Assembly (NCBI GenBank): GCA_964016885.1
Contig: OZ024752.1
Span: 33,170,001-33,234,000 of the forward strand
Direction of reading: 5' to 3'
Source: Eledone cirrhosa
Lineage: Eukaryota
Length of the DNA: 64,000 bases
The stretch's first letter is position 1, and each line of letters starts with the position of its first letter. A model generated the notes under the pieces. That model had not been told where the DNA came from. It was given only the letters and a program-made list of their open reading frames with translations, and made no database searches. The position numbers and the translations under genes were made by a program. Of this stretch, positions 1 through 64,000 are shown one piece after another.

Positions 1-97
1 AATATATATGTGTGTATGTATATATGTGTGTGTATATATATATATATATATATGTATATAAACAGTGTGTATATATATATATATATATATGTATATA

Positions 98-1977
98 AAC
101 AGGAGGTATTCAAGATTGCGAGGCAGTGTGTCAGAGATAGTTGTGATGTCATTGGAGAGAAGTGTATCCGGAATGATAAAGGTGAGCTTGCCCTCACAAG
201 TGCTGAGAAGAAAGATGCATGGAAGAGTCATTATGATAGATTACTAAATGAGGAGAATGCATGGGAAGAAGAGACCCTACCCCACGTAGACCCTATAGAG
301 GGACCAGCAGTACAAGTCAGCGGCAGCGTAGTAAGTAAGGCAATCAGAGATATGAAGATAGGGAAGGCAACCGGTCCATCGGGTATAGCTGCCGAGATGC
401 TGAAGGCATCTGGGTCTGTAGGTCACACTATAACCACACGTATCGTTAACCAGGTAATACTAGAGGGGGCCATACCAAAAGATTGGTGCAGTAGCATCAT
501 TGTCAACTGCTACAAAGGTAAAGGCGATGCACTAGATAGAGGAAACTATAGAGGTATAAAGTTGATGGACCAGGTCATGAAAGTAACAGAAAGAGTTATA
601 GCACAGCTGATTAGGGACCGGGTGAATATAGACGAGATGCAATTTGGGTTTGTACCAGGGAAAGGCACCACTGATGCGCTCTTCCTTGTGAGGCAATTAC
701 AGGAAAAGTACCTAGCTAAAAGTAAGCCACTCTACTTGGCATTTGTCGACCTTGAGAAAGCCTTTGACAGAGTTCCACGTGCAGTAATCTGGTGGGCTCT
801 TAGAAAACTAGGAGTAGATGAATGGCTTGTGAAAGCGGTACAAGCCATGTATAGGGGAGCAGTCAGCAAAGTTAGGATTGGCAATGAGTATAGCGAGGAA
901 TTTAGCGTACAGGTTGGGGTCCACCAGGGCTCTGTTCTTAGCCCTCTCCTGTTCATCATAGTCCTGCAGGCAATAACGGAGGAGTTTAAGACCGGATGCC
1001 CATGGGAACTCCTGTATGCTGATGACCTCGCACTCATAGCTGAATCTATGGTAGAACTAGAGAATAAATTCCAAACCTGGAAGCAGGGACTAGAGAGAAA
1101 GGGCCTCAAAGTCAACATGACAAAGACTAAGGTCCTTATAAGTAGACGAGAAAACAGAACCCAGATCCCCTCAGGGAAATGGCCTTGCTCAGTATGTAGG
1201 AAAGGTGTAGGTAGGAACTCCATTCTTTGCCCCAAATGCAAACAATGGGTACACAAGAGATGTAGCGGGATCTCAGGAAGCTTAATTAAGAATGTAGGAT
1301 TCACATGCAGCAGCTGTGCTGAAACAGCAAGCAAACAGCCACAGGAAACAAGTACCACCAATCTCTGGGAGGGCCCTGTAGAAACAGTAGACAGCTTCTG
1401 CTACCTAGGTGACCGAATTAGCAACGGAGGTGGGTGCTCAGAAAGTACAATAACTAGGGTAAGAACGGGATGGAAGAAGTTTAGGGAACTACTACCACTG
1501 CTAGCTGCAAAAGGCTTCTCCCTCAGAATGAAAGGCAGACTGTATGATGCGTGTATCCGAACAGCGATGTTGCATGGTAGTGAGACCTGGGCGCTGAAGG
1601 TGGAAGACTTACGTAGATTAGAGAGAAACGAAGCCTGCATGCTCCGATGGATGTGTAACAGTAATATACGTGAACGACAAAGCATAAATGAATTGAGAGA
1701 GAGACTGAGCATAAGAGGAATCAAATGCTGCGTGCAGGAGAGGCGGTTACGCTGGTATGGACATGTGATGCGTATGAAGGATGACAGCTGCATAAAAAGG
1801 TGCAGAGCACTAGAAGTTGATGGAAACCGCGGAGTGGGGAGACCCAAGATGACTTGGGATGAGGTGATAAAAGCCGACCTTACCCAACTACACCTCTCAA
1901 AGTCAATGACACACGACCGTGACTTCTGGCGTCACGCAGTAATACAGGGTACCCGACCTCCCATGGGTACATGCTGA
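98..1977 (+). CDS. Non-LTR retrotransposon reverse transcriptase (RTE clade), N-terminally truncated, with an embedded C4HC3 PHD-like finger
   Basis: Motifs GKATGPSGI, NYRGIKL, QFGF, FVDLEKAFDRV, GVHQGSVLSPLLF, LLYADD, FCYLG, LHGSETW, RRLRWYGHV, GRPKMTW. The ORF-track start at 10 is only microsatellite read-through. Confidence 0.92.
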
Positions 1978-2274
1978 AGCATATAAACAATATGCCCCCC
2001 CCCCCCCACCGCAAGGTGGTCGTGGAGGTGCCACGGCAAAAAAGCACCCAGCCCACACTGTAAAGTGGACGTGTAGGCGCCACGAAAAAGCACCCAGCAC
2101 TCACTGTAAATGAGGTTGGTGTTAGGAAGGGCATCCAGCTGTAGAAATCAAGCCAGATCAGTTCCTGTATGAGCAAGGCATGGTCAGCCGACCAGACACT
2201 GCCCACAACAGGACAACCCGTCTAACCCATGCTAGCGTGGAAGAACGGACGTAAAACGGTGATGATGATGATGA

Positions 2275-2277
<3 letters not shown>
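98..2277 (+). mobile_element. 5'-truncated RTE-clade LINE (RT ORF, 3' UTR, (TGA)n tail) inserted in a (TA)/(TG) microsatellite, antisense in a FYCO1 intron
   Basis: Uninterrupted ORF to stop at 1977. 3' UTR ends ...GGACGTAAAACGG(TGA)n at about 2277. Microsatellite flanks both sides. No endonuclease domain is present. Confidence 0.93.
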
Positions 2278-2313
<36 letters not shown>

Positions 2314-2559
2314 TATATACACACACATATATATATATATATATAAATATATATATACACACATATATATATACACATATATATATATATACACACATAT
2401 ATATATACACATATATATATATATATACACATACATACATATATATATATACACACACATATATATATACATACATATATATATATATATATACACACAT
2501 ATATACATACACACATATATATTTTGATAGACAGATAGATAGATATGCACCATAGGCTT

Positions 2560-2995
2560 GCTTTATCAGGATTGGTCAGGATTAGATAATAACAACCAAC
2601 ACATTGTCAAAGAATATTCAACAAGCACATCACAAAGATAAGTCACAGCTGCATGCAAAACATGTTAAATGTCATTAAGAAACACAACACTAAAACATTG
2701 CAATCAAACGAAGAACAAAAGAAGCCAAGATGCAATTGCCAAACAATGGAAAGCTGTCTACTAAAAGAAGCATTGTATAAGGGGCTGACAACCACACAGA
2801 GAATTCTTTTAAAAGTTGCTTGTATTAACACAACAGTTCATTCCATAATACCAGGTCATTTTTCAAATGTTTTGGGAGATTGAGGGATAAAAGTGATACC
2901 AGTAATATTACATGGCCAATATATTATTAATTATTTCTTCTTAATACACTGATGAGTACAGCTGAGCACAGGATAAATTGCACAAAACTTTTAAA
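2560..2995 (+). pseudogene. Decayed Penelope-like element fragment (RT-to-GIY-YIG linker and endonuclease remnants) followed by a degenerate hammerhead core
   Basis: Broken-frame translation gives KISHSCMQNMLNVIKKHN..RCNCQ..SCLL, SIV*GA..TENSFKSCLY*HNSSF and RLRDKSDTSNITWPI. These resemble PLE motifs SYSCMPN, CNC..CPL, TENTFKxRYxNHKSSF and WxLKD..IxWxI (recalled consensus). CTGATGA at 2949. Confidence 0.7.
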
Positions 2996-3917
2996 CCTAG
3001 ATAAATAGCACAGCTTACCTTATACATGGTATATTACCAGACACCATACATATATGATATAATATCAGGCACCATACATATATACATACATATATACAAT
3101 GTAAAACATTCCAGAAACTCTGCATGTAATAACTGCATATACACATGTATAAGTCAAATGTATAAGTCAAATGTATAAGTCAAAACATACAGATGTACAC
3201 ATACAATAATATCCAATACCTAAACGCACACACACAAACACATACAGACATACATACGTATTTAGCTAGTTGATGTTGTCTAAATTTTAACCTGTTGACT
3301 GCTGCGTATATTTTCCACAGCTACAGTGCTGTGCTGTTTTTTTTTCAGTAAAATGACTATTTTTTTAAACAAACATTTATTAACATCACATATCTGAATG
3401 ATTGACAAATGTCACATCAATAAACTAGTAACTCCATCTAGCTTTGAAGTTATGAACTTTTGGAAACGATTTCATAACTTTGAAGTTATGAACTGTTGGA
3501 AAAGAATTCAAACATATTAAGATGAGTTATCTCATCTACGGCACTGAAGAGGTTAATGAAAGAGTCTTATGTCTATGTTAGAAACCAACTCTCTCTATAT
3601 TGATAGAAATTTATAAAAGAACAAAACCAGAACATATATATATACATACATACATACATACATACATATGGCTTATATACCCCTTCTAAACAATGTGTTG
3701 ATTAGCTGCCTCAGCTAAAATAGGGGATTCTGTTCATATTTAAGTATATATGGTACTTCAACAACATGCAAATCCCTAAAGTTGAAAATTAGAAATTTCC
3801 TCAGCATATTATCAAAGAAAAATAGATTTTAAATAATTTTTGAAAAAACTATAAAAGCATTCTTTGCTTTCTCTTTTTCCTTTTTTTCTGTTTTTAAAGA
3901 AACAAAATATAATTTAC

Positions 3918-4058
3918 CATTTCATGTAAACATGCCACCTGATTCTTTAACGTTGCTTCCTGTCGGTTTTTTTCTTCTTGTATACTTTTGACAATATCTT
4001 CTTTTTCTTTCACTATTTTATTCCTGTTTTGAAGTTCCCGTTCCTTGTTATCCATATT
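3918..4058 (-). CDS. FYCO1: FYCO1 coding exon 10 (coiled coil); the gene continues beyond position 1 (FYVE/GOLD exons not seen)
   Basis: NMDNKERELQNRNKIVKEKEDIVKSIQEEKNRQEATLKNQVACLHEM, ttacag acceptor, ATG|GTAAAT donor. Confidence 0.8.
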
Positions 4059-4700
4059 CTGTAACATGAAGAAATAACTGTTACTTTCTAATTCTGTAAA
4101 CTATAAACCCCATATTTAGACTAATTCTTCATCTCTTCTCACTTCTTCCCTGTGTTGTCTTCACATAAGCTGACTTTGATTGTTAATATTTACATTATGG
4201 TTGTAAACATATCAACAAATTTTACTATTCTATTATATCCTGTTTATAATTCAGTGTTCTAAGTTCAATACAATACAATAACTAGAAAATCAATATATAT
4301 CATTATTATCCTCATCATCACCATTTAACATCCATTTTTCCACACTAACATGATTAATGATTCTATTTACAATATTCTCAAAATAGAAGAACTGGTCAAC
4401 ATAATTGGATGCAAACAAAGTCCCAGGTTTAATATCAGAGTGACCTTCTTCTAGAAAGATGTCTTAATGAAGATGACAAGTCTCTTGCTCCACATAAAAA
4501 AAAATTTTTTAAATCTTATTGGATGGCCATTGACTGAGTTCCTCCACCCTTTGACAGGCTTTGTTTTTCATCCCACAGGGTGTCCAAGATCACCCTCCTC
4601 ACCAAGCAAGCTTGATGGGGTTGCCGACTTGACTATACATACATACACACACACATACATAAGAAATTGCTTTGAATCAAAATGACAGAACTAATACTAC

Positions 4701-5720
4701 CTCTACAGACTTTTGGTGTTGAAGCTGTTGAGCACTCAACTGAAAATGTGCTGCAGACAATTCTTCTTTCACTAAATTCAATTCAGATGAAACCATTTCT
4801 TGGTTTTCTTCAATTTCATCTCTTAAACGGTTAATAGTTTCTTCTTTCTCTTGTAAAATATCTTTGAAATCTTGTTCGGATAACTGCAAGTGTTTATTAT
4901 CTTCAAGCAAATGATCTTTGTCAACTTGTAAGGAATCTATCACAGACTGTAAAGTTATTCGCATATCATTGGACTTCATATTTTCCAAGATAGTTTGATC
5001 GAGTTCTTGTTTTATATCAATTTTTTCTGTTTCGGTTTTCACGACTTTCACATGTAAATCGGCTGTTTCCTTCTTTAAACTTTCCATTCCTTTCGTAAGA
5101 TTTTGGTTTTCTTCTAAAACTTCATTTAGCTTAGTTTGGAATTTTTCTTTAGAACGAAGTAATTGTTCTTCGGTTTCTTTATGTTTCTCATTTATTACTG
5201 ATATCTGCATCTCATATTGTTCTTTATATTCTTCAACTTCGGATTGAAGAGCAAAGTGTTTCTCTTTTAATTCTTCATGATTCTTTTCTAAAGAGGACAG
5301 TTTTTCACTGAGTTCTTCATTTTGAAAAAGCATATTTTCTCTTTCACTATCAAAATTGGTAATCTCGTCTTTAGAAGCTTCATTCATCTCCCCTAAAGTA
5401 ATACATTCTTTATCTTTTATATCTAAATCAGATTCTAGCTTTTGAATACATTCTTTCAAATACGAATTCTCAGAGGTCATTTTTCCCATTTTTTCACCGA
5501 AATCAGATTCTTGTTTTTGTAAATCTGCCGTCAGTGATTTAGAACTTTCCAATTCTGATTTTAAAATCAATATTTCTGTTAGAATTTCTTCATCTGGCTC
5601 TTGTTGTTGATGTAAATTTCTTTGGAGATTTTCAGTTTTAGCTTCTTTTACAAAGTCAAACAGTTTCTGTACAGTGTTACTCAGTTCATCATCCATAGAT
5701 TCAAAATTAGAAACACTATC
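4701..5720 (-). CDS. FYCO1: FYCO1 coding exon 9 (long coiled coil, 340 codons)
   Basis: Matches ORF 4677..5696. ttgtag acceptor, GAG|GTAGTA donor, phase 0/0. Confidence 0.88.
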
Positions 5721-6662
5721 CTACAATAACAAACAAAAGAAATAATTCATTAGTTTCCATATTTCAACTGATTTCTAACATCATATTCTCCAGGCTCATT
5801 TTTTTTTTTAGATATTCTTTCATTTTTTAATTCTTCAGAGCTTAACAATAACAATTTGTCAATATGTTCTCTCTCTCTGTATATATATATCAACAAGACT
5901 TCTCAGATTGCTCTCTAAGCCCCCTCCCCCCACTTGACGAATTTGGGATCATTAAAATTGCTATGGTAAATTTCTATCGTTCTCATTCTTTTATCCTATT
6001 TTCTCTAATTCTTATTGCCTTGGCACTTATAATCTCACATGCATTGTCAGGCTTTCAAATAATTGAATTTATTTCCTAGTTAAATTTGTATCTCTTATTC
6101 CACACTGCTTCAAGCAAACTTACACCACTTTGTTATATATATATATACATATATATATATATGGTTGGTGTTAGGAAGGTCATCCAGCCGTAGAAAACCT
6201 GCCAGACAGCCCTATACGAGCGAGACATGGTCACCCGACCAATCTTGCCTCAAGTAGGAAGATAGACGTTAAACATTGATGATGATGATGATATATCATC
6301 ATTTCATCATTTCATTTTACGTCCACTTTTCCCTGCTTGCAAGGGTGGGACGGGAACTGATCCTGGCTTGATTTCTACAGCTGGATGCCCTTCCTAACAC
6401 CAACCTCATTTGCAGTGAGTGATGGGTGCTTTTTTGCCGTGGCACCTCCACGACCACTTTGCAGTGGAATGATAGGGACCCCAGTCCCTTTCATCTCATT
6501 TCTACAGCTGAGTAAACTGGAGCAATGTGAAATAAAGTGTCTTGTTCAAGGAAACAACACATCACCCGGTCTGAGAAGAACTCACAACCTTTCGATTGCA
6601 AGGCCAATGCTCTAACCATTAAGCCATGTGCCTCCATCTATGCATGTGCCTCCATGTATGCA

Positions 6663-6766
<104 letters not shown>

Positions 6767-7515
6767 TGCATACATACATAATATATATACTCTACTATCG
6801 ACTACTCGTATTGGTACAACCTCCAGTAATCGACAAAGGGGAATTGTTTTTTAATTTTGATTTTAACATTATTAATTTAATCTAGGACTTCGATCATCAT
6901 CATTATCATCATCATGGTTTAAGGTCCACTTCCCATGCTTGCATAAGTTAGATGGTTTGTCACATTAAGAGACAAATCAGGTCCAAAGACCACATCATGC
7001 TCATACGGATCTGTATTTTGGCTAGGTTTCTACAGCTGAATGCCCTTCCTAATGCCAACCACTAAATATATTTACACATTTCATCATCATCATCATTTCA
7101 TTTTACGTCTGCTTTTTCCCTGCTTGCAAGGGTGGGACGGGAACTGATTCTGGCTTGATTTCTACAGCTGGATGCCCTTCCTAACACCAACCTCATTTAC
7201 AGTGAGTGCTGGGTGCTTTTTTGCCGTGGCACCTACACGTCCACTTTACAGTGGAATAATAGAGACCCCAGTCCCTATCATCTCATTTCTACAGCTGAGT
7301 AAACTGGAGCAATTTTAATTATTCATAACCTATAAGTTTCATATAGTTATTTTTTGTATTGTGTTAACAAACATATCTGGAGAGGAGATGGGCTCCACCA
7401 GGTTTTAAAAAATGCCCTAGAAACTCCATATATCAATACAGTATCCCTACGACACCCTAGGGTGTTACAGGACCATACGTGAAACAAGCCTACACAGTAT
7501 ATAGACCAACCTTAC

Positions 7516-7776
7516 CTGTTCATCAATAGATTCTAAATCTAAAAGATTATTTAGAGTAAATTTCAGTTGTTGAGATTGTTGTTGGTATTTGTTTAATAGC
7601 TCAGCTTTCTCTTCAACCGATTGTTGTAGCAACACAAGCTCTTCATTCTGTCGGTGAAGTTCTCGTTGGACTTCTTCAAAATCTTCACATTTCCTTTGCA
7701 AACGGCGATTTTCCCATAAAATTTTTTCAAGTTCATTTTCATATTCTTGCTTCAAATTTTCCACACTGTCGCAATT

Positions 7777-7829
<53 letters not shown>

Positions 7830-8152
7830 TAATAGTATCATTTTCATTTTCTTGTGATGCTGTCAAAGGTTGGAATTGTTCTTCTTGCACGGCTGTTGTT
7901 TCAGCAACTTCAATTTCTGTGGACTTCAAACTATTTATTTGTTGCTCCAGAATAGCCTTTTCCTTCTCCAAGACATCTATCCTGGATTTGTTAGTATTAA
8001 CAATTTGTTCATGTTCAAACTCTATCTCGGTCAATTTGATCTGAAGAGACTTAAGGCCTTCTGTAAGATTTCTTCGCTCTAAATCTAATCTGTCCTTTTC
8101 ATCTCGCCAAGCTTGCTGGGAATTACTAAATTCTATACTCAAGGAATCGTAA
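7516..8152 (-). CDS. FYCO1: FYCO1 coding exon 8 (coiled coil with a poly-Asp tract)
   Basis: Matches ORF 7465..8142. ttgcag acceptor, CAG|GTAAGG donor, heptad-rich E/K/L/Q sequence. Confidence 0.88.
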
Positions 8153-8741
8153 CTGCAAAGAAAGAATTGGAAAGATTGAACGTAAAATTAAACAGATGGA
8201 GGTCTACTTGCTGATAACAATCACAATTTGGAAAAAAAGTTATCATAGACATATTTATAAACACCCTTAACAAATAAGTATTTCTACTTTTGGCACAAGG
8301 CCAGCAATTACCCCAGTGCATTACTGGTACTTCATTTTATCGATCCCTGTAAGGATGAAAGGCAAAGTTAACCTTGGCAGGATTTGAACTCAGAACGTAA
8401 AGGGCCATAACTCTATGCTACAAAGCATGACGTCTGACGCTCTACCGATACTGCCAATCCCTTAACAAATAATATAATTAGTTCCTTATATTCTGAAGAA
8501 GGGAATTTAAAGTCCTGGAATATTAGTTTGTAAGAAACAACAGCAACAAAACAAAAACAAACCAAAGATTACCAGGTAACTTACTTTTCTGTTACCTTCA
8601 TTTTAGGTCTATTTTGCATTGTTTAGCCTTATATCACTTTCCACATTATATATAATTAACTAAATTAACAGAAGTAATGAATTGAACAACAACAACAAAG
8701 AAAGAGAGAAAGAAAGAGGAAGAAGAAAAAGAAGGATTTAC

Positions 8742-8962
8742 TCTTGTTTCAGAGTTCTGTATTTTTCTTTCATCTCGTCCAATTTTTCGACCCAAATGGC
8801 AACCTCTTGACTAGTAGTGAATTTTTCCTCTTCTAATTCTTCAATTTTAGAGAATAATTCTGAACAGGAGACAATAGAACCAGTGTCTCTGGGAGACATA
8901 TATTGTTCATCAATAGATTCAGCAAAAGAGGATGCAACATCAATTTTGGAGGATGGACTATC
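8742..8962 (-). CDS. FYCO1: FYCO1 coding exon 7 (start of coiled coil)
   Basis: Open frame DSPSSKIDV...KLDEMKEKYRTLKQ, ttacag acceptor, GTAAAT donor, phase-compatible with both neighbours. Confidence 0.82.
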
Positions 8963-9682
8963 CTGTAAACAGAATCAACATAGAATTAACATTTGGATAC
9001 CATATTTACCTGAAACCATTCCTGGTTCTATGAAAAGAAATTGTTTATTTTACAATGCTTATAATTTATCTAAAAAGCTTCCATCATAATTCTATCGAAA
9101 AAAATTTGTTTCAAACACTAGCTTAATAATGGTTTCTTATATAAGCAATTTGGGGAGAGGGGAAAGTCGATTAAATCGACCCCAGTGCGTGACTGGTACT
9201 TTATTTATCGGCCCCGTAAGGATGAAAGGCAAAGTTAACCTCGGCGGGATTTGAACTCAGATCATAAAGGGCCGTAACTCTTTGCTGCAAAGCATGGCGT
9301 CCGACCCTCTACCGATACTGCCAATCCACTGCCCTAAACACTAGCTTAATAATGAGAGAATGAGTGATATTATCGGAAACCATTCCTGCTTATCATCATC
9401 ATCGTTTTAATGTCCATCTTCCCTGCTAGCAAGGGTTGGATGGGTCTACATAGACCAAGTCAGTACTGAAGCAGTGGCTACTAAACTCCTAGACAAGCCA
9501 GGGATCTGTTATCTTACTTATGTATGGTCTCAAGTTTCACCGAATGTACAGGAGAGGTTGTCATGACTATGACACAACTGAGGGGCCTCCCATCCCTTTG
9601 TTTGGCAAGCTTTCTATGGCTAGATACCCTTCCTTTCACCAACCACTTTACAGCATGTACTGAGTGCATTTACTGTCTAGAT

Positions 9683-9899
9683 CAGGCTCATTAAACTGAG
9701 GGTTCCCCAAGGGCCACATGGGTCACATATGTGTTGTCTGAGGGTCACATGGGTCACATGTGTTGTCTGAGGGCCACACATGACTACTAATTGCACACAT
9801 TACAACTAATATTTTTTATTTTATATTACACTCACGCTGTAAAAATCTTTGTGTGGGCTGCAAGTGTGCTTGTAAAGGGCCACGTGTTTGACATGCCTG
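9683..9899. mobile_element. hAT (Charlie-like) MITE
   Basis: CAGG...CCTG ends, near-perfect 8-bp TSD GTCTAGAT/GTGTAGAT, internal GGGCCAC repeats. Confidence 0.65.
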
Positions 9900-10349
9900 G
9901 TGTAGATCACCAACACTAGGGAGGCTGTTATGTCCTTGACATGACTAAAAACTCCTCCTAATATTTATTTTTTTAAATTTCCATCATAATTCTATGTAAA
10001 AAAGCTTTAAGTTATGTTCCAAATGTTAGCTTAATAACGAGAAAATTAGTAATATTTTGAAATGCTTATATCTGAGTCAACAGATTTTTAGAATATCTCA
10101 GTTTCAGTAGATTCCCTGAAACTTTTAGGCTAGTTATATTATTAAGAAAGTCAGTTATATTACTAAGCTAGTTTTATCACTAAATCCTTTCAAATTCTTA
10201 ATTATTTTCAAAAATTATATTAGTGAAGGTGTGTGAGTTAGTGGTAATAGAGTTGGGTTGACAATTGTGAGGTTGTGAGTTCAATTCCCGACTCTTTATT
10301 TCATGTTGCTCCTTCTGCCTGGAGTGGTGACCAGTAGATTGTCACCCAA

Positions 10350-10830
10350 CAATCATCCTCCATGCATATCACATGTCCATACCAGTAGAGACTTCTCTCC
10401 TACACACTACATCTGGTTCCTCTTATACCCTGGTCTTCCTCTAATACAGGTTCCTTTCACTGTGATTTCTTGGCACTTCTTCTCCCAACAGTCATCCTCC
10501 ATTCACATCACATGTCCATACCAGGGCAAACTTCTTTCTGTTCATGTCTTCCTAGGTGTTCCTCTACTACAGCTTCCTTTCACTGTGATTCCTTGGCACT
10601 TCTTCTCCCAACAGTCATCCTCCATTCACATCACATGTCCATACCAGTAGAGACTTCTCTCCTACACACTACATCTGGTTCCTCTTATACCCTGGTCTTC
10701 CTCTACTACAGCTTCTTTTCACTGTGATTTCTTGGCACATCTTCTCCCAATAGTCATCCCCCATTCACATCACATGTCTATACCAGTGCAGACTTCTCTC
10801 TTACACACTACATCTGGTTCCTCTTATACA
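10350..10830 (-). pseudogene. Tandemly duplicated, decayed RTE C-terminal fragment
   Basis: Repeated WYGHVM*MEDDCWEKKCQEITVKG..RGRP, homologous to the end of the 98-1977 ORF. Confidence 0.7.
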
Positions 10831-10897
10831 CAGCTTTATTCTCTCAGTTCATCCAAAAGAAACCTGTGAAGTTGTAAAAGATAATAGTATAACTTAC

Positions 10898-10982
10898 TTG
10901 TGGTAAACTTGGAATACTGAGAAGACTGCTCATGCTGGATGTTCTGCTGGGTGGATTCCAGGAATAGCTGCCATTGGTCTTT
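10898..10982 (-). CDS. FYCO1: FYCO1 coding exon 6
   Basis: KTNGSYSWNPPSRTSSMSSLLSIPSLPQ versus FYCO1 WKPPSRSSSMSSL. Donor GTAAGT. Confidence 0.9.
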
Positions 10983-11453
10983 CTGGAATAGAATAGCAGG
11001 TTTTTAGAGAGATTTCTCTCCCAATAATACAAAAATTCTGTCTAATTAGGCTTCTGCCTGCTACTGGTTCCATGTAACCCAGTACAACCTGCTTCATGGC
11101 TGAGTGTTTGGCGACTAGACCAGCCCCTCCACCAGACCCTGCCTTCCCCTTGCCCCACTGCCTTGAGCCCCCAAGACGTGAACTACTTTCTCCCCCTCCA
11201 CAAGATCTAAATATGGCCCTGCCTACATCATCACCAAAAGTTCAATTGAGCAATTCTTTCCCCCAGAGCTGACCAAAACTGATCAGGTTAATGCAAAGAA
11301 AAGATAAAACAAGCAAATTAGAAGAAAAATTTGACACCTGCAAGGTGTTAACTAAAATAACAACATAATTCAGGTAGAAATAGAAATTTTAGTTGAAATA
11401 TATGTTTACTAATGCATGTAACAATTTAAAATAGGTAAAAATGAAAAATTTAC

Positions 11454-11597
11454 CTGGCAAAAGAAGGCCATGAATTGTCTAAATCATAACCGGTTGGGAT
11501 TAAATCAAAGTTGACATCATTGATGTCATATAGAGCATTGATAATTGCCAAACTGTGTTTATGTTGTAACCAAGGAGACGATGGATAAAACCATTCA
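11454..11597 (-). CDS. FYCO1: FYCO1 coding exon 5 (end of RUN)
   Basis: SEWFYPSSPWL...LYDINDVNFDLIPTGYDLDNSWPSFAR versus FYCO1 FDLASRGFDLDAAWPTFAR. Confidence 0.93.
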
Positions 11598-11684
11598 CTG
11601 AAAGACAAAAAAAGTTCCTCCTCAAAATCAACAAAAATTACCATTATTCTTAGAAGCTTTTCTCTCGTGAAATTTTGTATATAT

Positions 11685-12079
11685 TGTTAGAATAATTGTG
11701 GGTATGGTGTGGCGTGCGGTGGCCGGAGGCGGGGGGAGTGCTCGACCGGAAGGGGTCTTTGGCTGGAAGGATGTTCGACCGGAAGGGCCAGGAGAGGGCT
11801 CTCTCTCTAGTGGTGACCAGCACACGGTGTGGACGCGAGTTTTGGGCAGCTCCCGGTGTTAAGCAGTCGGACGTGGAAGAGGAGTACCTGCAGTGGAAGA
11901 GGAGTACCTGCAGTGGAATTTAGCGGCGCCTGTGAAAAGCGGTAAGTGAGATAGCTTTTTCTAACCACAATAATCCCACTTTCATTTTCAACACAGTTAA
12001 TAACATATATATATTAAAGGTTTACGTGTGTTGTGTTGAAGCAAATAACTATATGTATACACTGGGAGTTTATTTAACA
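11685..12079 (+). mobile_element. Possible solo LTR (GC-rich insert)
   Basis: TGTTAGAATAA...TTATTTAACA inverted ends and internal direct repeats. No TSD confirmed. Confidence 0.4.
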
Positions 12080-12159
12080 TTACCTATTAAGTACGCTGAG
12101 ATACAACCGGTACTAGCAGTGATACCTAAGCTAGTTCCATCAACTTATTATATATCATC

Positions 12160-12500
12160 ATCATCATCATCATCATTTTACGTCCGCTTTTCCCTGCTTG
12201 CAAGGGTGGGATGGGAACTGATTTTGGCTTGATTTCTGCAGCCGGATGCCCTTCCTAACACCAACCTCATTTACAGTGAGTGCTGGGTGCTTTTCTTTTT
12301 GCCGTGGCACCTCCACATCCACTTTACAGTAGAATGATAGGGACCCCAGTCCCTATCATCTCATTTCTACAGCTGAGTAAACTGGAGCAATGTGAAATAA
12401 AGTGTCTTGCTCAAGGAAACAACACATCACCCGGTCTGAGAATTGAACTCACAACCTTTCGATTGCAAGGCCAATGCTCTAACCACTAAGTCATGCGCCT

Positions 12501-12502
<2 letters not shown>
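12160..12502 (-). mobile_element. tRNA-headed SINE family B with a CORE/V-like centre and RTE-derived 3' tail (representative)
   Basis: TGRCTTAGTGG and GAGTTCAATTC boxes, CCTTGAGCAAGACACTT centre, tail AGGAAGGGCATCC..GGACGTAAAA(TGA)n. Copies at about 6300, 7090, 16870, 20803, 51436. Confidence 0.85.
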
Positions 12503-12570
<68 letters not shown>

Positions 12571-13062
12571 TCATCATCATCATCAGGTTTAGCGTCCGTG
12601 TTCCACGCTTGCATGGGTTTGGACGGGGGTTTTCCCATTTGAGGCAAGAGTGGTTGTCTTGCTCACATAGGACTGTCTGGCGGGTTTTCTACAGTTGGAT
12701 GCCCTTCCTAACACCAACCACATTTACAGTGTGGGGCTGGGAGGTTTTTACCGTGTTGCCTACACGGCCACATTACAGCGTGGACTGTCTGGCGGGTTTT
12801 CTACAGCTGGATGCCCTTCCTAACACCAACCACATTTACAGTGTGGGGCTGGGAGGTTTTTACCGTGTTGCCTACACGGCCACATTTACAGCGTGGACTG
12901 TGTGTTTTTTTGTCGTGACACCTACACGATCTCATTTGTTTCGGCCTGGATGGTGTGGCACCAACATAACTTTACATTGAAAGGGGCGGTGTGGATGGGG
13001 TGGAGGTGGTGGGACGGGGGGGTGTTTTGATAGAGATGCCTACTGAATATATATATTATATA

Positions 13063-13105
<43 letters not shown>

Positions 13106-13276
13106 ATATATTATATATATATATATATATTATATATATATATATATATATATGAATATAGACATAGAATATTCGAAAATATTCTGTATGTTTATAATAA
13201 ACATTTTGAAGACCTAATCGCTATAGAATAGAATACGTCACGTATTACAATTAGATTCTCGATAAAAGCAAGGGAA

Positions 13277-13319
13277 GTAATCTACGCGTTTCATTCTCGT
13301 TAGAAATCATCAGGACTAC
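13277..13319 (-). ncRNA. Type I hammerhead ribozyme (inverted copy of 13733-13775)
   Basis: Exact reverse complement of the plus-strand copy. Confidence 0.85.
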
Positions 13320-13732
13320 ATATCCAGTGCTTTTATCGAGAATGACACAGCTAGAGACTTATAGAATACTTAGCTGTGTACAGGAACTGGTTTGAAAGAG
13401 CGGTTGCCGGTCCGGCAGAAATTAGAAATTGGAATAAATGCTCTGAAATAGCGATATATATGTGAATATAGACATAGAATATTCGAAAATATTCTGTATG
13501 TTTATAATAAACATTCTATAGCGATTAGGTCTTCAAAATGTTTATTATAAACATACAGAATATTTTCGAATATTCTATGTCTATATTCACATATATATCG
13601 CTATTTCAGAGCATTTATTCCAATTTCTAATTTCTGCCGGACCGGCAACCGCTCTTTCAAACCAGTTCCTGTACACAGCTAAGTATTCTATAAGTCTCTA
13701 GCTGTGTCATTCTCGATAAAAGCACTGGATAT

Positions 13733-13775
13733 GTAGTCCTGATGATTTCTAACGAGAATGAAACGCGTAGATTAC
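13733..13775 (+). ncRNA. Type I hammerhead ribozyme (minimal stem III)
   Basis: GTAGTC-CTGATGA-T.TTCT(AACG)AGAA.T-GAA-ACGCGT-A/GATTAC. Predicted GUA cleavage after 13769. Confidence 0.85.
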
Positions 13776-13928
13776 TTCCCTTGCTTTTATCGAGAATCTA
13801 ATTGTAATACGTGACGTATTCTATTCTATAGCGATTAGGTCTTCAAAATGTTTATTATAAACATACAGAATATTTTCGAATATTCTATGTCTATATTCAC
13901 ATATATATCGCTATTTCAGAGCATTTAT

Positions 13929-13987
<59 letters not shown>

Positions 13988-14004
13988 ATATAATATATAT
14001 GATA

Positions 14005-14037
<33 letters not shown>

Positions 14038-15449
14038 CATGATTTTACCCTTTTATTAGCATGGTCCCATAACTCCTAAGGGAGTCATAGGGGTGTTGTA
14101 TTGACATACAACGTTTCTAGGGCATTTTGAAACCTGGCAGAGCCCCTCTCCAAGTCTGAATATAACAGATTTCTTGTAGAGAAGGATAGAGAGAGAGTGA
14201 GAGAATGGAAGTGAGGAAGAGATATAGAGAAAGAATGAACCCCAGTATTTGACTGGTACTTTTTTTTTGGCATTGAAAGGATGAAAGGCAAAGTTCACCC
14301 TTTCATGAGTATATATTTAATTAAATACACTGTATTTGGATTAATTAATGGAGTATTTGGAGGGATTTATTAAAATTATGATTTCATTATTAGGTTGATG
14401 TTTGTAACATAACTTAATAGATTTTTATATCAAATTATGTCAGATTTTAATTTAAATACAAACTCCTTAAAATTGGTTTTGTTTTGTAGAACCAGGGATG
14501 GTTTTGGTGTGAAGCCACATGACTTAATGGTTAGGATACTGAACTTATGAGTGTAATGTCGCCGGTTCGATTCGTGGGCAGGGTGCTGCGTTATGTTCGT
14601 GAGCAAAAGACTTTACTTTTCACGTTACTCCAGTATACTCATCTGAGACTAAGTACCAGCAGTAACTGGGGAATCAAACCTGCAATAGATTGGCATTATG
14701 TCCAGGGAGACTCTTGTACTCTTAGTTGCTTAATGCCAGGAAACCAGGGATAAGCACCAGCCTAATGAGCCTCTAGGCTCAAGATAGTACACTCCATTGA
14801 GAGTGAGTACCAGCAGTAGCTGGGGAGTTAATCCTGTGATAGACAAGCGTTCTATCTAGGGAGAGGCTTGTACTCTCAGTCACTTAATACCAAAGAAACC
14901 AGCGATAAACACTGGCCTAATGAGTCTCCAGGCTTGAGACATTACACTGTTGGTACTCAGTAGCTGGGGAGTTAATCCTGTGATAGACAAGCGTTCTATC
15001 CAGGGAGAGACTTGTACTCTCAGTCACTTAATACCAAAGAAACCAGCGATAAACACTGGCCTAATGAGTCTCCAGGCTTGAGACATTACACTCAGCTGAG
15101 AGTGAATACCAGCTACTGTTGGTACTCAGTAGCTGAGGAGTTAATCCTGTGATAGACAAGCATCCTATCCAGGGAGAGACTTGTACTCTCAGTCACTTAA
15201 TACCAAGGAGACCATGGATAAGCAGCAACCTCATCAGCCTTCGGTTTAGAACAGTTTGGGGGGCAGGTTGGTTGAATATCACTCTAACATAATATTGATT
15301 TCATACATAGGTATAGTTTTCTTAGAGTCGATGAATCAAAACAGAGGTTATGTGGTGTTTATGCCATTCACAAAAACATTTGCAATTCCAGTAAACTAGC
15401 TTTAACTGGATCAGAGTTGGGTACCTGCAAATGTAAATAAAGTATTTAC

Positions 15450-15556
15450 CTTGTGACCCGTCCATTCGAAATACACTGTTGAATTGTATCTGCAAGTCGT
15501 TTATGAACAAGAGCAAAGCGAATCAATGCCCTTCCTTTCCCTACAGCTGTGCGATA
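15450..15556 (-). CDS. FYCO1: FYCO1 coding exon 4 (RUN)
   Basis: YRTAVGKGRALIRFALVHKRLADTIQQCISNGRVT contains the RUN GKGRAxIR motif. AG/GT boundaries. Confidence 0.93.
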
Positions 15557-15646
15557 CTGTTTAAAGAGAAAAACAAACATATTGAGATATTTTACTATAA
15601 AAAAAAATTATTCAAAGTGATAAAGATATTCAGAGACAGAAATACT

Positions 15647-15865
15647 ATTTGTTGTTGTTATGAGAACGGTATCCTCAGATGAAATTCAATTTTGCGATAT
15701 GCCACTGGCAGGAAAAACACGTCCTTCTGCTCGTGTACCCAGCAGACATATCCTGCAGACATATGTCTGCCGGGCGCACAAGCAGAAGGACGTGTTTTTC
15801 CTGCCAGCGGCATATCACAAAATTGAATTTCATCTGAGGATACCGTTCTCATAACAACAACAAAT
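15647..15865. repeat. Long near-perfect fold-back palindrome (about 105-bp arms)
   Basis: ATTTGTTGTTGTTATGAGAACGG... / ...CCGTTCTCATAACAACAACAAAT. The mismatches I found are transitions. No TSD seen. Confidence 0.9.
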
Positions 15866-16471
15866 GCATGAATTACATCTTGGATTGCATGGGAGAACCG
15901 TTAAAATAATTATAATGAATAAACTATTTATGTAACAACAGCATCTTTATTAATGTTTTTATTATACTGAATCCCGCCGAGGTTAACTTTGCCTATCATC
16001 CTTACGGGGTCGATAAAATAAAGTACCAGTAATTGCACTGGGTAATTGCTGGCCTTGTGCCAATAGTAGAAACAATTATTATACTGAATCTCCAACGTAA
16101 CTACAAACTACGAATGTTGAGAGCTTTCTCCTGTTTTCTCCTGTTTATACCAAAACAATCTCTTCAGAATATATATCCTCATCATCATCATCATCATCAT
16201 CATCGTTTAACGTCCGTGTTCCACGCTTGCATGGGTTTGGACGGGAGTTTTCCCACTTGAGGCAAGAGTGGTTGTCTTGCTCGCATAGGACTGTCTGGCA
16301 GGTTTTCTACAGCTGGATGCCCTTCCTAACACCAACCACATTTACAGTGTGGGGCTGGGAGGTTTTTACCGTGTTGCCTACACGGCCACATTACAGCGTG
16401 GACTGTGTGTTTTTTTGTCGTGACACCTACATGATCTCATTTGTTTCGGCCTGGATGTTGTGGCACCAACA

Positions 16472-16623
<152 letters not shown>

Positions 16624-17526
16624 CACTCACACACACATACATATATGTTGTCTAACCTGATTAGTTTTTTCGTTGTTTTGGTATTGTATGGTTGGGTTTT
16701 GCCTGCCGCAATTTTCAATTTGTCCAGCTATCTAAACGTAATGTTATTACTCTAAGGACCTACCCTTATTGAGTGCTTTGCTACTCATCCCTAATTGTAG
16801 GTCGAGTTTGCTTGTCCACAGCCAAAGCTTCGATTTTACTAAGCTTCCACTTGTATATATGTATCATCATTCATCATCATCATTTCATTTTACGTCCACT
16901 TTTCCCTGCTTGCAAGGGTGGGACGGGAACTGATTCTGGCTTGATTTCTACATGCCCTTCCTAACACCAACCTCATTTACAGTGAGTGCTGGGTGCTTTT
17001 TTGCCATGGCACCTTCACGACCACTTTGCAGTGGAATGATATGGACTCAAGTCCCTATCATCTCATTTCTACAGCTGAGTAAACTGGAGCAATGTGAAAT
17101 AAAGTGTCTTGCTCAAGGAAACAACACATCACCCGGTCTGAGAATTGAACTCACAACCTTTCGATTGCAAGGCCAATGCTCTAACCACTAAGCCATGTGC
17201 CTCCACATGTATATATATATATATGGGAACAGTCCACTAAATTGAGGGGTCTCATAATAAGCCTATAACCTCACAACGATGGTGCACTTTTCTAGTGCGG
17301 GATAGCTGCAAGTCAATAGGTGTAACTGCAGTCGGGACTTTAAAGAGAAAGTAGGTATATTTTTGTCTATTATTTCCTCATATTATAATTTGATATATAT
17401 ATATATATATATATATTTTTTTATGATTTACCTTATAGGTAAGTCCAACACTGTACTACAACTTAATCATTGGAATATTTGAAATTATAGTCAAAATATT
17501 TGTTGAAATGAAAGAAATTTGTTTAC

Positions 17527-17639
17527 CTCTTTGAGAGACTTGACATATTTTAAACCATCTCTGAGTCCTTTACTGGGGGCAAGGCACTCACAGAAGTAAT
17601 CCCAGTAGATTTTCTTGCGGCCCAATAGACTTGTATGTT
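17527..17639 (-). CDS. FYCO1: FYCO1 coding exon 3 (RUN)
   Basis: EHTSLLGRKKIYWDYFCECLAPSKGLRDGLKYVKSLKE versus FYCO1 TLLGNKKDYWDYFCACL. Phases are consistent. Confidence 0.93.
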
Positions 17640-17854
17640 CTGTAAAGATAACAAGATAATCTCTATGAGGAAACCTAGTGGAGAATATAAGAATATGTTC
17701 ACAAAGTACAACAGTGTAAAAAGATGGGGGAAGGTCATTATTATTATGTAGGGCACCACAACTGATGCTACATTTTCTATAGCAAGCCTTCCTATATCCC
17801 CCCCCCCCCAGATATTACTGAACTATTTATAATTAGTATAGTGTGTAACAGATA

Positions 17855-19028
17855 GTTATGTATATAGTACAGTGGTTGATAGTCTTATATAGTACAGTGG
17901 TTGATAGTCTTATATAGTACATTGGTTGATAGTCTTATATAGTACATTAGTTGATAGTCTTATATAGTACATTAGTTGATAGTCTTATATAGTACAGTGG
18001 TTGATAGTCTTATATAGTACATTAGTTGATAGTCTTATATAGTACATTGGTTGATAGTCTTATATAGTACATTAGTTGATAGTCTTATATAGTACATTGG
18101 TTGATAGTCTTATATAGTACATTAGTTGATAGTCTTATATAGTACATTAGTTGATAGTCTTATATAGTACAGTGGTTGATAGTCTTATATAATACATTGG
18201 TTGATAGTCTTATATAGTACATTGGTTGATAGTCTTATATAGTACAGTGGTGAATAGTCTTATATAGTACATTAGTTGATAGTCTTATATAGTACAGTGG
18301 TTGATAGTCTTATATAGTACGTTAGTTGATAGTCTTATATAGTACATTAGTTGATAGTCTTATATAGTGGTGAATAGTCTTATATAGTATAGTGGTGAAT
18401 AGTCTTATATAGTATAGTGGTGAATAGTCTTATATAGTATAGTGGTGAATAGTCTTATATAGTACAGTGGTGAATAGTCTTATATAGTACATTGTTGATA
18501 GTCTTATATAATAAAGTGGTGAATAGTCTTGTATAGTACATTCGTTGATAGTCTTATATAGTACATTGGTTGATGGTCTTATATAGTACATTGGTTGATG
18601 GTCTTATATAGTATAGTGGTGAATAGTCTTATATAGTACATTAGTTGATAGTCTTATATAGTACATTGTTGATAGTCTTATATAGTACAGTGGTTGATGG
18701 TCTTATATAGTATAGTGGTGAATAGTCTTATATAGTACATTGTTGATAGTCTTATATAGTACAGTGGTGAATAGTCTTATATAGTATAGTGGTGAATAGT
18801 CTTATATAGTATAGTGGTGAATAGTCTTATATAGTACAGTGGTGAATAGTCTTATATAGTACATTGTTGATAGTCTTATATAGTACAGTGGTGAATAGTC
18901 TTATATAGTACATTGTTGATAGTCTTATATAGTACAGTGGTGATAGTCTTATATAGTATAGTGGTGAATAGTCTTATATAGTACATTGTTGATAGTCTTA
19001 TATAGTACAGTGGTGATTAGTCTTATAT
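17855..19028. repeat. 25-bp (some 24-bp) minisatellite, about 46 copies
   Basis: Unit ATAGTCTTATATAGTACAKTRGTTG. Confidence 0.95.
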
Positions 19029-19486
19029 CCTGCTTTATTTGACCAATCATGAAACTTTGTTCACATATCAAATGATATGCTTAATGGTTTCTGATTTAGG
19101 CACAAAGCCAACAATTTAAAGGGTTACTGGTATTACTGGTACTTTATCTTATCAACCCCATAAGGATGAAAGGCAAAGTTAACCTCAGTGGCATGAAAAT
19201 AATAATAATAATTGTTTCTACATTTGGCACAAAGCCAGCAATTATTCCAGCGTATTACTGGTACTTTATTTTATCAACCGTGAAAGGATGAAACGCAAAT
19301 TTAACCTCAGCGGGATTTGAACTATAATAATTGTTTCTACTTTTGGCACAAGGCCAGCAATTATCTCAGTGCATTACTGGTACTTTATTTTATCGACCCC
19401 ATAAGGATGAAAGGCAAAGTTAACCTCGGCGGGATTTGAACTCAGATCATAAAGGGATTTGAACTATAATAATAATAATAAACTAC

Positions 19487-19606
19487 CTTTCATTTCATAA
19501 GATAATAAATATTCCAATTTGGCACAAGTTTTTTGGAGCGTTTGACTGTCATCTGTTATAGGGATTCCATTCTCCATAAAGTCCTGTTTTAATTTCTCCA
19601 GACATT
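19487..19606 (-). CDS. FYCO1: FYCO1 coding exon 2 (start of RUN domain)
   Basis: ECLEKLKQDFMENGIPITDDSQTLQKTCAKLEYLLSYEMK resembles vertebrate FYCO1 [27 protein letters not shown]/GT boundaries. Confidence 0.92.
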
Positions 19607-20552
19607 CTGAAATAAAACAAATTGGTTAATGTTAAAGATATAAATATTAAGTGCTTTTATTACACGTAATTCTCTGCCACACTATATAAACAAAACGCAC
19701 GTGCTTGCCACACATATAACCATTACACTCTATAACCGCTTAATTTCATATTGTATTTTAACCTGTATTTTTGATTGTATCTTTTAATATGAATGTAATC
19801 TCTAAATGTGTACTGCCACACTAAATGCTGTAATGAATGTTGACCCACAATATTTGCATATGTATCTGTATGTCTCTTGGGTGAAAAGGAGGTCATATAA
19901 GTGTTCATTCAATAATAAATTGCTCCGAAGAATCCAAACCTCGGTTTGGAGGAAACAGTTGTAAGAATAAAAATGTTTTGAACAGTTCTTTGATTTTTAT
20001 AATTTATATATATATATATAGTTCAAGGAGTCAACAAACAGAGATACAAAAAGTCTTATTAGTTTCACGCTTTATATTGGAAAGAGGAACGAAAGTTCGA
20101 TGGGTCGGGCTTAAGCTTTTCTTCAGGAGTACAAATAGCGACAGGATCACAATGGAGAAACAGAAAAAAGGTCCAGTAAAGACACAAAAAAAAAACTAAA
20201 ATGAAGAGGGAAAATAAGAAAATCATTAAGTAGTCTCCCTTTCTCTTTCTCTCTCGCTCTCTCTCTCTCTATGTGGTTGGCGTTAGGAAGGGCATCCAGC
20301 CACAGAAAACCAGCCAGAAACACCCCTATATGAGCGAGACACGGTTACCCAACACAACTTGCCTGTAAATGGGACCCGTCTAACCCATGCTAGCATGGAA
20401 GATGGGCGTTAATCGATGATGATGATATATATATATATTAATAAAAGGAATTCCAACTTCGTCTGATTTACTCGTTTTATTTACAATCCTTTAAAATTAT
20501 AATGATATTATAATGAAATAGTATGGTAGAATATTAAAAGTTAAGTGTTAAT

Positions 20553-20591
20553 TGAATAAGTACTTTCATGCTTTCACAATCTTCAGGTTCA
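20553..20591 (-). ncRNA. Minimal type I hammerhead ribozyme (slightly decayed)
   Basis: TGAAC-CTGAAGA-T.TGT(GAAA)GCA.T-GAA-AGTACT-T/ATTCA. Palindromic stem III; one mismatch in stem I. Confidence 0.6.
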
Positions 20592-20722
20592 TATTCAGTG
20601 GACACCCGTGTATATTTATATATATATATATATATATAGTGGTAGAACACTGGAAGGTAATATCCGTAGTGGTAGAGCACTCAGTCCATGGGACGAGTTA
20701 GGAAGGTTCCATATAACCATGT

Positions 20723-20772
20723 CCATTACGAGCTGAGGATCCGCTAAGGTGAAACAATTGTTCTCGGTATGG
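20723..20772 (+). ncRNA. Type I hammerhead ribozyme
   Basis: CCATTACGAG-CTGAGGA-T.CC(GCTAA)GG.T-GAA-ACAATTGT-T/CTCGGTATGG. Stem I has a 2x2 internal loop; stem III is palindromic. Confidence 0.7.
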
Positions 20773-21265
20773 TGAACTAACTGTTGTGTAACCACTTCTA
20801 TATCATCATCATCATCATTTCATTTTACGTCCGCTTTTTCCCTGCTTGCAAGGGTGGGACGGGAACTGATTCTGGCTTGATTTCTACAGCTGGATGCCCT
20901 TACTAACACCAACCTCATTTACTGTGAGTGCTGGGTGCTTTTTTGCCATGGCGCCTACACGTCCACTTTACAGTGTGGGCTGGGTGCTTTTTTGCCGTGG
21001 CACCTCCAAGAGCACTTTGCAGTGGAATGATATGAACCCCAGTCCCCTATCATCTCATTTCTACAGCTGAGTAAACTGGAGCAATGTGAAATAAAGTATC
21101 TTGCTCAAGGAAACAACACATCACCCGATCTGAGAATTGAACTCACAACCTTTCAATTGCAAGGCCAATGCTCTAACCACTAAGCCATGTGCCTCCATCC
21201 AATGCTCTATATTATTCAAAAGAAAACTCTAGAAAAATAATTAAATGAAGACTATATTAACATAC

Positions 21266-21347
21266 CTAAAAAATCTTGTTCAATTTTTGCAATCGAGGGT
21301 TTGTTTACCAATTTTGGATACATCAGGGAATCCATGGTGGGATCCAT
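21266..21347 (-). CDS. FYCO1: FYCO1 coding exon 1 (MDPTMDSLMYPKLVNKPSIAKIEQDFL); the exon itself begins at 21356
   Basis: Acceptor tttcag at 21357, ATG at 21347, donor GTATGT. Phase 1 joins the next exon in frame. Confidence 0.8.
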
Positions 21348-21916
21348 ATTTCTTATCTGAAAAGAGAATAGGAAATGGTAAGTTGGTACTTATAAGATTC
21401 TCAGTGAAAATACCTTAGAATTATAACTCACATAATTCTATCAAAGTAATAATTGTTTCTACTTTTGGCACAAGGCCAGCAATTACCCAGTGCATTACTG
21501 GTACTTTATTTTATCAACCCCATAAGGATGAAAGGCAAAGTTAACCTCGGCGGGATTTGAACTCAGAATGGCAAGGGCCGTAACTCAATGCGTCAAAGCA
21601 TGGCATCCGACCCTCTACCGATACTGCCAAGTAATAATAGTTTTTGATTTAGGCAGAAGGCCAACAATTTGGGGGAAGGGAAATCTGATTAAATTGACTC
21701 CAACGTGTTACTGGTACTTTATTTTATCGACCCTAATAAAGATAAAAGGCAAAGTTAACTTTGTCAGGATTTGAACTCAGAATGCAAATGGATGTAATTT
21801 TATGATGCAAAGCATGTTATCCAGTGCTCTACCGCTTATTGTCAATCCAACAATGAAATATGTTTGTGAATAAATGAAAGCTTTAATATAGGCACAAGAC
21901 CACAAATTTGAGGGAC

Positions 21917-23592
21917 GGAGGTGTTAGCTGATTATATCAAGCCCCAGTACTTCAGTGGTACTTTATTTGGGGGGAGTAGGAGGGGTTAGCTGATTATATC
22001 AAGCCCAGTACTTCAGTGGTACTTTATTTGGGGTACTAGGAGGTGTTAGCTGATTATATCAAGCCCAGTACTTCAGTGGTACTTTATTTGGGGGGAGTAG
22101 GAGGGGTTAGCTGATTATATCAAGCCCAGTACTTCAGTGGTACTTTATTTGGGGTACAAGGAGGGGTTAGCTGATTATATCAAGCCCAGTACTTCAGTGG
22201 TACTTTATTTGGGGGGAGTAGGAGGGGTTAGCTGATTATATCAAGCCCAGTACTTCAGTGGTACTTTATTTGGGGTACTAGGAGGGGTTAGCTGATTATA
22301 TCAAGCCCAGTACTTCAGTGGTACTTTATTTGGGGTACTAGGAGGGGTTAGCTGATTATATCAAGCCCAGTACTTCAGTGGTACTTTATTTGGGGGGAGT
22401 AGGAGGGGTTAGCTGATTATATCAAGCCCAGTACTTCAGTGGTACTTTATTTGGGGTACAAGGAGGGGTTAGCTGATTATATCAAGCCCAGTACTTCAGT
22501 GGTACTTTATTTGGGGTACTAGGACGTGTTAGCTGATTATATCAAGCCCAGTACTTCAGTGGTACTTTATTTGGGAGTACTAGGAGGGGTTAGCTGATTA
22601 TATCAAGCCCAGTACTTCAGTGGTACTTTATTTGGGGGGAGTAGGAGGGGTTAGCTGATTATATCAAGCCCAGTACTTCAGTGGTACTTTATTTGGGGTA
22701 CTAGGAGGTGTTAGCTGATTATATCAAGCCCAGTACTTCAGTGGTACTTTATTTGGGGTACTAGGAGGGGTTAGCTGATTATATCAAGCCCAGTACTTCA
22801 GTGGTACTTTATTTGGGGTACTAGAAGGGGTTAGGTGATTATATCAAGCCCAGTACTTCAGTGGTACTTTATTTGGGGGGAGTAGGAGGGGTTAGCTGAT
22901 TATATCAAGTCCAGTACTTCAGTGGTACTTTATTTGGGGTACTAGAAGGGGTTAGCTGATTATATCAAGCCCAGTACTTCAGTGGTACTTTATTTGGGGT
23001 ACTAGGAGGGGTTAGCTGATTATATCAAGCCCAGTACTTCAGTGGTACTTTATTTGGGGGGAGTAGGAGGGGTTAGCTGATTATATCAAGCCCAGTACTT
23101 CAGTGGTACTTTATTTGGGGTACTAGGAGGGGTTAGCTGATTATATCAAGCCCAGTACTTCAGTGGTACTTTATGTGGGGTACTAGGAGGGGTTAGCTGA
23201 TTATATCAAGCCCAGTACTTCAGTGGTACTTTATTTGGGGTACTAGGAGGGGTTAGCTGATTATATCAAGCCCAGTACTTCAGTGGTACTTTATTTGGGG
23301 TACTAGGAGGGGTTAGCTGATTATATCAAGCCCAGTACTTCAGTGGTACTTTATTTGGGGTACTAGGAGGGGTTAGCTGATTATATCAAGCCCAGTACTT
23401 CAGTGGTACTTTATTTGGGGTACTAGGAGGGGTTAGCTGATTATATCAAGCCCAGTACTTCAGTGGTACTTTATTTGGAGGGAGGGAGGGCTTAACTGAT
23501 TACATCAACCCTAGTATTTTGGTGGTACTCTATTTTGAGGGAGAAGGGGTCAGTTGATTATATCAACCACAGTATTTCAGTGGTACTTTATT
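21917..23592. repeat. 59-60-bp minisatellite, about 28 copies, derived from a SINE-A internal segment
   Basis: Unit GGAGGGGTTAGCTGATTATATCAAGCCCAGTACTTCAGTGGTACTTTATTTGGGG. SINE sequence flanks both ends. Confidence 0.92.
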
Positions 23593-23699
23593 TTAATGAC
23601 CCTGGAAGAATGAAAGGAAAAGTTAACCATGGTAAAATTTGAACTTAGAATCTTAAAATTAAAAATAGAATAACATGCTTGGTTATTATTACAACAATC

Positions 23700-23893
23700 G
23701 GGCGGTGGATTGGCAGTATCGGTAGAGCGTCAGAAACCGTGCTTTGCGGTATAGAGTTACGGCCCTTTACGATCTGAGTTCAAATCCCACCGAGGTTAAC
23801 TTTGCCTTTCATCCTTACAGGGGTCGATAAAATAAAGCACCAGTAATTCACTGGGGTAATTGCTGGCCTTGTGCCAAAAGTTGAAACAGTTAT
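23700..23893 (+). mobile_element. tRNA-headed SINE family A (representative of about 20 full or partial copies)
   Basis: A box TGGCAGTATCGG, B box GAGTTCAAATCC, core GCCTTTCATCCTTACGGGGTCGATAAAATAAAGTACC, tail GTAGAAACAATTATT. Other copies at about 8280, 9132, 19085-19465, 21450, 24020, 24220, 25372, 28788, 31172, 32665-33010, 39323, 42462, 45257-45657, 50100, 55447, 57168, 61100. Confidence 0.88.
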
Positions 23894-24605
23894 TACAACA
23901 ATTGGAAAGAAAGAATAGTTGACAAAAAAGTGGATAAATGGATGTGTTTGATGTTTCCTAAAATGTCAGTTAATAATAAATAAGGCAGAAGTTGTTTATT
24001 CAAAACAGTTATCATATAACTGCTTCTACTTTAGGCACAAGGCCAGCAATTACCCAGTGCATTACTGGTACTTTATTTTATCGACCCCGTAAGGATGAAA
24101 GGCAAAGTCAACCTCGGCAGGATTTGAACTCAGATTGGAAAGGGCCGTAACTCTATGCGTCAAAGCATGGCGTCCGACCCTCTACCGATACTGCCAATCC
24201 ACCGCCCTATATATATTTAAATAATTGTTTCTACTTTAGGCACAAGGCCAGCAATTACCCAGTGCATTACTGGTACTTTATTTTATCGACCCCGTAAGGA
24301 TGAAAGGCAAAGTCAACCTCGGCGGGATTTGAACTCAGATCGTAAAGGGACGTAACTATGCTGGAAAGCATGGCGTCCGACCCTCTACCGATACTGCCAA
24401 TCCACCGCCCATAACAGTTATCATATAACGGTTGGTAATTTCAGATCTGACACTTTGTGTTTTGGTTCTCAGTGTTAAAAGTAAGCACAGTGGAAATATA
24501 TATTTCTCTATTTATCTGTCAGTCCATCTGTCTGTCTATCTATTTATCTGTCTGTCTGTCAGTCCATCTGTCTGTCTATCTATCTATCTATCTATCTATC
24601 TATCA

Positions 24606-25310
24606 AGATCTGTCCGAGGTGCGTGCGAGACGAAGAAACCGTCGCGCAGGCATTCATACACTGCCCGGGCGTCACCGACCTGTGGGGCTATGTAGAACGA
24701 CTATTGTCGCGGGTGGGACCAATCCGGTTGACCACCGAGTCCATTGTCATGATCAAACCGCCACCCTCCTTCAAAAAGGAAGGAGAGGCGGTTTTCCTTT
24801 GTGTGATAGCTATGGCGAAAGAGGTTATATGGTGGACAAGGTTGAAAGGGCTGAGGTCAGACACCTTTCTCTCCGGCCAACAACTGATTCTTTTTTTCAA
24901 ATACCACTTTGGAAGAAGAATCAGGATGGAGAGAGAGGTGCTGTACCCCAGCAAGTTTTATGAAAAGTGGGTGGAGAGAGAGGTGCTGTACCCCAGCAAG
25001 TTTTATGAAAGGTGGGTGAAAGTGGCGAGAATGGCTCGAGTGAATGGGCCTTCTCTCTATATCAGCCTGTAGGTTGAGGAAAAGGAGGAAGAGAGGAAGG
25101 GGTACGAACTCTTCGTACTCCTGGAGATGAGGGTTGCACACTTTTTCGGGGGTATGTGTTACCCATATAAACTGTCTCCCCCTATTGGGGAAAATCGACT
25201 AACTTTTTAAATTGCATTTGTGATAACATTTTACACATTTTTATTGTATGTAAACTTCCCCCTTTGTATTTGTCCCCTTCTTTTGTGCCCCTGTGGCTAA
25301 TAAAGAAACA
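24606..25310 (+). mobile_element. 3' end of an L1/Tx1-like LINE in (TATC)n; related fragment at 27130-27640
   Basis: CPRCVRDEETVAQAFIHCP (zf-RVT-like), 3' UTR, AATAAA, then (TATC)n. Internal 45-bp duplication. Confidence 0.72.
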
Positions 25311-25343
<33 letters not shown>

Positions 25344-26185
25344 GTCTGTCCATCTGATTGTGTATTAGAAGCCGGTAGATTGGCAGTATCAGTAGAGCAT
25401 CAGACGCCATGCTTTGCGACACAGAGTTATGGCCCTTTACGTTCTGAGTTCAAATCCCGTTGAGGTTAACTTTGTCTTTAATCCTTACGGGGGTCGATAA
25501 AATAAAGCACCAGTAATGCACTGGGGTAATTGCTGGCCTTGTACCAGAAGTAGAAACAATTATGTATTAGAAGCCTTCACTTATATGCCTTATTATTGGA
25601 CTATTTTCTGTAGTTAGGGAATGTAGCGTGACATGCTTAGCTCATGGATGTTATCCAACCATCTTCCTCAGGGTCTACCCCCCGGGTCTCCTGTCGGTTG
25701 GTTTTGCCAGTGAAATCTGTCAGGGATTCTTTCCTTAGACATTCTAACCACATGCTAATAGTATCAGAGCTGTGATCTCTCAATTCCAAGAAGTAGCATC
25801 TCTACCCTGGCTCTACCAAGCTCCACACTCAATGGTTAACATTACTCCAAAGACTCAACAACTGAAAATCATTAAGAAAACAGATTTTCTGACTCTGCTA
25901 AGAATACACTAGACAATGTCCAAAATCCAGTACTCTACATGGTCAATTGTCTTGTTAGAAATAGCAGACAAATTGTCCTCAAACTAAACACTATACTGTT
26001 ATCACATTAACTAATGTAATCTTGAAAATACTTCAGGACCCAACAACTACTAACAAAACTCAGGTGAGGCCCACAATGGAGTACAGGACCCACATCTGGG
26101 ACAGTGCTGCTACTGCTGCCATACGTATATAGAAATATCCTACACTGCATCCAAAAATGGTCATGTGACTGATTGGTATGAAATC

Positions 26186-26632
26186 ACTCACCATACCACT
26201 CTAACCTCAGACCAAACCACTACCCAGTCACTCACCATTTCACAGTAACCTCTGACCAAACCCCTACCCAGTCACTCACCATACCACCCTAACCTCTGAC
26301 CAAACCCCTACCCACAGTCACTCACCATTTCACACTAACCTCTGACCAAACCACTAGCCAGTCACTCACCATACCACCCTAACCTCTGACCAAACTCCTA
26401 CCCAGTCACTCACCATACCACCCTAACCTCTGACCAAACCCCTACCCACAGTCACTCACCATTTCACCCTAACCTCTAACCAAACCCCTACCCACAGTCA
26501 CTCACCATACCACTCTAACCTCTGACCAAACCCCTACCCACAGTCACTCACCATACCACCCTAACCTCTCACCAAACCACTACCCACAGTCACTCACCAT
26601 ACCACCCTAACCTCTGACCAAACCACTAACAC
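26186..26632. repeat. 45-47-bp tandem repeat interrupting a decayed LINE RT fragment (QVRPTMEYRTHIWD at about 26060)
   Basis: Unit CAGTCACTCACCATACCACCCTAACCTCTGACCAAACCCCTACCCA. Confidence 0.85.
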
Positions 26633-28118
26633 AGCCTTCCCAGAATATTCCAATCCAACCAGGGCCTTCTCTCTCCTGTTGGCAGAACCCCTCCCTGGTC
26701 GACTTCCACCACTTTCTGTTTGGTCTACGTCATGTCTTCAGGGGTGTAGCTGTACTCACCACCCTTTGCCAATTGCAGGTTGGTGAGGGTATTTAACCTA
26801 TAGTTGGGGTGGATAGCTGTTAACTATGAGGAGTTCATCTGCAGTTTTAACAGCTCGTCTTTTGTGCAGCTGGGGTTCCACCAACCCTCACCAGACCCTG
26901 GTTCAGTACCTGATCACTAGACCATGAAGCACGTTGTTGAGGCCCTGGAATTCCCTTCCTGTGCATGTTTTTATTGCAATCGTCACCCTGCAACTATTCA
27001 AGAGGTTAACTACATCAATCTTATCATTCTTGAAAAGCCATGGAGGTCAATAAAATAAACGACAAAGTCAAATTCATTTATCGACTATCTCCCTTCAAAT
27101 TGCTGGTCTTGTGCCTAAATCAGAAACCATTATTGTTTACTGTTTGGTGGCCATGGCGGAAGAGGTTGTGTGGTGGACGCGTTTGAAAGGGCTGAAGACG
27201 AGCACTTACCTCTTCGGTTATACCCTGATTAACTTTTTCAAATTTCATTTGAAAAGGAAAATCCAGGCGAAGAGAGAAGTGCTCTCTTCCCATCAATTTG
27301 TTGAAAGATGGATGAGAGAGACGAGCATGGCCTGAGTGAATGGGCCTGCTCTGAGTATGCGCCTGTAGATTGGAGATGGAAAGCTGGGAGAGGGCACTTG
27401 CTCGGTGGTCAGGGTCACCAAGGCTTTTTGTGGGCTTTCTCCACAAATGACCCTCGGAAGTCTCCCCCCTATTTTGGAATTTTCTTTTGTTTCATTTTTT
27501 TTTTGTTACTCTATTGTTTTTTTTTTCTTTACACGCAGAAATGCCCATTTGTACCGTCCTTAATGTTATACTTTATGTCAACCCTTGCGGTTAATAAAGA
27601 AAGCATTATTATTTAGTGGCCAATAAAGAAATCATTATTATTATTATAGGTTAACTTTGCCTTTCATCCTTACGGGGTCGATAAAATAAAGTACCAGTAA
27701 TACACTGGGTAATTGCTGGCCTTGTGCCAAAAGTAGAAACAATTATTATTATTGTGTTTATTTTTATTTTTCATTCAGTTTGATTTCCAATTCTTCCCGA
27801 ATGTCTTCCCTTGTATGGGTCGGTAGAATAAAGTACCAGTAACGTATTGGGGTTGATTTAATTGATTTCCTCTCCCCCCAAAAAATTATTGTAGTTGTAT
27901 CAATCAGAAATTATCATTATTGTTACAATATATGAAGAGACGAGCATAGAATTTCACAGTATCATTTCAAAATGTCTTTGAGATATCAAATTATAGAGAC
28001 ATTAATATGGGCGTTTAAACCATTTGTTTGTATGTATCATTGTCACTACATACACAAACATGTACAAATACACACACAAATACATACATACATCACACAT
28101 ATACGTAAAAAATACGTG

Positions 28119-28178
<60 letters not shown>

Positions 28179-28250
28179 AAAAGAAATCGAAAATGCAACT
28201 GGAGTCTTTTTAAGAATATTTATATACATATATATATATAGCTCCCTTAC

Positions 28251-28303
<53 letters not shown>

Positions 28304-29737
28304 AAAATATAGAAATGATTGAGCAAGAAGCCAACAGTATTGCATAATATATAAGTGACTATAACGTCAAAATGGAAAATAATTAACGTAAGATATGGGA
28401 AAATAATTCAAACTCAATTAAAAAAAAAAATCAAGATATATATATATATATATATAACACAGACACAAATCCCTACGTGCGTGCACACAAATATACGGCG
28501 ATCCTCTCCTTTAAAAAGGCAGCCGGTTTGCTATCTTAACATCACATGACAAGATGCTTATCGATTGCAATTCGATCTTGCTCTCATCGAAAATAAACAA
28601 TGCAATCACAATACATATATATATATATGACTTATGACTGTGTGTGTGTGTTTGTGCGTGTGTTTGTTAGTTTGTAATAGGAACGAGAAATGTTCCCTTT
28701 TTCGTAAAGATGAGATCTTAAAGAATTAAACACTAGATGTGGTGTTGGGGGTTGGGTGACTAACAGGATTTATAAGAATAGTCTCAATGGTGGTGGACTG
28801 GCAGTATCGGTAGAGCGTAGGACATCATACTTTGTGGCACATAGTAACAATCCTTTATATTCAGATATCAAATCCCGCAGAGGTTAGCTCTGTCTTTCAT
28901 TATTACGGGGTCGATAAAATAAAGTGCCAGTAATACACTGGGATCGATTTAATCGACTTTCCCCTCCCACAAAAAAAATTGTTGGCCTTGTGCTTAAATC
29001 AGAAACCATTATGATATAGTTTTGTCTAGAAATTCTTCTTATATAATCTGTAGCACATTCGGCAATATAAATAAATATATACATACATACATACATACAT
29101 ATATATTTATATATATATATATATGTGTATATATATATAGTTAACGAATGAGGAAAGGTGAGATTTTGTCACGTTTTAAACAGATACCACCTGATGGTGT
29201 TTGTTTAAAAACGGCATTAAATATTTTATTTCCAATCGCCAGAGAGAGAGAGAAAGAGCTGGCGATTGGAAATATACCATTCATTGGAAAATCGAAGGCG
29301 AAGCACAACATTGATTACTAGATTGCTGATAAACTAACGCTGCACATCACATACATGTGTTTTATTTATTTCCATTTTACAACCAACAGATGACAGGAAT
29401 TTATGCTGTGTCTTAACTGCAGAAATTAATACTCGTGTCAACGAACGAATAAACAACGTTCGTATTACTGTTATGTAAATATATAAATAACTTAAGTTGA
29501 AGCTAAAGTATTAAACCATTATGTTAGCACTGACTTAACTGTGCAGAAGACATTCCAGGGTAAGCCCCCGCCCAGTCGTAATTTTCTGTTTAAAAAAATA
29601 ATAAATGCTTTTTAAATATGTTAGCAACTAATCAATAAGAAATAATTAGATTAGGTCGCTTAACAACACTTACACGCACTCATACATATATTTGTGTGCG
29701 TGTATATATATACAATTTATTAAGGCTAAATAGTGAG

Positions 29738-29787
29738 TCTTGTTGCTCTGGAGTTTCGCCTGCTTCTGACAGGGTCATCAGACAAGA
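29738..29787 (-). ncRNA. Type I hammerhead ribozyme with a mutated cleavage triplet (GCA)
   Basis: TCTTGT-CTGATGA-C.CCTG(TCAGAAG)CAGG.C-GAAACTC(CA)GAG-CA/ACAAGA. Perfect 6-bp stem I. Confidence 0.65.
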
Positions 29788-30235
29788 GCGGATACACATA
29801 TATATGTGTGTGTATATATATATATTCGTTCGTTGACACAGTTTAAATACCCTCATTCCTCGGCAGTTAAAATATCGTTGTTAAACTAATTATAAGATAA
29901 AATGCGCTCTAATTGGGGTGTTTTCGTACTACAAATATATTGACGTTGAAAGTGAAACATCGTAAATATAAACAGTACACAGTACACAGACTGCAGTATA
30001 CATCAAACCGAAGCATATATATATTATGTATGCTGTCTATCGTCTTATATAAACTTTAGTTATCGATATATTTTGAGGGCTTTCAAATCTACGATTGTTT
30101 CGAACTGATAAGATTTGTAACTACTTATGTGTCCACTGATATACATACATAGTCACAGACACATATTAAGACACACACATATACTAACATACATACATAA
30201 TATATGCATACACACAAACACACACACACACATAA

Positions 30236-30269
<34 letters not shown>

Positions 30270-30583
30270 ATATATATTAACACACATACTAACATACATA
30301 GTACATAAATAATATATACATACATACAAACATGTATATATATTAACACACACTAACACGCACATACATGCATAGTACATACGTAATATGTATACAATAT
30401 ATACATACGGATGTGTGTATATAAGTGTGTGTGCGATCATTGTTTTTGTTTTGAACTGACGGAAACACCCAATACCCCTGTTTATATAAACATCACACAT
30501 CCCATTTAGATGACATGGTTAGCATTTATCTGAGTAGATAGAAATAATCGAAGGTATATAGCTACATCTCTCTATCTCTCTCC

Positions 30584-30648
<65 letters not shown>

Positions 30649-30674
30649 TATATACATATATATATGTTTATATA

Positions 30675-30708
<34 letters not shown>

Positions 30709-30723
30709 CATGTATGTATATAT

Positions 30724-30763
<40 letters not shown>

Positions 30764-30861
30764 AAAGTTATATTTAAATTGTTGGGTTAACAACGAGTAA
30801 ATATATATATATATATATAAAGGCATACACGCACGCGCGCACCAGCGATTACCAAACTTAC

Positions 30862-30890
30862 CTGTTGTGTATGAGGTGATAATATAAGAT

Positions 30891-30925
<35 letters not shown>

Positions 30926-31140
30926 TTATATAAACAATATCAAGATGAAGATATATTACAAAATATCCCCCAAAAGGGGTAAAACTATGTTGTGATAAAT
31001 GTAAATATTAGCCTCGTAGTCCATAATCCAAGCACAAAAATTATAAAGTGCTGTCTGATTCCAGCTGTGTATGAAACATGATCGAAGTTCAGGAGAAATA
31101 AGTCAGTCGTTCAGAATTACTTTAGAATTATCTCCCTTGA
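30862..31140 (-). other. FYCO1: Candidate non-coding first exon / promoter region of FYCO1
   Basis: Strong minus-strand donor CAG|GTAAGT at 30862/30861 in mostly unique sequence. The ATG exon has an acceptor, so an upstream exon is needed. The upper boundary is a guess. Confidence 0.3.
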
Positions 31141-34100
31141 TTAGAGAGTCACCCCAGCTGACAACGTATTAATAATTGTTTCTACTTTTGGCACAAGGCC
31201 ATCAAATACTCAGTGCATTACTGGTACTTTATTTTATCGACCCCGTAAGGATGAAAGGCAAAGTTAACCTCGGTGGGATTTGAACTCAGACCGCAAAGGG
31301 ACGTAACTATGCTGGAAAGCATGGCGTCCGACCCTCTACCGATACTGCCAAGCCACCATCCACCGACAACGTATTAATATTAATATATAGATAGATATAT
31401 ATTGTCCTCCGCCCTAATTAATAATCTAGTTAACGAAGGACCTTAAAAAAACAAACTGGTGTGTATAGAAGCAAAATATAAACTATGGAGATTATCTATA
31501 AACGTTCCTTGCATTTGTGCCGAGCTTGCAAACCCGTCTAAACACGTCTGCTTATGTCTTTCCCGTCATTTGACACTATCCTCATTTTAATCGACATATG
31601 AAAAACGAAATTCTATTCTGGTATAGTAAGGAAGTCAACTGACAGTAGCAATGCCTCTCTCCCTGCAACAAGCTACGGATAAAAAGTTATAATTGGCACA
31701 AGGCCAGCAATTACCTCAGCGCATTACTGGTACTTTATTTTATCGACCCTGTAAGGATGAAAGGCAAAGTTAAACTCGACGAGATTTGAATAATAATAGT
31801 TGTTTCTTATATAGGCATAAGGCCAACAATTTTGAGGGAGGGGAAAGTCGATTAAATCAACTCCAGTGCGTGACTGGTATTTATCGACCCCGTAAGAATG
31901 AAACCCAAAGTTAAACTCGACGGAATTTGAATAATAATAAGTGGCTATCGTATCTGAGCATCCAACACGTATAATCCTGACAATTATCAGTAGCAATAAA
32001 GAAGATCTGTTAAAGTGTTATAATTTCATCTGCTTGTTTATTTACATTGCGAGCTGTTTGTTTGTTTATTTGTTTGTTTTTCTATTCTTATTTCCTTGGA
32101 ACAGTTTTACATTTTCGTTGTTAATGCCCATGGGTGTGTTTTCAACAAAACAAACCATCTCTTTTCTTCACCCTTATAAGTCTTATAAATTTTGTTTCAT
32201 ATATTTTGGTGCAGGAATTTGGCACCGTAGAATATAAACAAGCCCTCTGTGAGCCAAATATACGCATTTTGCTGGAATTTAGCACCGTAGAATATAAGCA
32301 GGCCCTCTGCGAACCAAGTATGCGTATTAGTTTTTGATTTTCCCTTTCCGGGAGAAACCCACGTCCCTTATAACGACGACGTCCTTCGCGAAGACATAAA
32401 GGTTACCACTTCTCATTTGTAGTGTCATAAACTCTAGATCTTTATATATATTCAACAGATTTATTTAGAGAAGCGAGTTAAAAAAAAATGGAGGAGCCGT
32501 GAACTAAATAGTTTGCTATATTTAGTCACGTTCTTAGTTACAGACAGGCACACACAGAAAATAAACAGAAAATAGATTTATTATGAGAGGCAATCTTTAA
32601 AATTTATGTAGCTTGAGTATTTACAAACTTATGTCCATTATATAACTTTGGTTTTTTTTTTTATTAATAATTGTTTCTACTTGAGCACAAGGCCAGCAAT
32701 TTGAAAGTGAAAGCCGATTAAATCGAACCAGTGCATTACTGGTACTTTATTTTATCGATCACGTAAGGATAAAAGGCAAAGTTAATCTCGGCGGGATTTG
32801 AACTTTGAACGGAAAGGGCCATAATAACAATTCTTCTTTTTACAAGGCCAGCAATTACCCAGTGCATTACTGGCATTATTTTATCGACCCCGTAAGGATG
32901 AAAGGCAAAGTTAATCGCGACCGGATTTGAACTCAGAATGGAAAGGGCCGTAACTCTACGCGTCAAAGCATGGCGTCCGACCCTCTACCGATACTGTCGA
33001 TCCACCGCCCATTCTTCTTTTTAATAATGATAATAATAATAAATCCGTGGTTTGGATATGTTTATGGTGATATTTTAGCAACATTTTAAACTATATGCGT
33101 TTAATTAATGAATTTTGTATAATGCGAGATAATCCAACAAATTTAGCATAGTTCATGCTGGAGTTGAAAGCAAAATAGGGAATAAAGTGGAATAAAATGT
33201 ATATATATTCGAAAAGAGAAAAAGATGATTGCCAATTAAATGGAAAAAAAAGTGGAGAGAAGACCCACACATCCACTCACTCACCACAAGTTTTCGCTGG
33301 AGTCTTGGAGCCTCCTTCTAATCATTTTTTAGGCAAGCCAATACAGTCGCAACATTGTCGCGTCTGATAGCGAGGATAAGTAGCTGGAATAACCAAGTAC
33401 CCTTGCGGACATCACCTGATACCTCAGTAAGGCGAGTCACCAACGATGACAAGAACTTCATTATCGGCAGCCCTGCTCTCCCCCAAATGTCTCGAACGGC
33501 GCAGGCTGGGATAAATAGTTTGGCGATAATTCCAGGTATTTTAGAATTTTATTCCGTTCGATTACAGAAGCAGTGACCCTCGTTTTTACCGCAGCATCAA
33601 AGATGTGGGAAGGAGCAAAAGAGTTACTGGCAGTGATGACCCAAATGAAATATATACCTCATACTCAGAGACAAAGGCTAGGATTTCTTTCTAATCGACC
33701 CATGATAATCTAGATAGCTCCAGAATTGAGAGGATATTTACGGGAACTAGGGCCCGCTTGATAATTAGGCTTAGTTCAGTTTAGACAAACCATGAAGACA
33801 TGTGAAATCAAGGGGCCTTCGACAGCGACATTTCAATCGCCACAGATATTGGCTCTGGTGTCAAAATTATTGTTTAGGGTTTAATCTGTTGGAAGAAAGT
33901 GTGCTCAAGACCTCAAATCCACTGCGACTTATGGGATTTATAATGTTAGTGGTGTGATGTAATTGGTTTTAACAACTTAAAATATAATAGAAATTGCATG
34001 TATGGTCCCATAACTCCTGAGGTAGCCGTGGGGGTGCCGTATTGACATACAGCATTTTTAGGGCATTTTTAAACCTAGTCTGAACACGGCAAATGTCTTC

Positions 34101-34985
34101 CAGAGAAGGATAGTGAGAGAATGAAAGTGAAAAAGAGATATAGACGAAGAATCAACCCCAGTACTTGACAAAGTTTACCTCAGCGGGATTTGAACTCAGA
34201 GATTAGGGAGCCTTAACGAATACCACAAAGCACTCTATTCAACATCCTAACGACTCTACCAATTTGCCGCCTTATATAATAGGAATCATAAATCTTGTCA
34301 GAGTCTTCGTCAGATTGCAAAGCTGAAAAGCGGTTTTGCAACTCAAGTTTAAATCGGCTTGCTGTTTCGTTACATGAGAGTTTGTCTAAGTTAACTTTCG
34401 ATGGTATTTTAGTTCATGTTGATGCACAGTCTGCAACTGGCGGAGTTTAGCGTCACAAGAAGATAATAGGAATTATTCAGATTTTATTCGTATTTCTTTT
34501 TTTAAATATAAATATGATTTGGTTAGTCGAGACAGTGTGAAAGGCTTCTCAGGAGCAATCCTTGTTTCTTTGATTAAGATTCTGTTTTTGATATTTAAAT
34601 AAAATCAATGAGTTAAGCAGGTTTCAGATGAGGTTTAGTTGTTATAATTTCATTTATCAATCTAGTGGACTAGTGAAGGAACTTCTACTTAACACAGTTG
34701 CTCAATAAACAGAACTAGCTGCCCAACCCCATCAAATCATATTTTTCTGTCTTAACAAAGAAAAACCAACACATTGAATAATGTATTTCTTTGGAAATAC
34801 GAAATTCCGATACATATCTGTATACAGCTATGCTGGAAGCTAAATCCTAATTCTATTATTCTATTATAAGTTGAGCCAACTTATACAGCTTCATATGCAA
34901 ATGAGATTAATCACCTCATTTTCACAGACGAGAAAACTATATATTCTCGCCTGTTTTCAAGTCCAGCAGTTGCAAGAGCGGGAGT

Positions 34986-35031
34986 GATCGTACTGATGAG
35001 GACCATTTCAGTTCGAAATGCATCGACGATT
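34986..35031 (+). ncRNA. Type I hammerhead ribozyme with a long extended stem I
   Basis: GATCGTA-CTGATGA-GGAC(CATTTCA)GTTC-GAA-ATGCAT-C/GACGATT. Outer pairings CCAGCAG/CTGCTGG, GCAAG/CTTGC, GGGA/TCCC. First stem I pair is mismatched. Confidence 0.75.
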
Positions 35032-35107
35032 GTCCCCCTTGCTTCTGCTGGAGACCGCCAGGTAGCGATAGCCTCCGGTGTTTTTGCATAGCTACGGCTT
35101 TCTAAAT

Positions 35108-35168
<61 letters not shown>

Positions 35169-35172
<4 letters not shown>

Positions 35173-35598
35173 GATAAATCTACCAAGAGTTTACGGTAGT
35201 GTCCAATCCGTATGAAGAACTCAATGTAATCCGGATATCATGGAAAGAAGAGATGCAATGAAAAATCACTTTCGGTGAAAGATAAACGGAATACAGAGTC
35301 AAGATAAAATATTTAAAAAAAATGAATAAAACAATGAAAGAGTTCCTTATATTAAACAAAAAAAGTTCATTATTTAACGATCGTTTCTGGGATATATATG
35401 TGTTAGAATTGGCATGTATATTTAACAGATCTATGTACAAAATTATACAAAATTATACAAACTATCAAAATTAAATATACATACCAACTCATAAATATAC
35501 ATGCCAATTCTAACACATATATATCCCAGAAACGATCGTTAAATAATGAACTTTTTTTGTTTAATATAAGGAACTGTTTCATTGTTTTATTCATTTTT

Positions 35599-35612
<14 letters not shown>
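35169..35612. mobile_element. (TA)n-embedded element with inverted arms; second copy at 47756-47950
   Basis: About 35306-35423 is inverted against about 35494-35612. Near-identical left end at 47756 with a different fold-back point. No intact HHR found. Confidence 0.65.
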
Positions 35613-35636
<24 letters not shown>

Positions 35637-35909
35637 GAACGAGTAGGACCCCGACGGCTAATTCTGGACTAAATGAAAATTTTTATCCTGATATATGAAT
35701 AGCCGAGCTTCTCAGGGGGTAATTCCATATATGGTAAAAGTGATTGTCACAAGGATTGGTCAAAAGTTTGTTGTTGAGACACAATTCTATCATGGCAATT
35801 TGTGGAAGGAAGGGGTAGCTGAACCTGCCAGTAGAAGAAAGAAAGAGAAGGAGTGGAGGAAACCCAGTCGTGCGTTGATAGTGTCAACTACAGAAGGATC
35901 CTAAGGGCA

Positions 35910-35965
<56 letters not shown>

Positions 35966-36526
35966 CTTTAACATTAATATAAAAAATAATAATCTGAATA
36001 ATTATTTTTAAAATTTTACCCCAATTTTCTTTTTTTAAGTGCCTCAAATTTCGTTTAGCTTACGGTCTCAACAGGTGAAATTTCTACTCTATAGCAGACG
36101 TTCCACATGCCAGAAGTAACGATTTTATTTTTCCGTTTTCTTTTATTTCCATTATAAAAAACTGCTGACCGCATTCAATTTTCTAGTTGGTTCTGAAGAT
36201 ATGCAATTTTTATAACATTTTTCAAAGTTCTTTCCCTTATTCCGACATATAAAAAAAAAGAAAAATCAGGTAAAAGCAAATTTAAATAATTACACATTAT
36301 TATAGTTTTATCAATGTAATCAAGATTTTATCCCAAAGAGAGGAAATTGGATCGTTATCCACTGAAGGTTCCTTAAACCTTGATGAAGGGACTTTTAGGT
36401 CCCCAAATATTGGACAGATAAAAGAACACCAACAAAACAAAACCAAGATTACTAGGTAACTTTTACTTTTCGTTACCTCATCTTACAGTCCATTTTGCAT
36501 TGTTTGGCCTTCTATCTCTTTCAATG

Positions 36527-37120
<594 letters not shown>

Positions 37121-37201
37121 TAAGTTATTCCGGGTTGAATCGGAGGTAACCACAGTAAGTAAGGTACTCAATACATAGCAGAGTATAAAAGTTTGAATAT
37201 A

Positions 37202-37260
37202 GATGAGATTCTACAGGACTAGAACTGTTTCATTCTTGAGAAATCATCAGGAATCTCATC
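37202..37260 (-). ncRNA. Type I hammerhead ribozyme with a full stem III (family C; element 37119-37260)
   Basis: GATGAGATTC-CTGATGA-T.TTC(TCAA)GAA.T-GAA-ACAG(TTCTAGTC)CTGT-A/GAATCTCATC. Perfect 10-bp stem I. Confidence 0.85.
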
Positions 37261-37298
37261 TATATATATATATCTATATATATATATATATATATATA

Positions 37299-37362
<64 letters not shown>

Positions 37363-37555
37363 TAAAAGGAAAAGAAAATGCTGACAAATTTTTCCCAGTG
37401 AAAAATAGTTTAATTAGGAATAAGTAAAAATTAGTTATAAGTATTGGTTAGTATTCAGTTTTAGTTTTAAGTTATTACCGGTTGCGCATTTCTAATGCTT
37501 TTCAAAAATAATTTTGAGATAGAGCGCCCGTGATGTTTGCTCTATCTAATATATA

Positions 37556-37587
<32 letters not shown>

Positions 37588-37589
<2 letters not shown>

Positions 37590-37781
37590 AACCAGTAAGA
37601 CCCCGACAGCTGAGCTCAAGCCGTTTCGACGGCTAATTCTGCGTCCAGAATTAGCCGTCGAAACGGCTTGAGCTCAGCTGTCGGGGTCTTACTGGTTCCT
37701 ATTACCCACTCTACTACCCCAAGTATTGAGTACTTTGGTGCGTTATGGTCCACCTGGTTCCTTACCACATTTCCTTCGTTA
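37588..37781 (+). mobile_element. Family D element: 3' half of an HHR (GAAACGGCT..AGCYGTC/GGGGTC) with a fold-back inversion at stem II
   Basis: Palindrome 37588-37700 followed by the 3' body ending CCTTCGTTA(TA)n. Further copies at 41768-41880, 47574-47704, 49335-49509 and 35636-35670; a diverged relative at 46291-46340. Confidence 0.75.
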
Positions 37782-38480
37782 TATATATATATATATTGAT
37801 GGTTTAGAGTTAAAGAATAAAAACTAATGATAAAATAAAAATACATTTTTTAAATTGAGGCCTTTAAGGGCGTGTGGCGACGCTAAGCTGTAGCTTATTT
37901 AGCTTAAAAGTAAGTCTCGGACTGACTACACTAAGACCCTCGAGGGTATTTGGCGCTAGGCTATAGCCTAATTAGTTTAGAGATAAATCCAGCACAGAGT
38001 TTAGATCATCAAAAGAAGAGGGACTCCATTTCATTTGAATTAAATGTATTCATCATCAAAAATACGTTTTTCAGTCTGTACATATGGGGTCACCATAATG
38101 TTTTAAGTGCTTAGAGCCCCCCAAAAGACTTATTCCGGCCCTGTCTCTAGGCGTTACAAGCTGTAATAGCACAATGAGATGTTACAAGTAACTCTGTCTT
38201 TACTTGCATTTGATAGCCAGGCCCTACGCCTCTCAAACATCCATTGTGTATTTCATTGTGCTCTGTTGAAGTAGTCCTAATTTCGGCCACCAAGTCTACC
38301 AGAATAATTTCGCATGCAACTAAAGAAAACTTCGGGGCTGGGGAGAAAGTCCGAGCACTCCGTTTTCTGGGAAAAAAAAGGTCAATTGTGGCATGTTCTC
38401 AGGTCAGATTAGGTGATAGCACACACACACACACACACACGCACGCACACACACACACACACACGCACACACACACACAC

Positions 38481-38519
<39 letters not shown>

Positions 38520-38666
38520 AACAAACAAAACACGAGGAAAAGTGATGTTCCGTCTATAGGAGTATTTTACCAGAATTTCTAATACACACACACAGACAGA
38601 CAAAACACATACAGACACACAATATATATATATGTGTGTGTGCGTGTGTGTGTGTCTATGTGTATT

Positions 38667-39098
38667 CTAAGGCGGGTAAAATTCCCGAGATCCATGGACG
38701 AGTTCTCTCCAGCGGTCTCTGTCCCTCATTATCGCTGCCATGTCCTGCGTCTCCAATAGACCAGTGTCTGTCCTTAGGGCATCAACATACGTTAACCTTG
38801 GTCTTCCACTTCTAGTGTGTCCATGTAGGGGCTCCCAAAGGAGCACTGAGTGCAATGTCAACTCTGGATGTCGGTGAGCATGTCCAGCTAACCTCAGTCT
38901 CCTCTGTGTCACTTTTGAGCTGACTTTTGGGATGCTCCCATACAGCTCTGAGTTTTTCATCCTCAGTGTATACTGATTAATGTTCAGAGCCATCCTCAGC
39001 ATTCTCGTGTAGCACCCATCCACCATCTGAGTGAGTTTCTTGGTCAGTGTCCAAGTCTCAGACCCATACAGCAGCACAGACTCCACTACAGCAATGAA
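38667..39098 (-). mobile_element. 3' end of a second RTE-clade LINE family; near-identical shorter copy at 56357-56624 (+)
   Basis: VLLYGSETW..RMLR..RRLRLAGH..GRPRLTYVD..RDRDRWRELV. The stop codon is followed directly by microsatellite. Confidence 0.82.
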
Positions 39099-39190
<92 letters not shown>

Positions 39191-39193
<3 letters not shown>

Positions 39194-39278
39194 GACCTGT
39201 CAACTCTCCCCGCCCGACGGGGAGATCACCCACCCACTTTGGGTGATCTCCCCGACGGACGGGGAGAGTTGACAGTTG
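39191..39278. repeat. GC-rich hairpin, probably a tiny MITE
   Basis: CTGTCAACTCTCCCCG..CGGGGAGATCACCCA / TGGGTGATCTCCCCG..CGGGGAGAGTTGACAG. Confidence 0.7.
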
Positions 39279-39619
39279 ATATCAGAAACTTCTCTTGTGA
39301 AAAAATACGTATAGCTTTCATTTGGTGGATTGGCAGTATCGGTAGAGGGTCGGCCGCCATGCTTTGCAGCAAAGAGTTACGTCCCTTTATGGTCTGAGTT
39401 CGAATTCCACCGAGGTTAACTTTGCCTTTCATCCTTACGGGGTCGATAAAATAAAGTACCAGTAATACACTGGGATAATTGCTGGCCAAAAGTAGAAACA
39501 ATTATGTAAAAATCTCCCCATTTTGCCTCACTTCTCGTTTTGGGCCACTTTTTTTCATGGTACTCCTCGTTTGGGTTTTTAGAGGTTGTCTGGTCTGATG
39601 TGTGTCTGTCTGTCTGAGT

Positions 39620-39660
<41 letters not shown>

Positions 39661-39927
39661 TGTGTCTGTGTGTCTGTGCGTCTGTGTCTGTGTCTGTATG
39701 TGTGTGTGAGTCTGTGTCTGTGTCTGTGTGTGTCTGAGTCTGTGTGTGTGTGTCTGTGTGTCTGTATGTGTGTGTGTATCTGAGTCTGTGTGTGTCTGTG
39801 TATGTGTGTGTGTGTGTCTGAGTCTATATGTGTGTGTGTGTGTGTCTGAGTCTATATGTGTGTGTGTCTGTGTCTGTGTCTGAGTCTGTGTGTGTCTGTG
39901 TATGTGTCTGTGTCTGAGTCTGAGTCT

Positions 39928-39998
<71 letters not shown>

Positions 39999-40173
39999 TG
40001 TGTGTGTGACAAAGAAAAGGGGTCAGAAAGGGAAGGAGTGCAGAAGAGCTGCTGACTCAATTTTTTTTTGTTTACACCTCAGAAATACTTTTATTATCGT
40101 TTGAACTTTCATATCATTTCAGATTAAAACCCATCACAATTACATATCAATGTTCAATCACTGAGGTATGTGT

Positions 40174-40214
<41 letters not shown>

Positions 40215-40255
40215 TATGTATACGTACATACATATATGTATACAGACGTACAGTA

Positions 40256-40303
<48 letters not shown>

Positions 40304-40441
40304 GCACACATATATACATGTACGTATGGATTCACCGAACATTTATTATAATGCTCGGTGTGTTTGTAAACAAACATCCCGAATTAAGCCGTACAGTGTC
40401 TAGCAACCATCGTTGCTCATTTGTTCAACACTGACAAAGGA

Positions 40442-40484
40442 ACGCTGTACTAGTTTCAAGCTTATTAGCTATCGTCAGCAACGT
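40442..40484 (-). ncRNA. Minimal type I hammerhead ribozyme (family F, copy 1)
   Basis: ACGTTG-CTGACGA-T.AGCT(AATA)AGCT.T-GAA-ACTAGT-A/CAGCGT. Confidence 0.87.
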
Positions 40485-40859
40485 ATACCTTCCTGCTAGA
40501 TTGTTGAACGTATATATTTACCTTATGCATATTAACGGCTGAGAAGCCCAATTTGCATATCGAGTGAGTTAATCGGCCGGGTGCACCGAAAACGATAAAC
40601 GGAAAAAATGAAACGAAATCACATTTCCCACTATTAGTACGGCTGTTACTTAAATATAAGTATGTATACGTACATACATATATGTATACAGACGTACAGT
40701 AGTATGTATATATATATACATGCACACATATATATATGTACGTATGGATTCACCGAACATTTATTATAATGCTCGGTGTGTTTGTAAACAAACATCCCGA
40801 ATTAAGCCGTACAGTGTCTAGCAACCATCGTTGCTCATTTGTTCAACACTGACAAAGGA

Positions 40860-40902
40860 ACGCTGTACTAGTTTCAAGCTTATTAGCTATCGTCAGCAAC
40901 GT
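40860..40902 (-). ncRNA. Minimal type I hammerhead ribozyme (family F, copy 2)
   Basis: Identical to 40442-40484. Confidence 0.87.
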
Positions 40903-41337
40903 ATACATTCCTGCTAGATGATTGAACGTCTGAAAGTATATACTTTCCTTGTGCACATTAACGGCTGAGCAGCCTAATTTGCATATCGAGTGAGTTAATC
41001 GGCCGGGTGCACCGAAAACGATAAACGGAAAAAAATGAAACGAAATCACATTTCCCACTCTTAGTACGGCTGTTACTTAAATATAAGTATGTATACGTAC
41101 ATACATATATGTATACAGACGGACAGTAGTATGTATATATATATATATACATGCACACATATATACATGTACGTATGGATTCACGTATGTGTGCATGTAT
41201 GTATATATATATACATACTACTGTACGTCTGTATACATATATGTATGTACGTGTACATACTTATATTTAAGTAACAGCATACATATATACGCATACATTC
41301 AATTCAAACACACACAGGTATATATATATATATATAA

Positions 41338-41722
41338 TGTAGGAGGTGAGTTTTATTGTAGTACAATAAAGCAATGCAGATATCGGATAAGAAGCACTCT
41401 ACAGTTTGTGGGACTGGAGTATGCATAATATAAGATCAAAAGATGGTTAAAGGAGTTCAATATATTTTATTATGCGCATTTCAAAAACAAACATCATCAA
41501 ACAATAATATTTGTGTTTTCATCAGATAAAACAAACATCATCAAACAATAATATTTGTGTTTTCATCAGATAAAACTGCACTATCAACAAGTGTTTTTTT
41601 AGCCTTCATATCATGTTCTCCTGTTTTATCTGATGAAAACACAAATATTATTGTTTGATGATGTTTGTTTTTGAAATGCGCATAATAAAATATATTGAAC
41701 TCCTTTAACCATCTTTTGATCT

Positions 41723-41730
<8 letters not shown>
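41338..41730. mobile_element. Family G HHR element with inverted arms (HHRs 41464-41532 minus and 41623-41691 plus) between (TA)n tracts
   Basis: GTTTTAT-CTGATGA-long stem II (ACAAATATTATT/GATGATGTTTGT)-GAA-ATGCGCAT-A/ATAAAAT. 44-bp tandem duplication in the left arm. Confidence 0.82.
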
Positions 41731-41769
<39 letters not shown>

Positions 41770-41878
41770 AAAAGGTATGACCCCGACGGCTGAGCTCAAG
41801 CCGTTTCGACGGCTATTTCTGGACACCAGAAATAGCCGTCGAAACGGCTTGAGCTCTGCTGTCGGGGTCATACTTTTT

Positions 41879-41935
<57 letters not shown>

Positions 41936-43974
41936 GTATGTGTTTGAATTGAATGTATGCGTATATATAGAGAGAGAGAGATAGAGATACACACATACGT
42001 ACATATATATGTGTGTGTGTGTGTGTCTTTATATGTATATATACCTCTGACAGCAATTAAATAAAAACAAAACACTAATTATCTACTAAATAGTCAGTCA
42101 GTGCAAACTAATATCTATCCCCTTCTCCCTGCCACATCTCCGCTGCATCTGTCCTCTGCAACCGATGCATGATAAGCCGAACACTTATCTCAATATAAGG
42201 TGAAATTCAAGTGACTTTCTTCAACCACCACACCTCCATCACACGTCAATTGATCTTCCACTGAGGGTGCTCCCACACCCCGACATTTCTTAGCAGGCAG
42301 CATGTAGCCTGACGTTTGCTCTCTTGTCTTATCCCAATCATTGCTTCCTCTCATCAGTCTCCACTCGTCATAGACTCCCTTCATCATTATCTCCTCGCAT
42401 CCTTATTTCCTCTCATCATTATTTCCTCTCATCATTATCTCCTCTCAACCTTATCTCTTTTGGGGCGGTGGATTGGCAGTATCAGTAGAGAGTCGGACGC
42501 CATGCTTTCCAGCATAGTTACGTCCCTTTACGATCTGAGTTCAAATCCCGCCGAGGTTAACTTTGCCTTTCATCCTTACGGGGTCGATAAAATAAAGTAC
42601 CAGTAATGCACTGGGTAATTGCTGGCCTTGTGCCAAAAGTAGAAACAATTATTTCCTCTCATCAGTCTCCTTTCATCGTTATCTCCTCTCGTCATTATCT
42701 CCTCTCGTCATTGTCTCCTCTCGTCATTGTCTCCTTTCGAACTGCCTCTTCTCGTCATTATTTCCTCTCATCAGTCTCTCCTCTCGTCATTGTCTCCTCT
42801 CGTCATTGTCTCCTCTCGTCATTATCTCCTCTCATCAGTCTCTCCTCTCGTCATTGTCTCCTCTCGTCAGTCTCTCCTCTCGTCATTGTCTTCCCAACTG
42901 AGCCAAGAATACAACATACATCCAAATGTCGTAATGGGGTAGTACTGGTGACATGATAAAATACACCCAGTCCACCCTCTTGGGTGGTAATACTGGTGAT
43001 ACAACAAAAAGCAGCACCCAGTCTACCCCGTAAGGTGGTCGTACTGGTGCCATAACAAAACGCTCCTAGTACACACTGACCGATACAGCTTGGCACCAGT
43101 GACCTCGCAACTCATTTCTACAGCTGTGTAAACTGGAGCGACGTGAAATAAAGTGTCTTGCTCAAGGACACAACGCATCACCCGGTCCGAGAATCGAACT
43201 CACAATCTCTCAATTGCAAACCCAATGCTCTAACCATATGATTTAGTCTTAAAAAATAAAAAATTTATGATAAAATAGACATTTTTTATGAGCCCCACGA
43301 GGGCGTGAGGCCCTATGCTATAGTTTATTTAGCTTATAGGCAAACCCAGCACTGTCTAGACTAACCCGTCTGACACATGTCAACATGAATAATAAGGTTA
43401 AACAGTGATGACGAACGTTGTAATCAGATAATTGTCAAAGAGAGAGAGAATCATCTACGTCAGTAGCCCTGAACTGAAGATCATGGACTATTCTGATAAC
43501 GTGACCACTGAACAACAGATAGGCTCTCTGTTATCTTGGTGACACGTTATTTTATTTTTATAGGAGTTAAAGAATTCCTCTCCACTCTCCATTATTCAAC
43601 GAGGTTGACTTTGCCTTTCATCCTTACGGGGTCGATAAAATAAAGTACCAGTAATGAACTGGGTAATTGCTGGTCTTGTGCCTAAAGTAGAAACAATTAT
43701 TCAAATATCTTTTGAAAACAAATTACCTTATTTTTATTTCTATTTTTTTTTTTAAATTAGTGCAACGTTCTATCAAAATCATTAAAGTAGGGCTTGTTTG
43801 TTGAATTATTAAACTATGAAACATGGGAAGATAACTTAAAGATATCAAAAGAACCGACGATGAAACCTGTATGAGGTCATATGGTGTTCGTTTTTTCTTT
43901 GTGTGAAAAAAAAAAAGAATTAACGGTTACCTGGTATTGTTAATTCTTGTTTAGAATTTGGTCAAAAACACAAT

Positions 43975-44930
43975 CAGATCTATCTATGACAACCTTGTCC
44001 TCGTGGGATACATCATGGTGGGTAAGAAATTTGGCCTGAGTGGGACCCTGATCAACTTAAATCAATCGAAAACTTTTGGTAGGGATCAATTATCAATACT
44101 TGACGACTGTCCTTACAGCAACGAGTTTTTGTCCCTTGGGGAGCTGGATTTCTGCAATGTACTATAATATCTGCTCGATACTCAGAACAAATGGTTACAT
44201 ATCGGAACCGTTCAATATCAGTCCGTCCAAATTATCCCCTCCTCATTTCTTCTGCATATACTCACTCTAGAATCACCGCTACAGAAACTAGAGACATTGA
44301 GGGACATCCTGCTCAAACTAGATGATCTGTGTCGGCAGATGCAGACAACGTTAAATAATTTGGATAAGTGTTCGATAATAAACATATCGAGTTGATCAAG
44401 ATTCTTAGGGAGTACGAGGCTGAGTGACAAGAGCGAAAATTCACTAAGAATATCGGTGGGTCTGCAACATAGCACCCAGCGTGGTAAGTCCATGTCGTTC
44501 AACGACTTGGTGGAACGCTGAACGGACGAACCGGCTAATTTTTTTCAGTCTGGCTTGGTTCAGATTTCAAGTTGCTCAAGGACTGGGATGGCGGGGTGGT
44601 GAACAGGGGAGTCAGTCACGTCCAGAAATGGGCCGAGAGGGAGCTAAGCTTTGTCCTAGTTCTGTTGTCTATTTTGACTGGGCGTCTGCTCTTTCGCTTG
44701 TTGTGTAAGGAATGCATTTCGCTTTTCAGACGCTCCAATTGCTGCCAACACCCGGTGTGTGAAGGGCCAGGAATGTGATGGCTGATGATGTTCAGACATG
44801 CGCGGAGGATGTGATATCTTCAGTGATTCCCTGATGGTAAACAGTTGTGATCACAGTTTGTCAGACAATTTTTTTCCAGCTCGTCTCTTTGACACAGAGC
44901 AGTCCTTGGTTAAACGAAAACCGAGACAGA
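43975..44930 (+). pseudogene. Heavily decayed L1/Tx1-like RT fragment
   Basis: LINLNQSKTFGR resembles LINLDQSKAFDR. Many stops and frameshifts. Confidence 0.5.
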
Positions 44931-46096
44931 GCGCTTCACATCTGAAATGTCGTCAAATGTTTACAGTCCTCTACCAGTCAGACAATGTGGTCAGTGGAAG
45001 TTCTGCATTGATATTCCATCGATTAGAAGCGAGCAAAGGCAACGACCCTTTCACACCAATTCTGGCTGAGAATTACGTTACGGGGTATACTGCAAGGAAT
45101 ACTCAAGCACGTACACGTTCATTTACGGAGTATCTTCGCCAGTTGATCAAATAACTGATTGCTCACCGTCGTAACAGACGAAGGAGCTATCATATGATAT
45201 TAAAAAATTGCTGGTCTTGTGCCTAAATCAGAAACTATTATTACGCGAGTCATGTAGGGCGGTGGATTGACACTAGACTCGGTAGAGCGTCGTTCAACAT
45301 GCTTTGTAGTATAGAATTACGCCCATTTACGTTCAGAGTTCAAATCCCGCCGAGGTTTAGCTTTGCCTTTCATCCTTATAGGGTCGATAAAATTAAACAC
45401 CAGTAACGCACTGGGGTCGATTTAATCGACTTGCCCCATGCCCCGAAAATTGTTGGCCTTGTGCTTAAATCAGGTGGCAGTATCGGTAGAGAGTCGGACA
45501 CCACGCTTTGCAGCATAGAGTTACGGCCCTTTATGATCTGAGTTCAAATCCCGCCGAGGTTAACTTTGCCTTTCATCCTTACAGGGTCGATAAAATAAAG
45601 TACCAGTAATACATTGGCATAATTGCTGGCCTTGTGCCAAAAGTAGAAACAATTATTACGTGGTGCCGTTAACCCATCCCCTTCTCCCTCACACCCTCAA
45701 CCACCAAAATACAATAAATTCCTTGTATGTGCGTTTTTTTTAATAGATTTCTAATCAGGGGTTAAGATAAATAAACAAACAAATTATATACATGGAGAGA
45801 GGGGGGGGGCAGAGAGATAGAGGGAGACAGAGAGAGATAAGGAGAGAGGGGGGTGTTTATATTGTAAACAAACCAATACAAAATCGGTATTTTTTATCTC
45901 TAAAACTGATAAAACATATAACTGATATAAAACGTTTTTTATTTTCAGTTTGACATAACCTCCTGGCGTTGAGAGGTGTTAAAGGACGTTTAGTTAGGAG
46001 GAAGGGAACTCAGAAAAATTAATAACTTATTTATTTATACTAAAATAGGTCTAGGGACAAAGATTGTCTTCCTGGTCAACCATTCAAAACACATAA

Positions 46097-46140
<44 letters not shown>

Positions 46141-46481
46141 TAAAGTAGATCTAAGGACAAAGATCGTCTTCCAATCAACCGTTCTAGACTCGTGTTTATA
46201 TATATATAGTAGGCCTTGGGGCACATGAGCGATCGCTAACTCACACACACACAAATCAACATACTTTTATATAATAACAATATAGTTTGAAATTAGCTGT
46301 CGAAACAGCAAAGCTCAGCTGTAGGGCTCCGCTTCTTCCTAATATAGTAATAATAATACATTAATACATAATCAGAAGTGGTTGAAGTGACAATTTTAGT
46401 TGTATTTTTAAAGTATTTTTCTTAACCATTTACCCGGTTGATTTATTTGCAAACATCGCACCAGCCTGACAAGACAGGAAT

Positions 46482-46607
46482 ATGGAGACTTTAGAGTCAC
46501 TTTGGTTCAGTCCAACTGGAAGTAAATTAAGACGTATGTTCTACTTGGTCACTCCTAACGAGACATCTTTTGAACATCTTGAAGACGTCCCGGAATATGT
46601 AGATGAG
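46482..46607 (+). CDS. AGMO: Alkylglycerol monooxygenase exon 1
   Basis: METLESLWFSPTGSKLRRMFYLVTPNETSFEHLEDVPEYVDE versus human FRMLFYTMKPSETSFQTLEEVPDYVKK. Donor GAG|GTAATT. Confidence 0.92.
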
Positions 46608-47456
46608 GTAATTCTCTCTCTCTCTCTCTCTCTCTCTCTTTATCTACCTATCTCTCCTTTCTTCTCTCTCTGTATATATATATCTATATCTCTATCTCTC
46701 CTTCTTTCTTTTCTATCACTCGTTCTTTCTTCTCTTTCTATCTATCCATTTATCTATCTCTGAATTTCCTTCTTTCTTCTCTATCACACGTTCTTTCTTT
46801 TCTCTCTCTCTCTCTCTTTGCATTATATATCAACAATATTAGAGAACGGGAAAAATAGTTTTAGATCTATTTTCATCCCCGCACCCCCTAAAACAACCTG
46901 TCCTGTTCATGGAAACTGAATTAAGGGACAAAAAGTTGTTATGGTGCTACTGGCTTTACACAAGAATTTATTGTTCCCAAACATTTATTTCCAGAAGTTT
47001 GCATAATGAATAACTAAGGAATTTATTAAAAGTGTTATTTTATTTTATTTTATTCTATTTGTCAAAGTTCAAAGGTTGTAAACAATTATAAATATCGTAA
47101 AACAAACTTAGTTATATAAGCACAAATCAAAATTATTTGTTTAAATGTTTTACATTATAAACTTGTAGTGGATAATTGATATTTAACGTTACAAGAATTA
47201 TCATTTTATTACGCTTTACAAATCTACAAATTACAATTATTAAAAAAAAAAAAAAATATTTATAAAAGGGTAATGTTTTGCTCTTGTTTACGTTTGGTGC
47301 TAAAAACTAGGAACAATTTTTTTTTCTACTTTTTTCTTTCATAGAATTCTTGTCTTTCCTTTCTTTTTCCGTTTTCGTAACCACAAAAGACACTTGAATT
47401 TTTTACAATAAAGATATTTCTGCTGTTGATAATTACGTCAAATAAAAAAAGAATAA

Positions 47457-47518
<62 letters not shown>

Positions 47519-47536
47519 TTTACCACAATTCCTTTG

Positions 47537-47576
<40 letters not shown>

Positions 47577-47700
47577 CAAAGGAATTGTGGTAAAGAACCA
47601 GATGGACCATAACGCACCAGAGTACTCAATACTTAGAGTAGTAGAGTGGGAAATAGGAAAAAGTATGACCCCGACGGCAGAGCTCAAGCCGTTTCGACGG

Positions 47701-47758
<58 letters not shown>

Positions 47759-48048
47759 GATAAATCTACCAAGAGTTTACGGTAGTGTCCAATCCGTATG
47801 AAGAACTCAATGTAATCCGGATATCATGGAAAGAAGAGATGCAATGAAAAATCACTTTCGGTGAAAGATAAACGGAATACAGAGTCAAGATAAAATATTA
47901 AAAAAATTAATTTTTATTCATTATTTTTTTATATTTTTTTTATATTTTATATATATATATATATACGATATTAACAAATGGAAACTATATTTATAAAACC
48001 ATATCTATTTTATTATACATATTTCAAGGATACCATGTTAAATTATGG

Positions 48049-48675
48049 GGCATAGGTTAAGAATAACGTCCTCGAAAATGAAAGTGAATTTTCTGACAAG
48101 TGAATGTATTTGTTGTTTTTTTTACAGTGGAATTTACGATACACTCTTTGTTTATTTACAACAGGTCTCTATAGTGATATGGTGTTAATTAGTATTGCGT
48201 GTGTGATTATTTTCTCTTATATATATATGTGTGGGTGTGTATATGTGTGTATATATATGTGTGTCTGTATGTATATATATATGTGTGTTTGTATATATAT
48301 ATGTGTTTGTGTCATCATCATCGTTTAGATGTTTTTACCCAAATCCCTTATCATTCTCTGTCCTTCATATGACCCGGCCTTAATTTGTTTATAGTTGGTG
48401 CCAACTTTGGCAAGATATTACAAAAACATGTAAACGATGATGATGACACAAACACATATATATATACAAACACACATATATATATACATACAGACACACA
48501 CACATATATATATACACACATATACACACCCACACACATATATATAAGAGAAAATAATCACACACGCAATACTAATTAACACCATGTAAATTTCACTGTA
48601 AAAAAAGAAACAAAACACATTCACTTGTCAGAAATTTCACTTTCATTTTCGAGGACGTTATTCTTAACCTATGCC
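48049..48675. mobile_element. Mutator-like MITE with long TIRs and a 9-bp TSD
   Basis: TIR GGCATAGGTTAAGAATAACGTCCTCG... at both ends. TSD AAATTATGG at 48040-48048 and 48676-48684. Confidence 0.85.
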
Positions 48676-48769
48676 AAATTATGGTATGCTTTCAGCAGAC
48701 AAAATACAATATATACCAGTTTTATAAATAAATATTGACAATATTTATTTATAAAACTGGTATATATTG

Positions 48770-48834
48770 TATTTTGTCTGATGAAAGCATACCATAATTT
48801 AACATGGTATCCTTGAAATATGTATAATAAAATA
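48770..48834 (+). ncRNA. Type I hammerhead ribozyme (family B), sense in AGMO intron 1
   Basis: Same fold as 36978, with stem II variant ATACCAT/ATGGTAT. Confidence 0.75.
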
Positions 48835-48961
48835 GATATGGTTTTATAAATATAGTTTCCATTTGTTAATATCGTATATTTACTCCAAATACTTGTCGAG
48901 TGCTTTATATCAGTTATAAAAATATTTGCTTGTTGTATCCCAACAATTTAAATAAAACTTT

Positions 48962-48999
<38 letters not shown>

Positions 49000-49506
49000 A
49001 AAAGGGAGTAAGGTTCTATACAAAACAGAGGTTATAGAGAAAAAGTGGAGTTGGAAACAGCACGGAAAATATATTTAAAGAATTTGTTTTTCCTTTTTTT
49101 CTTTTTTTTTCTTAGATTCGTCGAAGTGACATTATTGAAAAAATGAGAGGAACGATTTTTTTTTTAAGGAGTTTTATAATGTATATAAAATATATAAAAT
49201 ATAACTGGTTTCGATGTATGGAGTAATCCATCTTATAAAATGTTGAATATTACAATTACAAAGAATTAAAAATTTAAAATTAAGTGTTAAAGAAGGTCTG
49301 TTCATCTCTCTTGTTGAGAAGATATATATATATATAACGAAGGAAAAGTGGTAAGGAACCAGGTGGACCATAACGCACCAAAGTACTCAATACTTAGGGT
49401 AGTAGAGTGGGTAATAGGAACCAGTAAGACCCCGACGGCTGAGTTCAAGCCGTTTCGACGGCTAATTCTCGAAACGGCTTGAGCTCAGCCGTCGGGGTCT
49501 TACTGG

Positions 49507-49584
<78 letters not shown>

Positions 49585-49710
49585 AAAGTTTTATTTAAAA
49601 TGTTGGGTTACAACGAGTAAATATTTTATAACTGATATAAAAGTACTCAACAAGTTCTGGAGTATTTTACGATATTAAACAAATGGAAATTACATTTACA
49701 AAACTATATT

Positions 49711-49775
49711 TATTTCATTATATATATTTCAGGGATATCATATTAAAATATGGTATGCCCTCTTCAGATAAAATA
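49711..49775 (-). ncRNA. Diverged family B hammerhead
   Basis: TATTTTAT-CTGAAGA-GGGCATACCA..TGATATCCCT-GAA-ATATATAT-A/ATGAAATA. Confidence 0.65.
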
Positions 49776-50601
49776 CAATATATAGACAGTTTTATGGCTT
49801 TTGGCTGTTATATATTTGTATATTTTTTGTAAAGTATGTGTGCCTGCATGTGAAGAGGGCCTTCTCTTCCTTCTTTCCTTCCTTTCTTTCTTTCTCTATT
49901 CTAAACCAATGTAACACTACAGTGCCTTAAATTGTTAACAGTAAAAAAAAAAAAAAAATAAAAACCTTGGATGAGCCAAGAGTTCTCTCCCTTGCTTGTT
50001 TCTCGTCATCTGAACTATTTTTGAGTCATGAAATTGTGACGGTAGTCGCAAGTGATTGAGGTATTTGGAAACTCTGTATATTATTTGTTCGACTAACAAT
50101 GGTGGATTGGCAGTATCGGTAGAGAGTCGGACGCTATGCTTTCCAGCATAGTTACGTCCCTTTACGGTCTGAGTTCAAATCCCGCCGAGGTTCACTTTGC
50201 CTTTCATCCTTACGGGGTCGATAAAATAAAGTACCAGTAATGCACTGGGTAATTGATGGCCTTGTGCCAAAAGTAGAAACAATTATTTGTTCGACTAACT
50301 TCACTATTGAGGGTAAGTAACCTAGAGAAAACGGTAACAGAAATAATAGTCAAAGAAGTCGGTTACAACGTAGGAAAACCGAGAACGGACAGACAAATAC
50401 TCTCGGGCCCCAAATAATAGAATGGGTTGGACATTTGATTAAATTCTTATAAGACTTCTATGGTGTGTCTTTTTTATATTGTATTTATCTATGTGTGTAT
50501 ATATATATATGTGTGTGTATGTGTGTGTGTGTGTGTGTGTGTTGTTATACTTAAGGGAGGGTCATACTGCCAACCAATAAAGGCAGTATATATATATATA
50601 T

Positions 50602-51186
50602 AAATTAGAATTGGTGCTCTGAAATACCGATATATATATGAATGTATATACAGTGTATTTTGCAATACACTGTATGCTTAATTAAAAGCATTTTGAAGAC
50701 CATACGCTATTGTTTTAAAGTAGTGACAATGTCACTTACTTAAATTTTCAGAAAACAGGGGAGATAAGCTGACACAGCTCTGTTTCGTACTTGTTGGTAC
50801 TTATCAAAGCTCACTACTCTTCCTGTTTGCTGAAAATTATGTGTGTTGGATTCTTATAGAATTCCAGTAATAATCAGGAACTGATTATACAGAGCGGTTG
50901 CCAGTCCAGCAGAAATTGAAAATTAGAATTGGTGCTCTGTATAATCAATTCCTGATTATTACTGGAATTCTATAAGAATCCAACACACATAATTTTCAGC
51001 AAACAGGAAGAGTAGTGAGCTTTGATAAGTACCAACAAGTACGAAACAGAACTCTGTCAGCTTATCTCCCCTGTTTTCTGAAAATTTAAGTAAGTGACAT
51101 TGTCACTACTTTAAAACAATAGCGTATGGTCTTCAAAATGCTTTTAATTAAGCATACAGTGTATTGCAAAATACACTATATATACA

Positions 51187-51190
<4 letters not shown>
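50602..51190. mobile_element. Retrozyme/PLE-like element, family A': 318-nt monomer, greater than unit length, plus an inverted arm, within (TA)n
   Basis: AAATTAGAATTGGTGCTCTG at 50602 and 50920. Flip at about 50935. Shares conserved blocks with 13154-13934. Confidence 0.85.
51015..51065 (+). ncRNA. Type I hammerhead ribozyme, U3-A8 core variant (inverted copy at 50764-50814)
   Basis: GTGAGCT-TTGATAA-GTAC(CAACAA)GTAC-GAA-ACAGA(AC)TCTGT-C/AGCTTAT. Predicted GUC cleavage after 51058. Confidence 0.8.
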
Positions 51191-51225
<35 letters not shown>

Positions 51226-51229
<4 letters not shown>

Positions 51230-51413
51230 GCTTCTACAGGACTAGAACTGTTTCATTCGTGAGAAACCGCCAGGAAGCTCTTCCTGACGATTTCTCACGA
51301 ATGAAACAGTTCTAGTCCTGTAGAAGTTCTTCTATATTAAAACATTTATACTCTGCTATGCATTGAGTACCTTACTTACTGTGGTTACCTCCAATTCAAC
51401 TCGGAATAATTTA
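51226..51413. mobile_element. Family C HHR element with an inverted duplicate of the ribozyme (plus HHR about 51280-51326; minus copy 51226-51282 with a mutated core)
   Basis: CTGACGA..GAAACAG..CTGTA on plus; CTGGCGG on minus. The 3' body is homologous to 37119-37200. Confidence 0.8.
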
Positions 51414-51745
51414 TATATAAATATATATAAATATATCATCATCATCTTTTTACGTCCGCTTTTCCCTGCTTGCAAGGGTGGGACGGGAACTGATTCTGGC
51501 TTGATTTCTACAGCTGGATGCCCTTCCTAACACCAACCTCATTTACAGTGAGGGCTGGGTGGTTTTTTGCAGTGAAATGATAGGGACCCCAGTCCCTATC
51601 ATCTCATTTCTACAGCTGAGTAAACTGGAGCAATGTGAAATAAAGTGTCTTGCTCAAGGAAACAACACATCACCCGGTCTGAGAATTGAACTCACAACCT
51701 TTCGATTGCAAGGCCAATGCTCTAACCACTAAGCCATGTGCCTCC

Positions 51746-51775
51746 ATATATATATAATATATATATATAATATAT

Positions 51776-51820
<45 letters not shown>

Positions 51821-51832
51821 TATATAATATAT

Positions 51833-51864
<32 letters not shown>

Positions 51865-52114
51865 ATATATATATAATATATATATATAATATATATATAA
51901 TATATATATATAATATATATATAATATATATATATAATATATATATAATATATATATATAATATATATATAATATATATATAATATATATATATAATATA
52001 TATATAATATATATATAATATATATATATAATATATATATAATATATATATATATAATATATATATATAATATATATATATAATATATATATATAATATA
52101 TATATATATAATAT

Positions 52115-52189
<75 letters not shown>

Positions 52190-52192
52190 TAT

Positions 52193-52248
<56 letters not shown>
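51746..52248. repeat. Long interrupted (TA)n microsatellite; one of dozens of (TA)n, (CA)n and (TCA)n tracts
   Basis: About 500 bp composed only of A and T. Confidence 0.95.
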
Positions 52249-52250
<2 letters not shown>

Positions 52251-52303
52251 CAAGGCCAATGCTCTAACCACTAAGCCATGTGCCTTCATAAAATTTATAT
52301 ATA

Positions 52304-52472
52304 CCGTATTTCCAGGGGTCGAAGACGCTACTTTTTTCCTAAAATGTGTCTCAAAAATCTACCATGGGTCCTGGTGACTGAAGGGTGTTTATTATTTTTT
52401 TTTCAAATTTTTGGTTGTCAAAATTAGGGTGGGTCCTTGAGGACGAAGCGTCTTCGGCGCCGGGAAATACGA
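52304..52472. mobile_element. Tc1/mariner-pogo-type MITE (CCGTATTTC TIR, TA target)
   Basis: CCGTATTTCC..GAAGACGC / GCGTCTTC..GGAAATACG flanked by TA. Confidence 0.65.
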
Positions 52473-52499
52473 TATATATATACAAAGTAAAACCTACTA

Positions 52500-53200
52500 C
52501 AGTCAGTAGGCATCTCTAACAAAATACCCCCCCACCCACCCACCCCATCCACACCGCCCCCTTTCAATGTAAAGTTATGTTGGTCCCACAACATTCAGGC
52601 CGAAACAAATGAGATCGTGTAGGTGTCACGACAAAAAAACACACAGTCCACGCTGTAATGTGGCTGTGTAGGCAACACGGTAAAAACCTCCCAGACCCAC
52701 ACTGTAAATGTGGTTGGTGTTAGGAAGGGCATCCAGCTGTAGAAAACCCGCCAGACAGTCCACGCTGTAATGTGGCCGTGTAGGTAACACGGTAAAAACC
52801 TCCCAGACCCACACTGTAAATGTGGTTGGTGTTAGGAAGGGCATCCAGCTGTAGAAAACCCGCCAGACAGTCCACGCTGTAATGTGGCCGTGTAGGCAAC
52901 ACGGTAAAAACCTCCCAGACCCACACTGTAAATGTGGTTGGTGTTAGGAAGGGCATCCAGCTGTAGAAAACCCGCCAGACAGTCCACGCTGTAATGTGGC
53001 CGTGTAGGCAACACGGTAAAAACCTCCCAGCCCCACACTGTAAATGTGGTTGGTGTTAGGAAGGGCATCCAGCTGTAGAAAACCCGCCAGACAGTCCTAT
53101 GCGAGCAAGACAACCACTCTTGCCTCAAGTGGGAAAACTCCCGTCCAAACCCATGCAAGCGTGGAACAGGGACGTTAAACGATGATGATGATGATGATGA
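52500..53200 (+). mobile_element. Non-autonomous RTE-tail element with an internal 112-bp tandem expansion; copies at 12568-13045 (-) and 16180-16470 (-)
   Basis: Shares GTTGGTGTTAGGAAGGGCATCCAGCTGTAGAAA and AACCCATGC..GGACGTTAAAC(GAT)n with the RTE 3' UTR. Confidence 0.8.
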
Positions 53201-53747
53201 TAATGGTCAGCATCAACAGTTTTCCAAGAGATAGCAACATGAATGGACCTGTTATTTTTCTCTAACAATGTTTTTTTCCGATTCCACCCCACCCGTCTCC
53301 TCAATCTTTATGTTTCTTCTTTAATTTTTCATTCTATTTTCTAATAAAGGACTAGCGTCCGAAACATTAAGGCTCTTTTCCTACAATATCAATCGTAAAA
53401 CTAATAATATATTTCTTCTTTGTACTGTGTTGTTTGCTTTGTTATTTCTGGTTGCCTTTTGTCTATATATATATATAGATATATATATATATATATAGAT
53501 AGATATATATATAGATATATATATATAGATAGATATATATATATATATATAGATATAGATATATATATATATATAGATAGATATATATATAGATATATAT
53601 ATATATATTAGAAAGTGAGGTTTTTTTTACAAAATGAAAAATAACCGAGGTGTCCTACACGAGTGAAAGTATAAAGAAAAAGAGATGAAATCGAAAATGC
53701 AACTGGAGTCTTATTTTTTTTTTTTAAATATATATATTTATTTGGTT

Positions 53748-53785
53748 CCTTTACCGGTTTCGCAGTTCTTCTGCTTTTCAAAAGG
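53748..53785 (-). ncRNA. Minimal type I hammerhead ribozyme, U3-A8 core variant (family H)
   Basis: CCTT-TTGAAAA-GCAG(AAGAA)CTGC-GAA-ACCGGT-A/AAGG. Decayed relative at 37471-37511 (-) has stem II GCAT/ATGC. Confidence 0.72.
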
Positions 53786-53867
53786 TGAGTTGAGATGGAG
53801 GGTCTGTGGTTTTTCTCATATATATATAGATATATATATATTGATATATATAGATATATATATATAT

Positions 53868-53936
53868 AGAAAAATTTAGCCAGATTGAAGTATACTAATT
53901 AATAATTAGTATACTTCAATCTGGCTAAATTTTTCT
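53868..53936. repeat. Perfect 33-bp-arm palindrome between TA tracts
   Basis: AGAAAAATTTAGCCAGATTGAAGTATACTAATT-AAT-AATTAGTATACTTCAATCTGGCTAAATTTTTCT. Confidence 0.85.
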
Positions 53937-54060
53937 TTTGCAATATATATACAGATGTGTTGGTATCTGTGTTTCATCACATACATATTAGTTTATACAC
54001 GGCTCAGTGGGTATTTTCCTCCTTCGAGCTAATTCCATTGTAAAAGAATTCATTACCTTA

Positions 54061-54094
<34 letters not shown>

Positions 54095-54421
54095 TAGATA
54101 TATATAGATATATATAGATATATATATATATATAGATATAGATATATCTATATATATATATAGTGAAGGTGCATGTCTTAAGTGGTTAGAGAATTAGATT
54201 CACAGTTGAGAGGTTGTGAGTTCAATTCCCAGACCAGGTGATGTGTTGATATTCTTGAGCAAGACACTTTATTTCACGTTGGTCTTTCTGCCAGAAGTTA
54301 CGGCTGGTAGATAGTTATCAGCAATTGGAAAGACCAAGGCGAACATTGTTTCCTTGGTCCGATTTGAGGAGTTCCATTTATAATACTTTTTCATTTCTGA
54401 ATTTCTTTTTTTTTTTTCCAG

Positions 54422-54549
54422 GCATCAACAGTATTTATGGGCTTCCTTTTGGTTGAAGCATTTCTTAGCTTGATTTTTGGTGATAACAGAATCCGAATTT
54501 CTGATGGTCTTACCTCAATAAGTGCTGGAATCTTATCAAGAATTCCATT
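54422..54549 (+). CDS. AGMO: AGMO exon 2
   Basis: ASTVFMGFLLVEAFLSLIFGDNRIRISDGLTSISAGILSRIP versus DALTSISAGVLSRLP. Poly-T ccag acceptor, GTAAGT donor. Confidence 0.92.
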
Positions 54550-54956
54550 GTAAGTAACTTTTCCCTCAGATAACAATAATTGGTTTCTATCATAGGTGTG
54601 GCTTAATCAAACTTAGTCCACATCTGGCCAGAATTCTCACACCTCTTTCTGTTCAAGCCGGCTGTAACCGGCCACTCATACTGATGTTAAGCTATTGTTC
54701 TCAAAATAAATAATATCAAAATCTCATAGATTCAATATTATGTAAGGTAATTATGCCTTTATCGTGAAAATATAATAGTATATGCAGAATAATGTAAATG
54801 CTAAAGGTTTAATCTAATCAGTCCACAGTACTTAACTAGTGTCTTACTTTATCAGGGCCAACCTTTCACCTGCTGAGGCCCTAAGCTATATGAAATTTGA
54901 GGCCCTTCTCTAAAAAAATATATTTATTATTTTCTATATTAATGTTAATGATAAAA

Positions 54957-55037
<81 letters not shown>

Positions 55038-55756
55038 TTTTCTATGATTTAGTGTTAAAGATTTAAAAAAAGATAAAATAAAAATATATATTTTTTTTTA
55101 AAAAGAGGCCCTCAGGAATCGAACTCGCAATCTCTTGATTATGAATCCATTTCAAATAAGTAAATGATTTGAACTCCATAAAGTCTTTGATTCATTGCCT
55201 GAATTGAATTATTATGTTCTGTTATTTTATATATCTGAGTTTTAACACACTTGGTCATAAATGAGTGCTATTTCCACTTATATTGATCTTGTGTCTGTGT
55301 GTGTGCATGTGCATGTGTGTGTGTGTGATCTTGTGTCTGTGTGTGTGCATGTGCGTGTAATAAGAAAAACAATGAAGTTTTGTTTACATGCATTTAGTTT
55401 TTTTATTGTGTATTGACCTATTTGCCTTACATTCCAAATTCTGCTTAATAATTGTTTCTACTTTTGGCACAAGGCCAGCAATTACTCAGTGCATTACTGG
55501 TACTTTATTTTATCGACCCCGTAAGGATGAAAGGCAAAGTTAACCTCGGCTGGATTCGAACTCAGAATGGCAAGGGCCGTAATATTTTCTATGCGTCAAA
55601 GCATAGCGTCCGACCCTCTACCGATACTGCCAATCCACTGAGAAACTGAATGATATTACTAAATCTTTCCAACTTCTTGATTATTTTCAAAATTAATTTT
55701 ATAAAAAAAAAATGGTAACTACTTATAGTGGTGACTTATACTACCACAAGCATTTT

Positions 55757-56093
55757 CAGGCAGTTTGGTAACAAAAGTACCTTTTTGATTTCCATGTGTC
55801 TAACACACGTGGACATGCCCACAAAGTAAGAAAACAGCACAGTTCCCATGACTTTCGGAAACATTTTTTCCCGCTCAGAGTTGCTGAAGCATGGAACAAA
55901 CTACCTGCATCAGTTGTTAGCTGTCGAGACACTGCATCCTTTAAGGCCTCCATGCTTCCCGAGATCCGCCAACACTACAGCTAACACATACACACATGTA
56001 CTTCCCTGACATTTGTGTATTATTCTATGTACTATATTGACGAGTTGTGGTGCACCTGAGCACTTTACACAATAATTTCATTATTATTATTAT
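55757..56093 (+). mobile_element. CR1-like LINE 3' end; tail copies at 60325-60640 (-)
   Basis: TRGHAHKVRKQHSSHDFRKHFFPLRVAEAWNKLPASVV with an (ATT)n tail. Confidence 0.8.
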
Positions 56094-56136
56094 AAAAGAG
56101 TTAAGCTGTTTTGTTTTGTTTTTTAATTAATTGCAG

Positions 56137-56288
56137 GATCTTTGTCAAGTCAGTATTTTTGGATATCTATATCTGGATACACACTAACTACCACATCGTA
56201 AAACTAGAATGGAACTCACCATACACTTGGGTCTTCAGTTTTTTAGCCATTGACTTTTGTTACTATTGGTTCCATCGACTCTCACATG
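56137..56288 (+). CDS. AGMO: AGMO exon 3
   Basis: ...LEWNSPYTWVFSFLAIDFCYYWFHRLSH contains the first His box (HxxxH) of the fatty-acid hydroxylase motif. Confidence 0.94.
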
Positions 56289-56741
56289 GTAAAGTACAGC
56301 GCTTTCTCATTTTTAAGGATATATTTACCATATATATTCAAATATCAAATATCAAATATCCCAAAAGTCAGCTCAAAAGTGACACAGAGGAGACTGAGGT
56401 TAGCTGGACATGCTCACCGACATCCAGAGTTGACATTGCACTCAGTACTCCTTTGGGAGCCCCTACATGGACACACTGGAAGAGGAAGACCAAGGTTAAC
56501 GTATGTTGATGCCCTAAGGACAGACACTGGTCTGTTGGAGATGCAGGACATGGCAGCGATAATGAGGGACAAAGACCGCTGGAGAGAACTCGTCCATGGA
56601 TCTCGGGAATTTTACCCGCCTTAGATAGATAGATATTCAAATATAAGCTTAGGAATATGTGACCCCAAAATCAATGAGAGGTTGGCTTATATACACATTC
56701 TAAACAATGTGTTGATTAGCTGCTTTTGCTTATAAATGGGC

Positions 56742-57165
56742 TTTGGACCGGTCCATTTCAACATACATCATCCTTATATATATGTTGCAGTCCTCTGTCA
56801 TGTCCTCCTAACTAGCATGGGTTGGACCAGTCCATTTCAATATACATCATCCTTATATATATGTTGCAGTCCTCTGTCATGTCCTCCTAATTAGCATGGG
56901 TTGGACCAGTCCATTTCAACATACATCATCCTTATATATAGGTCGCAGTCCTCTGTCATGTCCTCCTAACTAGCATGGGTTGGACCGGTCCATTTCAACA
57001 CACATCTATATATATAGGTTGCAGTCCTCTGTCACTTCCTCCTAATTAGCATGGGTTGGACCGGTCCATTTCAACATACATCATTATATATATGTTACAG
57101 TCCTCTGTCATGTCCCCCTAACTAACATGGGTTGGACCGGTCCATTTCAACACACATCTTATATA
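56742..57165. repeat. About 80-bp tandem repeat, about 5 copies
   Basis: Unit TTGGACCGGTCCATTTCAACATACATC...CCTAACTAGCATGGG. Confidence 0.9.
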
Positions 57166-57511
57166 AATTTTTCTACTTTTGGCACAAGGCCAGCAAATAC
57201 CCAGTGCATTACTGGTACTTTATTTTATCGACCCCGTGGGAATGAAAGGCAAAGTTAACCTCGGCGGGATTTGAACTCATCTTATATAACCATGCGCCAT
57301 CGGTTACGACAACTAGTGTTCTAGTTGATCCGATCAACGAAGCAGCCTGCTCGTGAAATTAACGTGCAAGTGGCTGAGCATTCCACAAACATGCGTACCC
57401 CTAACGTAGTTCTCAGGGAGATTCGGTGTGACACAGAATGTGGCAAGGCTGGCCCCCTTCGAATTACAGGTACAACTCATTTTTGCCAGCTAAGTTAACT
57501 GGAGCAACATG

Positions 57512-58822
57512 AAATAAAGTGTCTTGCTCAAGGGCACACCGCTCTGCCGGGAATCGAACTCACGACCTTACGATCATGAAACCGAATTCCCTAACCACAA
57601 AGCCACATGCTGCCTTCACACCTTTATATATGTTGCTGTCCCCTTAAATAAAGTGTCTTGCTCAAGGACACACCGCTGTGCCGGGAATCGAACTCACGAC
57701 CTTACGATCATCAACCGAATTCCCTAACCACACAGCCACATGCCTTCACACCTTTATATATGTTGCTGTCCTCTTAAATAAAGTGTCTTGCTCAAGGACA
57801 CCCCGCTGTACCGGGAATCGAACTCACGACCTTACGATCATCAACCGAATTCCCTAACCACAAAGCCACATGCCTTCACACCTTTATATATGTTGCTGTC
57901 CCCTTAAATAAAGTGTCTTGCTCAAGGACACACCGCTCTGCCGGGAATCGAACTCACGACCTTACGATCATCAACCGAATTCCCTAACCACAAAGCCACA
58001 TGCCTTCACACCTTTATATATGTTGCTGTCTTCTTAAATAAAGTGTCTTGCTCAAGGACACACCGCTCTGCCGGGAATCGAACTCACGACCTTACAATCA
58101 TCAACCGAATTCCCTAACCACAAAGCCACATGCCTTCACACCTTTATATATGTTGCTGTCCCCTTAAATAAAGTGTCTTGCTCAAGGACACACCGCTCTG
58201 CCGGGAATCGAACTCACGACCTTACGATCATCAACCGAATTCCCTAACCACAAAGCCACATGCCTTCACACCTTTATATATGTTGCTGTCTTCTTAAATA
58301 AAGTGTCTTGCTCAAGGACACACCGCTCTGCCGGGAATCGAACTCACGACCTTACAATCATCAACCGAATTCCCTAACCACAAAGCCACATGCTGCCTTC
58401 ACACCTTTATATATGTTGCTGTCCTCTTAAATAAAGTGTCTTGCTCAAGGACACACCGCTGTGCCGGGAATTGAACTCACGACCTTACAATCATCAACCG
58501 AATTCCCTAACCACAAAGCCACATGCCTTCACACCTTTATATATGTTGCTGTCCTCTTAAATAAAGTGTCTTGCTCAAGGACACACCGCTGTGCCGGGAA
58601 TTGAACTCACGACCTTACGATCATCAACCTAATTCCCTAACCACAAAGCCACATGCCCTCACACCTTTATATATGTTGCTGTCCTCTTAAATAAAGTGTC
58701 TTGCTCAAGGACACACCGCTGTGCCGGGAATTGAACTCACGACCTTACGATCATCAACCGAATTTCCTAACCACAAAGCCACATGCCCTCACACCTTTAT
58801 CTCTGTTGCTGTCCTCTTAAAT
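57512..58822 (-). repeat. About 130-bp tandem array (about 10 copies) of a SINE tRNA-like head plus flank, abutting AGMO exon 4
   Basis: Each unit carries TGGCTTTGTGGTTAGG and GAGTTCGATTCC boxes on the minus strand and TCCTTGAGCAAGACACTTTATTT. Confidence 0.92.
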
Positions 58823-58849
58823 GGTTTGTTTTCTCGTCTTCCCTTGCAG

Positions 58850-58953
58850 AGGTCAACGTCTTTTGGACCGCTCACCAGGTACACCATAGCTCGGAAGATT
58901 ACAACTTTTCTACAGCAATGAGACAATCAGTGTTTCAAGTTTACAGTGGATGG
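58850..58953 (+). CDS. AGMO: AGMO exon 4
   Basis: EVNVFWTAHQVHHSSEDYNFSTAMRQSVFQVYSGW contains the HxxHH box. The conserved Glu after HRLSH is formed across the splice junction. Confidence 0.94.
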
Positions 58954-58960
58954 GTGCGTA

Positions 58961-60137
58961 CATCTTCATCATCTTCATCATCTTCATCATCATCATTACC
59001 GCCACCATCATCACCACTGCCATCATCAACATAATCTACACCACCACCACCACCATTATCATCATCATCATCACTACCATCACCGCTACCATCATCATCA
59101 CCATCATCATCGCTACCATCATCATCATCACTACCATCACCGCTATCACCACCACCACCACGACCACCACCACCGCCATCACCACCACCACCACTACTAC
59201 CACCACCGCCATCATCATCACCACCATCATCACCATTGACATAATCTACATCATCACCACCATCACCACTACCACCACCATCATCATCATCATCACCATC
59301 AATATAATCTACACCACCACCACCATTATCATCATCACCACCACCACCACCACCACCACCACCGCCACCACCATCATCATCATCACTACCATCACCGCTA
59401 TCATCATCACCACCATCATCAACATAATCTACACCACCACCACCATTATCATCATCACCACCACCACCACCACTACTACCACCACCACCGCCATGATCAT
59501 CACCACCATCGTCATCATCATCACCATCAACATAATCTACACCACCACCGCCATCATCATCACCACCATTACTACCACCGCCGCCATGATCATCACCACC
59601 GTCATCACCGTCGACATAATCTACACCACCGCCACCATCACCACTACCACCACCATCATCATCATCATCATCACCATCAACATAATCTACACCACCACCA
59701 CCACCATTATCATCATCACCAATACCGCCACCATCACCAACACCACCACTACCACCATCATCACCACCATCATCACTACTACCACCACCATCACCACTAC
59801 CACCACCACCACCACCATCATCATCATCACCATTGACATAATCTACGCTGCCACCATTATCATCACCAACACCACCACTACCATCATCACCACCATCATC
59901 ACTACTACCACCATCATCACTACTACCACCACCATCACTACTACCACCATCAATATCACCACCACCATCACTACCATCATCACCACCATCATCACTACTA
60001 CCACCACCATCATCATCATCATCACGACCATCACCACCACCATCACTACCACCACCATCACCACCACCACCACCACCACCACCATCACCACCACCACCAC
60101 CACCATCACCACCACCACCATCACCATCATCGCCATC
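58961..60137. repeat. Cryptic (CAC/CAT/TAC)n trinucleotide satellite with recurring ACATAATCTAC landmarks
   Basis: Low-complexity triplets starting just after the AGMO exon 4 donor. Confidence 0.92.
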
Positions 60138-61484
60138 AAATTCTACATTTCTGTACAAATTCTGCTCATTTCTCAGACATAAAATAGTAGGGCTGGCTTA
60201 TATTCAAGAATATACAGTAAGACATCATCATCATCATTATCATCATCATCACCGTTTTATGTCCGTTCTTCCACGCTAGCATGGGTTAGACGGGTTGTCC
60301 TGTTGTGGTCAGTGTCTGGTTGGATAATAATAATAATAATAATGAAATTATTGTGTACAGTGCTCAGGTGCACTACAACTCATCAAAGGTGCATGTATAG
60401 TACATAGAATAATGTCAGGAAAATGAACAGTGTATGAGTCATGATATAATAACAATAACAATAATGAAATATTGTGTACAGTGCCCAGGTGCACCACAAC
60501 TCATCAATGCACAAAAAAGTGCATGTACAGTACATAGGGCTATGCACAAACATCAGTAAAATGAACAGTGCACGAGTCATGATACACACATGTGTGCATG
60601 TGTATGGAAGGGGTACATCAGGTGTAGTTTTAGCGTATTTCAGGAAGGCTTGTCTTGCTCATACAGGAACTGATCCTGGCTTGATTTCTACAGCTGGATG
60701 CCCTTCCTAACACCAACCTCATTTACAGTGAGTGCTGGTTGCTTTTTTTCCATGGCGCCTACACGTCCACTTTACAGTGTGGGCTGGGTGCTTTTTTGCC
60801 GTGGCACCTCCATGACCACTTTGCAGTGGGAGGGTGTGGAGGCATATTGTCTATATGCTTCAGCTGCAGCTTGTACCCGACGGGGGTCGAGTATTCTGTA
60901 TTACTGCGTGACTAGACAGCGACATGGCAGAGTCATTAAAATGTCAGATAGAATGCTTTGCGGCATTCGTGTCAGCTCTCTGCTCTCTGAGTTCAAATCC
61001 ATCAAAGCCAAATTTACCTTTCATCCATTTGAGGTTGATAAAAAAGGTACCAGTCTAATATTGGGTCGATTATTCCTCTATATCTCTTTCTCACTTCCAT
61101 GGATTGGCAGTATCGGTAGAGGGTCGGACGCCATGCTTTCCAGCATAGTTACGTCCCTTTACGATCTGAGTTCAAATCCCGCCGAGGTTGACTTTGCCTT
61201 TCATCCTTACGGGGTCGATAAAATAAAGTACCAGTAATACACTGGGTAATTGCTGGCCTTGTGCCTAAAGTAGAAACAATTATTTCATTCTCTGGAAGAG
61301 ATCTATTGTATTTAGACTTAGAGAGAAGATGGACTCCAGCAGGTTTTTTTTTAAATGCTCTAAAAATGTTGTATGTCTATATGGCACCCTTATGATTCCT
61401 TCGGAAGTTATGGAACCATGCATGCAGGGGCCTCATTTGCCTTAAAAATGTGAGAGGGACAAACCAACATTTGTTGATTCTTAA

Positions 61485-61692
61485 CCCTTTAGCATTTAAA
61501 CTGGCCATATCCAGCCAGAATTCTCTCACTTCTTTCTGTTCAAACTGGCTGTAACTGGCTGCTCACACCTACATTAAGGTATTGTTCTCAAAATAAATAA
61601 CATCAAAATCTCGTAGATTCGATTTTATGTAAGATAAAGCCTTTACCACAAAAATACAATAGTATATATAGAGTAATGTAAATGCCAAAGGG
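61485..61692. mobile_element. piggyBac-like MITE (TTAA TSD); copies at 61953-62142 and partial at about 54610-54810
   Basis: TTAA|CCCTTTAGCATT...AATGCCAAAGGG|TTAA. Confidence 0.75.
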
Positions 61693-62185
61693 TTAAAGGA
61701 GCATAAATTGTTTATGGTGCCTTACCTGGACCCTATCACATAAGTAAAATTTTATGCTAATTAAATTTTATATATTCAAATGAAGTTCAGATATAAAAAA
61801 AAAAATAAGCTTAAAAAGAATTTATTATATCAAATAAACAAAAAATAGAACATAGACGTTTGAAAAAGTGTGTGTGTGTGTGGGGGGGGGGGGGGCTTGT
61901 CCCCTGGTACCCCCCTGAAACAAGGCCCTTGCATGCATGTAATGTACTTTAACCCTTTAGTATTAAAACCAGCCATATCCGGCCACAACCCCTTTCTGTT
62001 CAAACCGGTTGCAACCGGCAACTTTAAGGCATTGTTTTCAAAATAAATAATATCAAAATCTCATAGATTCGATATTATGTGAGATAAAGCCTTTTCTATG
62101 AAAATACAACAGTAAATATAGAGTAATGTATATGCTAAAGGGTTAATACTATTATTATAAGTTCCTTACCGTTTTCTTCCTACAG

Positions 62186-62281
62186 TTGTTCTACACACCA
62201 ATGGCACTATTTTCCCCAGTATCAATATATTTGGTACATGAACAATTAAACCTTCTTTATCAGTTTTGGATTCACACTGAA
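62186..62281 (+). CDS. AGMO: AGMO exon 5; the gene continues beyond the window
   Basis: LFYTPMALFSPVSIYLVHEQLNLLYQFWIHTE versus FNLLYQFWIHTE. ctacag acceptor, GTAAGT donor. Confidence 0.94.
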
Positions 62282-63087
62282 GTAAGTTATTCATGGCAAT
62301 TATTTCTTTCTATAAAATTATAAAATTCTACCTAAACTTTTTGATATGAAACCACCTGAAGCTGCCTCTGATTCTGTCATACATCATCATCACCACCATC
62401 ATCGTTTAACATCTATTTTCCATGCTAGCATGGGTTAGATGAGTTGCCCCATTTGAGGCAAGTCAGGTCAGCTGATCATGTCTTGCTCATACAGAACCGA
62501 TTCTGGCTTGGTTTCTACAGCTGGATGCCCTTCCTAATGCCAACCAAATTTATAGTGTGTGCTGTAGAAAAAGATATGTTTAGTAATGTGATCCTGGATT
62601 TCTTGAATATAGGGATGGTCGTCGCTAGAATCTCTTTCATTCAGTTCATAAGTCTGCTCATTCAGGACTGACCTAGGGTAAACAACAACAATAACAACAC
62701 CTATTGTGTGTATGTGAACATAATGTGTTTTGCTATGAATACTGTTCATGCAAGCAAAGCCAAAAGCAGTGAAGCCACAAGGCCTAATGGTTAGGATGTT
62801 GGACTTATCTTAACTATAATGTCATCAATTAGATTCCTGGACATATTGCTGCATTGTGCTCTTGAGCATAACACTTTATTTCCCATTGCTTCAGTATACT
62901 CAGCTGAGAGTAAGTACCAGCAGTAGCTTGGGGGAATTAAACCTGTGATAGACTGGCATCCTATCCAGGGAGAGTCTTGTACTCTCAGTTATTTAATGCC
63001 AGGAAAACCGGAGATAAGCACCAGCCTATTGTGCCTTTGGCTTAGAATGGACTTTAACTAACTTTAACAGAGTTTCTCCAGATATCA

Positions 63088-64000
63088 TACAATGACCACT
63101 ACATCTAATACAATGACCACTACATCTAATCCAATGACCAGTACATCTAATCCAATGACCACTATATCTAACACCAATAACCACTACATCTAACACCAAT
63201 GACCACTATATCTAACACCAATAACCACTACATCTAACACCAATGACCACTATATCTAACACCAATGACCACTATATCTAACACCAATGACCACTACATC
63301 TAACACCAATGACCACTACATCTAACACCAATGACCAGTACATCTAATCCAATGAGCAGTACATCTAATCCAATGACCAGTACATCTAATACAATGACCA
63401 CTACATCTAATACAATGACCACTACATCTAATCCAATGACCAGTACATCTAATACAATGACCACTACATCTAATCCAATGACCACTACATCTAATACAAT
63501 GACCACTATATCTAATCCAATGACCAGTACATCTAATACAATGACCACTACATCTAATACAATGACCACTATATCTAATCCAATGACCACTACATCTAAT
63601 ACAATGACCAGTACATCTAATAAAATGACCAGTACATCTAATCCAATGACCACTACATCTAATACAATGACCAGTATATCTAACACCAATGACCACTACA
63701 TCTAACACCAATGACCACTACATCTAACACCAATGACCACTATATCTAACACCAATGACCACTACGTCTAACACCAATGACCAGTATATCTAACACCAAT
63801 GACCACTACATCTAACACCAATGACCACTACATCTAACACCAATGACCACTACATCTAACACCAATGACCACTATATCTAACACCAATGACCACTACATC
63901 TAACACCAATGACCACTATATCTAACACCAATGACCACTATATCTAACACCAATGACCACTATATCTAACACCAATGACCACTATATCTAACACCAATGA
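63088..64000. repeat. 21-22-bp minisatellite running off the window end
   Basis: Unit CAATGACCACTACATCTAA(C)AC. Confidence 0.95.

What the first reader, a model, noticed from the sequence alone, without database searches (positions are those of the whole stretch)
13154..13934. 310-nt circularly permuted monomer in two inverted greater-than-unit arms: footprint of a circular RNA template
Seen: the left arm is about 1.17 units (period 310) and the right arm about 1.36 units in the opposite orientation. The arms start and stop at different points of the same 310-nt cycle, each has one HHR, and (TA)n flanks both sides. Inference: arbitrary permutation plus terminal redundancy is expected from RT running around a self-cleaved, circularised RNA, followed by a template switch or second priming. 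The arms look identical, so the insertion is probably young.
Basis: partly seen in the sequence, partly recalled or inferred. Interest (0 to 1): 0.85.

Follow-up and report, generated by a model that had tools for sequence, protein, structure and literature searches.

The report
Retrozyme inserted as two opposed arrays
This is one of over a thousand insertions of a 310-base, ribozyme-carrying non-coding repeat that lands as two back-to-back runs of identical copies with Penelope-type ends, which is genomic evidence for the proposed but unproven idea that such RNAs are copied round and round as circles by a Penelope retrotransposon's enzyme.

Summary
In detail: arms of 1.17 and 1.36 units, period 310, opposite strands, one type I hammerhead motif each, in (TA)n. 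It is one copy of a young family (4,033 exact hammerhead matches; about 1,240 insertion ends of each of two kinds). The permutation is not arbitrary. Outer ends fall at two fixed sites about 35 nt apart, one per arm (82 of 84 two-armed insertions): the Penelope-like-element (PLE) "tail". Only the inner ends are random. None of 92 insertions runs into a coding PLE. Most arms are multimers (up to 45 units), both arms share one haplotype (43 of 45; chance about 18%), and variants sit in all units or in one. Best reading: a non-autonomous non-LTR retrozyme. A PLE enzyme primes both ends of a break on one RNA and copies it repeatedly, most likely as a monomeric circle (about 0.7). Two or three mosaic loci point to multi-unit templates. 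No RNA, cleavage or partner enzyme is shown. I found no report of this anatomy for retrozymes; the scan noted a ribozyme-free analogue in another genome (unchecked).

The parts
13047..13153 (.). Left (TA)n target microsatellite
   Evidence: in other copies the same compound microsatellite continues on both sides of the insertion (L031, L035, L040), so it is target and not element-made
13153..13515 (-). Left arm, 1.17 units, cycle 78 to 130; ends at the 'short' (S) site
   Evidence: exact 363-nt match to the cycle
13277..13319 (-). Type I hammerhead motif of the left arm; predicted cut between 13283 and 13282
   Evidence: coordinates derived; descriptor test
13513..13515 (.). Head-to-head inversion junction with 3-nt microhomology
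   Evidence: 50 of 83 junctions in the family overlap by 1-6 nt
13513..13934 (+). Right arm, 1.36 units, cycle 54 to 165; ends at the 'tail' (T) site
   Evidence: exact 422-nt match
13513..13822 (+). One full 310-nt non-coding monomer (34.5% GC), strongly self-paired if closed to a circle
   Evidence: -67.8 kcal/mol against -49.6 +/- 4.3; 0 of 100 shuffles fold as well
13733..13775 (+). Type I hammerhead motif of the right arm (CUGAUGA and GAAA core, 6-bp helix I, helix II with a U.U pair at its base, palindromic short helix III); predicted cut after 13769
   Evidence: no Rfam hit; cleavage not tested
13900..13934 (+). 35-nt 'tail' between the two fixed end sites (cycle 131-165), present at the end of this arm only
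   Evidence: matches the 30-40-bp PLE tail described in PMC8557442 and PMC11167929
13933..14021 (.). Right (TA)n target microsatellite

Best explanation
A non-autonomous non-LTR retrozyme mobilised in trans by a PLE RT/GIY-YIG protein. (1, inferred) Arrays are transcribed, tandem hammerheads cut out 310-nt monomers, and a host ligase closes them. (2, inferred from end structure) The PLE enzyme cuts both strands of a (TA)n site and uses both 3' ends as primers on the same RNA, at two sites about 35 nt apart: an AUAUAUAU stretch at cycle 132-139 and an AU at 164-165. (3, inferred from variant patterns) Each reverse transcription runs round the monomer for a variable number of turns and stops at a random point. 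(4, junctions shown) The two cDNA ends are joined, mostly by 1-6-nt microhomology, which gives a head-to-head palindrome of two multimers. (5, seen in a few long arrays) Unequal crossing-over later enlarges some arms. The window copy is a short example. Confidence is about 0.9 for PLE-driven double priming and about 0.7 for the whole model with a monomeric circle as the usual template.
For: Fixed, paired ends: 82 of 84 two-armed insertions have one S and one T end, none has S|S or T|T. Of 61 consecutive T-end hits on contig C1, chosen without regard to a partner, 56 have an inverted partner arm. S and T junction counts are 1,236 and 1,240, controls 0. Coding PLEs of the same genome show the same paired ends in (TA)n: 7 inverted pairs of family A and 2 of family C. 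One RNA for both arms: 43 of 45 insertions share a haplotype across arms, chance 0.175; 124 variant-locus cases are fixed in both arms and 0 are arm-discordant. Monomer bottleneck: 140 variant-locus cases are in all units, 113 in one unit, 18 partial; single-unit differences are mirrored between arms 1 time against 64 not, outside two mosaic loci. One haplotype marker is fixed in 18 units of one locus and in no other array of the assembly. No trace of a linear monomer: inner ends are not enriched at the cut site (3 of 166, 3.2 expected), and 850 of 852 junctions across the cut site are unchanged. None of 48 locus-wide alleles hits the 12 core positions, while the free core position N7 varies in 22 loci (weak, about 2 expected). 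Literature: anole PLE protein nicks and extends both strands and starts at two internal sites bounding the tail (PMC11167929); other animal retrozymes accumulate as circles (PMC7229834).
Against: No RNA, cleavage or circle is shown for this element. L107 carries two haplotypes in the same order from the outer end in both arms, and L096 has one mirrored single-unit variant; both need a multi-unit template or one arm copied from the other. L135 switches haplotype within one arm. No single-unit source on the same background was shown for any of 4 markers traced genome-wide. Eight loci carry partial-frequency variants, mostly long arrays where DNA-level expansion is evident, so arm lengths overstate RT processivity there. 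No autonomous partner shares the priming region: family A 39 of 200 shuffles score as well; family C shares only the hammerhead core (26 of 28 nt). In vitro the anole PLE prefers uncut RNA (PMC11167929), and 8 of 9 Xenopus retrozyme dimers did not cleave (bioRxiv 10.64898/2026.07.22.740005).
Confidence: 0.7

Rival explanations
1. Same PLE double priming, but the template is an uncut linear multimer transcript of an existing array; the hammerhead is incidental and no circle is needed.
For: L107 in-register mosaic and L096 mirrored variant. Uncut RNA is the main substrate of the anole PLE in vitro (PMC11167929). The window haplotype has a U.U pair at the base of helix II and a two-pair helix III. 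Inner ends ignore the cut site, which uncut RNA also predicts.
Against: It passes single-unit variants on in register and never spreads one to all units. Seen: 1 mirrored against 64 unmirrored differences, 17 haplotypes among 45 loci each nearly uniform within its locus, 140 all-unit against 18 partial cases, and no other array fixed for the L120 marker. Arrays could only shrink without a re-amplifying step.
Confidence: 0.18
2. PLE priming inserts about one unit per arm, as in the window, and the multimers grow afterwards by unequal crossing-over, with arm-to-arm conversion keeping them uniform.
For: Partial-frequency variants in 8 loci, with recurring blocks in L083 and the 45-unit array. Terminal redundancy of 53 and 112 nt in the window would seed such growth.
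Against: 131 of 168 arms are already at least 2 units, with only 82 non-fixed variants in 143 kb. Most non-fixed variants are singletons (113 against 18 partial), a star-like pattern expected if the units were born together. Even 1.2-1.4 units need a more-than-unit template.
Confidence: 0.07
3. The RT copies a cut linear monomer and jumps from its 5' end back to a 3' end repeatedly.
For: It gives tandem, single-haplotype arms, and helix I would hold the two ends together. L135 shows a mid-arm haplotype switch.
Against: It predicts inner ends piled at the cut site (3 of 166 seen, 3.2 expected) and ragged junctions (2 of 852, one duplicated event).
Confidence: 0.04
4. The locus is a truncated pLTR pair of a coding PLE, or an assembly or chimera artefact.
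For: Inverted 5'-truncated copies and tails are ordinary for PLEs (PMC8557442). No long reads over this locus were examined.
Against: None of 92 insertions leads into an ORF, and a whole 310-nt cycle repeats up to 45 times. The arms end at different sites and the flanks are not mirrored. An independent run shows contig ends at the same S and T positions followed by TA.
Confidence: 0.01

Closest known systems
Metazoan non-LTR retrozymes (Cervera and de la Pena 2020, PMC7229834: passages and Discussion read, supplements not seen; Li, Clavereau and Pollet 2026, bioRxiv 10.64898/2026.07.22.740005: parts 1-3 of 5 read)
   Same: Tandem 150-450-bp non-coding units, low GC, one type I hammerhead per unit, self-paired predicted circle, proposed mobilisation by PLEs through circular RNA.
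   Different: Neither text describes inverted two-armed insertions or fixed tail-type ends ('inverted' 0 hits in PMC7229834; 1 hit, in a reference title, and 'tail' 0 in the preprint). The preprint leans on local amplification by unequal crossover. Circles were shown there by experiment and are not shown here.
EN+ Penelope-like elements (Craig et al. 2021, PMC8557442: passages; Frangieh et al. 2024, PMC11167929: parts 1-2 of 4; Cervera and de la Pena 2014, PMC4209133: passages and section 5)
   Same: Inverted 5'-truncated copy, 30-40-bp tail at one end only, two internal priming sites, both strands extended, (TA)n targets, hammerhead near the priming region.
   Different: No ORF; a 310-nt unit instead of 3-4 kb; many full turns per arm; no sequence match to the priming region of the PLE families examined here.
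Non-autonomous Chlamys elements such as MRC1 (PMC8557442, passage)
   Same: Non-autonomous PLE passengers with multicopy head-to-tail insertions.
   Different: They generally resemble their autonomous partner at the 3' end, and most Chlamys lack canonical hammerheads.
LINE-1 twin priming (recalled, not checked in a paper here)
   Same: Two primers on one RNA give an inversion joined by microhomology.
   Different: In L1 the two segments do not overlap and the second site is variable. Here both arms start 35 nt apart at fixed sites and copy the same sequence.

Membership tests
non-LTR retrozyme | Tandem units of about 150-450 bp, dimers to large multimers | tested here: met
   310 bp (308-311 in some loci); arms up to 45 units
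non-LTR retrozyme | Type I hammerhead motif in each unit | tested here: met
   Descriptor hit, 0 of 5000 shuffles; 4,033 exact matches, spaced 310 apart in the listed arrays. Rfam gives no hammerhead hit.
non-LTR retrozyme | Low GC, non-coding | tested here: met
   34.5% GC; no ORF of 200 aa or more within the arms, the long frames touching them run through flanking microsatellite
non-LTR retrozyme | Self-cleavage of the RNA | not testable with these tools
   Needs in vitro transcription; variant pattern is only suggestive
non-LTR retrozyme | Accumulates as linear and circular monomer RNA | not testable with these tools
   No run on record as RNA was listed; wrap-around contigs also arise from tandem DNA
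non-LTR retrozyme | Target-site duplication longer than 4 bp when present | tested here: inconclusive
   Flanks are microsatellites, so a duplication cannot be read
non-LTR retrozyme | No LTR, PBS or PPT | not tested
   No LTR-like framing in the arrays examined; PBS and PPT were not searched for
PLE-mobilised insertion | 30-40-bp tail at one end only | tested here: met
   82 of 84 two-armed insertions; about 35 nt
PLE-mobilised insertion | Inverted 5'-truncated copy at the 5' end | tested here: met
   56 of 61 consecutive T-end loci
PLE-mobilised insertion | Microsatellite target bias | tested here: met
   All 11 loci whose flanks were printed lie in TA-rich microsatellite; 10 of them were chosen by the hammerhead pattern only
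PLE-mobilised insertion | Shares priming or 3' region with an autonomous partner | tested here: inconclusive
   Families A, B and C compared in part: no match outside the hammerhead core shared with C; other PLE families not sampled
autonomous PLE or its pLTR | RT plus GIY-YIG ORF joined to the repeat | tested here: not met
   0 of 92 insertions (one could not be judged on its 5' side)

The most novel reading that the evidence does not exclude
Each insertion records two reverse transcriptases of one PLE complex rolling round a single covalently closed RNA, one from each end of a double-strand break. Changes made on that RNA molecule, possibly A-to-I edits (locus-wide rare alleles are 14 of 36 A>G on the ribozyme strand, against 10 of 119 among single-unit changes), are then written into every unit of both arms. 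This would be direct genomic proof of rolling-circle retrotransposition in animals and would explain the tandem, inverted and tail structures of PLEs in one model.
Probability: 0.35. Interest if true: 0.85.

Novelty: new variant of a known kind. Interest (0 to 1): 0.63.

Why it matters
Two linked questions are open in the papers read: whether animal retrozymes are really moved by PLEs through circular RNA (proposed in PMC4209133 and PMC7229834, supported so far by co-occurrence and pLTR phylogeny), and how PLEs make their tandem and inverted insertions (called undefined in PMC8557442). This family is young, small and has over a thousand insertions with readable haplotypes. It ties a retrozyme to PLE enzymology by end structure, shows that both arms of an inverted insertion come from one template, and gives exact priming sites and a 310-nt substrate for an in vitro test. 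A very young coding PLE in the same genome (144 of 144 scored copies identical over 267 aa) is a candidate enzyme.

Tried and rejected
A DNA search of the genome with the arm returned nothing because common words are skipped; patterns were used instead. Rfam gave no hammerhead hit and only hairpin-type chance hits. Sequencing runs: no RNA holder listed, which is no evidence on expression. The raw-read run laid 0 reads and is no test. Two runs gave a 340-nt wrap-around contig, which tandem DNA also gives. Twenty runs under 18 organism codes hold most of the unit's words; I laid three and draw no conclusion on host range. Partner search: Pfam-family searches of the genome were not obtained. PLE families A, B and C were found beside sampled loci; none matches the priming region. 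The RT call for family C's 758-aa frame rests on motifs read by eye and a weak GIY-YIG hit (E 0.019); Pfam RVT_1, a pairwise comparison and PDB gave no support. Source-daughter tracing with four markers showed recurrent mutation on other backgrounds and no shown source. A planned batch of 20 S-end-only loci was not obtained, so the two-armed share is estimated from T ends only. Full-length family A loci were not fetched; its ends were read from the search loci. A target-site duplication could not be read. One paper on PLE hammerhead dimers is not held. My notebook entry that all 14 A>G alleles are paired is wrong: it is 13 of 14. Literature searches for the anatomy.

Full report
Observation. 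I numbered the 310-nt cycle from the first base after the predicted hammerhead cut (window 13770). The left arm is an exact 363-nt match on the minus strand (13515 to 13153, cycle 78 round to 130). The right arm is an exact 422-nt match on the plus strand (13513-13934, cycle 54 round to 165). They overlap by 3 nt, and (TA)n arrays flank both sides. Each arm has one motif with the CUGAUGA and GAAA core, a 6-bp helix I, a helix II with a U.U pair at its base and a palindromic short helix III. My descriptor finds it in the unit and in 0 of 5000 shuffles. The local fold has z -3.7, and the closed unit folds at -67.8 kcal/mol against -49.6 +/- 4.3. Rfam does not report it. The description of such motifs as dimer-type hammerheads comes from PMC4209133 (passages).

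The family. The window lies in a 3.0-Gb genome, animal by its repeat content (my inference). An exact 43-nt hammerhead pattern occurs 4,033 times (control 0), and the listed hits form runs spaced 310 apart, minus-strand runs followed by plus-strand runs. That pattern covers only the window's hammerhead haplotype, so the family is larger. I analysed 90 stretches: the window, 10 chosen by the hammerhead pattern and 79 chosen by end patterns, all but the window on contig C1. They hold 92 insertions, 84 two-armed and 8 single-armed at my length cut-off. One of the 8 has a short inverted stub and one cannot be judged on its 5' side. One two-armed insertion is counted twice because it lies in a local duplication.

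The ends are PLE ends. In 82 of the 84 two-armed insertions one arm ends at cycle ~130-139 (S) and the other at ~163-170 (T): 41 in each order, none S|S or T|T. Of the other two, one has an extra internal piece and one ran off the fetched stretch. Many loci were picked because both end patterns were present, so the unbiased figure is the run of 61 consecutive T-end hits on C1: 56 have an inverted partner arm, 4 do not, 1 cannot be judged. Genome-wide the two junction patterns occur 1,236 and 1,240 times. An independent run has contig ends at the same places followed by TA or A runs (7 contigs at 13598, 3 at 13626-13629). The ~35 nt between the sites match the 30-40-bp tail found at one end of PLE insertions (PMC8557442), which in the anole PLE lies between two RT start sites; that protein cuts and extends both strands (PMC11167929). 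Both sites here have AT microhomology to the target (up to 8 nt at S, 2 nt at T). Coding PLEs of this genome do the same. Family A (144 of 144 scored copies identical over 267 aa) ends at two sites just inside its ORF start, one per arm in 7 inverted pairs, and family C does so in 2 pairs. The inner ends are random: 118 positions among 166 ends, uniform (p 0.48); of 83 junctions 50 overlap by 1-6 nt, 9 are blunt, 17 have 1-10 added bases, 6 have more and 1 overlaps by 16. No insertion continues into an ORF, so this is not a pLTR remnant.

One template for both arms. Among 45 insertions with both arms of at least 2.3 units there are 17 haplotypes, and 43 have the same one in both arms, where chance would give 0.175. 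124 variant-locus cases are fixed across both arms and none is fixed in one arm only. T arms are longer in 50 of 82 (p 0.02).

Circle or linear multimer. 131 of 168 arms are at least 2 units, the medians are 4.4 (T) and 3.2 (S), and the longest is 45. Within loci, variants are in all units (140 cases), in one unit (113) or partial (18, in 8 loci). A linear multimer would pass single-unit variants to both arms in register and could not spread one to all units. Outside two mosaic loci, 1 difference is mirrored and 64 are not. Four markers traced genome-wide are mostly in whole arrays or in single units. One is fixed in 18 units of L120 and in no other array, though it is scattered through one expanded array on another background. 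This needs a one-unit bottleneck followed by re-amplification at insertion. A cut linear monomer with end-to-end jumps is disfavoured: 3 of 166 inner ends lie at the cut site (3.2 expected), and 850 of 852 junctions across it are unchanged at positions 308-1 (alleles at +2 exist but are locus-wide, with one odd unit in L147). A monomeric circle is the simplest template.

Evidence against. L107 has two units of one haplotype and then another haplotype, in the same order from the outer end in both arms; L096 has a mirrored single-unit variant; L135 switches within one arm. At least some templates are therefore multi-unit, or one arm is copied or converted from the other. Long arrays (L080, L083, L084, the 45-mer) show shared partial variants, so DNA-level expansion also acts. 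I found no same-background single-unit source. No RNA or cleavage evidence exists for this element. The anole PLE prefers uncut RNA in vitro, and 8 of 9 Xenopus retrozyme dimers did not cleave. The partner is not identified: family A's UTR and ORF start do not align better than shuffles (39 of 200), and family C shares 26 of 28 nt of the hammerhead core and nothing else. That may point to the ribozyme's origin but not to the mobilising enzyme.

A side signal. Rare locus-wide alleles are enriched in A>G on the ribozyme strand: 14 of 36 substitutions against 10 of 119 among single-unit changes (Fisher p 5e-5). Against T>C the strand test gives p 0.02, or 0.05 without one old lineage. 13 of the 14 sit opposite U in the predicted fold, where 56 of 91 As are paired. 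A-to-I editing of the template, or selection for changes that keep a G.U pair, would both give this. Polarity is taken from the window's haplotype. None of 48 locus-wide alleles touches the 12 core positions, while 9 of 146 single-unit changes do; this is consistent with selection on the ribozyme but not significant.

Comparison with what is known. By unit size, GC, tandem form and hammerhead this is a non-LTR retrozyme (PMC7229834; passages and Discussion). Rolling-circle copying by a PLE RT was proposed there and in PMC4209133, and a 2026 preprint supports a PLE origin by co-occurrence and pLTR trees. In these texts, two reviews (passages) and seven searches I found no description of retrozymes inserted as opposed multimer arms with tail-type ends, nor of haplotype sharing between PLE arms. 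Subscription papers and supplements were not seen. Inverted copies and tails themselves are well known for PLEs.

Verdict. A real feature and a new variant of a known kind. PLE-driven double priming on one RNA: about 0.9. Monomeric circle as the usual template: about 0.7. Interest 0.63, because the family turns a proposed mechanism into a directly testable one, while the element class and the model are already in print.

Noticed in passing
L035:2-1507 and L151-L180: Very young coding PLE with a C-terminal GIY-YIG-type domain (family A): 144 of 144 scored copies identical over 267 aa, open frames up to about 1,217 aa, tandem period about 4.1 kb, paired S/T ends in (TA)n. Candidate mobilising enzyme.
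   Followed up: partly
L229-L232; also L175, L181, L198: Family C: hammerhead-bearing repeat with 16,398 exact 31-mer copies, often as short inverted pairs. It is the terminal repeat of a coding element with a 758-aa frame, and its hammerhead core is 26 of 28 nt identical to the 310-nt unit's.
   Followed up: partly
L036:4062-6370 and L181-L210: Older, broken PLE family B (RT and GIY-YIG hits, 92-96% aa identity among listed copies) beside a retrozyme insertion.
   Followed up: partly
L084:1499-1770: 272 nt of unrelated GC-rich sequence captured at the inversion junction between the two arms.
   Followed up: no
L143 plus L144 (G000 C1 about 97.46-97.48 Mb): One arm has grown to 45 units with scattered shared variants, which looks like a satellite being born from a retrozyme insertion.
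   Followed up: partly
L214, L217: An older, more diverged sub-lineage of the 310-nt unit with about a dozen locus-wide differences and the same two-armed form.
   Followed up: no
window 17861-19028, 21917-23593, 52643-53097, 57512-58822: Several minisatellite arrays (periods 25, 60, 112, 130); the 112-nt unit also occurs at 12670-12901.
   Followed up: no
window:13513-13822 in public runs: Twenty runs under 18 organism codes hold 64-100% of the unit's sampled words; one run has 619 variant contigs at very high depth. Kind and cause unknown.
   Followed up: partly

What the first reader, a model, noticed from the sequence alone, without database searches (positions are those of the whole stretch)
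50602..51190. 318-nt sister element keeps the RNA architecture of the 310-nt element despite sequence turnover
Seen on the HHR-sense strand: (i) short blocks are shared with 13154-13934 (GGTCTTCAAAATG; ATATATCGSTATTTCAGAGCA; AATTTCTGCYGGACYGGCAACCGCTCT). (ii) A hairpin at the same position has different stems and loops: CAGAATATT-TTCG-AATATTCT versus CAGTGTATT-GCAA-AATACACT, i.e. UUCG versus GNRA loops. (iii) The preceding hairpin is TGTTTAT/ATAAACA versus TGCTT/AAGCA. (iv) The HHR is enclosed by a long outer helix, ATTCTCGATAAAAGCA/TGCTTTTATCGAGAAT versus AATTTTCAG.AAACAGG/CCTGTTT.CTGAAAATT. Inference: selection acts on a viroid-like structured RNA, and the invariant blocks are candidate recognition signals for the helper RT or promoter elements.
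Basis: partly seen in the sequence, partly recalled or inferred. Interest (0 to 1): 0.85.

Follow-up and report, generated by a model that had tools for sequence, protein, structure and literature searches.

The report
Penelope-mobilised hammerhead retrozyme family
This is a small, non-coding jumping element carrying a self-cutting RNA; it and several sister families keep the same RNA fold, and their insertion ends carry the marks of the Penelope type of copying enzyme, which points to the part of the RNA that the enzyme probably recognises.

Summary
Observation confirmed. The 318-nt element (family B) and the 310-nt element (family A) are 61% identical, ORF-less repeats with a type I hammerhead, i.e. 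animal non-LTR retrozymes: 16,468 exact hits of the shared block, 978 of B's ribozyme. Stems covary between families (A vs B: 15 of 19 changed pairs change on both sides; catalytic C3·G8 becomes U3·A8), and more distant sisters (B2, D, F, G) keep the helix order. Selection acted on source lineages; this copy is decaying. The UUCG/GNRA and viroid readings do not hold.

Added here: insertions are two inverted arms in (TA)n, one ending at a fixed short point, the other about 35 nt further (15 of 15 two-armed A insertions; 14 of 17 two-ended B loci), about 130 nt past the ribozyme cut. This matches the two RT start sites ('tail') shown biochemically for a Penelope-like element (PLE). Units within an A insertion are identical across both arms, as a circular template predicts. 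No RNA evidence was obtained, and no helper PLE with this domain was found in 90 loci.

The parts
50602..50939 (-). Family B long arm: 1.06 units of the 318-nt retrozyme; its 3' end (long RT start) at 50602 runs into (TA)n
50934..51190 (+). Family B short arm: 5'-truncated inverted copy; its 3' end (short RT start) at about 51190 runs into (TA)n; a 6-nt overlap with the other arm lies on the closing-helix arm
50765..50813 (-). Type I hammerhead, U3·A8 core variant, predicted cut between 50771 and 50770; private break in helix III
   Evidence: (HH9 E 0.08, below gathering)
51016..51065 (+). Type I hammerhead of the short arm; folds as a three-way junction in the MFE; predicted cut after 51058
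   Evidence: (HH9 E 0.07, below gathering)
50743..50838 (-). Outer helix enclosing the ribozyme (arms 50822-50838 and 50743-50759); second copy 50991-51007 / 51070-51086 (+)
50607..50711 (-). Conserved 3' domain: enclosing helix, block i, two hairpins, AU tract, block ii; surrounds both RT start points
   Evidence: 115.5 bits; this copy is in the model's training set
50602..50638 (-). PLE-type 'tail' (37 nt) between the short and long start points; contains block ii
   Evidence: comparison with PMC11167929
50891..50917 (-). Block iii: small hairpin plus the partner arm of the helix that closes onto block ii
50853..50862 (-). Fourth invariant block (TATA-like, in a hairpin loop); second copy 50967-50976 (+); role unknown
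50587..50601 (.). (TA)n target, left flank
51191..51224 (.). (TA)n target, right flank
13154..13515 (-). Family A short arm (1.2 units), 3' end at the short start point, in (AT)n
13513..13934 (+). Family A long arm (1.36 units); hammerhead 13733-13775 with canonical core and minimal palindromic helix III, predicted cut after 13769; 35-nt tail 13900-13934

Best explanation
Families A and B are non-autonomous non-LTR retrozymes that use a Penelope-like (PLE) RT/GIY-YIG enzyme in trans. Cycle: (1) a tandem or 1+-unit locus is transcribed [inferred]; (2) type I hammerheads cut out a 310/318-nt monomer, which a host ligase circularises [inferred from coral, mussel and axolotl retrozymes, PMC7229834; A's minimal palindromic helix III suggests cleavage as a dimer]; (3) the PLE protein binds a conserved structured domain about 130 nt downstream of the cut [inferred; the domain's conservation and position are shown]; (4) it nicks both strands of a (TA)n target and primes two cDNAs at two fixed internal sites about 35 nt apart [fixed end points shown; enzymology from PMC11167929]; (5) both cDNAs run for a variable length round the same template and are joined at their far ends, giving two inverted arms of identical units [structure shown; circular template inferred]. 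Selection on the fold acts on the few source lineages that transpose. Inserted copies such as this one then decay. A is the young, expanding family; B is an older sister.
For: Type I core with three stems in both families. C3·G8 to U3·A8 swap, a natural active variant. A vs B family-majority helices: 34 same, 15 both-sided, 3 one-sided, 1 lost of 53 pairs; private B changes have the partner changed in 6 of 80. 3' domain over A, A2, B, B2, D, F: 95.2% of cells paired, 8 of 20 pairs both-sided, slid controls 24-53%. Family D folded alone gives the same helix order. Ends: 15 of 15 two-armed A-type insertions have one arm ending at unit position 79 and the other at 103-110; long+short in 14 of 17 two-ended B loci and 11 of 16 two-ended B2 loci; 5' ends scattered. 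Within-insertion unit pairs identical in 308 of 327, against 6 of 55 between insertions; arms reach 9.9 units. RT+GIY-YIG PLEs are abundant and young here; several end in (AT)n with an internal AT tract plus a tail. PAc nicks and extends both strands from two internal starts that define the tail.
Against: No PLE carrying this domain or these blocks was found in 90 PLE-bearing loci, so the helper is unidentified. There is no evidence of expression, cleavage or circles. In PAc, ribozyme cleavage is dispensable and unprocessed RNA is the main substrate in vitro. Helices were chosen because they pair, only about 4-6 independent lineages contribute, and RNAalifold on the sequence-only alignment recovered just part of the structure. 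In B2, 5 of 16 two-ended loci were short+short, some of them misclassified neighbours. The best-matching B copies are mostly 2 units or fewer. The antisense strand folds as stably as the sense, so folding energy alone does not pick the strand.
Confidence: 0.8

Rival explanations
1. Same PLE-driven mobilisation, but the template is a linear, uncleaved multimeric transcript of a homogeneous source array (or arrays grow after insertion by unequal crossover); circles, if any, are by-products.
For: PAc uses unprocessed RNA and needs no ribozyme cleavage in vitro. Six of 55 array pairs share an identical unit, so homogeneous sources exist. The 2026 preprint proposes local tandem amplification. Assembly polishing could also homogenise units.
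Against: Array-specific variants are shared by both inverted arms, which crossover within one arm does not explain. Random 5' truncation would shorten arrays each generation, yet arms reach about 10 units. The ribozyme core is kept by compensatory change, implying cleavage matters in the cycle.
Confidence: 0.3
2. The elements are merely 5'-truncated pLTR ends of an autonomous PLE not yet sampled, with no independent life.
For: Two-armed, tailed, (TA)n-targeted structure is typical of PLE ends; pLTR-only inverted pairs of family N1 are common here; opposite-strand ribozyme pairs 100-700 bp apart were noted for PLEs; retrozyme-pLTR homology in Xenopus.
Against: The unit joins head to tail with no ORF, up to about 10 times. 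None of 90 PLE-bearing loci has the domain at a PLE end. A closing helix pairs across the unit junction.
Confidence: 0.1
3. The conserved stems come from DNA-level palindrome correction or template switching, not selection on RNA.
For: Several helices are near-perfect inverted repeats; the antisense folds as well as the sense; 2 of 15 A junctions and this B junction lie on helix arms.
Against: The 3-8 core pair is a tertiary pair that is not an inverted repeat. Long-range helices and G·U pairs are kept. Unpaired ribozyme core bases stay invariant.
Confidence: 0.07
4. A viroid-like replicon that replicates RNA-to-RNA and is only occasionally retro-copied; the blocks are polymerase or promoter signals.
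For: Size, high self-pairing and hammerhead resemble viroids; a TATA-like loop block is invariant in A, B and B2, and an octamer-like motif (recalled consensus) lies in D, E and G.
Against: The ribozyme is on one polarity only; the fold is branched; more than 16,000 DNA copies have PLE-type ends; the octamer-like motif is absent from A and B.
Confidence: 0.05

Closest known systems
Animal non-LTR retrozymes (coral, mussel, axolotl/newt satellite 2; Cervera & de la Pena 2020, PMC7229834; Li et al. 2026, bioRxiv 10.64898/2026.07.22.740005)
   Same: 310-330-nt ORF-less tandem units, one type I hammerhead each, low GC, several families per genome, co-occurring with PLEs; U·U at the base of helix II or a minimal palindromic helix III as in axolotl.
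   Different: Here insertions are two inverted arms with two fixed internal 3' ends in (TA)n, which the parts of those papers I read do not describe. B has a U3·A8 core. circRNA is not shown, and no matching pLTR was found.
Penelope-like elements, EN+ (Poseidon PAc, PMC11167929; Neptune/Naiad structure, bioRxiv 2021.04.23.441226)
   Same: Inverted 5'-truncated arm, 30-40-nt tail on one end only, internal start downstream of a hammerhead, AT-rich or microsatellite target.
   Different: No RT/GIY-YIG ORF; units repeat as about 310-nt monomers; no sequence match to the sampled resident PLE ends.
Hammerhead viroids and viroid-like satellite RNAs (Avsunviroidae; own knowledge)
   Same: Small, highly paired, hammerhead-bearing, probably circular.
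   Different: Genome-encoded, type I ribozyme on one strand only, spreads by DNA insertion.

Membership tests
non-LTR retrozyme | Type I hammerhead in each unit | tested here: met
   Core and three stems in A, A2, B, B2, D; Rfam gathering not reached, HH9 E 0.07-0.08
non-LTR retrozyme | Tandem units of 150-450 bp | tested here: met
   310/311/312-nt arrays, arms to 9.9 units; B period 318-320, mostly 2 units or fewer
non-LTR retrozyme | No ORF; no LTR organisation; GC below 50% | tested here: met
   No ORF of 120 aa or more over either locus; GC 0.28-0.36 in the 1-kb bins; PBS/PPT not searched separately
non-LTR retrozyme | Self-cleavage of the transcript | not testable with these tools
   Structure only
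non-LTR retrozyme | Expressed as linear and circular monomer RNA | tested here: inconclusive
   No RNA holder listed; 340-nt records equal to one unit plus 30 in two runs of unrecorded kind fit a circle or a tandem DNA equally
non-LTR retrozyme | Target-site duplication longer than 4 bp, when present | tested here: inconclusive
   Both flanks are (TA)n, so a duplication cannot be read
Penelope-like element (autonomous) | ORF with RT and GIY-YIG endonuclease | tested here: not met
Penelope-like element (insertion signature) | 30-40-nt tail at one end only | tested here: met
   35 nt (A), 37 nt (this B copy)
Penelope-like element (insertion signature) | Inverted 5'-truncated adjacent copy | tested here: met
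   15 of 19 A-type regions two-armed; most B loci
Penelope-like element (insertion signature) | AT-rich or microsatellite target | tested here: met
PLE-derived retrozyme (Li et al. 2026) | Homology to the pLTR of a resident autonomous PLE | tested here: inconclusive
   None in 90 loci, about 10 families, out of tens of thousands of candidates
Hammerhead viroid | Ribozymes in both polarities; no DNA stage | tested here: not met
   One polarity per arm; thousands of genomic copies

The most novel reading that the evidence does not exclude
The roughly 105-nt multibranch domain is a portable entry signal for a Penelope-type RT, read mainly by shape. It lets a superfamily of at least six small circular RNAs (A, B, B2, D, F, G, perhaps E) hijack a helper PLE with which they share no sequence. 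One PLE dimer copies a single circle from two fixed starts by rolling-circle reverse transcription, writing two inverted arms of identical units into (TA)n. The insertion anatomy would then be direct genomic evidence for the proposed retrozyme life cycle, and would define the minimal RNA element for PLE target-primed insertion of circular cargo.
Probability: 0.45. Interest if true: 0.72.

Novelty: new member of a known kind. Interest (0 to 1): 0.52.

Why it matters
Which enzyme mobilises animal retrozymes, what it recognises, and whether the circle is the template are stated as open in PMC7229834 and in the 2026 preprint, whose evidence is co-occurrence and pLTR homology. Here a very young family (0.8% from its majority) and several diverged sisters give fixed start points at base resolution, a covarying domain round them, and clonal multi-unit arms. 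That turns the question into a short in vitro test with resident PLE proteins. The class itself is known, which limits the surprise.

Tried and rejected
Rfam: nothing at gathering; the miRNA-like hits only reflect the inverted repeat, and twister-P3 at E 1.1 is chance. Helper search: 50 + 20 GIY-YIG loci, 18 loci of a second PLE clade and 2 of a third; BLAST, block, descriptor and covariance-model scans hit only independent retrozyme insertions. The B copy 4 kb from a 938-aa PLE ORF (L091) lies beyond that PLE's 3' end and is taken as coincidental. An apparent A2-N1 chimera (L180) is A2 inserted into an internal TA tract of an N1 pair. Long RNA-target pairing through the AU tract is not required: B2 has an interrupted tract yet the same short end, and most A junctions drop the base before the tract. 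UUCG/GNRA loop classes rejected. Sequencing runs: no RNA holder listed; 4 of 6 runs laid, all contigs of unrecorded kind, no evidence either way; their four different organism labels were not interpreted. One search had one row with wrong coordinates (A2_111) and is not used. No simulated null for the compensatory counts and no G·U/A·C strand count were obtained. Two look-ups of earlier scan findings were empty. The supplement of PMC7229834 could not be read, and the preprint's supplements were not seen; either could list related families.

Full report
Setting. The window is G000:C12:33170001-33234000 of a 3.0-Gb, repeat-rich animal genome. It looks octopod-like to me from recalled repeat content; no call names the organism. 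Both loci lie in (TA)n runs, and no ORF of 120 aa or more overlaps them.

Observation. The locus is two inverted arms: 50602-50939 (-), 1.06 units of 318 nt, and 50934-51190 (+), 5'-truncated. The 310-nt element has the same build (13154-13515 -, 13513-13934 +). Monomers fold well beyond shuffles (z -6.1 and -4.1), but so do their antisense strands, so energy alone is weak evidence. Each unit holds a type I hammerhead. A has the canonical core and a minimal palindromic helix III. B has U3·A8 and a 4-bp helix III, and its plus-arm copy folds into the three-way junction as the MFE. Rfam gives nothing at gathering and only weak HH9 hits. U3·A8 is a natural, active covariation (PMC3088659, passages). 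Short palindromic helix III and dimer cleavage are typical of animal type I ribozymes (PMC4209133, passages).

Families. Block iii has 16,468 exact hits, control 0. Block i linked to block ii has 18,117; 93 of the first 100 listed are A-type and 7 B-type. B's ribozyme has 978 exact hits and B had 2,776 first-look candidates. Among 74 distinct full monomers there are three clusters, with medoid identity A-B 0.61, B-B2 0.81 and A-B2 0.61. Divergence from the family majority is 0.8% (A), 0.9% (A2), 3.5% (B) and 2.5% (B2) in best-scoring copies, so these are lower bounds. More distant relatives with the same 3' domain turned up in flanks: D (about 325 nt, copies 78-87% alike), F (L015), G (L233 and window 34775-35110) and, weakly, E (window about 40280-41070).

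Is the fold selected? Using family-majority letters and hand-registered helices, A vs B gives 34 unchanged pairs, 15 changed on both sides, 3 on one side and 1 lost, of 53. B vs B2 gives 6 both-sided and none lost, of 48. Among private non-CpG changes in 24 B copies, the partner had also changed in only 6 of 80. Stems mutate at 0.027 against 0.039 elsewhere in B, and 0.023 against 0.022 in 8 B2 copies. So inserted copies drift, and the compensation belongs to the source lineages. On a sequence-only alignment of the 3' domain (25 rows, 24 distinct, six groups), 95.2% of cells pair and 8 of 20 pairs change on both sides; slid controls give 24-53%, while 'further pair types' does not beat the shuffles. 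Ten D copies folded alone return the same order of helices. Limits: helices were picked for pairing, few lineages are independent, RNAalifold on mixed alignments recovered only the two hairpins and the small helices, and no tree-aware null was run. The loop of the second hairpin varies freely (UUCG with a U-A closure, GCAA, GCCA, UUUA), so the tetraloop-class claim fails.

What the blocks mark. In 19 A-type regions (18 taken from the first listed genome hits, plus the window), 15 are two-armed. In all 15, one arm ends at unit position 79 and the other at 103-110, nearly always into (AT)n, while 5' ends are scattered; the 4 single-armed cases end at 79, 79, 100 and 105. For B, 14 of 27 loci are long+short, 8 long only, 1 short only, 2 short+short, 1 long+long, 1 unclassified. 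For B2, 11 of 29 are long+short, 8 short only, 5 short+short, 4 long only and 1 complex, with a short-ended query. For A2, 13 of 20 are long+short, two of them doubtful, and the rest are single ends in loci cut at 1.5 kb. 'Short' in that script means any end lacking the tail. Junction bases place the true short end just after a UUCA motif, before the AU tract, so the tail is 35-37 nt and begins about 130 nt after the ribozyme cut. Block i lies just upstream, block ii fills the tail, and block iii closes a helix onto block ii. This matches PAc, which nicks and extends both strands of AT-rich DNA from two internal starts that define the 30-40-nt tail, without homology to the target (PMC11167929, parts 1-2 of 4). 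It also matches the inverted, tailed, microsatellite-targeted PLE insertions of Craig et al. (passages).

Template. Within A insertions, 308 of 327 unit pairs are identical, including across both arms; between insertions only 6 of 55 are (mean 2.7 differences); arms reach 9.9 units. One circular RNA read repeatedly from two starts explains this most simply. A homogeneous linear multimer or assembly polishing is not excluded. Sequencing runs gave no evidence either way.

Helper. RT+GIY-YIG PLEs abound: 10,596, 49,588 and 27,652 first-look candidates in three searches, and domains were confirmed in 4 ORFs, one without a GIY-YIG hit. Several families with a CxxC linker (Neptune-like, label recalled) end in (AT)n, carry U3·A8 minimal ribozymes, and show an internal AT tract plus a tail. 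N1 and N4 have copy pairs 99.3-99.8% alike. None of 90 PLE-bearing loci has the A/B/D domain at a PLE end.

Relation to print. Animal non-LTR retrozymes are described, with circles shown in coral, mussel and axolotl and PLEs proposed as helpers (PMC7229834, parts 2-4 of 6; supplement unreadable). A 2026 preprint adds co-occurrence and pLTR homology (parts 1-3 of 5; supplements unseen). Searches for hammerhead + octopus, Penelope + hammerhead + cephalopod, retrozyme + inverted + Penelope + tail, and retrozyme + rolling circle + target site (listings only, apart from Craig et al.) showed no paper on these families or on PLE tails in retrozymes. The library lacks most subscription journals.

Verdict. 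A new member of a known kind, with an unusually clear mechanistic footprint. Confidence 0.8 for a PLE-mobilised retrozyme whose conserved domain surrounds the RT starts, and about 0.6 for a circular template. Interest 0.52.

Noticed in passing
window 51225-51400 (also 37196-37260; L105, L100, L092, L096, L019, L028): A different hammerhead element (C) directly right of the finding: a short palindromic pair of ribozyme copies with a fixed centre, extended on one side; helix II resembles A's, helix III resembles B's.
   Followed up: partly
window 34775-35110 (+); L233 59-663 and 2054-2308: Family G, a D-like sister retrozyme of about 350 nt with a hammerhead at 34987-35030 and long and short ends in (TA)n.
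   Followed up: partly
window about 40280-41070 (-); L101 8063-9600, L085, L102: Family E: tandem hammerhead units of 418 to about 500 nt with a weaker match to the two-hairpin domain and an octamer-like motif; frequent in flanks.
   Followed up: partly
L091-L110 3' UTRs: Four Neptune-like PLE families carry minimal hammerheads with the U3·A8 core, 110-220 nt before their (AT)n ends.
   Followed up: partly
window 53577-53821; L143, L147, L180: About 250-nt 3'-end-only pieces of PLE family N1, often as inverted pairs starting at the same 5' position, suggesting a fixed RNA 5' end.
   Followed up: no
G000 hits; L259, L260; window 50540-50590: A very large PLE family with many equally scoring copies and open frames to 1,147 aa; a relative's 3' end forms the left flank of the finding.
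   Followed up: partly
L112, L123; window 50934-50939: Some inversion junctions fall exactly on complementary helix arms (16-nt and 6-nt overlaps), as if the two cDNAs anneal through the RNA's own stems.
   Followed up: no
one search runs: Six runs under four organism labels hold 90-100% of family A words; close relatives, mixed samples or horizontal transfer cannot be told apart.
   Followed up: partly
window 4677-5720 and 7465-8187 (-): Two long open frames encoding acidic coiled-coil protein, probably exons of a host gene; if that gene extends upstream, these elements are intronic.
   Followed up: no
window 732-1931 (+), 24485-25072, 38667-39281: Fragments that look like LINE-type retrotransposons (by eye, not searched).
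   Followed up: no
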